NCBI RefSeq assembly: GCF_018977255.1
Contig: NW_024704742.1
Span: 68,450,001-68,514,000 of the forward strand
DNA length: 64,000 nucleotides
Source: Callorhinchus milii
Taxonomy: Eukaryota
Reading direction: 5' to 3'
The notes under the pieces were generated by a model. That model saw only the letters and a program-made list of their open reading frames with translations, ran no database searches and was not told the origin of the DNA. Positions within the stretch are counted from its first letter, which is position 1. The number at the start of each line of letters is the position of its first letter. The position numbers and the translations under genes were made by a program. Shown piece after piece: positions 1-64,000 of this stretch.

Positions 1-370
1 GGAGCCGCAAGCGAGAAGACACTGATGGGAGCCAAGAAGGCTTTCATCTTGTCAACAGTCACCTGCAGAAAGTTGGTGGTCATCCAGGCCTTGATGTCTG
101 AAAATCAAGAGGACAGAACATTGGTGGACCTGGGGTTGCGACTGGAGATGGAGAAATAGATTTGGCTACAGTCTGTAGGTGAAAGTTGATCCCATGTCTG
201 TGGGTCACATCACTGAGAGAGAGCAGATAAATGAGAAAAAGGGGGTCAAAGTTGGAGTCTTGGGGTCTGCCACAGATGAACCGGCAGAGGCGGGAGAACC
301 CATTTGCAGAGATCTAGTGATGGTGGTGGGACAACAACAACTTGCATTTATATAGCTCCTTTGGGTAGCG
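1..370 (-). mobile_element. Decayed L2-like LINE fragment
   Basis: The reverse strand resembles the RT region of the 52160 copy (LSSFSDIKAWMTTNFLQV). Confidence 0.65.
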
Positions 371-1511
371 TCCCGGAGGATTCAAACCAGTAGAGTACAG
401 CCCCATTGAAGTGGATGAGGGATTGAACTGACCCTCAATATTTTAGCGTCTCCTCTTATCTCATCCAATGACAAAAAATTAAACTTAAGAACCACATGCT
501 AGAATCAGACTCATTTTCTGAACTCTCTTCATCCTATCAATGTCTGAAAGCTGAGTGCCCAATTTGCAATAATATTCCAAGTGCAAATTTACAAACAAAT
601 TATACAGGGTTAACCTCTGCTTGAATATACAATAAAACTTCAGTTCAAAATTCCTTTTTTTTGGCCTCAATTTTCTTCCTCGAGTATTTTTGGGTGCAGC
701 TTATTAATATGCTAGTTTTTTTGCCAGCAAACAGGGGTCCTGGCACTGGCCTTGAAGACTTCTACAATGAAGTTTGGCTAAAGATCTGAAAACAAAATCT
801 TTACCTTTCATTTGATTTTGTCATCTATGAAATCTTTCATTAATCTCCCAACCAAGGAGGAAACTGCTGCTTTTGTTCCACAATGCACAGAGCAGGCAGC
901 AATCTTATAAATACTTTGGTCTCAACAACTGATTGCACTACAGCAATGCTAGCCAGCCAACTTCAGTTGTTTGTAACTGAATATGCAGCGCACACAATGT
1001 TTATTCCCATTTCCTTTAAATGGGTAAATCAATCAGGTTTGGACATCATGGCTGCAGTTTACCGGAAGATCACTGAGTGAAAGGATACTGTTTCTCACCC
1101 TTCAATTTGTTCACTAAAGAAGCACTGAATGAAAGGACGCAGGTGCTATCTACACAGGTGCTTTCGCTCCACATAAATTATAAAGCCCATCAACATTTAA
1201 AAAGGGATAAAAACAATTCTCCTAAAGACTGAGTAGCTTAAAACACTTTAAAAAAGATACATTGCTAGTAAAATACATTAGCTCATTGTTTGTTGCACAC
1301 TGCTAAATTAAAAACAATGCATTTTATCATGACGACAAGTAGTATACTAAAAGTGGTAGGTTCAGGGTGAGGAGGGGAAGAAGGACTAACAATTAGCAAG
1401 TTGTAAAAGATTCAGGCTTCAAGTAAAACTCAGATGTCCTGATGTGAAAGATGCTATATAAATGTAAACTGTACTATGTTAAACACAATTGTGTGGCAGT
1501 TTTAGTGTTGC

Positions 1512-1782
1512 TATCGGCAGTCGGGCCTTCAGCCTTTCTGCCCCGACCTTTTGGAACTCCATCCCACAGTATCGTCGCTCCCTCCCATGCCTCCTGAAAG
1601 GCCCATCTCAAGACCCTCCTCTTCCACCGTGCCTTCAGTCACTCTCCCACCCCAATCCTCCCTGCCCTTCATCCTTCCTGATTCCACGCCCCAGCTCGGA
1701 TCCAAATCCTGATTGTCCAGCGCCTTGGGATGTCCTCCAGATGTGAAAGGCGCTGTACAAATCTAATTTGTTGTTGTTGCAA
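1512..1782 (+). mobile_element. L2-like 3' end
   Basis: IGSRAFSLSAPTFWNSIP, family 3' end and TTG tail. Confidence 0.85.
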
Positions 1783-4700
1783 ATGGATCTTAAGAACAAA
1801 ACAAACGCATCAAATACAGAAAGAGATTACTACAATCTGCTTGTAAAAAAAGGTTTATTTATGTGGCCAGGTAACGTACGAAAATATTTTTGGTTCTATA
1901 GCTTTCTGCTCAAAGAAATGTTTCAGCTCAGGGTATTAAGTCACACAGGGTTTAGGAAAATAACATCTTCTCCAGCTGAAGTCAATGGGAGTGTACATGT
2001 TAGTCATCTCCCTCAGGGAAAGATACATTTTTCTGTCATGTCACACACCCATCTTTAGCCAATGGGAGCTTACTGAGAACTATATAAACACTCAACTATG
2101 CCATTTTTTTTACAGCAATACTGAATATCTTTTACACAGTCTGTATTTTCCTCTTGGCAGAAAGGATTAGGATTGTTTTTTTAAAAACGTAAAAGCAGCA
2201 ACAGCTACAATCGGCATAAAAAAAAGTTCCCCCTAGTGCTAAAGCCAGTAAAAAAGATACAGTAATGCCAAAACTGTAAATACAACATATTGGTCAGTGA
2301 AACTGTCAACCAAGCTTCATATTTTCCGTTTGGAAAATGAGGGAAGGTAACCTAGAACTGACCCTCTGGTTGCTTTTGCCTTTTAAAAATTTTTTTAATG
2401 CTCTTTGATGCAACACTCCTCGAGATGGGAGGGGAACTGCAATGGTCAAGAAAGAATTTTATTGGAGTGGGGAGAAAAGTTACATAAAAGATGTGTTGCT
2501 TTCTGCAACTCGATCCAAAAACTTACCGACTTCTCTTTTCTGTCACAAACGCTATTCCAAATCCAGCAAAGGTCATTCAAATACTTTTCTTCAGCAGAAA
2601 GCGTGGGCAGAATAGCTGAAAATATCCCCAGCATTGTATAGATGAGTGAGAAAGAAATGGAGGCGATTATAAGGCGAGGGGAAAAGGAGGGTGATAATGG
2701 TGTTAACTCTGCACACAAGCATCGGCTAGTTGGGACGAAGTGTTGGGGTGGGGGATATGTTTCATTGTAGCACATACATCCTTCGGAAGAGACATTAAAC
2801 TGAAGTCCCATCTACCTGTTCAGATGGATGTTAAAGATCCCAAGGCACTATTCAAAAATTTCTCCTAGTGTCCTGGCCAACAATCCCCCAAATTTTTGGC
2901 CAGGACATTGGGAGCAATTGTTACTCCATAGCAGTTTGTGGAACATAGTTGGGCGCAAATGGCTGCCATGTTTCGCCTACAAGAATCAATTATTATTAGA
3001 TAACAGTTACAGAATATGGGCAAATGATGATACTGGGTTTAGAAAAATAGTTAAAATTAGGAAATAGAATGCTGGAAAATCTACAAGTTTAGTACTCATG
3101 AGGTTCACTGTGAGTCTGCTTTTAAAAATATTGACTTTGACAAAAATGTTTCCAAAATAGGAGGCAGAACAAACACAAGGAACACTACAAACTGGTGTTT
3201 GGCTCAGTTTCCAACACTTTCACCTTTAAATCAGAAGGATGGCCTCACACCCAAGTCTGCAGACCGGCACTCCAGTCCAGTGTTGTAAGATTACTGATAG
3301 CACCAACTGGAAAACGAAACCAGTCACGACTGCCTATTCTGGTGTTTATTAAAGATCTTCCACATTTTGAGGATCAGGATGTTCTCGCAATGCACTGGCC
3401 AATGATATTGCTTTATGGCAATATACAACACTTTAGTTATTCGTCACATTATTTACTGTGAGGGGCGGGCGGGGGATAATCCATGGATAAATCACTACCT
3501 TCATCCAATTAAAAAAAATTGTTTAGTCAGCACATATGTGGAAGGAAACTCCTCATCGTGCTTAAGAGTATCCAAACCAGACAAAGTTTCACATATGCAT
3601 GCCACCTACACTTGGGAATTTGTGTGCCTAGAACAGAATGTGCACTCTCTCTCCCTGGAAAGCCACACCCTGCCTCACCCAGGAAGCATTAGGCACAGGT
3701 TGGCAACTTCAAGGGTTGGAAATCCTAGATTGTGAGCTGGGATACCACTGGCGTTTAGCCAGTTAAAACAGACAGCTTGCCACTGTAGGTAGAGAGCAGC
3801 TCCAGATCCGGGGGCAGAAATGATGAGACATGCTATAGGGTCTGTGGGGAAAAGTGCCAGTGAGGGAGGCCAATGGAGCACATTGGCCAACTGGCCTCCA
3901 GCCATAGCTCCCTCAACAGTTGGCAGGACCTGTGATATGGGGGAGTTGTTTGCGTGACTTAAGAGGTATAAGAGATGTTCCTGCTATAAAAGCAGCCGTC
4001 CCTCACAATCGCTGCCTTCTCAAAAAAAAACAGAATCTATACATGGTTTAGCAGTTTTGTTGGCACTTGGTTCAATTGTTCCACAATTACAGCCATCATC
4101 AACTGCGTCTTCCACAACATCCCCATGCCTGCAATATTATTACTGAACTGGGTAATCTTAAACAGTTGAGATGGCTTTGTAGCTATTACTTTTAGCTTAT
4201 TTTGCTTCACTGTTATTTTCTTTCATGCCTTGAATCAAACATAACTAACATTTTAACTTCACACTTTCAGTAGTATAGATTATTTGATTGGAAAATTTGT
4301 ACACAGCAATGTCCCACAAATCATTTTATTTGGAGGATTGTTGGCCAGGGCACTGGGAGAAACTCTTTCTCTTTTCGAATTGTACCATGGGATCTTTATG
4401 TACACCTGAACAGGCAGGCAGGACCTTGGTTTAACCTCTCATCCAAAGGTCATCACCTCCAACAATGCAGCAATGCCACGACATTGGAGCATCAACCAAG
4501 ACAAAGTTCAAAGTCCTGACGTGGGCTTGAACCCACAACCTTCTGAAGCCAGAGTGCTACCAACTGAGATAGGTAAATACTTAACTACCCAAACAACATT
4601 CTAGAAAGTCAGGGTTAGTAGGTTGGCCAGCAAATCAGTCTCCTTGAACCTTAAGTCTATGTTTTTTTTAGTTCAGTGCTTGCATTAGTTGGACACAGTA

Positions 4701-5609
4701 ACTTCAGGAACAAGCACACCAAATTAGAAAGCTTACACTTAAAGGTTAAGAGAATTTAGCTGAAGTAGACAAGAGTCAGTGTTTTCACAAAAGTACAAGT
4801 TAACTGTCTTCACATGCATCCATGATTTTGAAATACATTGGCATATGTATACAGGTTTATAGGAATAAACCTCAATTGTAGGAGCAGAATGATTCTCAAG
4901 TTACTGTGAATAACTGGTTCACTAATGTCTGTTACCACTACCCAGTCTGGCATAGATTTGGCCCCAGTCCCACACTAAGCGATCTAAACATCCTCTGAAA
5001 TGGCTAAGGTGGCCCATCGGTTGTAAGAAAACCATTACAGAAAAGTCACAAGGATTGTAATGGTTTAAAAAAATCTACCACCTTCTCAGAGCAATGGATG
5101 CTTGCCCTGCCAACACTGCCCACATCCCAAGATGCATTTTATTAAAAGGCAAGTTACCAACAAACGTCAATTATGTTATAGTAGTTTCAAGAATTTTAGG
5201 AGTTAGATGTATTTCACAATGAGGAATGTCTTGAAATAAGCCACATTTTAATGTGCACTCATATATGGGATACAAAACCTTCTAACAAAAGCTTGCATCC
5301 CATTATTCCTCGCCGCATAGGTGGAAAAACACCTGGATGAAGAATAACTGCACTCCTGATTTCTAACCTTATCTTTATTATCTTAAATAAAATATAGATA
5401 ATTTCTTATTTAAAAAAACCTTTCAATGCTTGAAGGAGCTAAACCCAAATGGCCTGACTTGCCTGATGTAAGATTTCATTTATAGAGCTGAAGTAAACAA
5501 TAAAACATCTGTTAGTTTTGTAGCCAAAGCTCTGGAATTCTTTTACTGTCTGTAATCCTCTATAGGAACTGAAGTAGTATTTCTCATCTGAAGTCAGAAC
5601 TTTTGATTA

Positions 5610-5972
5610 CTGAAGTCAAATCCCTTCATGCCCTGGCAACTCCATACCTCTCCAACCTAATTACTCCCTGACCCACTACCTGGTGTCTCTGCACGAATGG
5701 ATTTGGCCTCCTATATGTCCTTCGAGCCTTCCATTCCACCGTTGATGGTCGCACTTTCAGCCACTATGCCCCAAAACTCTGGAACACTTTCTCTAAACCT
5801 CCACCTTGCCCGTTCCTTCCCCATTTTCAGATTGTACCTGAAGATCTTCCTTTACAACCGTGCCTACAGTCACCTCTCCCCTCCCACCGGCTCAGCGTCG
5901 TGCTCTGCCATTGTCAAACTCTCTGGGATACTACCCTGTGTGAGGAGCGCTATATACATGCATGTTGTTTTC
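5610..5972 (+). mobile_element. L2-like 3' end
   Basis: Homologous to the 3' end of the 28865-30325 copy. Confidence 0.75.
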
Positions 5973-8037
5973 AAGCAAGCAAGTACCTAACAAAGATAGT
6001 GTTCACCCCCAAAGCCTGCTAATAACTAATTTGCATTTCCAGGCTAACAGATACCACAGCTAATTGTGAAATTGTAATTTGGCCAGATGTAGTTAAAAAC
6101 ACCACATCAGCACTAAGCTGGTCAAAACTACACCCTTATTAGTTTTAAAATATCCTACATAGTGCACTGTAATAGAAGACAATAGAGTTGGTATTTTGGA
6201 AGCGTGAAATCAAATGGGCCAAATGGCATTCTTTATGTGAACCTCTTGTGGTCTTACAAATTCTAAACTTTGTTTCAAAAGCATTCAACGATATATTGTT
6301 GGCATTCTCAGTGATCACTTTCAAATTGCTCTCTCTCACAGAGTTCATGCCACTTATTCATCTGCACAACAATATTAAATTATTTAAGATTCTAATTACA
6401 TAAAAAACCCTCTTTTTTCAAGCACTTGGTAATGTAGGATATGTAGGATAATGCACCTGTTAGCCACCTGCAACGTTAAACGGTGAATGTATCAGCTGCT
6501 GCACGATTACTGCAGTACAGCAACTTTGCATGTTGGTGCCCACACAGTTAAGTCCCTACAGAATTTTTTTCTAAAAAAGCACTTGCATGCTGAATATGTT
6601 ATATAACCAATATCATATCAGGTTTATGAATAATGTATCCAATAGCAACTTGGCATTTATGTTTCAGTGAACAGTCTTGCTTGCTCCTGTCATATTCTCT
6701 AAAGCATCTGACAGGCAAAATACTTTGAACTACATAATTACAAAATAGGTATGGCAGTACAATGTCATGTATCAAGCAGACTAAAGAATTCTAGTCTCCT
6801 TGAACACTGAAGATCTGAATGGATTTTGCAACTCTTAGGCTCTGCAATTAGAAGGCATTAAGGATGAAAAATGTATATAGTGCTTTCACATACAAGAAAC
6901 CCCTTAAAGTGCTTTACTAAATGGGATGAATTAGATGAAGTGAGCGTTATTATGTAAAGAGAAACATGGCAGTAAAATTGTACCAGCACCATCCAGAATT
7001 GAAAGCAGACAAAACGTAAAACAATGACTCAATCATTATAATATCTGGAAATAATAAAATTTTGTTAGAGCAAAAAGGAGAAATTATATAAAATGTTAAA
7101 ACATTCGGGAATAAAATCAAGATAAGAAGTCTATGAAGAGGAATGGAAACGATCAAATGCACATTCTATTGACCAGCAAATCTAAAGGCAAGTGTGAGCG
7201 CTTTGAGCCAAATGATTTTGCACTTTCAAAGAGTCGGTACAGGCACAATGGCCCAAATGGCCTCCTTCTGTGCTGTAGGATTCTATGGTCAAGAGGTTCA
7301 AACACACAAATTTGATCAGCAGAATTGGAATACATTCTATTGGTGAGTACTGAAGGGAAGGGGGGAAAAAAGGAGCAAAATCACAACCATAAAATGATTA
7401 CAAGAGGATAGCTTACATACAAGTTGAAAAAACTAAATTTACTTATAATAAATTTTAAAAGCATGACCTCGCAGTCAGAATATGCGTGCAATTCACATTC
7501 CAGGGTTTGCAAATTAATCTCCCTGGGATGGCACCACTCCTTCATTTTAAGAGTAGTTTGAATAAGAATTTCAGATGGAGAAACCAATGTCAGTTTTATT
7601 TTATTCAGTAAACCATTAGGAACAACATTTTCAGTGGTCATTAAGTCTGCAGCCTCAATCACCTTAATGTACTGGTTAATAGCAACTGCTCCAAAGAAAT
7701 AGCCACCTGTACCAAATTAGCAAATTTTCAGGAATCTAAACTTTCATTGACCTGTGCCTTGCACAACTTCATTGTTTTATTTGTCCAACATTAGTGAATA
7801 GAGATTCAGACGGCAACCATGTGTCATCTCATATTTTAATTCTACATTCAATTAATTTATAACAAAGATTGAATAAGGACTGTTCTTTTAGAAAGAACAG
7901 AAGAAAAAAAAGTTAAAAGAGGAATTTGAATTACAACTGAAATCAGGACAAATAGTCTCTTTCTTCCACTCCATTCTTGCGGTATTAAATCACGATATGG
8001 TCTATGGGTACTTCTTTCAGCTGGCATTCTTCATATA

Positions 8038-8424
8038 CAGTAAAACTTACATAAGGCATATCAGTCAGGACCTAATGAGTTGCAAGCAAATTTGTATAAA
8101 ATCTGATTTAATCAATAATCTACATTGTGCATGCATAATTCAATGCAACTGGTAAGTGTGCGTATGGTAGTGCATAACCGCAGCCAATAAGTGCACGTGT
8201 GGTGATGCGTTGGGTCAAGACTATGTTTCCTGTGATTCAATGCGTCTTGACCAGTTATCGTATGCCACTTAACGGTAAGCATTGGAATCGCATTGAATTT
8301 CGGGAAATGAATTTCTTCTGAGCATGTAGAGATGGATCAAGACTAAGTTTCCCGCGATTCAATGCAGCCGGTAACTAGGGGAGTATTGGAGTATTGATAA
8401 AGAAGAATTATGCGAGTTTTACTG
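8038..8424. mobile_element. Tigger/pogo-like MITE
   Basis: TIRs CAGTAAAACTTACATAA and CAGTAAAACTCGCATAA (15/17 match), with TA flanking both ends. Confidence 0.8.
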
Positions 8425-9415
8425 TACATGACCAAACATCAATTAGCTTTTAGCAATCAACTGTTTCAGTGGCAGTTCACTGACCAGGAAATGTCTGCAT
8501 AAGTACACATTTTTCAAGATTTGAGAATTTTGGTAATTAGATTAATTTTTTTAAAGAAAGAATAAAACTTTTTTTTTTTTTTACACACCTCAAACACCTG
8601 GTCGGTAACAGAGCAAAGGACTTCAATTCTACCTTTATAAAAAATGCAAAAATATATATCTGTTGAAAAGAACACTACTCTATCTAGAATCAATTCTCTT
8701 CTTATCACACCAATACAAAACTTCTCTGTTACTTCTTTAAAATGCTTAAGAGTCATCTATTCTATGTAAAAGGTGTTAAATTGTTTTGCTTTGACATGAT
8801 TTTCCCTAACATTGCCAATACTGCAGTTTTGGAAACTTCAATTACAGCCAAGCTAAATTGACCGCACTCCATTTCTGGGCAGAATGGAGACCTTCGCAGC
8901 AGCCCGAAATGCAGACCATAAAATTCAATTCTGTTTACTCACCAGCATCTGGTGCTTCATTTTACTAACCAAGAGTAAGTATACTTTAAACATTCGGGAG
9001 TACACATGTTGCTTAAGAAATCAATAGTTTTTAAAAATGCTACTATTCATAAGACTAGTTTTACAAGCAAATCCCATTATATTATCACATTACCACAAGT
9101 GAACATCTTTAACAAGGTTCAGATTAAACGAACTATATGCAATTTTGGTCTAATTAAGGCCTCAGTGGTGCTACGATAATTGCATGTTGGGATAATCTCG
9201 TGGCTTGGAGCCTCAATTCCAAAACAATGTTAGGGAAAATCATGTCAAAACTCAAGAACTTGGACTTTTGCAGCACGCTTCACATAAGAAAAATGAGTCT
9301 ATGTACTTTAAAGATATAATAGAGAAAATGGTTTTCTTTAAAATAACTAATAGCAGAATTATTAATAAATCTATCCTAATAAAGACGAAATGTCTGTCTG
9401 AGTGTCAGTGTATCC

Positions 9416-9655
9416 CACAACAACAACAACAAAATTACGTTTATACAGCGCCTTTCACGTCGAGAGGACGTCCCAAGGTGCTGGACAGTCAGTGGTTGGG
9501 ATCTGAGCATGGGGAAGGGATGAGGGACAGCAGAGAGGTGGGAGGGCAACCGAAGGCACGATCGAAGTGGAGGGTCTTGCGACCGACCGACAAAGAAGGC
9601 AAGCGAGAAAACGAGGCAAAGGGGCCGTGGGATGGAGTTTCAGAGTGTGGGGGAC
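9416..9655 (-). mobile_element. L2-like 3' end
   Basis: (CAA)n tail and reverse family terminus cgcctttcacgtcgagaggacgtcccaagg. Confidence 0.85.
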
Positions 9656-10714
9656 AATCACGCAATAACCGATTGACGTAGAGACATGAATTATACATCA
9701 TCGTAAAGGTGTTTGCATCTGGCAGTGTTATGGGCATTTTTTTGGGGGGGGATCACCTATCGTTGAGCTATATTAATAAATGCTTTAATTAAGCCCCAAA
9801 ATGAGGTATGCATTGTATTCTGCAACTACGTAGCGACAGAGGAAAGCACACACCGTTCAGAAATATACATCTATATTCTGTATTAAATGTATGGCACTTT
9901 TTTCTGGTTGTCATTTGAGCTAGACTCCTCCCATATGGGGCAGACAGAGAGAGAGACAGAGAGAGATAGTGAGAGAGACTGACAGAGAGTCAGAGTAAAT
10001 AATGAAGTCAGACTTTTCAGACAACACCAATTTCTCCCTCATGAATTTGGAAATATATTCATATTCAAACAACATAGAAAAAGAAGCATATTGGACATAT
10101 ACAGTAAACTACACAATAACTAAAACTTCACAAAACTAAAAACTAATAGCCAATACTTGTTGGACCAACTGTTGCTTTTGCAAGTAGCTGCTGCCTTATG
10201 TACTAATGAACCATTGAGGAATATTTTTTAATGAAACTTCTTTCTCTTAGTTCCACGTTTTAAAGTTGTTTTTTTTCGTTCAGCTGGGTTTAATATTTGA
10301 AGTGACCATTCATCAAAAAATATTTTTAAATAATTTATCAGAACACTATGGTAATGTACACACAAGTCAATTTCTGAAAATAAAGAAAGAAGATTAATTA
10401 TTTATTAAATCATTGATAAAAGTCCCAGAGAAGCCCACGTCAGAAGATCACCGTTCAATTTCTTGTCTGTGCTGAATCTGCTGATTTGCAGTCAGGACAG
10501 CAGTTGGTATGCTACAGTTACATTACATGCCCTTGGAGTAGGTAGAGCAGAAAAAAATAGCAAGCCAAATTGATCATTACTCAAGATGACTTAAAACAGT
10601 AATAACTGTTCAACAAATTCCTTAGCTTAAACACACTTATTTTAAAATTTACCTGAACTGGCTGCCTAACCTTGCACAACACTCACCACCGCATCCGTTA
10701 TGACAGGCATTCTA

Positions 10715-11310
10715 CAATAACTTGCATTTATATAGCATCCTTCACGCGGGGTAGCATCCCAGAGTGCTTGACAGTGGCAGTCTGACACCAAGCCAGGGGG
10801 AGAGCGAGGTGACCATAAGTACGATCAAAAAGGTCTTCAGGCGGGATATAAAAGTGGGAAGGGAGGGGGCAAGGCATAGGGATTGAGGGTAAGAGTTCTA
10901 GGCGTTCGGGGCGTAGTGGCTTATAGCACAGCTGCCGTTGGTGGAGAGGAGCGGACAAGGGACAAATAGGAGGCCGGAGCCAGCTGAGTGGGAGAGGGAC
11001 AGTGGAGGTGACCCTAAGCACCATCAAAAACGAAGGTCTTTAGGCGGGATTTGAAAGTGGGGAGGGAGGGGCAAGACGGAGGGGTTGAGGGAGAGAGTTC
11101 CAGAGTTTTGGGGCATAATGCTGAAGGGGACAAGGGGCAAACAGGAGGGGACGAGGGATGAACATGAGGCCGGAGCCAGCTGAGTGGAGGCAGCAGGTAG
11201 TGGAGTGAGAGATAAGCAATTCGGACAGGTAGGGAGGCGCGAGAGCATGAAAGGATTTGAAAATGAGTTCCAGAGTACAGTAATAGGGAGCCAGTGAAGC
11301 CTGACATGGA
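10715..11310 (-). mobile_element. L2-like 3' fragment with internal tandem duplication
   Basis: Two successive copies of the ggccggagccagctgagtgg...aggtctt segment (about 10810-11000 and 11005-11190). Confidence 0.75.
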
Positions 11311-14214
11311 TTGATATGATGGTGTGGTGTGGCTCCTAGCAAGACTTCAGCATTATACTTACCACACATCTATTTGACTGGGAAGCTTAAAAGATTTGAG
11401 ATAGACAGGAAAAGAGGCAAATGTACATGGTATGAACATTTCAAGTGTACCCTTTTAAGCTTACTGACGTCCTACTGGAAACCAATACCTGTAAATATCC
11501 AAACCCTTCAATAACAACTTTCCAGTCATTAATCCTATATTACAACACAAATTTACATTTATACAGCACCTTTTACGTTGGGAGGACGTCCCAAAGTTCT
11601 CAACAATGCTGGCTTGGCAGCCTAGCTGGGAGTGGGGAGGGAGAAAGATGACAATGATTGCACAGTGAAAGAGAAAGGTCTTGGGACAGAGCTTGAAAGA
11701 GGTGAGGGAGAGAGCAAGTTTGAGGGAAGGAGTTCCAGAATGACTATTAAAACTGCAAATTAAATCAGTCCATATTGTAGTAAAGATCAAAACTCAAAAG
11801 TATTATTTATCTAATTATATAGTTGCAAATGTTGCATACCTGTTGCAGATTAAAAAGTGATGCCAATTAAACTAATTGGCTGTAATTGCATCAATGATCA
11901 CTATTGCTAGATCTAGCTCACTCATTTCTTCCAAAATGTTATTAATGAGATATTTATGGTTATCACATTGTGTGCTTTCAATTCAATTGTTAACTTATCC
12001 GTTTCCAACTTTCTACCATCCAATCTTCATGAATTTTAAAAAAATTAAGTAGATGCCCATATCAATAATCCTTGCATTTGATATAGCGCCTTATCATGTC
12101 TTTGAGTTTTCTCAAAGTGCTTCACAGAATATACTACAAAGTGAATTGACTGTATATTTTGTGGACGAAACATATACTATACAGAATACATTGCAAAGTG
12201 GATGGACTGCGTATTTTGTGGGCAAAACGCGGCAGCCAGTGAGTGAGTGACCAATTTTATTTGTGAGACTTGTTGAAACCACTCAAATTTCACTCATGTG
12301 GTTTAGAGAGCACCATATGACACTATATAAACCCCAAATTGTATTACTTCCGTAAAACACACGAAGTGAATGGTACTTTCTTCATCTGACAACATTCTGG
12401 TTGATTAACAATGTTATTAATCTGACAAATAAAACAATTTGACATTGCCAGATATTAGAAACAGAACAATACATGTTTGGGATTTCAAAGACAGAAGACA
12501 TTCAGAATTATATTTAAAAATAGTTAGGACACTGAATGTATGTAACATATTTTCAGGTGGTGGGTTGAGCTTTAATGGTTGGAAAAATTATTTGATTTCA
12601 ATGATGAAATGTAACTGAACAATAGACGTACAAAAATTCTACTTGAGAAGACATAAATGTTTGAAAGTTCTGAAACAGTATTAAAACAACATTATGTACT
12701 AATATTCCTTGCACTTGCTCTTTATATAACCTTTTCGCAGTATTTAAATGTCCCGAAAAAGTTCACAGGATTTACTGTAAAGTGTACTCACTACATATTT
12801 GCAAGCAAACTCCACAGTAGTGTCTTGTAAACAGCCATGAAGTAAATGACCACTCCTGTCAGCCACAATTCCAGAATTGTGGGATTCCAAACACTTTTAA
12901 CTAAAATGGTAACAGAGGTTGTTTTGAATGATTGTAACAGAAACACAAGCATAAAACAAACCTCGCGAAAGCTAAACATTATCTCTCACTAACTCCTGGC
13001 GAGTTCCTCAACCACAAAAGGTATTCAAGCCAACATTCCAGAACAGGCGACATCTCCGCTATTTAACATAATGCTAAATAGTTAACATCTGAATGTTAAC
13101 ATAATGTTAACATCTTCTCTCTATTTCAGAATCAATGCTTCTCTATCTTTCATCATTTAAAAACACTGGGGTCGCATCACCCCACAAATCTTTTTTTCCC
13201 AGTGCAAAGAAATTCAACAACACTACTTAAAAAAAAACTTGCACCTTGGAATAACTTTGTTAATCTTTTCTGAACAGTCTCCTACGCCACGTTATGGTGC
13301 TCGAAACTGAGGACACAAAATTCCCAATGTGGACCCACCAGCCAATATGACACAAGGTTAAACAATTTCCTTCCATTTATGGCTTAAACAACCCCTCTCG
13401 AGATGCGAACTAATATTTAATGGGTTTGCACGGGTGGGACTGCAAAAGAACCAGACCTGACAGGCACTGGGGGTGGGGGGGGATGGGTTGGTGACAGAAA
13501 GTTCACCAGGAGATGCAATTTTAATTCCCGTTTAGATTCTGGGTTCGGAGCAAATGGATCACAGGGGATGGGATTGTAGCTTTGCAAACGGGAATGTCGC
13601 TCACAGAGAATCGCTCGGAGCATCTGCACAGAGGGAAGAGGAGGAGGAGGGCGGCACATGAGAGCCACTTATTTTTTTTCTCTGAACGCGCAACAAGGCA
13701 GTGAATAAGCGCGTTTGAAAATCGTTGGAGGGTCAATGCCTCGGAACTGACTGACTGACTGACTGGTGGGTACAACGCGGGGCAACACCTTCCCCGAGGA
13801 GCCGCTGGGCCTCACCTGGCCCCTGGGCCTGGGTTTCAGCTCCTGGCTCGGCCCTGCCCTGCCCGGCCCGGCCCGGCCCGGCCCTTCCCGGGATAAAAGA
13901 TACCAATCTTAATATTACATTTTTTTTAGATCACCACAACCCCCTCCGCAGACCTCACGCCGCCCCCAAACAGCACTCGGGAAGTCTAAACACGTTTTTT
14001 TTTCCCTCCAGGGATCCCGAACAAATAAAATCCCATCAAAATACAATTCCAGGGAAACGGTCACCGGTCTCACGGTTACAGACAAACACATTTCCTGATT
14101 TCCTACCTTTCCCCGGGAGTGGGGGGGGGGGGGGGGGGGGAGGCTCTCAATGGTAGTCGGTGTCGGGTTTATACATCTTACGTTAAAAAAAACACAGGAG
14201 GATAATAAACTCAC

Positions 14215-14632
14215 CGGGAACATCCAAGGGGAGGAGGTGGAAGGAAGGAAGCGGATGGAGTGGAAAGGAGCTGAATGATAACCTCCCACATCCGCGACGC
14301 GCTCCTCCTGTCCCTCCGCTCCCCCCGCAGCCCGGACTCTCCCTCTCTCTCCCCCCCACCCCCACCCCAGGAGCTGAGCTCTCACCGCGCCACCTCACCA
14401 CCTCCCACTCCTCACAGCTGGGCTCTCCCTCCCTCACTCACTCACTCACTCCCTCACTCTCCTCCTCCTCCACAGGGAGCGGACGGGCGCGCGGCTCTCC
14501 CTCTCTTTCACACACACACACTGTTTGCCCCCCAAGAGCTCGGCTCTCCCTCGCGCTCTGCCCCCTCCAGGGGATGATGTGCTGCTCTCCCAAATACACG
14601 GTCTTCCTCTCGCTCGCGCTCTCCCCCCGGCG
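14215..14632 (-). other. Probable 5' exon of an unidentified minus-strand gene extending off the left end
   Basis: GC/CpG-rich segment ending at the consensus donor CCG|GTGAGT (intron starts 14214). A second donor CAG|GTGAGG lies at 13816/13815. No recognisable coding exon was found in 1-13800. Confidence 0.5.
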
Positions 14633-15145
14633 TTGTCTGCCCCTCACTGTCTGCCCCTCACTCACTCTGTGCCCCTCACTGTCTGCCCCTCACTCACTCT
14701 GTGCCCCTCACTGTCTGCCCCTCACTGTCTGCCCCTCACTCACTCTGTGCCCCTCACTGTCTGCCCCTCACTCACTCTGTGCCCCTCACTGTCTGCCCCT
14801 CACTGTCTGCCCCTCACTCACTCTGTGCCCCTCACTGTCTGCCCCTCACTCACTCTGTGCCCCTCACTGTCTGCCCCTCACTGTCTGCCCCTCACTCACT
14901 CTGTGCCCCTCACTGTCTGCCCCTCACTCACTCTGTGCCTCTCACTGTCTGCCCCTCACTCACTCTGTGCCCCTCACTGTCTGCCCCTCACTGTCTGCCC
15001 CTCACTCACTCTGTGCCCCTCACTGTCTGCCCCTCACTCACTCTGTGCCCCTCACTGCCTGCCCCTCACTGTCTGCCCCTCACTCACTCTGTGCCCCTCA
15101 CTGTCTGCCCCTCACTCACTCTGTGCCCCTCACTGTCTACCCCTC
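14633..15145. repeat. Minisatellite of 14-bp (cccctcactgtctg) and 18-bp (cccctcactcactctgtg) subunits
   Basis: Directly visible tandem units. Confidence 0.95.
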
Positions 15146-16490
15146 ACTCTCTCCCCCAGGATCACTGTCTACCCCTCACTCTCTCCCTCAGGATCACTGT
15201 CTACCCCTCACCCTCTCCCCCAGGATCACTGTCTGACCCTCACCCTCTCCCCAGGATCACTGTCTGACCCTCACCCTCTCCCCCAGGATCACTGTCTGAC
15301 CCTCACCCTCTCCCCCAGGATCACTGTCTGACCCTCACCCTCTCCCCCAGGATCACTGTCTACCCCTCACTCTCTCCCCCAGGATCACTGTCTGACCCTC
15401 ACCCTCTCCCCAGGATCACTGTCTGACCCTCACCCTCTCCCCCAGGATCACTGTCTGACCCTCACCCTCTCCCCCAGGATCACTGTCTACCCCTCACTCT
15501 CTCCCCCAGGATCACTGTCTGACCCTCACCCTCTCCCCCAGGATCACTGTCTGACCCTCACCCTCTCCCCCAGGATCACTGTCTGACCCTCACCCTCTCC
15601 CCCAGGATCACTGTCTGACCCTCACTCTCCCCCAGGATCACTGTCTACCCCTCACTCTCTCCCCCAGGATCACTGTCTGACTCTCACCCTCTCCCCCAGG
15701 ATCACTGTCTGACCCTCACCCTCTCCCCCAGGATCACTGTCTGACCCTCACCCTCTCCCCCAGGATCACTGTCTGACCCTCAGCCTCTCCCCCAGGATCA
15801 GTGTCTGACCCTCACCCTCTCCCCCAGGATCACTGTCTGACCCTCACCCTCTCCCCCAGGATCACTGTCTGACCCTCACCCTCTCCTCCAGGATCACTGT
15901 CTGACCCTCACCCTCTCCCCCAGGATCACTGTCTGACCCTCACCCTCTCCCCCAGGATCACTGTCTGACCCTCAGCCTCTCCCCCAGGATCACTGTCTGA
16001 CCCTCACCCTCTCCCCCAGGATCACTGTCTGACCCTCACCCTCTCCCCCAGGATCACTGTCTGACCCTCACCCTCTCCCCCAGGATCACTGTCTGACCCT
16101 CACCCTCTCCCCCAGGATCACTGTCTGACCCTCACCCTCTCCCCCAGGATCACTGTCTGACCCTCCCCCTCTCCCCCAGGATCACTGTCTGACCCTCCCC
16201 CTCTCCCTCAGGATCACTGTCTGACCCTCCCCCTCTCCCCCAGGATCACTGTCTGACCCTCACCCTCTCCCCCAGGATCACTGTCTGACCCTCACCCTCT
16301 CCCCCAGGATCACTGTCTGACCCTCCCCCTCTCCCCCAGGATCACTGTCTGACCCTCACCCTCTCCCCCAGGATCAGTCTGACCCTCACCCTCTCCCTCA
16401 GGATCACTGTCTGACCCTCACCCTCTCCCCCAGGATCACTGTCTGACCCTCACCCTCTCCCTCAGGATCACTGTCTACCCCTCACTGTCT
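15146..16490. repeat. 32-bp minisatellite (tcactgtctgaccctcaccctctcccccagga)n, about 40 copies
   Basis: Period of 32 (for example ggatc at 15541 and 15573). Confidence 0.97.
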
Positions 16491-16632
16491 GTCTCAGTAA
16501 CTGTAGTGCCTCACGCGCTGCGCGGTGTGTGGTGTATGTGTGTTTGTGCGCACGCGCCGCGCGAGCTCTGAATTCTGTGCCCAACGGTTTGTCGGACTGT
16601 GGCGCTCCGCCATCTTCAACCGCCGCAGCCTG
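16490..16632 (-). promoter_or_regulatory. Core promoter / TSS-like CpG patch between two tandem arrays
   Basis: The minus strand reads GGTTGAAGATGGCGGAG (YY1-type AAGATGGCGG). An NRF1-like GTGCGCACGCGC is present and CpG density is high. Confidence 0.6.
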
Positions 16633-17508
16633 AGCTGTGCTGTGAGGGGCTGTGCTGTGAGGGGCTGAGCTGTGAGGAGCTGTGCTGTGAGGGGCTGAGC
16701 TGTGCTGTGAGGGGCTGAGCTGTGCTGTGAGGGGCTAAACTGTGCTGTGAGGGGCTAAACTGTGCTGTGAGGGGCTAAGCTGTGCTGTGAGGGGCTAAGC
16801 TGTGCTGTGCTGTGAGGGGCTGAGCTGTGCTGTGAGGGGCTGAGCTGTGCTGTGAGGGGCTGAGCTGTGCTGTGAGGGGCTGTGCTGTGCTGTGAGGGGC
16901 TGAGCTGTGCTGTGAGGGGCTGAGCTGTGCTGTGAGGGGCTGAGCTGTGCTGTGAGGGGCTAAGCTGTGCTGTGAGGGGCTAAGCTGTGCTGTGCTGTGA
17001 GGGGCTGAGCTGTGCTGTGAGGGGCTGAGCTGTGAGGTGCTGTGCTGTCCGGTGAGGTGCTGAGCTGTGCTGTGAGGTGCTGAGCTGTGCTGTGCTGTGA
17101 GGGGCTGAGCTGTGAGGTGCTGTGCTGTGAGGTGCTGAGCTGTCCGGTGAGGTGCTGAGCTGTGCTGTGAGGTGCTGTGCTGTGAGGTGCTGAGCTGTGC
17201 GGGGCTGAGCTGTGCTGTGAGGTGCTGAGCTGTGCTGTGAGGTGCTGTGCTGTGAGGGGCTGAGCTGTGCTGTGAGGGGCTGAGCTGTGCTGTGAGGTGC
17301 TGAGCTGTGCTGTGAGGTGCTGAGCTGTGCTGTGAGGGGCTGTGCTGTGAGGTGCTGAGCTGTGCTGTGCTGTGAGGTGCTGAGCTGTGCTGTGAGGTGC
17401 TGAGCTGTGCTGTGAGGTGCTGAGCTGTGCTGTGAGGGGCTGTGCTGTGAGGTGCTGTGCTGTGAGGTGCTGAGCTTTGCTGTGCTGAGCTTTGCTGTGC
17501 TGAGCTGA
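16630..17508. repeat. Pentamer-based minisatellite, main unit 20 bp (ggggc/ggtgc-tgagc-tgtgc-tgtga)
   Basis: Directly visible 20-bp period with 5-bp indel variants. Confidence 0.97.
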
Positions 17509-17767
17509 ACAAGAGAGAGTCCCTCAGACTTTTCTCCCCATTTCATGTAATTGGACGGATGATGGATCGCCACCGTCAGGACGCCATCAAACACTGCAGG
17601 AGGTTTTTTTCTCTCTCTCCTGAGGAATCAGCTTGGAAGAAAGGGAAGAGGGTGGGCATGCAGCAGAGGGGGAAAATTCCTCCAAGCTGTGTTCTTGCGG
17701 GGATGATAGTAACTAACAATCCTTATATTTTGTATAACTCCTTTCCTCTAGAAACTTTTCACAGGAT

Positions 17768-18110
17768 ATAATAATAATGTTTGGATTTGATATAGCGCCT
17801 TATCACGTCTTCGAGACGTCTCAAAGTGCTTCACAGGATATACTGTAAAGTGTAGCGACTGTATTTTTTTGGGCAAAACGCCGTAGCCAATTGTGCAGAG
17901 CTGCGCTCCCCCAAACAGTCCTGGATTGAGTGACCACATTATTTTTGGAGAGATTATTGACCCCAGAAAGTGATCTGCCAATCGACTAACAACCGGGTTC
18001 TTACTTACTGTTAGCTAAACAGATGTGTGGAGTAAGGAAACATGCCTGAGGTTTTGCCCTGCCCGGGAATCAAACCCAGGTCCTCTCGCTTGCGAGGCGA
18101 GTCCTCTAAC
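17768..18110 (-). mobile_element. tRNA-derived SINE
   Basis: Reverse copy of the 42036 family. Confidence 0.85.
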
Positions 18111-18859
18111 CTGTAAAGTGTGACTGTATTTTATAGGTAAATGGAGCAGCCGGTTTGCACACAATAGCATCCCACAAACAGCCATGAAGAGAGGGATCAA
18201 TTTTTACGGGAATTGTTGGCCAGGACAACAGAAAAAACTCCCTTTTTTTCAAATAGTGCCACAGGATCTTTAATGTTCACCTGAACAGGCAGACGGGCCT
18301 TAGTTAAATGTCTCATCCAAAGGATGGGATAAGGTTGGTTTGTGTTGAAGGCAGGTTGAGGTATTGATTCACTGGGAAAATCTGTGTACCTGATTTATAA
18401 TGGACTTTGTAGATGGGCCATTGACAGGTGTCCTGCCTCTTGACTTGGGTATTATAATAATCCATGGTCATTCACAGCATCCAAACACTGCAAACTGCTT
18501 CACCTAATGAATTACTCCAATGTGCAGTGACCAACCCTGACCAAACACTGCAGCTAATGTGTTCAAGCAAGATTCCACAACAGGAATGAGATGAAGGCTA
18601 TTTGATCATTTTGTGTGTGAATTTGGATCAGAGAGGAATATTGGCTAGAACTCCCTGCTTTTCTTCAAAATACTTGTAGTGCCACAAGAATTTTAAAGTC
18701 TTATCAGAACGGGCATAAACAATCCAACATTGTTGACTTTTCCTTAAATTCTATGATGTATTTAAGAAAAGAAAAATAGTGTTTAAACTGGAACATTATC
18801 TCTTTGAGTCCATCTCTGGCTGAAAACCTTGTGGTTAGATTTCTCACTGTACTCCCTAA

Positions 18860-19280
18860 TTCCACTTCTCACAAGCTCCAGTTCACACAAAACAACAGCC
18901 AGTATCATTTTCTGCATAATCATTTTCCCATTCCTTGCCAGACTTCCCCAGTGGATCAACTTTAAAATCCTCATTCTGATCTTCAAATCCTTTCACAGTC
19001 TTGTTTATTTGCAGGTGGGCCTTCTGCCACTCTGTCCCCACCCTCTGGAACTCCATCCCACAGTTCCTCCGCCTCGCCCCCTCCCTTGTCACCTTCAAGA
19101 CCAATCTCAAGACTCTCCTCTTCGACCGTGCTTTCAATCTCACTGCCTCCCCCCCACTCTCCAACCTCCCCGACCCCAAACCCCCAGCTCGGGTCCGTAA
19201 CTCTGTCTGTCCAGCGCCTTGGGCAGGTCCTCCTGACGTGGAAGGCGCTTTACAAGTGTAATTTTGTTATTGTTGTTGTC
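18860..19280 (+). mobile_element. L2-like 3' end
   Basis: FKILILIFK and WAFCHSVPTLWNSIP, with TTG tail. Confidence 0.85.
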
Positions 19281-19964
19281 CCCTCGCTACTTATTCAATC
19301 TCCTTCAGTCTTTTCTGCCTGTGTCCCCTACACCTCTACAACTTTTTTTTACATAACAGGCACTGCGTAAATGAAGTTATTGTTATTTCTTTCTATGAGA
19401 ACGAAGGAAAACCTTTCAAATTAACCCTGAATTATTTTTTTCCCAAAATTCTGCACAATCTTAAACTTTAAGACAATAGTCTTCAGGCTAAGACCATGGT
19501 ATACTTTGGCAAATTCAGAGTCTCAGCATCTAGAGTTTGCAAAGGCATGTCTCGTATTTCAATGACAGATTACTGTTTTTTTGCAGAAAAATCAGTGTAA
19601 TTTATACACCAACACCACATGTGAAGTGCAAAATAAACTAGGAATTAAAAAGAGAATGCCATTTTAGTTTGTGAATTTCAATTACCGGAAGAATCCAGCA
19701 TCAATTTCTGTATTATGATGGCAACATATGTGGTGTAATTATGTTTCTAGAATTCAGTTACATTTTTGCAACACACACAATGTCATGTTCAGAAACAAAG
19801 AAGAAAAGGTCTAGAGGTGACCATGTCGCTTGAAACATTTTCAAATTCTCAAATGAACTGCAGCAAGCTCATCTCTATAACAAATAGACATGATGTCAGC
19901 CTGGCTCAGTTGGTAGCACTCTTGCCTTTGAGTCAAATTAATCTCAATTACGCCTGCCCATCTC

Positions 19965-20630
19965 CTCTGACTTTGCCACTCTCCATTCCACCCTCTACAT
20001 AAACTCCCCGACCCCCAACCGTGGCCACTCCCTCAACCTCGTCATCACCAATGGCCTAGACATCTCTTATCTGACCATCACAGACAAGGCCACCTCAGAC
20101 CACTTCCTCTTCTGTTTCTCCTCTCATATCACCCTCCCCTACTCCAAGCATTCCATCATTTTCCGCCTATGGAAAAAGCTTCCCCCTGAGTCCCTCACAT
20201 CCGCTCATCCTCTGACCTTCTCACCCTCTGGCCTTCCACCCGCAGTGATCCAGATGCAGCCATCAAGCTGCTAAACGATCACCTCTCCTTAACCTTCAAT
20301 TCCCTTGTACCCCTGAAAACCAGGTCTATCTCCAAACGTATCTGGTACAATGGTCATGCTTTGACCAAGGCTGATTCTGTGGGCAACACAGAAACCCAAT
20401 TGAAGGGGTTTGTACAGGAAATGGCGGGAGAGGAAGGAGCAAAGCTGTGAAGCAATGACTCGTTCCAGGACTTTGGAAAGAAAAGAGAGGTTGGAGATGA
20501 GGGGGTAATTGCAGAGCTGGGATGGGTCCAGTGAAGCTTATTTGAGGACTGGGGTGATGATGGCTGTCTTTAAGTGTGTGGGAATGGTGTCAGTAGACAA
20601 GGAGAGGTTGATGGTGTCTGTGAGTAGAGC
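19965..20630. mobile_element. L2-like fragment (endonuclease end, +) joined to an inverted RT-upstream piece (-)
   Basis: The + strand gives PTPNRGHSLNLVIT...SDHF (APE endonuclease C-terminus). The segment 20360-20630 is the reverse of the YPLISNLSFLSKVLER region. Confidence 0.6.
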
Positions 20631-21139
20631 AGGAGACAAGTTCAACAAGCCTGACCACCAACTCATAGCATTTTCTGTTCGTCAGTGGTCCAGCGATAAT
20701 TAGCCATTTGGCTTTTGAGATTTCCTGTCTGGAGGAAAAGCAGTATACAGAACCAAGGAGTTTTAGCATTGGGCTTATTGACAAACAGGATCTGGTTCAG
20801 GGTGGATTTCTCAAATATATACCTTTAAAACACGATGACTGCACTTTACAGTTAATCTTGTGAAGTGTTATGAGACTTTTCAACAACATGATAATGCACT
20901 ATCAAATGCATTTAATGTAAATTATTTTCTTATTATTTAAATACCGCTCTGTAGTTTCCAGATGAATACAGCTACCAAAGAAGATATTTCTGAACATCTA
21001 CAAACATTTTGTGTATTTTCACACATTTCTCTAAGCAGTTTCCAAACTCTACCCAAGGTCACAGAGCATAATGATCATTGCCATCTTCATAGTATTACAT
21101 TTTTATTATGATTATGATTCCACTATTACTGAACTTTCA

Positions 21140-21780
21140 ATGGGAAGGCATGTGTGCCCGAGCTGCGAACAGGAGGTTAGTGGCAATGCTCTCACACATT
21201 TCATGCTGAGGTGTGTTCCCCACTGTGAAGCTTGTAGGGAGTTCCTGGTTCTACCATGCATCTAGTGAGGGCTCAAACCTGTGCTTGTAGGATATCAAAT
21301 GACCAACTGAGGCAGGCGGGTCCACAGTATTCCGGGGCACTGCTGATGACAGCACAGCTCACCGGCAGGACCTGAAAGGGTAGACCAATCACTTGGGGCA
21401 AGGAGTCGTCCTACTCAGCTCCTGTTAACCCTGCAAGCAAAAGCCCTAACAGGTAGGATAGTCCTAGCTGGACAAGCAGCAGGAAAGCTTGACAGACAGC
21501 AATATCAATGACAAGTTATGTGGTTTTAGCTGGTTAGACTTCAGCAGAATCCCAATGCACACTCTGGGGTCCCCAAGCATTGGCTGTTGCTAATCTGCGT
21601 CTAATAGCTTCCGGAGCTAGGTAACCAGGATGCGTCCCTCTAGAGGGAGAGTCAATCTACCCCTATGTGTAGATTTCTATGTGGAGGTGGATGCATGGAA
21701 TTTTCTGTTTGGTTTGGATACTCTTAAGCACGGTGATGGATTTGCTCAATTTTCAGACACCCAACTGACCAAAAAATAAA
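21140..21780 (+). mobile_element. 3' part of a second non-LTR family (CCHC C-terminus, long 3' UTR; RTEX-like by inference)
   Basis: CPSC-x10-H-x4-C at 21155-21214; ends in cagacaccc...A-rich tail. Homologous segments at 22700-22860 (-), 35789-36310 plus 37241-37355, 38540-38882 and 50240-50550. Confidence 0.6.
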
Positions 21781-23044
21781 TTACTGATCTTTGTAAGCCT
21801 AAGTGGCAACATTTTTGCAAACATTGGTAATAGAATCTGGTATGACTGAGGTTTCTCTGTAGCCAATATTTATACTCACAGATTCAATTACTGTGAATGT
21901 CATCGTTTCTGGGTGGTAGATGTATGTGCTTCATACTGTTGAGAGTCAAGCATATCCAGAGCTCAAAATTTTTCGACTTAGTGTTGCAGCATTTTCTGTC
22001 ACATTCTAACTATTCAATTGTTCAATGGTTGATAATACCACAGTGATTAAATAAATATCTGAACAAAATGAGTAGAGGAACGTTCATGACGTTTTGCATG
22101 CACGCCAAATAGATTGGATTCTGAAGCAAGCAACAATGAGCTTGGCACCTCACAGACAAACGAAACTTTGTGGCTCAATTAAACAGCAGCATCATAAATG
22201 CTTGCAACACCAGGTGTGTCAATATGTTGAGTTTCTTTGTATGGTTTATCCTTATTGTTGATTATTACAAGCTGTTGTTCACCTTTGAGCAGATTGTTAC
22301 TTTTTCCCTATCATTTTTATATAACAAAAGGAATAACTTTAAATCAAGAAAGTCTCATAACATTTTTTTATCTATATTTCTTAAGGCTATGGGGAAAGAG
22401 TGGGGAAGTGGGACTAGTTTGTAGCTCTTTCAAAGAGTCGGCACAGATACGATGAGCCGAATAATCTCCTGTGCTGTAGGATTCTATGATTCTATGATTT
22501 CAGTTTTTGCAAAATAATTTTTTTTATATAATGGATTTCTTTTAACACTGTCTTCCTGGGATTTTATGTTGGTCGGCCTGATGTCTGACACTCATCACAA
22601 TGCTTAGGAGTATGTATGCCACCTACACAAGAACATTTTTCTGTGTTTGGAAGAAAATGCGTATTTCTTCAAGGAGGGACAGGGACACACTTTGCTTTTC
22701 TTATTCTGGAGAGTAATTAGCCTCAGGTTGGGAATCCCAGAGTGTGTGTTGGAGTATTGCTGGAGTTTAACTTGACATTGAGAATACTGTCTTACAAGCT
22801 TCTCATAGCTTACCTTTGCTTTGGCTTGCAGGGTGAACAATAGGTGAGTAGGCGTTCTTATAGAAGATGAGGACACAGTTGTTTGTGGTATGATCTATAA
22901 TCTTAGATTAAAGGTCTTTTAAAAGGTTAAATACTAGATATAGTTGCACGTGACATGACCTATAATCTTAGATTAAAGATCTCATAAAATGTTATTACCT
23001 CTATTGATTTCTCAGTCAGACAGCAGATATCACAGATCACTGGA

Positions 23045-24865
23045 TTGGTTTGGATGAAGAAGTTCCTCCGGAACATCCACCCTACATCCTTCATCAAGCT
23101 GCTTTTTAAATGCAACCAGTATCTGGGCCTCTACCACCTTTCCTGGCAACCTGTCCCAGCTCTTGATTGCCCCCCGCATAAAAAGTACTTCCTAACTTCC
23201 TGGTATCTGCCCTGAAGTTGCCCTTTACAACTCTAAACCTATATCCTGGTGTTCTATTGTTATGACACATCCTAAAGTATTCATCTGGGTTTACTTCTTA
23301 ATCCCATTTAAAATTGTGTACACCTCTATGAGGTCTCCTTTGAATTGTCTTCTCTTAAGACTTGAAGAGCCCGAGCTTGTCTAGTCATTGTTCTAAATTG
23401 AGCAATGGCAATCCAGAGTCATTGCTCATAGATTGTGCTGTTGCTCTTTGTGCAACCACTTGTGCCTGGACAGTCCCTTTATGTAGCAATGACTGGAACT
23501 ATACGTAATTTTCAAAGTGTGGTCTAACCAGAACACTTTACCACCTGAATATGATGGCTGGGGATCTAAACTCAACTGTTTTAGCAATGTAACCCAGTCT
23601 CCTGGTTGCCTTGTTTAGTGCTGTCTCACAATGTTTTGACATAGTTAACAATAAGTCAACAAATACCCCTGGATCTCTTTCAGCTTCCCCCTTGGCAAGT
23701 TCAGTCTCAATCACGGAGTGTTTCCATTCATTCGTGTTTCCTATTCTTGGATTGTATATGCAGCACCTTGCATTTATCAGTATTAAACTTCATTTGCCAT
23801 TTCTTGGCCTTGTGCATACCCTATGAAGCTCGCTTTGTAGAATCTTTGTCTGCCTCCTGTGATACCAAAATTCCCTCCAACTTGGCATCATCTGCAAATA
23901 TAACTATCTTACACTGGGTTTGCAAATCCAGGTCATTAATTTATACAGGGAACAGGAGGAATCTCAGTACAGTACAGACTCCTGAGGTACTCTGCTTAGT
24001 ACTCTCCATTTTGACATATCTCCCATAACAAAGACCCTCTGTTTCCTTCCCTTCAGTCAATTGTGAATCCATGTTTATGTTTTGATATCCAGTGACTATA
24101 GTGTGAGGAGGAGTCTTTCATGTGGTATTTTGTTGAATACCTTCTAGAAGTCTAGATATATTACATCATAGATAGGGCTTCTGATTTTCATTTTTAACTG
24201 ATAACACCAATACATCATCACTGATCCCCAAGAAATTAAATTGTGTTATCCAATAGACACCGGAAAAACACTGGAGATGATTAATCAATCCATGTTGACT
24301 TCAACACTGGGAGTTTTCAGACTTGCCTCAGTCTCATTCCCGTGTGAGGGGGAACGAGCAGCCAGTCCTGACATATCTCCGAGGTGAGGTTTTCGCTCAC
24401 TCTCTCTTGACGATCCCCTAGTGTGCCAACTACACATGCGATACTCTCGCTCTCCGCTTCTCCCTTTGTTTCTCCATGTGCTCAGACACATCCTGGGAAG
24501 TGTTCTCCAAACATCTTCTCATTACAATATATAAAAGGCAAAACCCTAGAAAAAAAATTTTGGGGACATCTACATGGAACTCAAATTGCTAAAATAACCC
24601 CCCAAAATTAATAAACATTGAAATACAGAAGCCCTAAACATAGGGCTTCCCACAGTCAATTTGGGCTGTCACCTCCTCAAAAAAGTCTTATGAGATTTTT
24701 GAACCTGTGTGGGCTGTCAATTATTAGATTATTTTATCTAGGTAATCTTCCACTTCCTTTCTGATGATTGACTCCATCATTTTTCCTATTATTGAGATCA
24801 GGCTAATGAGTCTATAGTTGCCAGATTTTGTTTTGTTGCCTTTCTTGAATATGGGAATATGGGAA
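23045..24865 (-). mobile_element. Decayed CR1 LINE (interrupted at about 24175-24690)
   Basis: The reverse strand shows NYRLISL, DVIYLDF..VFNKIPHERLL, FADDAKLEG and LVRPHFENYV-like motifs. Confidence 0.78.
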
Positions 24866-27279
24866 CAGCATTTGTTTGTCTCTGACCCTAAATCTCCCTT
24901 TCATTCCTCATACTCATAAGATACAATGGAAACTATTACAGCATATGGCACCTCCTAATGTTGTACTTCACACACTCTGCTACAGCTGTAATATTCTGGG
25001 AATAGATGTCAGATATGTGTTGCCCACAATTAAATGTCTTGATGCCCGGTAATCCTCACAGAGCAAATATGGCTAAATAGGCAGTTAAGTGTTGTAATTA
25101 ATGTCTTGCACATTGTTCCATTAACCTGTTTATCTGATCCTTTAGTCAATCTTTCAATGGCTTATGACTCTGAAACCTAGCATGGCTCCGGGTATGCTGT
25201 GTGTCATGGCCCATGCTGGGTCTCAGAACAGCAGACTAAAACAGCAGACTCCAGAGAGCACAAAATGGAAAAAAAACTGTTACGTATGAGGTGTTAATTA
25301 TCACCAGAGAGTCATATATTTCACCCCAATACTTTCATGTCTGTGAATTTTCCTTTGAGTGTGACCAATTCTTTAATCAGACATTTATTGCGAAAGGGTG
25401 CTCAGCAATTAATTATTACCAGTCAATTATCACCAGTGATAATTATTATGTTATTAAATACAATTGAGACAATGGAAAAACATTTAAAAACTGGGACAAA
25501 TGAAGAATTCTCCACAAGTGTGCCCTGATGACTTATATCTTAGTTCCTGACATAATATACCTGTCATATTCAGATGTATTTTTATATTTTGTTGTTGCAT
25601 TCGCAAGTCTCTTTGATATTATGGTTAATCTGTTTTGTGATTTCTTACAAGAGTTCAAATTGCAACAACCAGTGTTAACTTTGTTGTCCTGTTCATAAGG
25701 GAAATGCTTCACTAATGACTGCAGTGCCCATGTACATAATTTCCCATTATTCATTTCATGCTTTTGGGTTATAAAAATTGTTTTACAGAACAACTCTTCT
25801 AAGATATTATTTATGGTGGATAATATCTGTCACCTCCTTCAAAAGTCACCAGCAGTGTACTTTTTATAAATAGAAATACAAGCTGAGGAAAGATGATCTC
25901 CTTGCTCTGTAAGCCGATACGGAATGGCCTCCTTCTGCGCTCTGGATTTCTATGTTTCTGTGCTGGCATCCTGACTAGCTTCCTACTGAAATTATTATAC
26001 AGCCTTGGGTTGATTCGACATATAATATACGACAACCTAAAAATGCAAGTTCTTTAATTCTCTTGGAGAACAGTTACAGATCGCCAGGACTGTGGGTTCC
26101 TGAAACCTTGTTGAAGCCAAGTATTCACAGATCATTTTGATGCCCTCCAGTGGTAGCATGTGGAGCAGCAAAACTGCAACTAGTGGGCAACCACAGGTAG
26201 ATTGTTCTGCCTGTATGCCTATCAACAGTTTTATTTTAAAATCCTTCTTGCACTTTCTAGTTACCTTTGTTGTTCTTATTTTGAAGCTATGATTTCTTGC
26301 TGTTGAATGCACTATGGTTTTTCTTTAGACAGACAGCCATGCCCAAACCTGATATGAATCTTAATGATGTTGGCTTAAACACAGCAACAAGAGGTCCAAG
26401 TTCCAAGTATATAACTTTGCAGAGTGCAAAGCCACAGTTCTAAAGAAAATCAGTTATAATAATAATAATCCTTGCATTTGATATAGTGATGCCATTTGAT
26501 GCCTTATCACGTTGTCAAGACATGCTCTTCACAGAATATACTGTTATTATTATAATTTGTGTTTCTAGCGCTAAACAGGACTTTTTATGCTCCATTTAGC
26601 TTATGAGTTACCTGAGCTCTGGAGGTAGCCTAAGGCTGCTGATGCCTGATGTTCCCCACCCACTTATTCAGCAGACAGAATTCCAGGAAATGACTGCGAG
26701 ATGGAAACTTGCAACCTTTGATTCTAATGATTGCGGCTCTGTTGGAGATGGATGAATAGTTCAAGCCCTCCCCGATCCCCAGTCCAAAAACATAGCTGTC
26801 AATGTACCCGGCAGCTATTTATAAAAGGTCGCTCCCTCTCTCTCACTCACAAACAACTTTTCTTCCAAATAATGAATCACATTGTAATTGTTTGCAGGAA
26901 GTTGTTGAGTCATCCAAGTATAACAGCTTGTACTTTATATAGCACGTAGGAGAAATGTCTCAAAGGTGTTGACTCAAATCACAGTTATAATAATAATCCT
27001 TGCATTTGATATAGCACTTTTCACATCGGGAGGACGTCCCAAAGCACTTCACAGAACACACTGTAAAGTGAATTGACTGTATATTTGTGGGCGAACACGG
27101 CAGCCAATTGCGCACAGCAATTAGTTGCCAAGCCATCAACCATGAGTTAACACCCTAAAAACCCCCCCTCCTTTCCTCCATTCCCGGTGTTCCCCATCAT
27201 CTCTATGAAGCTTTTTGAGACATTAATCCTATGTAAAAGGTGCTATATAAGTACAAGTTATTGTTTTTGCCCAAGGAGA

Positions 27280-27626
27280 CATAATAATAATCCTTGCATT
27301 TGATAAATGTCTCATTGCATTTTCAAGAGTCTCAAAGTTCTTCACAGAATATACTGTAAAGTGTGTGACTATATTTTGTGGGTGAAACGTGGCAGACAAT
27401 TGCGCACAGTGGTGTCCCACAAACAGTCTGGATTGAGTGACCACATTTTTGTTTAAGGGGTTATTAACCCCTGGAAAAGCGATCCATCAATTGACTACAG
27501 TAGAGTTCCTACTTACTGATAGGTAAACAGAGGTATGTGGAGTTAGGAAACTTGCCTAATGTTTCATCCAGCCCAAGTCCTCTCGCTTGGAGGCGAGTGC
27601 TCTAACCACTAAGCTACAGGACTCCA
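27280..27626 (-). mobile_element. tRNA-derived SINE
   Basis: The reverse strand starts GGAGTCCTGTAGCTTAGTGGTTAGAGCACTCGCC; same body and tail. Confidence 0.85.
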
Positions 27627-28054
27627 TTGGCCTTCTGCTGCGCTGTACCCATTTCTATGGTTCTAGGATCCAAGATCTTGGTCAATGTGGGAACAAAGCC
27701 AATCACCTAGGCTTTTCTAATAGAAAAGTGCAAAAATATTTGCCCTACATTGCAGGGAAATTTGCCGAGCTTTGTGGAAATTGGTGTTATTGAGATACAT
27801 TTTACTGCCAACCTACATTTTTTCACTTTATTGATGAAAACCTGAGGAAATAACACATATTAGATTGTTGCAAAAAAAAGATTGATTTCTTCTTTATCAA
27901 AAACTGGGTGCCCCATTTTGGTGGTGGGGGACGGGGGGACCCCATTGTATTCCTGAAGGGCCTGGAGATCGCCCAAAAAACACCCGCAGGACCAGTGTCC
28001 TGACTGCTTGGCTAGAGGAGCTCACCAACTCCTGCCTCTGGGCCAAGCACCTCA

Positions 28055-28732
28055 TACAGACATAGAGACCCGGAGAGAGACAAACTCAGAGACCCAGAGA
28101 GAGACTCATACTCCCAACACAGAGGGATACACATTGTTCTCAGAGAGAAAGAGAGGCACAAATATACATACACACAGAGAAGAGAGAGACACATTCACAC
28201 AGAGATACTCATAAACACACACACATATAGAAGAGACAAACACAGACACATACATACAGAGGAGAGAGAGACACACAGACACTCACAAATGGACACACAT
28301 ACAGAGAGGGACACACTCACATAGAGACACTCACAAACACATGGCGAGAGAGAGAAACATAGAGAGACACATACACATAGAGACACACACAGACACACAT
28401 AGAGAGAGAGACACAGACACACAGAGAGAGACACGTACGCAGACACACATAGAGACACACACACACAGACACACATAGAGAGAGAGAGACACATGCACAG
28501 ACACACATAGAGAGACACACACACATACATAGAGAGACACATACACAGAAATACATAGAGACACATACACCGACAACATAGAGAGGGACACACACACAAA
28601 CATAGAGAGACACATACACAGACATGCATAGAGACACACACACACACAGATACACATAGAAAGAGAAAGGCACACACACACAGACACACACAGAGAGCTA
28701 GACAGACACAGAGAGAGAAATACACCAGAGAC
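28055..28732. repeat. Compound (AC)/(AG) simple repeat
   Basis: Interleaved acac/agag runs. Confidence 0.93.
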
Positions 28733-28737
28733 AATCT

Positions 28738-28862
28738 CAACAGCGGTGCCTGCGAGTGGAGCGAAGCCCATTTCCCGCTTGGGCCGCACTGCGCATGCTG
28801 GACCCGCTCCGCCCACAGTAACCAAAGTTCTTTAGTAACAAAACTGCCGTCATCACTCCCCA
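28738..28862. promoter_or_regulatory. Isolated CpG promoter-like patch
   Basis: NRF1-like TGCGCATGC at 28790-28798 and GC box CCGCCC at 28809, within otherwise CpG-poor DNA. Confidence 0.45.
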
Positions 28863-28864
28863 CC

Positions 28865-30325
28865 TTAAAAAACCTACGCTGACCCCTCCAACCTCGGGCA
28901 CTATCGCCTTATCTCAAACCCTCCCTTTCTGGCCAAAGCTTTGGAACGCATTGTTGCCAACCAGCTGTGCGTGATCCTCTCCCTCCACTCCTTACTCAAA
29001 ACCCTCCAGTCCCGGTATCCACCCTACCAACAGCACAGAGATAGCGCTCGTGAAAGTCACAAACGATGTCCTCTATCTATGACCAGGGCTCTCTCTGTCT
29101 CCTTGTCTTGGATCTCTCCACCACGTTCGACACAGTTGATCATGCCATATCCTCCTCCATTGCCTCTCCTCCATTATCCACCTCAGTGGGACCGCACTCG
29201 CATGGTTCAAGATCTACCTTACAAACTGCCAGCACTACATTTCCACAAATGTTATTTCTTCTTGCCCCCACCCAGTCACCTGTGGGGTACCCCAAGGTTC
29301 CATCCTTAACCCCCTTCCTCATATATATGCTCCCCCTTGATGCTGTAATTTGTAGACTCAAGGGTTAACTTCCACATATATGTGGATGACACTCAACTCT
29401 ACTTCTCCTCCTCCAGGTGTGACGCCCAGTCCTCTGATATTCTGCAGCTTGTCTGACAGACATCAAAACCTGGATGAGCGCAAATTTCTTGCAGTTAAAT
29501 GTCAACAAGACAGAAGCCATATTCTTTGACTCCTGTCGACATCTTCTGTCCTGCGGTTCCGAACTCCTCAACCTACCCGACCTGTCCTTAAAACTCTCTG
29601 AACCCATGTGAAACATAGGTGTCAGGTTAAATCCCCAGTTATACTTCTTTCTCCACATCTGGTCCCTGACTAGAACCGCTTTCCTCCACCTCTGCCACAT
29701 TGCCATATCCGACAATACCTCACTCCACAAGCTGCCGAAATCCTTGTCCATGCCTTCGTCACCTCTCGGCTGGACTACTCTAACATCCTCCTCGCCAGTC
29801 TCCCCTCCTCCACTATTCATAAAATTCAACTCATCCAAACTCCGCTGCCCGCATTCTCACCCGCATTAAACTCCACACCCCGATTACCCCAGTCCTTGCC
29901 AAACTCTATTGGCTCCCTGTCACAGAGTGGATCAACTTCAGGATCCCCACTCTTGTGTTTAAATCCCTCCACGCCTTGGCATCCCCTTATTTGTCCAACC
30001 TTCTCTCCTCACTGCATTACCCGCTGCCTCCACTCTACTGGCTCTGCCCTCCTCTTTGTCCCTCGAATCCTCCCCTCTGCCATCGTCACCTGTGCCTTCA
30101 GCCACTAAACCCTGAAGCTATGGAATTCCCTCCCTTAATCCCTTTGCCTTGCCCCCTCTTTCCCCATTTCCAGGCTGCACTTGGAAGACCTTCCCTCTTC
30201 GACCATGTCTATGGTCACTCCCCCCCACCCCCCCATAGCTCGGCATCGGGCTCCGCCATTGTTAAGCGCTCTGGGATGCCACTTGGCCTGGAGAGCGCTA
30301 CATAAATGCAAGTTGCTGTTGTAGT
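28865..30325 (+). mobile_element. Decayed L2-like LINE (RT region to 3' tail)
   Basis: LLVLDLSTTFDTVDH, GYPKV, YVDDTQLY-like and SRLDYSN motifs across frameshifts, with the family 3' end. Confidence 0.88.
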
Positions 30326-31140
30326 AGAGCAGTCAAACTTTGAAGCAGTTGAGCAATAGTCAACAGTCCCCATCCAATAACCTGAGGTCCCGTCTGTCTG
30401 TTGGAAGTTGATAAACCCATGACAGTATTAAAAAAGAAAAGTGAGTTTCTCTTGGCAAACAATTCTCCATATATGAATTTGGATCTTTCACCTCCTGGCA
30501 GTTTTAAATTTAGTTTTGATTTGGAAGACAGCGTTAATCACTCTTAACATTTGAATCAGCGCTTTATCATATTGTCGGAATGCCTCAAAGAGCTTCACAG
30601 AATTTGCTGAAAAGTACAGTCACTGTGTATTTTGTAGGCAAAGGTGACAGCCAATTTGCAAGCAGCAGGTTCCCACAAACAGCCAGGAAGGGAATGACCA
30701 ATTTTTATTTTTAATAATACAGCACCACACCAGCACTACACTGGAGTATTAGTTTGTGCAGTAGTCAAAATCATCTTCCAAATCAACACTGAATTTAAAA
30801 AGTGTTCAAAATTCTACATTATTTTAAATTTGAAGTGATCTTACAAAAACGTAGTGGAATTTCTGCCTCTCGCAGATCAGAAACAGCATTCAGAATACAC
30901 AGCAAAATGTATATCTCCGACTATTCCTGTCAGCTGATTGAACAGTGGCACCCAGGTCAGGTCTGTCAATGAGTTGTGACTTGTTTCAGCGCTTTGTTTC
31001 ACTCTGTTTCAGTGACTTGGGATGTCCTCGCGATGTGGAAGGCGCTATACACATGTAATCTTGTTTTTGTCGTCGGTTGTTGTAAGTGTGTTTGGAATAT
31101 TCATCAGAGAAACTGAACTATGTACCGTTGACTCTGTTTT

Positions 31141-34100
31141 CGGGGCGGGGCGGTGTGTTGTGTTGTGGGCGGTGTGTGGGCGGTGTGTTGGGGGCGGTGT
31201 GTGGGCGGTGTGTTGGGGGCGGTGTGTTGAGGGGCGGTGTGTTGGGGGCGGTGTGTTGGGGGCGGTGTGTTGGGGGGCGGTGTGTGGGCGGTGTGTTGGG
31301 GGCGGTGTGTTGGCGGTGTGTTGGCGGTGTGTTGGGGGGCGGTGTGTGGGCGGTGTGTGTTGGGGGCGGTGTGTTGGGGGGCGGTGTGTTGGGGACGGTG
31401 TGTGGGCGGTGTGTGTTGGGGGCGGTGTGTTGGGGGCGGTGTGTTGGGGGCGGTGTGTGGGCGGTGTGGTTGGGGCGGTGTGTGGGCGGTGTGTTGGGGG
31501 CGGTGTGTTGGGGGGCGGTGTGTTGGGGGCGGTGTGTGGGCGGTGTGTGGGCGGTGTGTGGGGGCGGTGTGTTGGCGGTGTGTTGGCTGTGTGTTAGCGG
31601 TGTGTTGGCGGTGTGTGTTGGGGGCGGTGTGTTGGGGGCGGTGTGTTGGGGACGGTGTGTGGGCGGTGTGTGTTGGGGGCGGTGTGTTGGGGGCGGTGTG
31701 TTGGGGGGCGGTGTGTTGTGGGCGGTGTGTGGGCGGTGTGTGGGCGGTGTGTTGGGGGCGGTGTGGTGTTGGGGGCGGTGTGTGGGCGGTGTGTGTTGGG
31801 GGCGGTGTGGTGGGCGGTGTGTTGGGGGCGGTGTGTGTCGGGGGCGGTGTGTGTTGGGGGCGGTCTGTTGGCGGTGTGTTGGGGGGCGGTGTGTGGGCGG
31901 TGTGTTGGGGGGCGGTGTGTGTTGTGGGCGGTGTGTGGGCGGTGTGTTGGGGGCGGTGTGTGGGCGGTGTGTTGGGGGCGGTGTGTGAGTGTGGGCGGTG
32001 TGTGGGCGGTGTGTTGGGGGGCGGTGTGTGGGCGGTGTGTTGGGGGGCGGTGTGTTGTGGGCGGTGTGTGGGCGGTGTGTTGGGGGACGGTGTGTGGGCG
32101 GTGTGTGTTGGGGGCGGTGTGTTGTGGGCGGTGTGTGGGCGGTGTGTTGGGGGCGGTGTGTGGGCGGTGTGTGTTGGGGGGCGGTGTGTTGGGGGCGATG
32201 TGTGGGCGGTGTGTTGGGGGCGGTGTGTGGGCGGTGTGTGTTGGGGGTGGTGTGTGTTGGGGGCGGTGTGTGTTGGGGGCGGTGTGTTGGCGGTGTGTTG
32301 GGGGGCGGTGTGTTGTGGGCGGTGTGTTGGGGGGCGGTGTGTTGGGGGGCGGTGTGTTGGGGGGGGTGTGTTGGGGGCGGTGTGTTGGGGGGCGGTGTGT
32401 TGGGGGGCGGTGTGTGGGCGGTGTGTGGGCGGTGTGTTGGGGGCGGTGTGTGTTGGGGGCGGTGTGTGTTGGGGGGCGGTGTGTTGGGGGCGGTGTGTTG
32501 GGGGGCGGTGTGTTGGGGGCGGTGTGTGGGCGGTGTGTTGGGGGGCGGTGTGTGTTGGGGGCGGTGTGTTGGGGGCGGTGTGTGTTGGGGGCGGTGTGTT
32601 GGGGGCGGTGTGTGTTGGGGGCGGTGTGTGTTGGGGGCGGTGTGTGTTGGGGGCGGTGTGTGTTGGGGGCGGTGTGTGTTGGGGGCGGTGTGTGGGCGGT
32701 GTGTGGGCGGTGTGTGGGCGGTGTGTGTTGGGGGCGGTGTGTGTTGGGGGCGGTGTGTGTTGGGGGCGGTGTGTGTTGGGGGTGGTGTGTGGGCGGTGTG
32801 TTGGCGGTGTGTTGTGGGCGGTGTGTGTTGGGGGCGGTGTGTGTTGGGGGCGGTGTGTGTTGTGGGCGGTGTGTGGGCGGTGTGTTGGGGGGCGGTGTGT
32901 TGTGGGCGGTGTGTGGGCGGTGTGTTGGGGGGCGGTGTGTGAGCGGTGTGTTGGCGGTGTGTGGGCGGTGTGTGGGCGGTGTGTTGGGGGCGGTGTGTTG
33001 GGGGGCGGTGTGTTGGGGGGCGGTGTGTTGGGGGGCGGTGTGTGGGCGGTGTGTTGGGGGCGGTGTGTGGGCGGTGTGTGGGCGGTGTGTGTTGGGGGCG
33101 GTGTGTGTTGGGGGCGGTGTGTGTTGGGGGCGGTGTGTTGGGGGCGGTGTGTGTTGGGGGCGGTGTGTGTTGGGGCGGTGTGTGGGCGGTGTGTGTTGGG
33201 GGCGGTGTGTGGGCGGTGTGTGTTGGGGGGCGGTGTGTGTTGGGGGCGGTGTGTGGGCGGTGTGTGTTGGGGGCGGTGTGTTGGGGGCGGTGTGTGGGCG
33301 GTGTGTTGGGGGGGCGGTGTGTGTTGGGGGCGGTGTGTGTTGGGCCGGTGTGTGTTGGGGGCGGTGTGTTGGGGGCGGTGTGTGTTGGGGGCGGTGTGTG
33401 TTGGGGGCGGTGTGTGTGGGGGCGGTGTGTTGGGGGCGGTGTGTGTTGGGGGCGGTGTGTGTTGGGGGCGGTGTGTTGGGGGCGGTGTGTTGGGGGCGGT
33501 GTGTTGGCGGTGTGTGTTGGGGGCGGTGTGTGTTGGGGGCGGTGTGTTGGGGGCGGTGGTTGTGTTGGGGGCGGGTGGTTGGGGGCGGTGTGTTGGGGGC
33601 GGTGTGTGTTGGGGGCGGTGTGTGGGCGGTGTGTTGGGGGCGGTGGTGTGTTGGGGGCGGTGTGTGTTGGGGGCGGTGTGTGTTGGGGGCGGTGTGTGGG
33701 GGCGGTGTGTGTGGGGGCGGTGTGTGTGGGGGCGGTGTGTGTGGGGGCGGTGTGTGTTGGGGGCGGTGTGTGTTGGGGGCGGTGTGTGTTGGGGGCGGTG
33801 TGTGGGCGGTGTGTGTTGGGGGCGGTGTGTGGGCGGTGTGTTGGCGGTGTGTGTTGGGGGCGGTGTGTGTTGGGGGCGGTGTGTTGGGGGGCGGTGTGTG
33901 TTGGGGGGCGGTGTGTGGGCGGTGTGTTGGCGGTGTGTGTTGTGGGCGGTGTGTGTTGGGGGGTGTGTGGGCGGTGTGTTGGCGGTGTGTTGGGGGCGGT
34001 GTGTTGTGGGCGGTGTGTGTTGGGGGCGGTGTGTGTTGTGGGCGGTGGTGTTGGGGGCGGTGTGTGTTGGGGGCGGTGTGTGTTGTGGGCGGTGTGTTGT

Positions 34101-34592
34101 GGGCGGTGTGTTGGGGGCGGTGTGTGTTGGGGGCGGTGTGTGTTGTGGGCGGTGTGTTGGGGGGCGGTGTGTGGGCGGTGTGTGTGGGGGCGGGGCTGTG
34201 TGTGGGGGGGCGGGGCTGTGTGTGGGGGGCGGGGCTATGTGTGGGGGGCGGGGCTATGTGGGGGGGGGGGGGCGGGGCTGTGTGTGTGGGGGCGGGGCTG
34301 TGTGTGGGGGGCGGGGCTGTGTGTGTGTGGGGGGCGGGGCTGTGTGTGGGGGCGGGGCTGTGTGTGGGGCGGGCTGTGTGTGTGGGGGCGGGGTGTGTGG
34401 GGGGCGATGTGTGTGGGGGGCGGGGCTGTGTGGGGGGCGGGGCTGTGTGGGGGGGGCGGGGCTGTGTGTGTGGTGGGCGGGGCTATGTGGAGGGCGGGGC
34501 TATGCGTGGGGGGCGGGGCTGTATGTGGGGGCGGGGCTATGTGTGGGGGCGGGGCTATGTGTGGGGGCGGGGCTATGTGGGGGGGCGGGGAG
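31141..34592. repeat. About 3.45-kb G/T-rich tandem array (gggggcggtgtgtt variants, grading to gggggcggggctgtgt)
   Basis: Directly visible; almost no A on the + strand. Confidence 0.97.
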
Positions 34593-34788
34593 GGGTCGCC
34601 GTATCTCGCGTTCACTGTGTTGTTGGCGAGACAGTGAGACCGGACCTGCGGAGAGTGTGGGATCCGCCCCTGTGTGTGTGTGTGTGAATCAGACAGACAG
34701 ACAGACAGACAGGCGGAGGCTGGAGAGGATTGAGGTGAATCATTCGTCCACTCGGATGTGACAAGAGCGCCCTTTATTTTCCAGATTT
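34590..34788 (+). other. MAVS: Probable noncoding first exon of MAVS (5' end approximate)
   Basis: CpG-rich unique sequence directly after a run of GGGGCGGGG boxes, ending at the donor TTT|GTAAGT (34789). The MAVS ATG exon downstream begins with a splice acceptor, so an upstream exon is required. Confidence 0.65.
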
Positions 34789-34981
34789 GTAAGTTTTATT
34801 CAGTTAAATCCTATTTCAACGTGTGATGGTTTGAATGTTTCCACCCGAACGGGTTTAAAATGGCTGAACCTGACAGAGCTGCAGATATGTAGGATCAGAT
34901 AAAACATGAGCGACGCTCGGATTTCCTGCTATTTTAAGAGGAGTTGCCCAGAGTTAGAGAGAATTTCTTTGCAATCGGCTG

Positions 34982-35070
34982 CCCCCCTCCCCCCCCTCTC
35001 CCCTCCCCCCCCCTCTCCCCCCCCCCCCCCCCCTCTCCCCTCCCCCCCTCTCCCCTTCCCCCCCTCTCCC
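34982..35070. repeat. Poly-C / CT low-complexity tract in MAVS intron 1
   Basis: Directly visible. Confidence 0.9.
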
Positions 35071-36309
35071 CACAAATGCGATCTCGCAGATTGCATCTAT
35101 TGCAACGACGTGTCATAGTTATACTTAAATTTCTAACCAAAACACCCGCGATCTGCGCACGAATGCTGTATACGCCATTTTCTGGAGAGAAAGTAATATC
35201 TGTAGATCATACAACATGACTTCCTGGTGTGCAGTGACAGACGGACATCCCGCAGTCAGACATCACAGCAATTTGAGTGCATGAATTGTGATTCTCTGAG
35301 TCAAGGCGTCATCGTAATACTTCCCAATTCAGCGCTGTATTGTAGGAGATGCCGTCATTATGATGAGGCTCTCTGTGCTGTTCAGTTGGGTGTTCATGAA
35401 CCTAATTCCCAGCCAACACTCCTCCGGGTACTGCTGCTTCACTTGATGTGTGCATTCGAATACAGTCACTAAACATGAATGTTATGGTTGGGAACAAGGA
35501 TCAGCTGCAGGGATAATGTCATTGGATCATTACACTGGGAGAAACTCTGTTCTCTTTTCAAATAGTGCCATTGGCTCTTTGCCAGTCACCTCCCCACATA
35601 TGTCAGCTTGCCTGGTCAGTGAGGTGTGGGCCTCCAGGCAGATGTCTGACAGAATGCATTACCTGGAGTCCGAGTTCGTGAACACACATTAGTACATTCA
35701 GGGCCTGGAGTCCACCTTCATTGGTTTGCAGAGAGGTCAGCAGTTGCTGCTTGAACTGCACCCCTCCAACTGGTGGAACCATCGCTCAATGGGAAGGGAC
35801 ATGTGCAGAAAGGAAGATGGTGGCTATGCTCACTCGCATTACTTGCTGAGCTGTGTTGAATGTAGACCAACTATCTGGTGACTATCCTCCTGGTGGGAGG
35901 GTTAAGTGGGGGTCTCCTTGGAGCTGAACTGGCTCCAAGATGACATGTTTGACAATGCAGTGGTAGAATCGAGTTAGTTCAGTTCCTGAGTACTACAGTA
36001 TTCCTGATGACAACACCGCCAGTCTGGTCATTGGCAGGACTTGGAAGGACAGACCAGTTGCTGGGGGCAGGGAATCCTCCCACTCAGTTCCTGGTAACTC
36101 AGTAAACCAAAGCCCTAGCTGGGCAAGGAGCGGGAAAGCTTGCCAAACAATGCTATCAATGGCAAGCTATGCGGTTTTAGCTGGTTAGACTCCAGCACGG
36201 TCGAAGAAGAGGGTCTTGAAATGGGTCTTGAAGGTGGCAAGGGAGCCGGCGAGGTGGAGGGACTTCGGAACACTCTGGGGTCTCCAAGCCTTGGCTCTTG
36301 CCAACCTGT

Positions 36310-37240
36310 GCTGATAGCATCACCATCCATGGTTGCACACTCCACGTTGCTAAGCCAGTCTGGAACCTTGGGGTCTTGTTTGACCCTCAACTATCCTTTC
36401 TACTGCACATCTGCGCCAGGACCTGCTCTGCCTTCCCCACCTCCGCAAAGTCGCCCGGATCTGCCACTGTCTCACACCGCAGGCCGTGGAAACTATCATA
36501 CACACATTCATTACACTGAGGCTTGACTATGCAAACTCATTGCTTGATGGCCTTCCAAACTCCTCCCTCCACAGGCTGCAGATCATCCAGAACTCTGCAG
36601 CCCGTGTCCTCTCCCGCACGATCCTGATCCTCACCTTCAAAGCACTCCATGGCCTTGCTCCCCTCTATCTCTGTGACCTCCTAACCCCAGAGTGTGGAGG
36701 CAGAGAGGCTGAAAGCCCGGCCTTTGATGGTAGGGTGGGTCGGGTAGGAGACATGGAGCATACCGGAGCCCGCTGAAAGGAGGGAGTGGGCAGGTTGGTA
36801 GGGAGTCAGCAGGTCAGAGAGGTAGGAGGAGGCAAGGCCATGGGTGGCCTTCAAGGTGAGGATGAGGATCTTGAACTCAATCCTCTGGGCGATGGGGAGC
36901 CAGTGGAGTCGGGTGAGGGTTTCGGCAGCCTGAGGGGTGAGGCAGTGGCGGAGTCTGGCAATGTTGCGGAGGTGGTGGTAGGCAGTGCCGGACATGGCGC
37001 GTATTTGGGGGAGAAAGGTCAGTTCAGGGTCAAACAAGACACCCAGGTTCCTGACTGGCTTAGTGAGGTTGAGTGTGCAGCCGTGGAGGCTGATGCTGCC
37101 AGTGCCCAAGGTGCGAAGGCGCTGGCACGAGCCAATCAGGAGGACTCGTTCTTGCTGACGTTGAGTTGGAGAAAATTGGCCCTCGTCCAGATTGTCCTGC
37201 ACTAGGCTCCGCGACCCTAATTTGTTGTTGTTGTTGTTGT
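36310..37240. mobile_element. Two L2-like fragments in opposite orientation (+ 36310-36690, - 36690-37200)
   Basis: ORFs 36486-36776 (+) and 36681-37247 (-) both carry family motifs (RLDYANSLL; LHWLPI...FKILILT). Confidence 0.8.
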
Positions 37241-38891
37241 ATTCCATTCCAACAATCTATCTCTGGGATTTCTATGTATAGATAGGATGCCGCGAAAATC
37301 TCAGTTTGATTTGGATACTCTTAGCATGGTGATGGATTTCTGCATGTGTCAGACATAGGGTAGGGTCTAAGTTAAAACCCACACTGAGCAGTAATTTAAA
37401 ACCACTGTGTTGTTAAAGTCTGCATATTTTTTCTTCATTTGAATTGATCACAGATGTTTGTGTACAACTCCTGTAGCGTAGAGCATCTGCTGATTTAACG
37501 TCCTACTTTCAGCAGAGAATTTCCCTAAACAGAGTGCATGCCCTGCAGCTTTTCTCAGCTCCTAGCACAACGTTTGCTTATACAGTGAAATCATGTGAAG
37601 TCATGTGCCAACCTCACTCAGTTGGTAGCACTCTTGGCTTTGAGTCAGAACACTGTGGGCTTGAGCCCTATGCCCAGAGTTTTCAATTCACAAGTGTCAG
37701 ACTGATACTTCAATGCAGTGCTAGAGGTGCTGTTCTTCTGATTAGACATAAAACCAACATCCTGCCCACCTGTTCATAGAATTACATACAACATTATATG
37801 ACGGGCCATTTAGCCCAACTTGTCCCTGCCATGTTTATACTCCAAACAAGGCCTAATCTAATGCCCCTCCTAATCTCTCCGATATCCCTTCTGATGTTTG
37901 CATCAAGTTTACTCTTAAATAAGTTGATGGAATGTGGACATTGAAGATCCCATGGCACTATTCAAAAAGGGAAGGGAGTTTCACACATTTTCCTGGTCAA
38001 CTACCCCCCCAGATAATATAGGTCATTGGCTGCTTGTGGGACCTTCATATGAAGAACTCTGGAAATAAAATGCAAGCACTGTAAAGTCAATTGACACATT
38101 CAAGAGAGATAGATAGACACTTGATAAGTAAGGATAATGAGGAACGGCGGGAAAATGGAATTAATGAATTGTCATAGAATGTTTTTGGAGTATGACATGT
38201 ACCCAAACTAAACTGGGAGTTCCACATATGTCAGACACCTACAAGTGGAAATATCCTTGTGTCTGGAATGGAATGCATGTACGAATTTGTGTTTTATTGC
38301 TCTAATCACTAGATGAATAGTCAAAGTCCAAAGAGTCGGTCAACCATCAAGGTTGAAGAGAATAGAGAGAAACAAGAACAGCCATTTAGTTGATGGTGTA
38401 ATGGTGTACACCCCCCACCGGCACATGCCTCTGTGCTCCTGGTTGAACCTCCTCTTGCTAGGGTGCGGCTCCACAAGGCTGGCTGCTCTTTGGTACCCCA
38501 CCTAAATGGCCAGTGTTTATTGCTACTTAAAGGGCATCATAACCAAGCCAGCAAACCAAAGCTCTAACAGGTAGGGTAGTCTTAGCTGGATAACCAGCGG
38601 GGAAGCTTGCCAGACGGTGCTCTCAATGGCAAGCTATGCGGTTTTACCTGGTTAGACTCCAGTGGTACCCCAACACACACTCGGGTCCCCAAGCCTTGGC
38701 TCTTGTCAACCTGTGCCAAATTAGATAACCAGGATTCGTTTCTTCAGGGAGAGAGTGCGCATTCCATTCCAACAATCTATCTCTGGAACTAGGTGGGATG
38801 CATGGAAATCTCAGTTTGATTTGGATTCTCTTAAGCATGATGTGGGTTTCTGCATGTGTCAGACACCCGGCTGAAAAAGAAGGTCCCCTGT

Positions 38892-40770
38892 GGAGTCCTG
38901 TACCTTAGTGGTGAGAGCACTCAACAACAACAACAACAAAACTACCATTCACGTCGGGAGTACGTCCCAAAGCGCTGGACAGACAGAGTTTGGGATCCAA
39001 GCTGGGGGTCGGGTTTGGGGTGGGTGGAGGGCAGGAGGGGAAGCAGGGTGATCAAAAGCACAGTCGAAGAGGAGAGTCTTGAGATGGGTCCTGAAGGAGG
39101 CAAGTGAGGGGGAGAGATGGAGGGACTGCAGGATGGAGTTTCAGAGGGTGGGGGCAGAGTGCCAATGCTGGGGCAGGCGAGGTGGGGGAAGTAAAGCTGG
39201 CTGGAGCCCTCTGAGTGGAGGGAGTGGACAAGGTGGTAGGGGTTTAGGAGATCGCAGAGGTAGGAGGGAACAAGACTGTGGAGGGCTCTGAAGGTGAGAA
39301 CCAGGGTCTGGAACTGTATCCTCTATGTGATGGGAAGCCAGTGGAATCGGGCGAGGATGGGGTTAATAGGGTCGAGGAGCCTGGTGCAGGAGAGGACACA
39401 GGCTGCAGAGTTCTGGATGATCTGCAGCCTATGGAGGGAGGAATTGGGGAGGCCGACAAGCAGGGAGTTTGCATACTCAATGCAATGAAAGCATGAATGA
39501 GGGTTTTGGTGGCCTGCGGTGTGAGACAGTGGTGGAGCCGGACGATGTTGCGGAGATGGGGGAAAGCAGAGCGGGTCATGGCACAGATGTGGGGTAGAAA
39601 GGATAGTTGAGAGTCAAACAAGATGCCATGGTTCTGGGCTGACTTAGTGAGGTGGAGTGTGCATCCATGGTGGTGATGCTGTCAGCGCCTGAGCCAATCA
39701 GGAAAGACTCGGTCTTACTGAAGAAAGTTCACTCTCATCGAGGACTTGATGTCTGACAGACACTCTGTCAGGACAGCAGTGGTCCTGGAGTCAAGGGTGG
39801 AGGCAGAGAGGTAGAGTTGGGTGTCATCTGCATACATGTGGAAGTTGACCCCATGTCTGGGGATGATGTCACCAAGAGGGAGCATATAGATATTGAAGAG
39901 GAGGGGACCAAAGACAGAGGCCTGAGGAACGCCGCACGAGACGGTGCGGGGGCTGGAGGAGAAACTGGAGATGAAGTGGAAGGGATGTGAGAGGTAGGAT
40001 CTGAACCAGTCAAGAACAGAGCCGTGAAGGTTGAGGTGAGAGGAGAGGCGGTGGATGAGGTTAGAGTGGTCAACAGTGCGAAGGCAGCAGAGAGTTCAAG
40101 GAGGACAAGGAGGCAGAGTTTTTGAGATGTCTCGAAAATGTGATAAAGCACTATATCAAATGCAAGGATTAATATTATTGTTATTATTATGTACACAACC
40201 AGTCGAGGGACAAAGTAGGAGCCTTGGCTGGTTTCCCCTTTCTTTACCCTGGGAAGATCAAGGCCAATTTAACCTCTGCATGCAGTCCTGGCTAAGAACA
40301 GCAAACTCAGTATAGACTGTGATTCGTGAATGGTGATGCTGTCAGCCCCTGAGGTGTGGAGGCGCTGACTAGAGCCAATCATGAAAGCCTTGGTCTTGTT
40401 GATGTTCACTCGCCTCACAAGCAGGAGGACCTGGGTTCGATTCCCGGGCAGGGTGAAATGTTGGGCAACTTTCCTTACTCCACATGCCTCTGTTTATCTA
40501 GCAGTAAGTAGGCACCCAGTTGTTAGTTGATTGGCGGATCACTTTTCCGAAGGTAATAATCCCTTCAAGTAAACAAATAAATGAATAATAATTTGGTCAC
40601 TCAGTGTTTTGTCACTCAGTGTTCACCCCTGCTGTGCGCAATTGGCTGCTGGTTCAAACAGTCAATTCACGTTACAGTACATTCTGTGAAGCGTTTTTGA
40701 GTCATTTCAAAGCCATGATAAAGCACTATATCAAATGCAAGGATTAATATTATTATTATTACAATTATTA
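38892..40770 (+). mobile_element. tRNA-derived SINE split by a 1.5-kb insertion (pieces 38892-38922 and 40407-40770)
   Basis: The head GGAGTCCTGTACCTTAGTGGTGAGAGCACTC resumes as CACTCGCCTCACAAGC...GGTTCGATTCCCGGGCAGGG at 40407. Confidence 0.8.
38923..40115 (-). mobile_element. L2-like LINE inserted in a SINE head
   Basis: (CAA)n tail at 38923. The reverse strand encodes YADDTQLY-type and LQIIQNSAA motifs. Confidence 0.88.
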
Positions 40771-41749
40771 CTATGTACACAAAGAGTAGAGGGACCAGAA
40801 GTAGGAGCCTTGGCAGGTTTCCCCTCCTTAACCCTGGGAAGATCAGGGCCAATTTAGCCTCTACATGCAGTCCTAACTAAGAACAACAAACTCAGTATAG
40901 ACTGATTCAGCAACTCTGGGTCTGTAAACTGCAGCTCCATCCACTACCCCATCGCTTTCTCTTGAAAGTGCTCCGGGATGCTACCCCACGTGAAGGGCAC
41001 TATATAAGTGCAAGTTGTTGTTGTTGAAATCAGCCCTTCGTATTTCTACAACCTCCTCACATACCAATTTGGCCTCCCCTTTGCTCGGCCAACACATCCA
41101 TCGCTCTATCCATTCCACCATCGACAGATGGACTTTCAGCCACTTGGCGCCCACTCTCTAGAACTCCATTCCTTGGTCTCTCCGAATTGTTCCTTCCCTG
41201 CCCTCTTTCAAGGTAAAATGTTCCTTGTATCCCCTTGTTCCAGTCATCTTTTTCCTCCTTACCCCCAGCTCTGGTGCTCAGACAATGCTTTGGGACGTCA
41301 TCTTGACATGAAGGGTGCTGTATAAGTGTAAATTATATTGTATTGTGATCTTGTAATCTTCTTGTTGTGAAGTGGATCAGTCTTATTGGAACATTGTGTA
41401 TTTTGTAGGCAGTTTGTTGCAAGCTCCACCATTGATAGCCAGCCCGGTGAGTCTAGTTGCCTTCTTTGTTTGGAGTTTCATGCCTGACTTCACCCGCCCT
41501 GTTTTTATGACTCAGTCCAGGAATGGAGAAACCTCCTCCTTCAGTGGCCAGGAGCTGCAATGGCTCTGCAGCTTGTACAAGAGTACGTGGGCTCAGTACA
41601 TGTTCAGCCTCGTCTGTCTCTCCCAACTATAAATATAAATGCAATTTTTTGTTGTTAACATTTTGCTTTGTGTGTGCAAAAGAATGTCCAACCTGTGAAG
41701 TTGATGGTAATCGTTTTCTTTTGTGTTTCAGGCTTGAAAAGGTCTAATC

Positions 41750-41866
41750 ATGACGTATGTGAGTGACAAGCTATATAAGTACATCAGGAATCGTCAGCCA
41801 GACTTCTTAAAGATTAATGCAGTGGAACTATTGCCACATCTTCCATGCCTCACGCAGATGGATTTG
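41750..41866 (+). CDS. MAVS: MAVS coding exon 1 (CARD N-terminus)
   Basis: Acceptor tttcttttgtgtttcag at 41731, ATG at 41750, donor TTG|gtaatt (phase 0). Translates to MTYVSDKLYKYIRNRQPDFLKINAVELLPHLPCLTQMDL (39 aa), which aligns with human [39 protein letters not shown]. Confidence 0.95.
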
Positions 41867-42035
41867 GTAATTCCATTTCTTTCTTTGCAGGTTATGTGGA
41901 ATAATGGAATACAAAAAAGCACATGACATAAATGTATCATGCCCATTTCCATAAAGAATGTTAAAGAATGCTAGAGAACAGAAACAGGTCATCCACTCAG
42001 CGCAGCTGTTTTTGGGGAGCGATCTTTTAAAGAGA

Positions 42036-42335
42036 CGTAGTCCAGTAGTGTAGTGGTTAGCGCGATCGCCTCGCAAGCGAGAGGGTCCGGGTTCGATTCC
42101 TGGCTGAGGTGAAACCATAAGCAAATTTCCTTAGTCCACAAGCCTCTGCTTATCTAGCAGTACGTAGGAACCCGATTGTTTGATTGGTGGATCGCTTTCC
42201 GGGGCTAATAATCCCTCAAAAAATAAAATCCCTCACTCAATCCACGACTGTTTTCCACAAAATACAATCCTTTTACAATATATTCTGTAAGTCACTGAGA
42301 CGGCGCTATATCAAATGTAAGGATTATTATTATTC
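42036..42335 (+). mobile_element. tRNA-derived SINE (tRNA-Ala(CGC)-like head)
   Basis: A box TAGTGTAGTGG, anticodon-like arm CGCCTCGCAAGCG, B box GGTTCGATTCC, a body shared with other copies, and a gcgctatatcaaatg..ggattattatt tail. Confidence 0.85.
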
Positions 42336-43286
42336 TCCTACTCATTCTACCCACTTTAAAGCGCCTATCTCAGAATCCCATAGAAGAAAATCTCACTGAG
42401 GAGAGCAGAAATTTGAGCTATTTGAAAAGAAGGGATTTTCTCCCGGTGTGCTGGCCAACAATTCCCCAGTTAGAAAAAAAATTGGCCATCCATTCATTTC
42501 ATGGCTGTTTGTGAGACATTAGTGTGTGCAAATTGGCTGCCTCATTTGCCTGCAAATGCACTTTACAGAAATCTCTGTGAAGTGTTTTAAAACGTTTTGA
42601 CTTGATAAGGCGTTATATCAAATTAAAGGATATTATTTTAGTAAAATTGGCATCAAGAAGAGGTTCCAACAACAGTAAATTGCATGTATAGAGTGCCTTT
42701 CACATCAGGAGGATGTCCCAAGGCGCTAGATGGTGAAGAGTTTGCACTCAAGCTGGAGGATGATGTGGAGGGTAAGGGAGGGTCAAAGAGGAAGGTTTTG
42801 AGATGGGCCTTTTAAATTAGTGGCAGATATAGTTCTGCATTTTGCACATTTATAATAATAATCCTTATGTTTGTTACGCATTTCGCGAAAAGAGTGAGTT
42901 CACAATAAAGTGTATTTTGTGAGTGAACGAGGCAGCCAATTTGCACAAAACAACATCCTTCAACCGTACAAACCTCGCCACTCCCTTGGCTAAGTGAGCA
43001 GCCTACTTTCTATTCACCCAGTCATTGGCCGGCCGGCTTTCACAAATGCAGTCCCCATTATCTGGTACTCCATCCCGGAATCCCACCCACTCGTTTTTGA
43101 TCACACTTTCGGTCATCTCTCTTTTCCCATCCTTTTGGCTCTCAACCCCAGCCTGGGTGCCAAGCCAGCAGTGTGAAGTGTAAAAGGTATATATTGTATA
43201 AATATAAATAATTTTGTGTTTGCATTAAACGTCAAGTAAAGAGTGCTGGCTTTGCTTGATCATTTACTGGATACATTTGTACCTAG

Positions 43287-43464
43287 GAAACAACAAACGC
43301 ATGTGCCAGAAATGACGGCAACGAGAGGGCTGTACCTCATTTATTGGACTGTTGTAAACGCCGCAAAGGCTGGGAAATGCAATTGATACAGGCGCTGGAG
43401 AAAAAGGAGTACACTGATCTCGCGAGTGATCTGAAGCAGGAATTTCAGTCTCTGACCAGCGGAG
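43287..43464 (+). CDS. MAVS: MAVS coding exon 2 (remainder of CARD)
   Basis: Acceptor cctag|GAA. Translates to ETTNACARNDGNERAVPHLLDCCKRRKGWEMQLIQALEKKEYTDLASDLKQEFQSLTSG, with the MAVS CARD GN...LL...RRxGW...I.AL pattern. Ends at the GC donor GAG|gcaagt (phase 1). Confidence 0.92.
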
Positions 43465-44380
43465 GCAAGTACTAGCGTTGACGTTGACTGATTTCATTTA
43501 TTTTATAATTTTTTTTACACAACTTTATTTGTCTGTCTGTCCGTCCGTCTGTCTATCTATATCGACTTCCTACCTACCTACCAACCAACCCGGGTTTAGT
43601 CGATTGGTGGATCACTTTCCAGGTGTAAAAAAACTCTTCAAATAAATAAGAAAATTTTGGTCACTCAATCCACGATTGTTTATGGGACACTGCTTTGGCA
43701 ATTGGCTGCTGCATTTCGCTCACGATATATAGTCATTTCCCATTACAATATACTCTGTGAAGTGCTTTGAGACATCTTAATGATGTGATAAGGCGCGATA
43801 TCAAATTCAAGAATTTTTATATTATTAACCAACCAATCAATCAATTATATGTTTTGGTCAACCAAGTGTCCGACATACAAGGAAACACGTCAGTATACTT
43901 AATAGTATCCAAACTTAGAAACATAGATACTTTCTGTACAGAGAGGACCAGGTATGATATTTGTTAGGTTAGGGTATCAAGGGATAGATGTTTGTTAGGT
44001 AAGGATATTAAAGGATAGGGGCAAGGGCGGGTATTGGAATTGAGGTGAAGGTCAGCCAGCGGTGATTCAGGCAGAATCTATATTAGTTTTCAAAAGGGAA
44101 CTCGTTAGATATCTAAAGGGAAATCAACATGTTGGGAGATGGAGGGAAAGGGCAGGTAAATGGGACTGAAAGGATTGCTCTTTAAAAGAGCCAGTACAGA
44201 TACAATGGACCGAATGGCCTTATTCTGTGCTGTGAGTTTCTATTGGCTTTATCTTGGGCACCAGAGTGTGATTGTAAAAAAGAATGGTACTTCATTAGTA
44301 TTTCAGTCGATGTTTTTTCATTCGAAATTGGGAGTAGCTGACAAAAAAGGTACTCACTTACTCACTCAGTCATTCATCTT

Positions 44381-44688
44381 GAGTGCCGTAGAATTGTGGT
44401 TAAAGCACTTGCCTCTCAAGTGAACCTGTGTTCGATTCCCGGGCAGGGCAAAACCTTAGGCAAGTATCCTTGCTACACATGATTCTGTTTACCTAGCGGT
44501 AAATAGGAATCTGGTTGTTGGTCAGTCACTCAATCCACGACTGTTTGTGAGACACATTGGCTGCTGCAGTTCGCCCATAAATTACAGTCAATTCATTTTA
44601 CAGTATATTCTGTGAAGCGTTTTGAGACATCTCAATGACACAATAAGGCGCAACGTAAAATGCAAGGGTTATGATTATTATATTATAG
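44381..44688 (+). mobile_element. tRNA-derived SINE
   Basis: Same head (GTTCGATTCCCGGGCAGGG), body and tail. Confidence 0.82.
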
Positions 44689-44811
44689 AAATTACAAAAC
44701 TTCTTCATTCGCTGTGTTTATTTGACTGAATGAGCAGCACAGACTAAAGCATTAGAATTCTGCTGTTAAGAAATGATTGTGAAATGAATTAATTTTCTTC
44801 TCTTTTTTCAG

Positions 44812-45380
44812 GTTCTGGAATAACGGGTTCACAGTGGCCCCCCAGTGGTTCCCCTAAGGCTAACCCTTCAGCCCCGGCCACCTCGGCCCATCACAGCCCC
44901 TTCCCTTCTCCACCTCCCACCTCCTCCCCGGCCAACGCACCTCATTCATCTGCCTCGGCTCTTCCTTCCCCAAAGGCATCTGTGCCTGATTTCCCCTCCA
45001 ACCCAGTCGAGGTTGATCTCTCCATGTCACCAACCAATCCTCGATCTTCCTCTCCCACCTCCACACTTAGACCCTCCTCTCCCACCTCCACACCTAACTC
45101 CTTCTCCCCAGCACCTGTCCCTTCCTCCATCCCTCGCTCCTCCTCCTCATGCCCCTCACCCATTGCACCCTGTCAGGGTTCAGCCTACGCTAGCGATCTC
45201 CAGGCTTCGGAGGGCTCTTCAGCTCCTGCTCTGAAGGTTTCAACTGCAGAATCGGCTGAGCCTAGCGAGGTTAGCCCCAGCTCAGATCAGCTAAAAATAC
45301 CAATTCAAGAAATGGGAGATATGAAGAGCAAACCATCACTTTCCAGAACAGACAGAGAGACTCAGAAACAGCCCATACAG
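44812..45380 (+). CDS. MAVS: MAVS coding exon 3 (Pro/Ser-rich region with PIQE TRAF-type motif)
   Basis: Strong acceptor ttttcttctcttttttcag at 44811. The frame is open and phase-compatible with the preceding GC donor. PIQEM at 45300-45314 resembles human PVQET. Donor CAG|gtagtg (phase 0). Confidence 0.88.
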
Positions 45381-45499
45381 GTAGTGTTACAATTCTTAAA
45401 TAAGACTGCGCTCCTTTAACTTGCCGAGTTTTGGAGAATAGTCCTATGGGATTCAGGCTTGTCCGTTTTTTAAGCTTGTGCATTGCTGTTTGTATGGAT

Positions 45500-45760
45500 C
45501 TGTATCCAGCCAGACCTCTGTGGCTGTGGCAGAGAATTCCACACTTCCACTACTCTCTGTGTGAAAAGATTCATCCTAATCTCCATTCTGGACCTCCCAG
45601 TTATGATTTTAAAACTATGCCCTCTAGACCACTGAAGATATTTTATTTCCCTATCTATCCTATCTAACCCTCGCATCATCTTACATATCTCTAACATATC
45701 CTCTCTCAGCCTTCCGAGCTCCAAAGAAAAAGTCCCAGTCTATCTAACCTTACCCTAACT
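45500..45760 (-). mobile_element. CR1 3' fragment in a MAVS intron
   Basis: ORF 45470-45724: RLREDMLE...SRGHSFKI...FTQRVVEVWNSLP. Confidence 0.85.
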
Positions 45761-46397
45761 GATTGACAAATTATTATTATAAGGGAATATTCAGTGGAGT
45801 TCTGTAGATTAGTGGTGAGAGCACTCGCCTCGCAAGCGAGAGACCTGGGTTCCATTCAAGGCAGGGCGAAATGTTGGGCAAGTTTCCTTACTCCACATGC
45901 CTCTGTTTACCTAGCAGTAAGTTAATCGATGACTCACCCAGAGTTGAGTGCTCTAACCGCTATCTACAGTTCTCCAATACTATTAACATGAAATATCAAC
46001 ATTAAAATGAGGATCCCGTCTATGCCTGTTCAGGTGGACATTAAAAGATCTCGTGGCACTTCTCAAAAAGAGTGAATCCCCTCTACATTGCCTCAGCGTG
46101 TTTACATTTTTACTTTGTGAAAATCACTAAAAAAAATTACAACTTGTTATGGGCACAAGCGCCAACTCAGCCTCAAGGACATGCCACCTATCTACCCCCT
46201 TCCCCCCTCCTCCCAGAGGGTAGGCATTGTTAATGGTTCTTAAACAAATTAATCTGTGGTTTACTGTGTTGTGGAGCTGCCAACTTGGCTTAATTAGTAG
46301 TGTTATTGCCTCCGAGTCAGAAGGTTGTGGGATGAAGCCCCACATTAGGACTTTGAGCTCACAATTCAGACTGATACTCCGATGAAATGCTGAGGAT

Positions 46398-46752
46398 TAA
46401 CAACAACTTGCATTTATGTAGCACCCCTCATGCAGAGTAGTTCCCCAGAGCACTTTACAGTGGTGGAGCACAACCCCGAGCCAGGGGGATGGGGGGGTGA
46501 CCATAAGCACGGTCGAAGAGGAAGGTCTTCAGATGTGATCTGAAGATGGGAAAGGGGAAGGCAAGGCAGAGGGATTGAGGGAGAGCGTTCTGAGTAGCTG
46601 AGAGTGTGGCCACTGATGGTGGAACGGAGGGCATGAGGGACAGGTAGGAGGCCGGAGCCAGTCAAGTGGAGGCCATGGGTAGTAGATTGGGGAGTACGTA
46701 GGTCAGAGAGGTGGGGAGGTGCCAGGGTGAGAAGGGATTTGAAGATGAGTGT
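46398..46752 (-). mobile_element. L2-like 3' end nested in a SINE
   Basis: aacaacaacttgcatttat tail; SINE sequence on both sides. Confidence 0.75.
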
Positions 46753-47361
46753 GAGGAGCAGTGGAGATGCTGTGACATGTTAAACCAAGGTCCTACCTGC
46801 TTATTCAGTTTAACTTACTATTTAATAAGAGATGGGAGCTTCTGACTAACCATCCTCCAGGCAAAATGGTCATTCACTTCAATGGTTGTTTGTGGGACCT
46901 TGCTGAGGGCAAATTAGTGACTGAATCTATCTACAAACACACAGTCAGTGCTCTCAACAGCACTTACCTGTGAAACACTTAGAAAACGTTTAACATATGG
47001 GTGCTAATAAATAAATAAATCTTACATTTAACATAGCACCTTTCATGCGAGGAGGATGCCTCAAGCTGCTTCAGGATATCAAGTGTAATGACTGGTACTT
47101 TGTAGGCAAACACGACAGCCAATTTGCACATTGCACATCCATGAAGTGAATGACCAACTTTATTGGGAGGTTGTTGGTCAGGACATCGAGACCAACTCCC
47201 TTCTCTTTTAATGTCTATCTGAACAGACAAAGGGGGAACCTCGATTCAGCATCCCACGTTAATATCAAATGCAAATATTATTTATGTTATTTATGGTTGG
47301 ATGATTCCTTTGCTAATAGATCCAGCTCTAAACTGACCGTTTTATGTTTTCAAAATAAAAG

Positions 47362-48840
47362 AACATAATTATTTTCAACGAGCAGGACCCTGACAGTCGT
47401 CCTTCCCAGAACCCAAGGATACGAGCCACTGAGACAGAGGAAAACCTGGCGCCTGTGAAGCAGCAAGTTGCAGCAACCCTGGTAGCATCTTCTGAGCAAA
47501 GCACAGTCTCAAGCACAGTGCTAGTAAATTGTCATGTGTCTTCAGGTGCAATCTCAGAGCAGTCGGATGAGAACAGTTTTGATGAGAGCATTCAGAAACC
47601 AGGGGTGTTGCTGGATATTACTGATCAGCCAGATAACTGGGCTCCATCCACTGTGCTACCCTGTTCAATCAGGTTGAGCGAATTGATGATAAGTTCAAGT
47701 ACTTTTCAAGCTTCAGGAAGTGATGGCACTGCAGAGGTCTGTTCCAACGCTGACACCTGTACCAGTGGAGCCAGTCCTGCAGACAGCGATGGCAGTGAAA
47801 ATTCACTCAAGGAACAGAAACTCCAGGCTTTGCAAGGCTACCAGAACAATAATCTGGAACACAGCTTCCATGATGTGCACCAACCATTGCTTATACAGGA
47901 AAACTTTGATGCAGAGAAGAAACTACACAAGATGGGTGAAGGTCCAGTCACTGATGGGGAAGGTGTAAAGATTAAGTCAGGTTCTGAGTTTGAGTCTGAA
48001 CTGCTGTCTGTTCAGAGGAGCACAACTGAAGCTGCACAAGGTATCTCTGGACTGATCGGTACCCAGCCTGATCCTGAGATCAGTGATGGCAAGGGAGCCA
48101 TTTCCACACACAGCACTATGTCACTTGTTTCTACTGACCGTGGCTCAGAAGGAGTAGGTCAAATGATACAAGCTTCTGTCAGGGAGTCAGATGCACCAGT
48201 AATGCAGGTCTCCTGGAATGGAAATCCACAGGGTGTTTTAGACCAAGGACTGATCGCAAACAGGCGAGTTGCTTCAGAAAACACCTTCAATCACACCCCA
48301 GCCACCCAGCACGATGGCAAGGCATGCACTATTGCTCCCAGCAACATTTCTTATGATCTCAGTGGATCCAGCAGTGTGTCCCATGATGGAAACAGTCACA
48401 TAGCAGGCATTTCCAAGAGTGGTGCGCTTCTCTCTAACAGAAATGATGGGAGTAAGGTTCACCAAGTAGGACAAAAGGGAGATGAGTCATGCGATGCTGA
48501 CATCAGAGTTCACACTGGCCACATACACGAAGGAGCCTTTCGTAACAACGAGGCAGGTAGCGACCACAGATTTGCAGCAACACACTCGGTTGATCTGAAC
48601 ACAAGCAATTCTGGAGGAGGCTATGTTAACTCCTTGTCCGACGTACCCCAGCCAATCATCAACACATCTGGGCAGAATTCTGCTGTGCTCCCTTCAGCCT
48701 CGCAAGAATGGTTAACTGGCAAGCAGCCGGTAGAGTCCGATGAGGAACTACCTTGCTCAAATTCCATGATGCGTTCAGTGACCATTGTTGCCCTGGTGGC
48801 AGTCGTCATCGGGTGTCTGTGGAAATATTGTCGCAAGTAG
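47362..48840 (+). CDS. MAVS: MAVS terminal coding exon (KPGVL, pLxIS-like ELMIS, C-terminal TM tail anchor)
   Basis: Contains ORF 47455-48840, KPGVL at 47596-47610 and ELMIS at 47680-47694. Ends SVTIVALVAVVIGCLWKYCRK* (hydrophobic helix plus basic tail). Three in-frame acceptors are possible (exon start 47362, 47383 or 47386); a ctgac branch-like motif lies at about 47333. Confidence 0.92.
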   Translation, partial: NIIIFNEQDPDSRPSQNPRIRATETEENLAPVKQQVAATLVASSEQSTVSSTVLVNCHVSSGAISEQSDENSFDESIQKPGVLLDITDQPDNWAPSTVLPCSIRLSELMISSSTFQASGSDGTAEVCSNADTCTSGASPADSDGSENSLKEQKLQALQGYQNNNLEHSFHDVHQPLLIQENFDAEKKLHKMGEGPVTDGEGVKIKSGSEFESELLSVQRSTTEAAQGISGLIGTQPDPEISDGKGAISTHSTMSLVSTDRGSEGVGQMIQASVRESDAPVMQVSWNGNPQGVLDQGLIANRRVASENTFNHTPATQHDGKACTIAPSNISYDLSGSSSVSHDGNSHIAGISKSGALLSNRNDGSKVHQVGQKGDESCDADIRVHTGHIHEGAFRNNEAGSDHRFAATHSVDLNTSNSGGGYVNSLSDVPQPIINTSGQNSAVLPSASQEWLTGKQPVESDEELPCSNSMMRSVTIVALVAVVIGCLWKYCRK

Positions 48841-49121
48841 TGACTCGCGAGATTCAAGTCATGTTTCCACCTTGCCTTAGTCTGTTGAACCATATTGTCT
48901 TAAGATCTACCGAATTGTGGATCATTCTTAAGGTCAGTCATAATTTAAAGTTCACCCACAAAACACACAGTCACCGGACTTTACAGTATATCTTGTGAAA
49001 TGCTTTGAGACGTTCTTCCGACGTGAAAGGCAGGCACTACCATCAAATGTAAGAATTGTCATTATTGTTGGGAGCTGAGGCTTTTTTAAAGAATTATGGA
49101 AAACAGGATAAGAATTTAAGA

Positions 49122-49317
49122 CAAAAACAGAAGTCGCTGGGAACACTCAACATGACCCATCGTCAGAACTCATGAAGGGTCGAGTTCTGACAAAGGGTCG
49201 TGGACACGAAACGTTGACTCACTTTCCTTTCTCCAGATGCTGCCTAACTTGCTGAGTGCTCCCAACGACTTCTGTTTTTGTTTCAGATTTCCAACATCTG
49301 CAGTATTTTGTGTTTTG
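49122..49317 (+). mobile_element. Short palindromic Penelope-like-element-derived insert with a degenerate hammerhead motif
   Basis: Flanked by the 12-bp direct repeat AAGAATTTAAGA (49110-49121 and 49318-49329). Inverted arms at 49121-49152 and 49250-49281. CTGACAA-A-GGGTC-GTG-GACAC-GAAAC-GTT at 49187-49215. Confidence 0.7.
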
Positions 49318-49594
49318 AAGAATTTAAGAGTTTCCCACAATTCTGCACAATCTTTAATTTTAAGACAAATGATCTCAAGGAGTAAGACAAGTTGAATTTG
49401 GGGCTTTTTTTCTTTAGAAATCATGAATGTTGACAGTTTAAACAGTAGTGATTTAGATTTTGCAATAGTTATTATAAAGCTTTGGTGAATGATTTAATAC
49501 TGTTGGAAAAAAAACTCTGAAATATGCAATAGAGCATTAGAGTCATTCTGTGCTAACTTATGATTTTTTTGCAAATCTATCAGTGGGTTATTTG

Positions 49595-49975
49595 TGTATC
49601 AGTTTGGCACAGTGGTAGCACTGTCACCTCTGAGCCAGAAAATTGTGTTCAAGCCTCATGTCACGACTTGGAATCGCATAGTTTAAGATGACACTTCAAT
49701 GCAGTGCTGGGGGAGGTGTTGCATTCGCGGAGATGCCGTCCTTTAGATAAGAAGTTTAACTGAGGTCCCACCTGCCTGTTCAGTTGAACATTAAAAATCC
49801 CATGGCACTATTTGAAAAGAGAAGGGACTTTCTCCCAATGTCCTGGCCAACAACCCCCTAAATAAAATTGGTCACTCACTCCATGACTGTTTGTGGGACA
49901 CTGCTATGCATAACTGGCTTCTGCGTTTCACTCACAAAATACACGGTCATTGCACTTTACAGTATATAAATCCTA
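49595..49975 (+). mobile_element. Deu-domain-type SINE downstream of the MAVS stop
   Basis: Contains cccatggcactatttgaa...tgtcctggccaac...ctgtttgtgggac...ttggct, the DeuSINE (SacSINE1/AmnSINE1-like) core as recalled. Further copies at about 2760-2990, 4310-4570 (-), 37610-38050 and 42415-42640. Confidence 0.7.
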
Positions 49976-51429
49976 ATAATAATACTTAAATTTGGTATAG
50001 TTCCTTATCACATCTTTAAGACATCTCAAAGTGCGTCACAGAATATACTGTAAAGTGAATTGACTGTATATTTTGTGGGAGCTATATCCTGAAGCGTTTT
50101 GATACCTCTCAATGAATTGAAAGTCACTATATCAAATGCAAGAATTATTATTATTATGATTATTCTTCACGTTGTTGGAGGAGCTCTAGATGTAAACAGG
50201 CAGATCAGTCCATTTCAGTTTGGTCGATCGAATTTAACTACTCTAGTTGGTAGGATGGTCCTAGTTGGTCGAGCAGCAAGAAACCATGCCAGACATTGTA
50301 TTGAATGGCAAGACACGTGGTTTTAGCTGGTTCGACTCCAGCAGTACCCCAATGCACACACTGGGGTTCCCAAGCGTTGGCTTTTGCCACCCCTCCCGAA
50401 TCCAACCCCAAGTTCCGGTGTGATCCCTCAACTGCCCAGGGCCTTGGGAATTCTTCTGACTTGAAAGTTAGTATATAAATATAAATGCAATGTTTTGTTA
50501 AGTATGGTGATTGGGTTTGCACAGTGTCAGACACCTGGCTAACCCAAAAAACACTCTTAAGAACAAAGGAGACAGAGGAGGCAATTTTCACTTCGGGTAA
50601 AGGGTAATCAAAATATTAAAATTTCCCAGTGTGAGCAGTTTCAAGAGAGAAAATTCATGTTCTCCCCAACCGATTTTGGTAAGGTAGCCCCCGAGAAAGC
50701 CGGTGGGTGTGGGTGGGTATGGGGGAGGGAGTGCAAGGCTTCACCCTTCCTCGGTAGATCTGAAAATAAGTGTGCAGAAAATAATACAGGTTAGAAGCTC
50801 CTCTAGGAGTGAGAATTTCTGAAAATACTCACTTGGGTGAATAAAAATGGTGCTTATCAGCTCTGAAAGGAACATTTGATTTTCCAGGAGGGGAACAGTG
50901 CTGTTCATAGCAAAGTAACACAACACAGACTTTACCCCATTGCTCCCTTTTTTTTGTATGGTAGAATGTACTCTTATCCATCTTATCAGTTCCCCTCTTT
51001 ATCTTAAATTATTTTAAGATTATCCCCTAATTTCCTCAACTCCAGGGAATATAACTTGAGCCTCCCATCAGAGCAAAGCCCCTTCATCCCATGTATTAAG
51101 CTGGTGAATTGTCACTGAGCACCCTCTTAAATATAACATATAATATAAATATATATAAATATATAATATATCCTTCCAAAACTGAACACAGTACTCGCAA
51201 TACTCACCGTACTCTGTTCTATCTCCTTTTATATTTCAGACTCCTTGTTATTAAAGCTCAGAATCCCACAAGCTGATTTGATTGCTTTCTGTACCTGTGA
51301 ACTAGCTTTTAACAAATTATGTATTTCGACATCTTAATTCCTCCATTGATATACATGTGCAGTGCCCTAATGCTGCAGTGATGAGAACTGTATGAGGTAC
51401 TCTGGTTGTGGTCTGATTAAATCACTTTA

Positions 51430-51790
51430 TAATTATAATAATCCTTGTATTTGATATAATGCCCATCACATCATTGAGACGTCTCAAAGGGCTTCACAGA
51501 ATATACTGTAAAGTGCATTTACTGTGTATTTTGTGGGCAAAACTCGTCAGCTAGTTTGTGCACAGCAGTGTCCCACAAACAGCCATGGAATGAATCACCA
51601 ATTTTTTTTGTTGGATTGTTAGCCAGGACACTAGGAGAAACTCCCTTCTCTTTTTAAATAATACCATGGGATCTTGGTAACATCCACCTGAACAAGCAAA
51701 TGGGACCTTGGTTCAATGTCTCCGACAGTGCAGCTCACCTCCCCAGTACTGCATTGCATTGTCATCTTAACTATGTGATTCCAAGTTCCA
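51430..51790 (-). mobile_element. Deu-domain-type SINE, inverted relative to the 49595 copy
   Basis: The reverse complement matches 49670-49975 closely by eye. Confidence 0.72.
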
Positions 51791-52159
51791 AGACATAGTG
51801 AGTAATGAAAAAGATTCCTATATTTCTTTCAGCTTCCTCCTTGGTAAGTTTCCTATTCTTACTTTGTATCTGTAGAATCTTGCATTTTTCTGTTTAAACA
51901 TTATTTGCCAATTTGGGGCCCATGTGCATACCCTATCAAGCTTGTTGCAAGACCTTTGCTGCCTCCTCTGACTCCACAGACCCCCACACCCAAGGAAGAG
52001 TGTTTTTCACCAATATCTGCTCTTAAATGTCAGTACCTTTCATTAATTTTCTGTTGAAGATGTAATCTGAATGGTGAAAGTTGGATTATAACCTGGAAGT
52101 CATGAATTTAGTCCTTTTCCCAATTACTAAAGTTTCTGGTATGAATCTCAAGTTGTCTC

Positions 52160-53475
52160 CTTGAATGGTTTAGGTCGTACCTTTCTCACCGTCTTCACTT
52201 TGTCTCGACGAATGGCTTCTCCTCCACCCCCCGTACTGTCTCATGTGGTGTCCCTCAGGGCTCTGTCCTCGGTCCCCTCCTCTTCACCCTCTATATGCTC
52301 CCCCTGTGGTGACATCATCCGCAGACATGGGGTTAACTTCCACATGTATGCGGATGACACCCAACTCTACCTTTCCTCCTCTACTCTCAACTCCACGACC
52401 ACCGATGTCCTGACAGTCTGCCTGTCCGACATCGAGTCCTGGACGAGAGACAACTTTCTTCAGCTCAACGTGCGAAAAACCGAGGCCCTCCTGATTGGCT
52501 CACGTCAGCGCCTCCGCACCTCAGGCGCTGACACCATCAGCATCCAAGGCTGCACTCTCCACCTCTCAAAGCCGGTCAGGAACCTCAGCGTTTTGTTCGA
52601 CCCTGAGCTGTCCTTTCTCCCTCACATCCGCACCACAACTGGCACCGCCTTCCATCACCTCCGGAACATCGCCAGACTACGGCATTACCTCACCCCTCAC
52701 GCTGCTGAAACTCTGGTTCACACCTTTGTCACCTCAAGGCTGGACTATGGGAACTCTCTCCTCGCCGGCCTTCCCGCCACCTCCCTCCACAAGCTGCAGG
52801 TCATTCAGAACTCTGCAGCTCGTGTACTGTCCCGCACCAGGCTTCGGGACCACATCACTCCCACCCTCGCTCGCCTCCACTGGCTCCCCATCCCCCAGAG
52901 GATAGATTTCAAGATCCTCATCCTCACCTACAAGGCCATTCACGGCCTCGCTCCCTCCTACCTCTCCAACCTACTATCCCCCTACCTACCTGCCCGTACC
53001 CTCCGTTCCTCTGGCTCCGGTCTGCTCCACATCCCCCGCCCCAACCGCCCTACCATCGGTGGCCGGGCCTTCAGCCTCTCAGCCCCGAGGCTCTGGAATT
53101 CCATCCCCCAGTGCCTTCGCCGCTTCCTCCCTTTCCTCCTTCAAGGCCGGTCTCAAAACCTTTCTCTTTAACCGAGCCTTCAGCTCCTCTCTCGACTCTC
53201 TACCCCCTCCTCGCTCCCTCCCTCCCTCCCCTCACCCTGACCATTTCCCCTCCTCGCTCCTCCCTTCCCTCCCTCACCCTGACCATTTCCCCCTCCTCGC
53301 TCCCTCCCTTCCCTCCCCTCACCCTGACCATTTCCCCCTCCTCGCTCCCTCCCTTCCCTCCCCTCACCATTTCCCCCCTGCTCGGGTCATGACCCAACTG
53401 TGCAGCGCCTTGGGACGTCCTCCTGACGTGAAAGGCGCTTTATAAATGAAATCTTGTTGTTGTTGTTGTTGTTGT
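52160..53475 (+). mobile_element. L2-like LINE, 5'-truncated, little-decayed copy
   Basis: ORF 52161-53171 has the RT motif FHMYADDTQLY plus WTRDNFLQLN, SRLDYGNSLL, LHWLPI and GGRAFS. It has a 3' UTR with a short tandem repeat and a (TTG)n tail. Confidence 0.93.
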
Positions 53476-53789
53476 AATGACTTACTATGTATTTGTAGAA
53501 CAGAAATAGTATAAGAAGCTGCGTTGGTGAGGGCTGAGGTTGATTTTGTCCCAACTTTTGGGAGACATTTCGAACTTACATGAGGCGCATCCAATATAAA
53601 GGGGTTACTGAGTTCACATCTGGTTTATGCGGGCAGTAAATAACTGATGTTTTAACAATTATGTTTTTGTATAATATGAACCAGCCTATAGTTAAATGCA
53701 TTTGAAATGCAGCAACAATTTAATAAAAATGGTTAATTTGGAGCAACCCCGTTATTAAGTGCCTCACTAAACTGCTTGCTTGTGGGTGC

Positions 53790-54185
53790 ACTGTGGATCC
53801 ACAACTATTGTGGTACAAGCCCCACGTCAAGACTTTGAGCTCATAGTCTAGGCTGGCACTCCAGTTGATGTTGGGGGAACGCTACATTGTTGGAAGTACT
53901 GACGTTTGGTGAGACGTTAAAATTAGGTCCTGTCCACATGTACAGGTGGATGTTAAAGATCCTGTTGGCACAATTCAAAAAGGGGGAGTTTCCCTGGTGT
54001 CCTGGCCAATAATTTGCTAGATAAAAAATTGGTCATTCACTTCTTCACAGTCGTTTGTGGGATACTGCTGTACGCAGATTGACTACTGTGTACAAATTGA
54101 GTGCCGTATTCACCTACAAGATGCAGTCATTACACTTTAATGCTTTGAGATGCTGTAATGTGACAAGGCGTTATATTAAATACAG
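53790..54185 (+). mobile_element. Deu-domain-type SINE
   Basis: Same core and tail as the 49595 copy. Confidence 0.7.
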
Positions 54186-55501
54186 TACAGCTGAAATGTG
54201 TTTCACTGTAGCCCAAATTCACTTCTAACATGAGTCAGTGCAGACTCAATTCTGTCAATGTGTTGTCAATTTCACATCATTGAAACTTGGTTGCACTGTG
54301 ACCCAGTCATTACATGTGTGTAGCCGGCCCACTCGTTTCACGTGCACCAGCTGGCATTTCACACTAAAATGGCTGACTTCCAGTTCATTAAGTTGCTATT
54401 GACATCACTTCCTATTTTCCCACACGGGTGCAAAGGATGAAATGACTTCAGCAGTAATCGTTCATTTTAGCTTGTTGCGCTAAAAAAGTCAGACTTCTGG
54501 GTCATCAGGTTACCACCAATGTCACTTCTCACTTTGGACAGAAAACAGGAAGTGATGGTACTCTGTTTACATCAGCTGGTTGCAAGCGTGTTCATTATAC
54601 TCACAATATACCTTGCTATAATGTGGATTGGGATTTTATGGATACAAATATTGCATTATAATGAGTCTGCACTGTACAAGGTTTTTTATAACACTTTCAG
54701 TACAGACTAGTCAACATCCTGCGCTAAAAAAACAGTCAGCGCCCACTATTTGCAGCAAGTGTTGCTAATGCAACTTCAGGAAGAAAAGGACATTAGTGGT
54801 GGGTTCTGACCTGGAAGTCAACCATTTTTGTGCTTTATTTTAGCATGGCATCTAAGACATTAGATTCAGCCATGTTATAATGGGGTAGCACTATGCTAAA
54901 CCACTATTGAGAGCTGCATGTGAATGTTATGAGCAAATATTGTAATTGCACAATTTTACTCTAGAAATAAACATTCAACATACTCTAGAAATAAACACTT
55001 TGTCTTGACCTGACCCAGCAATAAATAGACTTTCAACACAATTTGTAGCTTTGTTGGATCAGCCATTTCTTACACATTTCTTTATCTCTCAATTTTACCA
55101 TCGCATTAACACTAATTTCTGTATCTATAGGTCAGTATATGGTAAACTCTGAAGTCCTAATATACCAGTTCTTGCCTGGCCATTGGCTCCCTATCGCAGA
55201 ATGGATCCATTTCAAGATCCTCATACTCGCCTACAAATTACTTTATACTCTAGCACAGGGATGGGCAATTATATTGGCTTGCAGGCCACTTCATGAGTTT
55301 TGGTAAGCTTCGCAGGCCACACACTTAATATAGATGCAAATGCTTAATAGCACAAAATCAAGTCTTACACTTGTACATGCATAAAATGAAGTCTATATAA
55401 TTGACACTAAAATTAGGTTAAATATAAACAACTCATTGGGCAGACATTTATTCAATATTTATTCATTTATTCACATATTGATGAGAATGTGAGAAGTTCA
55501 C

Positions 55502-57540
55502 TCAATGGGAAGAATGAAAGCGTTGATGTGGGTTAACCAGACAATTGAAGTCAGGCATCGTCTCCATTGTTGCAATGCAGAGTACTGCTGCAAGGTGGTC
55601 ATCAGTCATCACAAATCTGTTTTGATTTATTGAATTTCATCACAGAAAATTTCTCCTCGCATATGTATGTTGTTCCAAACAGCATAAGCATCTTCCGGGC
55701 ATGAGCCTTTATTTTTGGAAAGGAATATTCATTAAGAGAGGCGTAAAAACTGGGAAGCGGCACTGATTTGAATTGCTCCGCAAACAATGGATCACATTGC
55801 AGGTCAATAAGCTTCAGTTGGAGATCAAATGGGGCTTTGTCAACATCAAATGAGAAAGGTGAAGAAACCAAAGACAGGTCATTTTCGATCAAATTGAAAT
55901 CCTGGAATCGGCGAGAAAATTCATCATGTAAGTCAAGTAGTGACGAAGTATACTTTTTAAGACTTTGATTGCAAATGATAATCTGCTGCAAAGTTGGAAA
56001 GTGGGCGAACAGCCTGTTTCCTATCTTGACGCGATAAAAGAAATAATTTCGTCATAAATGATTTGACACTGCAATACAAATCATGCACAAAGGCCCCCTT
56101 CCGTTGCAGTTCTGGCCTGCTCCATATCCCCAAACCCATCACCCCACCATTGGTGGGAGAGCCTTCAGCCACTCTGCCCCCAACCTCTGGAATTCCATCC
56201 CCCAATCACTCCGCCTCACCCCCTCCTTAGCCTCCTTCAAGACCCGCCTCAAAACCCACCTCTTCGACTATGCCATTGGTCACCCCCCTTCTCCCCCCTG
56301 ACCCCAGCTCAGGTCTGAAATGCTGTACACTGTCCAGTGCCTTGGGACATCCTCCCGACGTGAAAGGCGCTATACAAATGTAATCTTGTTGTTGAATTCA
56401 GTTCATTCATGTGGCCCATGATATCAATGGCAAATGCGAAATCAGAGAACCAATTCACATCACCCAGCTGTGGGAAATCCAAATCTTTTTGTTTCATGTC
56501 CAAAAATCAATCTGTTCTCAGTTTCCACACTCATTTCAAGATCTTTCCTAAACTTAGCCGTCTTACATTCGTGTGATACAGAACATCCGTGTGCTCGGAT
56601 TCCAATTCCTCAAGCAGAGTTACAAATTGCCTGTGGTTTAATCCTTTTGCTCGAACGTAGTTGACCACTTTCGTAACTGTGTCCACGACATTGCTTAGTT
56701 TTAGAACACTCTTACAGAGGACCTCTTGGTGGATAATGCAGTGTAGAAAAACAATATTCTGTTCTGGATTTGTTTCTTTGACTTGATCTTGAATTCTTTT
56801 CAGTAACCCAACATGTTTGCCTGTCAGATTTGGGCTTCCATCAGTGGTCACATTCACCAATTTTTTCCACTCCACTCCTAATTTTAAGATACACTTATTT
56901 ACTGCCTCCAAAGTCTTCTCCAGTTGTCGTTTCATTGACTGCATTGATGCCATTTCTTTTGTGAGCTCAAAATGTTTGGTGATACCTCGAATAAAAATTA
57001 TCAACTGGGCTGTGTCATTGATATTACAACTCTCATCAGTGCCAGTGAAAAACGTGCAAATACAGGTTCTCCGAGATATCCTCGACACATCTCACAATAG
57101 TTCGCCTTGACAAGCTAATATTCTCGAACTGTTTTTTCTTGTCTGGGCATAAAATCGAGGCAGTCAACCATACATTCCTTTATAAATTCTCCTTCAGAGA
57201 ATGGTTTGCTGTTCTTGGCGATTTTGTGTGCAATCACATAACTCACTCTTGTAATCTCATCCTGGGTCGCAAATTGTTTTGTGAAAATGCTTTGTTCTTT
57301 TTGCATTCGAACAACCATCTCATCAGCTTTCTTTCCTTTTTCTTCGGCAGAAACGTTCTTATATTTGCAAGCATGCTCTCAAAATGGCGATTCAAGTTAT
57401 AGTCTTTCAGCACTGCCACACTTTCTTTGCAAATTAAGCACACAGCTTTTCCACCCACTGGTAAAAAAATATTTAGAAGTCCATTCTTTTTTGAACATTC
57501 GGCCTTCAGGGTCCACTTTCCGCTTCTTTGATAAACTCAT
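55502..57540 (-). pseudogene. Frameshifted hAT transposase
   Basis: Pieces in several frames: MSLSKKRKVDPEGRMFKKEW, AVCLICKESVAVLKDYNLNRHF (BED finger), KPFSEGEFIKECM, DESCNINDTAQL, TTDGSPNLTG, LHCIIHQEVLC, FGTTYICEEKFSVMK, ending FHSSH*. Confidence 0.9.
56111..56394 (+). mobile_element. L2-like LINE 3' fragment inserted in the hAT transposase
   Basis: Encodes PTIGGRAFSHSAPNLWNSIP, carries the family 3' end (gacgtgaaaggcgctatacaaat) and a (TTG)n tail, and interrupts MNELN...ELQRKG. Confidence 0.9.
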
Positions 57541-58849
57541 TTCGAATTAACGTCCTCTTTAGTGACAAGTATTGCTGTAGTTGTCGCGCACGCGTTTAAA
57601 AATTTGCCGATCCGTACATTTCTGACGTCAGCCTGATTCAACACTTAAGGGAACGTGCGTACAACTAAGCAGTGTTTCCTGATGTTTCCGGTCTGATTCA
57701 AGTGCAAAATTTGTGCGACTTTCTGGGACTGAACAAACTATAATTTTTTCTATAGCTAGACACAATGAAGGGCCGGATAGATATTGGCAGGCTGGATATG
57801 ATCTGCAGGCCGTATTTTACCCACCCCTGCTCCAGCATCCCCCTACCTCTCCAACCTACTCACACCCCTCTTCCAGCCCCGTCACTCGGTTGGCTTGAAT
57901 CCCCTGACCCCTCCACTCCAACATTGGTGGCCATGTCTTCAGCTACCACGCCTCAAACCTCTGGAACTGCCCGCCTTAACCCCTCTGCCTTGCCCTCTCT
58001 TTACCTGTCTTCAAATTGCACCTGAAGACTTTTTGCTTTGACTGTACCTAGTCACCTTCCCTTTCTCCCTGGTTCGGTGTCAAACTCCGCCATTGTTCAA
58101 CGCTTCCTCTCCTTCCTTTGGGGATCTGACTAAGTAGCCTTCATCTCTGTAGGACAGGTATTTCCTATCGCCCTACTTCTCAGCTCCCACGAGACATGAA
58201 GTATAGTATGGGTTGTAAGAATTAGGCAACTTGGATCTACGGTTCCCAAAGCTTTCCACTGTGTTGTAGACTAATCCACACAGAATTAATTGCTATCAAC
58301 ACCTCCATTATTGTAGCAAGCGACTTCCAGGGTGGTAGAAAGTGGACTAGATGGACCTAGTTGAACAATTCCTGTTCTCTCCCCAGATCGAGCTCCCACT
58401 CAGCCTTTGTAAAGCACTGCGAGATATTCTCCCAATGTGAAAGGTGCTAAATAAGTGTGAGTTGTTTCTCAATACGCATTTAATATATTTTGTGAAATGT
58501 GCATATCGGGTGATATGAAAGATAAGCTGAACAGGGATTGGATTTTACCTCAGTGTCACTGTAAAACAATACCAATGATACATTTTGCACATTGACGAGA
58601 CGAGATGTTCTGTTGCTGAGTGGAACTGGACCCGGAGTGACTGATGATGTTGTTGATGACTGGATCCAGAGTGAGGATGGAGGTGGATCGTCTCGAGTTG
58701 GTGATTTGACATCCGACAAGTGCAGGTTTGAGGACGATGATGAAGATAAGCGGCCTGGGCGTGAGTGAGCGAGGGCGGAGCTGAAGGTGAGTGTGCGCGG
58801 ACCGGACCGTGAGTGATGATTATGAATGTGCGGGAACTACATCTGGAGT

Positions 58850-58990
58850 GAGGAGGAGGAGGATGAAGATGATGAGTTCTGACGGACCCTGGGGGTGAGG
58901 AGGATGAAGAAGATGATTGATGATGATGGATGAAGATGACCATTGATGATGATGAAGTGGATGATTGATGATGATCGATGAAGATGATGT
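58850..58990. repeat. Degenerate (GAT/GAG)n trinucleotide region
   Basis: Directly visible. Confidence 0.8.
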
Positions 58991-59039
58991 CACGCTCTGA
59001 CTCAGCTCCGCGACGGTTAACCAACGGCTGGTGAGCAGA

Positions 59040-59480
59040 TTTCAAATTACGTCACGTTTGAAGCACGCCCCCCCCCGGACCTGATTGACGGGGCGGATGT
59101 CAATCAGAGCTGCACCTGCACTGCCATTGGTGAATGAGCACGTCAATCACTTCAACCCAGACTTCCGGTCCTTACTGCTTGTCAGATGAAGAGAATTCAT
59201 CATTTCGATTTTTAAAAAGAAATATAGTTTCTCACCGTTAAGCCTTTGGATCCGTCGCCTGTTTATCTGCCGTTCCACCTATCACTTGTGTTACTTGTCG
59301 CCCACGGTAGATATGAATTATTTTAAATAAATAGTTTTGAAATGGCATAGTCCCGCCTCCTAGCTCTGATTGGTGAACATGGCGGCTATCGGAGGACGCC
59401 GATTGGTGTAGAGCGACGTCCGTCAGATAGACCTTCCGGTCCCTCCCCGCTTTGCCCCGCCCCCCGGGCGGAGCAGCGAG
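59040..59480. promoter_or_regulatory. PANK2 CpG-island promoter, probably bidirectional
   Basis: CRE-like TTACGTCA (~59047), ETS-type CTTCCGGT (~59162, ~59433), reverse CCAAT boxes ATTGG (~59126, ~59369, ~59402), YY1-like ACATGGCGGC (~59377) and GC boxes. Confidence 0.75.
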
Positions 59481-59618
59481 TCGGTGCGGCGGCGATGCGG
59501 AGAGACTGAGAGGATTTTGCTGCCGGGCTCGGGGAGCTGTTCAGTGAGGGTCGGCTGTCGCTTCACCCGCCAGTATTCTCCATCTCCCCCGCGCCGCCCC
59601 CACATCCCCACACGGGTC

Positions 59619-59871
59619 ATGAAGAAAGTGGGTGGCTCGGAGAGGCAGTCGGTGAGCGGCAGCGGAACCCAAGTGAACGGGGTGACGAACGGTTACCATG
59701 GCGGCGGCCGGAGTGAGGAGGAGGGCCGCCAGCGACCAGAGGCGCCTCCGGAGCCTGAGGGAGAGCATCAGCAGGAGCAGAAGCCGTCACGGGCGGGTTA
59801 CATCCAGGAGCAGAGCCGAGCCTCGGCCCTGAGCATCCCGCGGTGGGATGCGGTCAAAAAGAACCGACCCC
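59619..59871 (+). CDS. PANK2: Pantothenate kinase 2, first coding exon (gene continues beyond the window)
   Basis: ATG at 59619 in a CpG island. The exon ends ...RWDAVKKNRP plus C|gtgagt (phase 1), matching the PANK exon-1 end (human PANK2 ...RVESLRKKRP|LFPWFG). It lies downstream of MAVS, as in human. Confidence 0.82.
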
Positions 59872-61129
59872 GTGAGTAGCGGCTGTCGCTGCGCTCTCGA
59901 GCCCATGTTGCCGAGTTGGGCGGTTTCACGCCCAACTGCGCTGGTTTTTGGAGGTCCTCCGCGTCCGAAATAACGGCTTCGGGCTCTGGTGCTTCAGTTA
60001 GAATTTAAATGTGTTTTAAAAATTATTTATTTTTAAAAAAACTGAAACCGGCAAACCGCGCTCTCCTTTTTGAAGACCTTTTCCTCGCACAGTTTCAGAA
60101 TGGGCCACTCTGCTCTGTCGCGCTGACCTATGGCGGGCGGGCGGGCGGGCGGGCGGGCGGGCGGCGGGCGGGATTGGGCTACAACCTGAATTTCTTCCTC
60201 GGAGAGCGAATGTTTTATTTTTTTAACAGAGGTACCCCCTTGGAGGGGAGGGGGACTGCGGGTCAGGTTATTTTTATTGTCCTTTAGACACCCTTCCTTT
60301 TTTCCCCCTTTTGTATTTCAGCTCAAAATGTCGATTAAAAGCTCATTAAAAATAGCCTGGGACTGATCTCTCTTTAAGTCTCAAGTGTTTGTGTGGCTAT
60401 AAATAAATCAGGTGGCTGTACATGTGTCAGGATGGATAGTCCTATCAGGAGCTGGGATTTTGAAAGCCATCGTACAAATTGTGACTTAGTTAGCCGCCAC
60501 GGAACCAGCCGTAGGAATAATAGTGTGCACTGTATGTGTCAAGCTTTGGCTTATGATCCAGCACTGTATTGCACAATTTTGTCAAAGCTGCTGAGTTGTG
60601 GGGGGAGCGGGGAAAGGATCTGTTCCTTGCCACACAAAATGGTGTCCATTACGCTGAACGTAGTTCTGAGGTTGCATTGTACAGATTGGTTTATTCTGTG
60701 ATTTCAGTCAAATGGAATCTGGTTAAATATGTTCTGCAGCTGCGGATCGCCCCCTCGCAAACATATATCGTCTTCCACTGTAGCTATCTAAATCCGCCCT
60801 TTGTCATGTGTCAAATTGAACATTTTTCAAATAAAATCCAACTTGACCATGTCGTCAATCGTAGGTGAAATTAACACATCTCTCTTTACCAATTGTGGGA
60901 TTCTGAGGATGAACAGAAACTGGTTGAAGGTTTAGACATCCTGGAATGTGTACCCCTTTTATTGGGTTGTTGCTTTTCGCTCACAGACGTATACTAAGCG
61001 GTAATCCTTCATAGAATGAAGGCTGTATAAAGCTGCGTAAGGGTGCACTGCATTAGATGCCTTGTGTTGCAAACCTTCAGCTTCACGATTGCACCTTTGA
61101 TATTTAATTGTAAAAATAAGCTATATATA

Positions 61130-61630
61130 CAAAACAAATGCTTTAAATTCACCTCGGGAGAATGTCCCAAGGCGTTGGACAGAGTACAGCATTTCAGACC
61201 TGAGCTGGGGGAGGGGAAGGGGGGTGGCCGATGGCATGGTCGAAGAGGAGGTTTTTGAGGCGGGACTTGAAGGAGGCTAAGGTTGGGACGAGCCGGAGTG
61301 AGGGGGGGATGGAATTCCAGAGTTTGGGGGCAGAGTGGCTGAAGGCTCTCCCACCAATGGTGGGGCGGGTGGATCGGGGGACATGGAGCAGGCCGGAGCC
61401 AGCTGAGCGGAGGGAGCGGGCGGGTTGGTAGGGGGTTAGGAGGTCACAGAGGTAGGATGGGGGGAGGCCATGGAGGGCTTTGTATGTGAGGACCAGGATC
61501 TTGAACTGGATCCTCTGAAGGATAGGGAGCCAATGGAATCGGGCGAGAATAGGGGAGATGGGGTCACAGAGTTTGGTGCAGGAGAGGACACGGGCTGCAG
61601 AGTTCTGGATTATCTGCAGCCTGTGGAGAG
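61130..61630 (-). mobile_element. L2-like LINE 3' fragment in PANK2 intron 1
   Basis: The C-terminal part of ORF 61194-61811 reads LQIIQNSAARVL...HWLPI...GGRAFSHSAPKLWNSIP. Confidence 0.9.
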
Positions 61631-62105
61631 AGGATTCACAAGGATGATCCCACAACTGAGAGGTTATATCTATCAGGAAAGGCTGTACATGCTTGGACTC
61701 TTCTTTTGAAAAGAGGAGGGTAAGGGGTGACCTGATAGAGGTCTTTGAAACGGTGAAAGATTTTGATAGGGTAGACATAGAGAAAATGTTTCTACTTGTG
61801 GGGGAGACCAAAACCAGGGGCCATCAATATAAAATAGTCACAAATAAATCAAATAGGGAAGTTAGAAGAAATTTCTTCACACACAGAGTACTAGGAATGT
61901 GGCACATTCTACCACAAGGAATTGTTGCAGCAAATAGCATAGATACATTTAAGGGGAAGGCTAGACAGGTACATGAGAGAGAAAGGAATAGAAGGTTATG
62001 CTTGAAGGCTTAGTTGATGAAGGGCAGGAGGAGGCTCATGTGGAGCATGAACACTGACATAGACCAGTTGGGACGAATGGCCTTTTCTGTGCTGTGCATT
62101 CTAAT
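61630..62105 (+). mobile_element. CR1 LINE 3' fragment
   Basis: EKRRVRGDLIEVF...TRGHQYKI...RRNFFTHRVLGMW is the typical CR1 ORF2 C-terminus, followed by a gacgaatggcc...ctgtgctgt 3' end. Confidence 0.9.
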
Positions 62106-64000
62106 GTATAAACTGCTATATCAAATGCAAGAGGGGGCAAGATGAAGGGACTATGGGCTGGAATTCAAAGAGTGGGAGCAGAGAGGCTGAAGGCCTGACT
62201 GCCGATCGTGGGGCGGGCAGGGCGGGAGAGACATGAAGCGGTCCAAAGCTGCTGAGCGGACAGGATGGTATGGATATTAAAACGCAGTCCTTCAATATGA
62301 CAAGATTTAGATTTTTGTTGGTGATCCACCCATAAGGTGGGATTTTCTAATAAATACAGTACATATCACAATAATAGTAATTTGCCTCATTCAGACAACA
62401 ATTGTATAAATTGGATGGAAATACTTTTACTTTTTATTTAAACCTATGCTGTCGACATGTATTGCAATTTAATTTAAAATTAGGTTTAAAATGGTTGCTG
62501 ACCCATGTGCAGCAGTCCCTGGTGAATTGTGCCTTGGGTTGTTTGCTTTTTGGTACACTATTGCATCTTTAGTTTTTTTCATTTCCTGGACTGCTGTGGC
62601 TGTTGACCATCTTGAGATGCTGAAGTAATTGTAAATAACTGATCAGTGTTATGATCCATTAACGCAGGCTAAGCAATATTTGCTCACAATGCAGAATTCA
62701 GTTCTTCCCTCCCCCTTTCATGCATAAAGATTTTGAATCCGATCCCATGAAATACAGTGAAGGGGCTTTACAACTTTCTGCATATTTTTCAGGCGAGTAA
62801 TTCACGGAGGAATATATTAATTTGGATGGACAGGTGCAGCCCAACAAAACTGAAAAAGATTTTATTTTAATTTTATTATTATTATTTATTATTAAGGATG
62901 CGATTTGTGAAATAATAATCCATGCATTTGATAGAACGCCTTTTACGTCAGGAGGCTGTCTCAAAGTGCTTCACATGATTACTCTCAAGTGCAGTGACTG
63001 TATTTTATCGATGAACGCCTATTAAACGTGACGATCGAGCAGGGAAAACCCATCATTCGTTTTTGTTGTGGATAGATTGCCCTCTGCTGCTGAGAGGTTA
63101 GGGTAATAGGATTTAAGAAAAATTAAGTGGTGTTCGATTTGGGAAGCAGAGACTTTAATTATCAGAATTTTTTCAGTCAAGACTGTAGTATTCCTTTGTG
63201 TAACCTAGTTATTAAAAATGTGAAATTAAAAATTGGATTAGCATCGAATTTGCAAATAACATTTAAGGTGGACTGCAATGGTGGCAGTGCACATTCACAA
63301 CCCTGGTAAGTGATTTCCCCACTGATTTCAAGAGGACTACATCTTTATACATTTACCTCCTCTGGAGCTACATGAACTGCAGTATTTGAGTTTGACTGTT
63401 TTGTGTTGGACAGGATTCAGTCAGTAATGTTTTTTTCAAATGGGGATGAATATGAAGCTTAACATCTCTTTAGATGGGATTCTAAACTATTTATTGAATA
63501 GTCGCTCTTAAACCTAGGAAATTGCTATTTAATATAGGTATTTGCATGGACCTACTTGAGTTCTTGCAGTTAAAATTTTACATTATGATCAACCATCCAA
63601 CCTAAGGCGTCGCCTTGGCATCCTTAGTCACATTCTTGCATCCGGGTTGGAAGAATCATCAGACGTAGTCAGTGCTGATAAATAAGTACTAGCATTTTGT
63701 TGCATTGTCAGAGGTGCCATCTTTCAGATGAAACATTCAACTAGAAGAGGAGTGAGTTTCTCCTAGAGTCCAAGCCAGCAGTCCTTCTAATCAATTGTTT
63801 CTTCTTTTAATAATAAAAATAATCCTAGGATTTTATGTAAAAATACATATATATGAGATATAAAGCGAATTCATAGAATCATAGCATTATACAGCACAGA
63901 AGGAGGCCATGCTGGCTCTTGAAAGAGCTATCCAAATTAATCACACTCCCCAAAGCCTTGCAAATTTGTCCTCCCCAAATATCTATCCACTTCTCTCTTG

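Follow-up and report, generated by a model that had tools for sequence, protein, structure and literature searches.

A decayed pair of Penelope-like element ends with a probably inactive hammerhead motif in the MAVS 3' UTR of Callorhinchus milii

A sequence resembling a hammerhead ribozyme lies in sense orientation downstream of the MAVS stop codon in Callorhinchus milii, which raises the question of whether an RNA that cuts itself is part of the mRNA for the RIG-I/MDA5 adaptor, and how such a motif arrived there. We examined the motif in a stretch of 64,000 nt (contig NW_024704742.1, positions 68,450,001 to 68,514,000; hereafter the window) and followed its repeat family through the genome. 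In our assessment, the insert that carries the motif is very probably a decayed head-to-head pair of Penelope-like element (PLE) ends in the MAVS 3' UTR, with a hammerhead that is likely inactive and has no role.

The gene upstream of the insert is MAVS, for which the following coding parts were recognized.

41750..41866, + strand: first coding exon of MAVS (N-terminal part of the CARD; 3' end approximate), from phmmer matches to MAVS CARD structures (E 5e-7)
43287..43472, + strand: open frame with the second MAVS CARD exon, from Pfam CARD_2 (E 4.8e-10) and MAVS chains (E 0.002)
47386..48840, + strand: coding part of the last MAVS exon with the stop codon TAG at 48838-48840, from a GT..AG junction and the open frame

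The reading frame is uninterrupted across the 45380/47386 join, a GT..AG junction found in RNA contigs from three of four runs, and the last coding exon terminates in a hydrophobic, anchor-like stretch followed by the TAG. At about 484 codons this is a long exon, and a Pfam search of 47386-48840 gave no match. Upstream of MAVS, long G/T- and C/T-rich minisatellite arrays with periods of 10-32 and higher multiples extend over 14634-17507 and 31149-34590.

The RNA evidence consists of assembled contigs, not raw reads, from 4 of 14 sequencing runs in two studies, and the RNA nature of the runs was deduced from the spliced junction, not from the record. One spliced contig from run X3 (record 8) spans 44810 to 49212 and thereby joins the coding exons to the hammerhead motif, which places the insert in the MAVS 3' UTR, as had been originally predicted. 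In X1 and X3 the contigs restart at 49288; RNA contigs extend over 49288-49853, and all four runs have contigs on parts of 50318-51000. The insert is spanned whole by none of the contigs, and the contig-free stretch at 49213-49287 carries no evidential weight. The stop at 49212 (49182+30) and the restart at 49288 (49318-30) both fall exactly 30 nt inside repeat boundaries; we infer that they fit the branching of 31-mer graphs at a repeat, cleavage being the less likely cause. Polyadenylation ahead of the insert, which would have kept the motif out of the mRNA, was not indicated either, as a sequence scan found no AATAAA or ATTAAA between the MAVS stop and 49790, the position of the first poly(A)-like hexamer; further ones lie at 49861, 50615 and 50840. 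The differences listed between the X1 and X3 contigs and the 3' UTR are mostly A>G (49685, 49913-49943 and 50763) and could be due to editing, alleles or misplaced repeat copies. Two contigs end right before an A, at 49117 and 49126, in or next to an arm of the hairpin described below.

The motif itself contains the following parts.

49182..49220, + strand: decayed minimal type I hammerhead, from the descriptor, folding and the layout in PMC4209133
49187..49193, + strand: hammerhead core, C3 to A9, with G8A at 49192; an extra A follows at 49194
49195..49199 and 49203..49207, + strand: stem II of the hammerhead, with a mismatch at 49206
49208..49211, + strand: GAAA of the hammerhead, with the ACGU palindrome at 49211-49214 and the predicted cut after U49215

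Both the sequence of 49182-49220 and its minimal type I layout are as first claimed. Our descriptor, which was written after the motif had been seen (stem I of at least 4 bp, CUGANGA with at most one mismatch, stem II, and GAAA-palindrome-UH), matched only this site on both strands of the window and nothing in 150 dinucleotide shuffles, a result that shows rarity, not function. Four pairs of the proposed stem I, GAGUU/GACUC, stand, but the fifth, G49182-C49220, is not ancestral: C occupies that position in 90% of 81 copies that retain the upstream sequence. Stem II, GGGUC/GACAC, had been counted as paired, and the G49196·A49206 mismatch was missed; the family has GACCC at this place. Core positions 3 and 8 form neither C3-G8 nor U3-A8, with C49187 opposite A49192 in the MAVS copy, and G10.1-C11.1 is preserved, as are GAAA and the ACGU palindrome. 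Rfam returned no hammerhead match at the MAVS copy, nor at an intact family copy, and because the intact copy was also unmatched, the blank is uninformative about the MAVS copy.

The surroundings of the motif consist of a 196-bp insert, 49122-49317, which lies between the perfect 12-bp direct repeats that the original prediction had given as its bounds.

49110..49121, + strand: left target-site duplication AAGAATTTAAGA, a perfect direct repeat
49122..49170, - strand: inverted partial copy of the element end, from BLAST to the family majority sequence
49171..49182, no strand: filler at the junction of the arms, containing TGAAGGGTC, 9 nt that derive from the Penelope-like element, from the sequence
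49183..49317, + strand: sense copy of the 137-nt element end (pLTR unit), 127/137 identical to the family majority
49281..49317, + strand: "tail" of about 36 nt, in the sense arm only, from comparison of the unit across copies (PLE tails are 30-40 bp in PMC8557442)
49318..49329, + strand: right target-site duplication AAGAATTTAAGA, a perfect direct repeat

Two pairs of inverted arms were found, 49113-49152/49250-49289 (40 nt, 85% identity) and 49151-49171/49182-49202 (21 nt, 86% identity). The inverted copy at 49122..49170 joins unit positions 1-20 to 70-100, with an internal deletion of about 50 nt; it retains CTGACGA, as had been noted for the minus strand, and has no GAAA, cut site or tail. 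The sense arm differs from the majority sequence by 2 CpG changes, 6 other changes and a 2-nt deletion, and fillers comparable to the one at the junction occur in three family loci (L009, L024 and L027). The layout is that of two head-to-head copies of the ribozyme-bearing 137-nt PLE end; the insert contains no ORF body.

The unit belongs to a dispersed repeat with 1256 exact matches to a 35-nt pattern in the 991.5-Mb genome, a number that is a lower bound since the pattern permits CpG decay only and does not include the MAVS copy; the reversed control gave 0. Fully intact 36-mers number 182, versus 39 with G8A, and among copies chosen by their 3' tail alone, position 8 is G in 58 of the 69 that are readable. 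Judged by these sequence counts, G8 is ancestral in the family, in agreement with the initial view that G8A arose by CpG decay. The majority sequence carries CUGACGA, GAAA and GUU, together with an extra A after A9, stem II as GGGUC/GACCC, the ACGU palindrome and a 4-bp helix I, AGUU/GACU, and so the genome-wide consensus, named beforehand as a check, speaks for a hammerhead family. CTGACAA was considered as the family majority and rejected, the loci in question having been chosen by likeness to the MAVS copy and being biased relative to the later counts.

The MAVS copy has 6 non-CpG changes (about 5%), and the family median is 4.3% in 56 arms, a figure lowered by the choice of part of the sample by the core pattern. 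It is an average copy, and because its divergence is like that of the average copy, nothing points to selection. Selection for inactivation in the UTR was also considered and found unsupported, with G8A alone present, by CpG decay, in 176 of the 1256 pattern copies (14%). The 94 stem II variants are nearly all uncompensated changes within one family, as expected of decaying copies, and since almost no compensatory change is seen, it is the descriptor and the position that support the structure, rather than covariation. Our literature search retrieved no report that describes a hammerhead in the MAVS 3' UTR or this family from cartilaginous fish. The family may already be listed in the supplements of PMC4209133 or in those of a 2026 preprint that covers one chondrichthyan and tabulates overlaps with 3' UTRs (bioRxiv 10.64898/2026.07.22.740005). 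Other minimal hammerheads, with an unrelated, well-paired stem II and a GUC triplet, are located on three small contigs (L173, C1023; L174, C345; L175, C1138) and represent either other PLE families or foreign DNA; the pattern that found them likewise gave 3 matches in its reversed control.

Could the MAVS copy still be active? The fold of the insert in its context has an energy of -80.5 kcal/mol (z -5.0), and within the transcript the hammerhead stems have a predicted pair probability of 0.0000. Forcing the hammerhead costs 13 kcal/mol, and 49182-49191 are predicted to pair with the left arm with a probability of at least 0.99. Folded as isolated segments of 39-46 nt, the MAVS copy and two intact copies all had z values of about 0, as expected of motifs without helix III. 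Restoring G8 alone would not be expected to free the core, because a G at this position would in context pair with C49161 and strengthen the hairpin, and stem II would still contain its mismatch. A second sense copy was not present in the window. Given A8 together with C3, the stem II mismatch, the predicted hairpin and the lack of a sense partner for a dimer, the hammerhead of the MAVS copy is likely inactive. The original prediction had ascribed inactivation to G8A and to pairing between the arms; the model of a core sequestered by the inverted arm is in line with this, but the lesion in stem II had been overlooked. In hammerheads, a natural A8 is described as accompanied by U3 (PMC4209133; PMC3088659), and a G8C mutation, which is not G8A, abolishes cleavage of a PLE hammerhead (PMC11167929); our literature search found no paper that tested G8A in a hammerhead. 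Minimal hammerheads, even when intact, are reported to cleave poorly or slowly and only as dimers (PMC4209133, PMC6765202), and a related PLE hammerhead cleaved only in the presence of the element's protein (PMC11167929).

Among the alternatives, the one that fares best, and that we still regard as improbable, is that the 40-bp fold-back, as a target of editing or binding by ADAR proteins, sets MAVS levels, so that the relic serves as a regulatory duplex in which the fold-back and two mutations block cutting. The 40-nt stem with 85% identity, the z of -5.0 and the location within the spliced transcript agree with this hypothesis, as do the prevalence of A>G among the X1/X3 differences and the contig ends before an A at 49126 and 49117. 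It would also have a parallel in the human MAVS 3' UTR, with its editing by ADAR1 and binding of ADAR3 (PMC9418441). However, the hairpin needs no selection, since 47 of 90 family copies have an inverted arm, and the divergence of the MAVS copy is average. Furthermore, the listed A>G sites are outside the insert, several of them in other repeats and without matched DNA, and an A-rich region makes a contig end before an A cheap. The 40-bp duplex that the insert adds to this innate-immune mRNA would be of consequence if editing took place there or if the output of MAVS depended on it, and if the hypothesis were true, a relic duplex in the RIG-I/MDA5 adaptor mRNA of a cartilaginous fish would converge on the edited MAVS 3' UTR of humans.

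We give even less credence to a residual, conditional activity, either in trans with family RNA or with the help of a protein, that would remove the poly(A) tail from MAVS mRNA in a manner similar to Clec2. The sense orientation, the position between the stop codon and the hexamer at 49790, the preserved G10.1-C11.1, GAAA and ACGU palindrome, and the protein assistance possible for a PLE hammerhead (PMC11167929) are all compatible with such activity. The X3 contig ends 3 nt short of the predicted cut site, at 49212, and the contig depth is lower downstream in two of the four runs (X1, 58 before versus 39/35 beyond the insert; X3, 36 versus 17/18) but not in X5 (15 versus 15), although contig depths cannot rank the parts of a gene, nor show RNA ends or levels. 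Against it are the C3·A8 mismatch, the mismatch in stem II, the predicted trapping in the hairpin and the absence of a second sense copy from the window, and even intact minimal hammerheads are described as cleaving poorly and as dimers only (PMC4209133). The contig ends fit repeat branching.

The parent element was traced through the longer copies. Upstream of the unit, these contain a disrupted ORF that includes a CX4CxxC motif and a segment resembling an endonuclease. The genome contains 943 candidates for this segment, of which 150 were scored. At 19 of 20 loci picked by the endonuclease, at least 50 nt of the unit follow downstream in the same sense, and the remaining locus (L100) has only 32 nt of the unit tail. 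One locus (L112) contains a 470-aa frame with the RT-like motifs GTRMGP and YIDD, then the unit, and an inverted unit upstream. Pfam gave no match for the L112 frame and for fragments from L017, one of the intact family copies, and domains were assigned through homologues. The L112 frame has 47% identity over 421 aa to P0020, which matches RVT_1 and GIY-YIG, and its best matches are shark and ray proteins (56-63%). The CX2-5CxxC linker is intact in 15 of 20 genomic copies and present in 52 of the 61 homologues with a recognizable endonuclease start among the 120 listed. A 913-aa open frame indicated for another locus (L111) was not found in the stretch of it that was examined. As judged from its homologues, the parent is an endonuclease-positive PLE with an RT, a CX4CxxC linker and a GIY-YIG-type endonuclease, so that the suggested Penelope-type origin is supported by an RT/endonuclease ORF upstream of the unit elsewhere in the genome. 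The linker motif, the sole basis for the clade, points to the Neptune/Nematis type. At about 57-137 of the unit (window 49237-49317), an ATG frame follows the ribozyme (MLPDLLS..., seen in L087), and the same stretch includes a pyrimidine-rich TTTCAG that resembles a splice acceptor. By analogy with the Anolis element, this frame is possibly the start of the element's ORF.

To map the ends of the copies, we used the first 90 of 332 tail-matched copies (L143-L172 and L176-L235). An adjacent inverted arm is present in the 47 tail-picked copies mentioned above, and many of these arms end near +95 to +110 and hence have no tail. Flanking repeats of at least 8 bp were seen in 16 of 33 two-arm copies, versus 11 of 1056 mismatched pairs. 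The MAVS insert shares this two-arm plan, with its tailless inverted arm, filler, tailed sense arm and 12-bp duplication. Inverted truncated copies and one-sided tails of 30-40 bp are described features of PLEs (PMC8557442), and in an Anolis PLE the tail corresponds to the stretch that separates two internal sites at which the RT starts (PMC11167929).

The 5' ends of the 90 copies are concentrated at -1..+5 (36 copies, peak at +2); 29 copies extend further upstream, 13 end at +6..+29, 2 near the predicted cut (+34) and 10 beyond it. The inverted arms have the same 5'-end peak as the short sense copies, at the 5' strand of stem I. This cluster at the edge of stem I is likely the RNA start, and we infer that the pile-up reflects the copying of uncleaved RNA back to that start. 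The sequence CCAGTTC at the pile-up fits the initiator consensus, YYANWYY. For Penelope, an internal promoter within the pLTR has been described (PMC2377424). A shared spliced leader was not found upstream of 147 short copies, and an extra G from cap copying was rejected as unconvincing, with G before AG in 12 of 60. It is very unlikely that the unit multiplied as a non-autonomous element in its own right, a palindromic MITE-like repeat or a tandem retrozyme, instead of as abortive PLE copies: the many short copies with a sharp common 5' end would suit it and hammerhead-bearing non-autonomous PLE derivatives have been described (bioRxiv 10.64898/2026.07.22.740005), but inner junctions and arm lengths vary by copy, which argues against a single palindromic master, 29 of the 90 copies reach upstream into the element body, the lengths of the target-site duplications vary, and the loci examined contained no tandem arrays of the unit.

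With abortive PLE copying as the preferred explanation, the insert could have formed as follows. The element protein would have made nicks staggered by 12 nt in AT-rich DNA, and uncleaved element RNA would have been copied twice, from internal start points at about +137 and about +100. Both rounds would have run back to the 5' terminus of the RNA, at the ribozyme's edge, leaving the sense arm with a tail and the inverted arm without one. Later, the left arm would have suffered its deletion, CpG decay would have produced G8A, and stem II would have acquired its C>A change. In the MAVS mRNA, the arms are predicted to form a long hairpin that hides the hammerhead core, and because of this the transcript would be read through and stay uncut.

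If so, the locus in itself matters little, being one decayed PLE end among more than 1200 copies, in a UTR. Placement in UTRs is already known for hammerhead-bearing PLE derivatives in Xenopus, where those overlapping exons tend to be in 3' UTRs (bioRxiv 10.64898/2026.07.22.740005). The family, on the other hand, provides a genome-scale hint on the role of PLE hammerheads, in that the inserts keep the whole ribozyme and begin at its 5' edge, which agrees with the in vitro finding of uncleaved RNA as template (PMC11167929).

Comparison with known systems places the insert among the PLEs. Non-LTR retrozymes are head-to-tail tandems, whereas the insert is head-to-head, with no tandem array at the site. 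The hammerhead in the 3' UTR of mammalian Clec2 is likewise located between the stop codon and the poly(A) signal (PMC6765202, PMC6155905), but that ribozyme is bipartite and active and reduces expression (PMC6765202), and the MAVS motif is a mutated minimal copy in transposon debris. In the Anolis Poseidon PLE PAc, two internal RT start sites define the tail, to which the family unit ends near +100 and +137 correspond; its targets are AT-rich and unprocessed RNA is the dominant template, with which the retained ribozyme in the MAVS insert agrees (PMC11167929). Unlike PAc, the family belongs to another clade by its linker motif, and activity has been demonstrated for PAc, that of the present family being putative. 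Neptune/Nematis PLEs share the RT followed by a C-terminal GIY-YIG-type domain, the CX2-5CxxC linker, the adjacent inverted 5'-truncated copy and the 30-40-bp tail at one end (PMC8557442), and they differ from the MAVS insert, which has no ORF body. The closest likeness is to the minimal PLE hammerheads described in PMC4209133, the abstract, results and discussion of which do not mention cartilaginous fish. Helix II is shorter here, at 5 bp, than in the Schistosoma families, which have 7-8 bp; GUU serves as the triplet, and the MAVS copy has the uncompensated G8A and the stem II mismatch. Common to both are the type I layout with no real helix III, the palindromic 15.2-16.2, the extra base between 9 and 10.1, G10.1-C11.1, a helix I of 4-5 bp, the pseudo-LTR location, mainly single dispersed copies and opposite-strand pairs. 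The MAVS motif resembles, and by the features compared descends from, the minimal hammerhead of PLEs.
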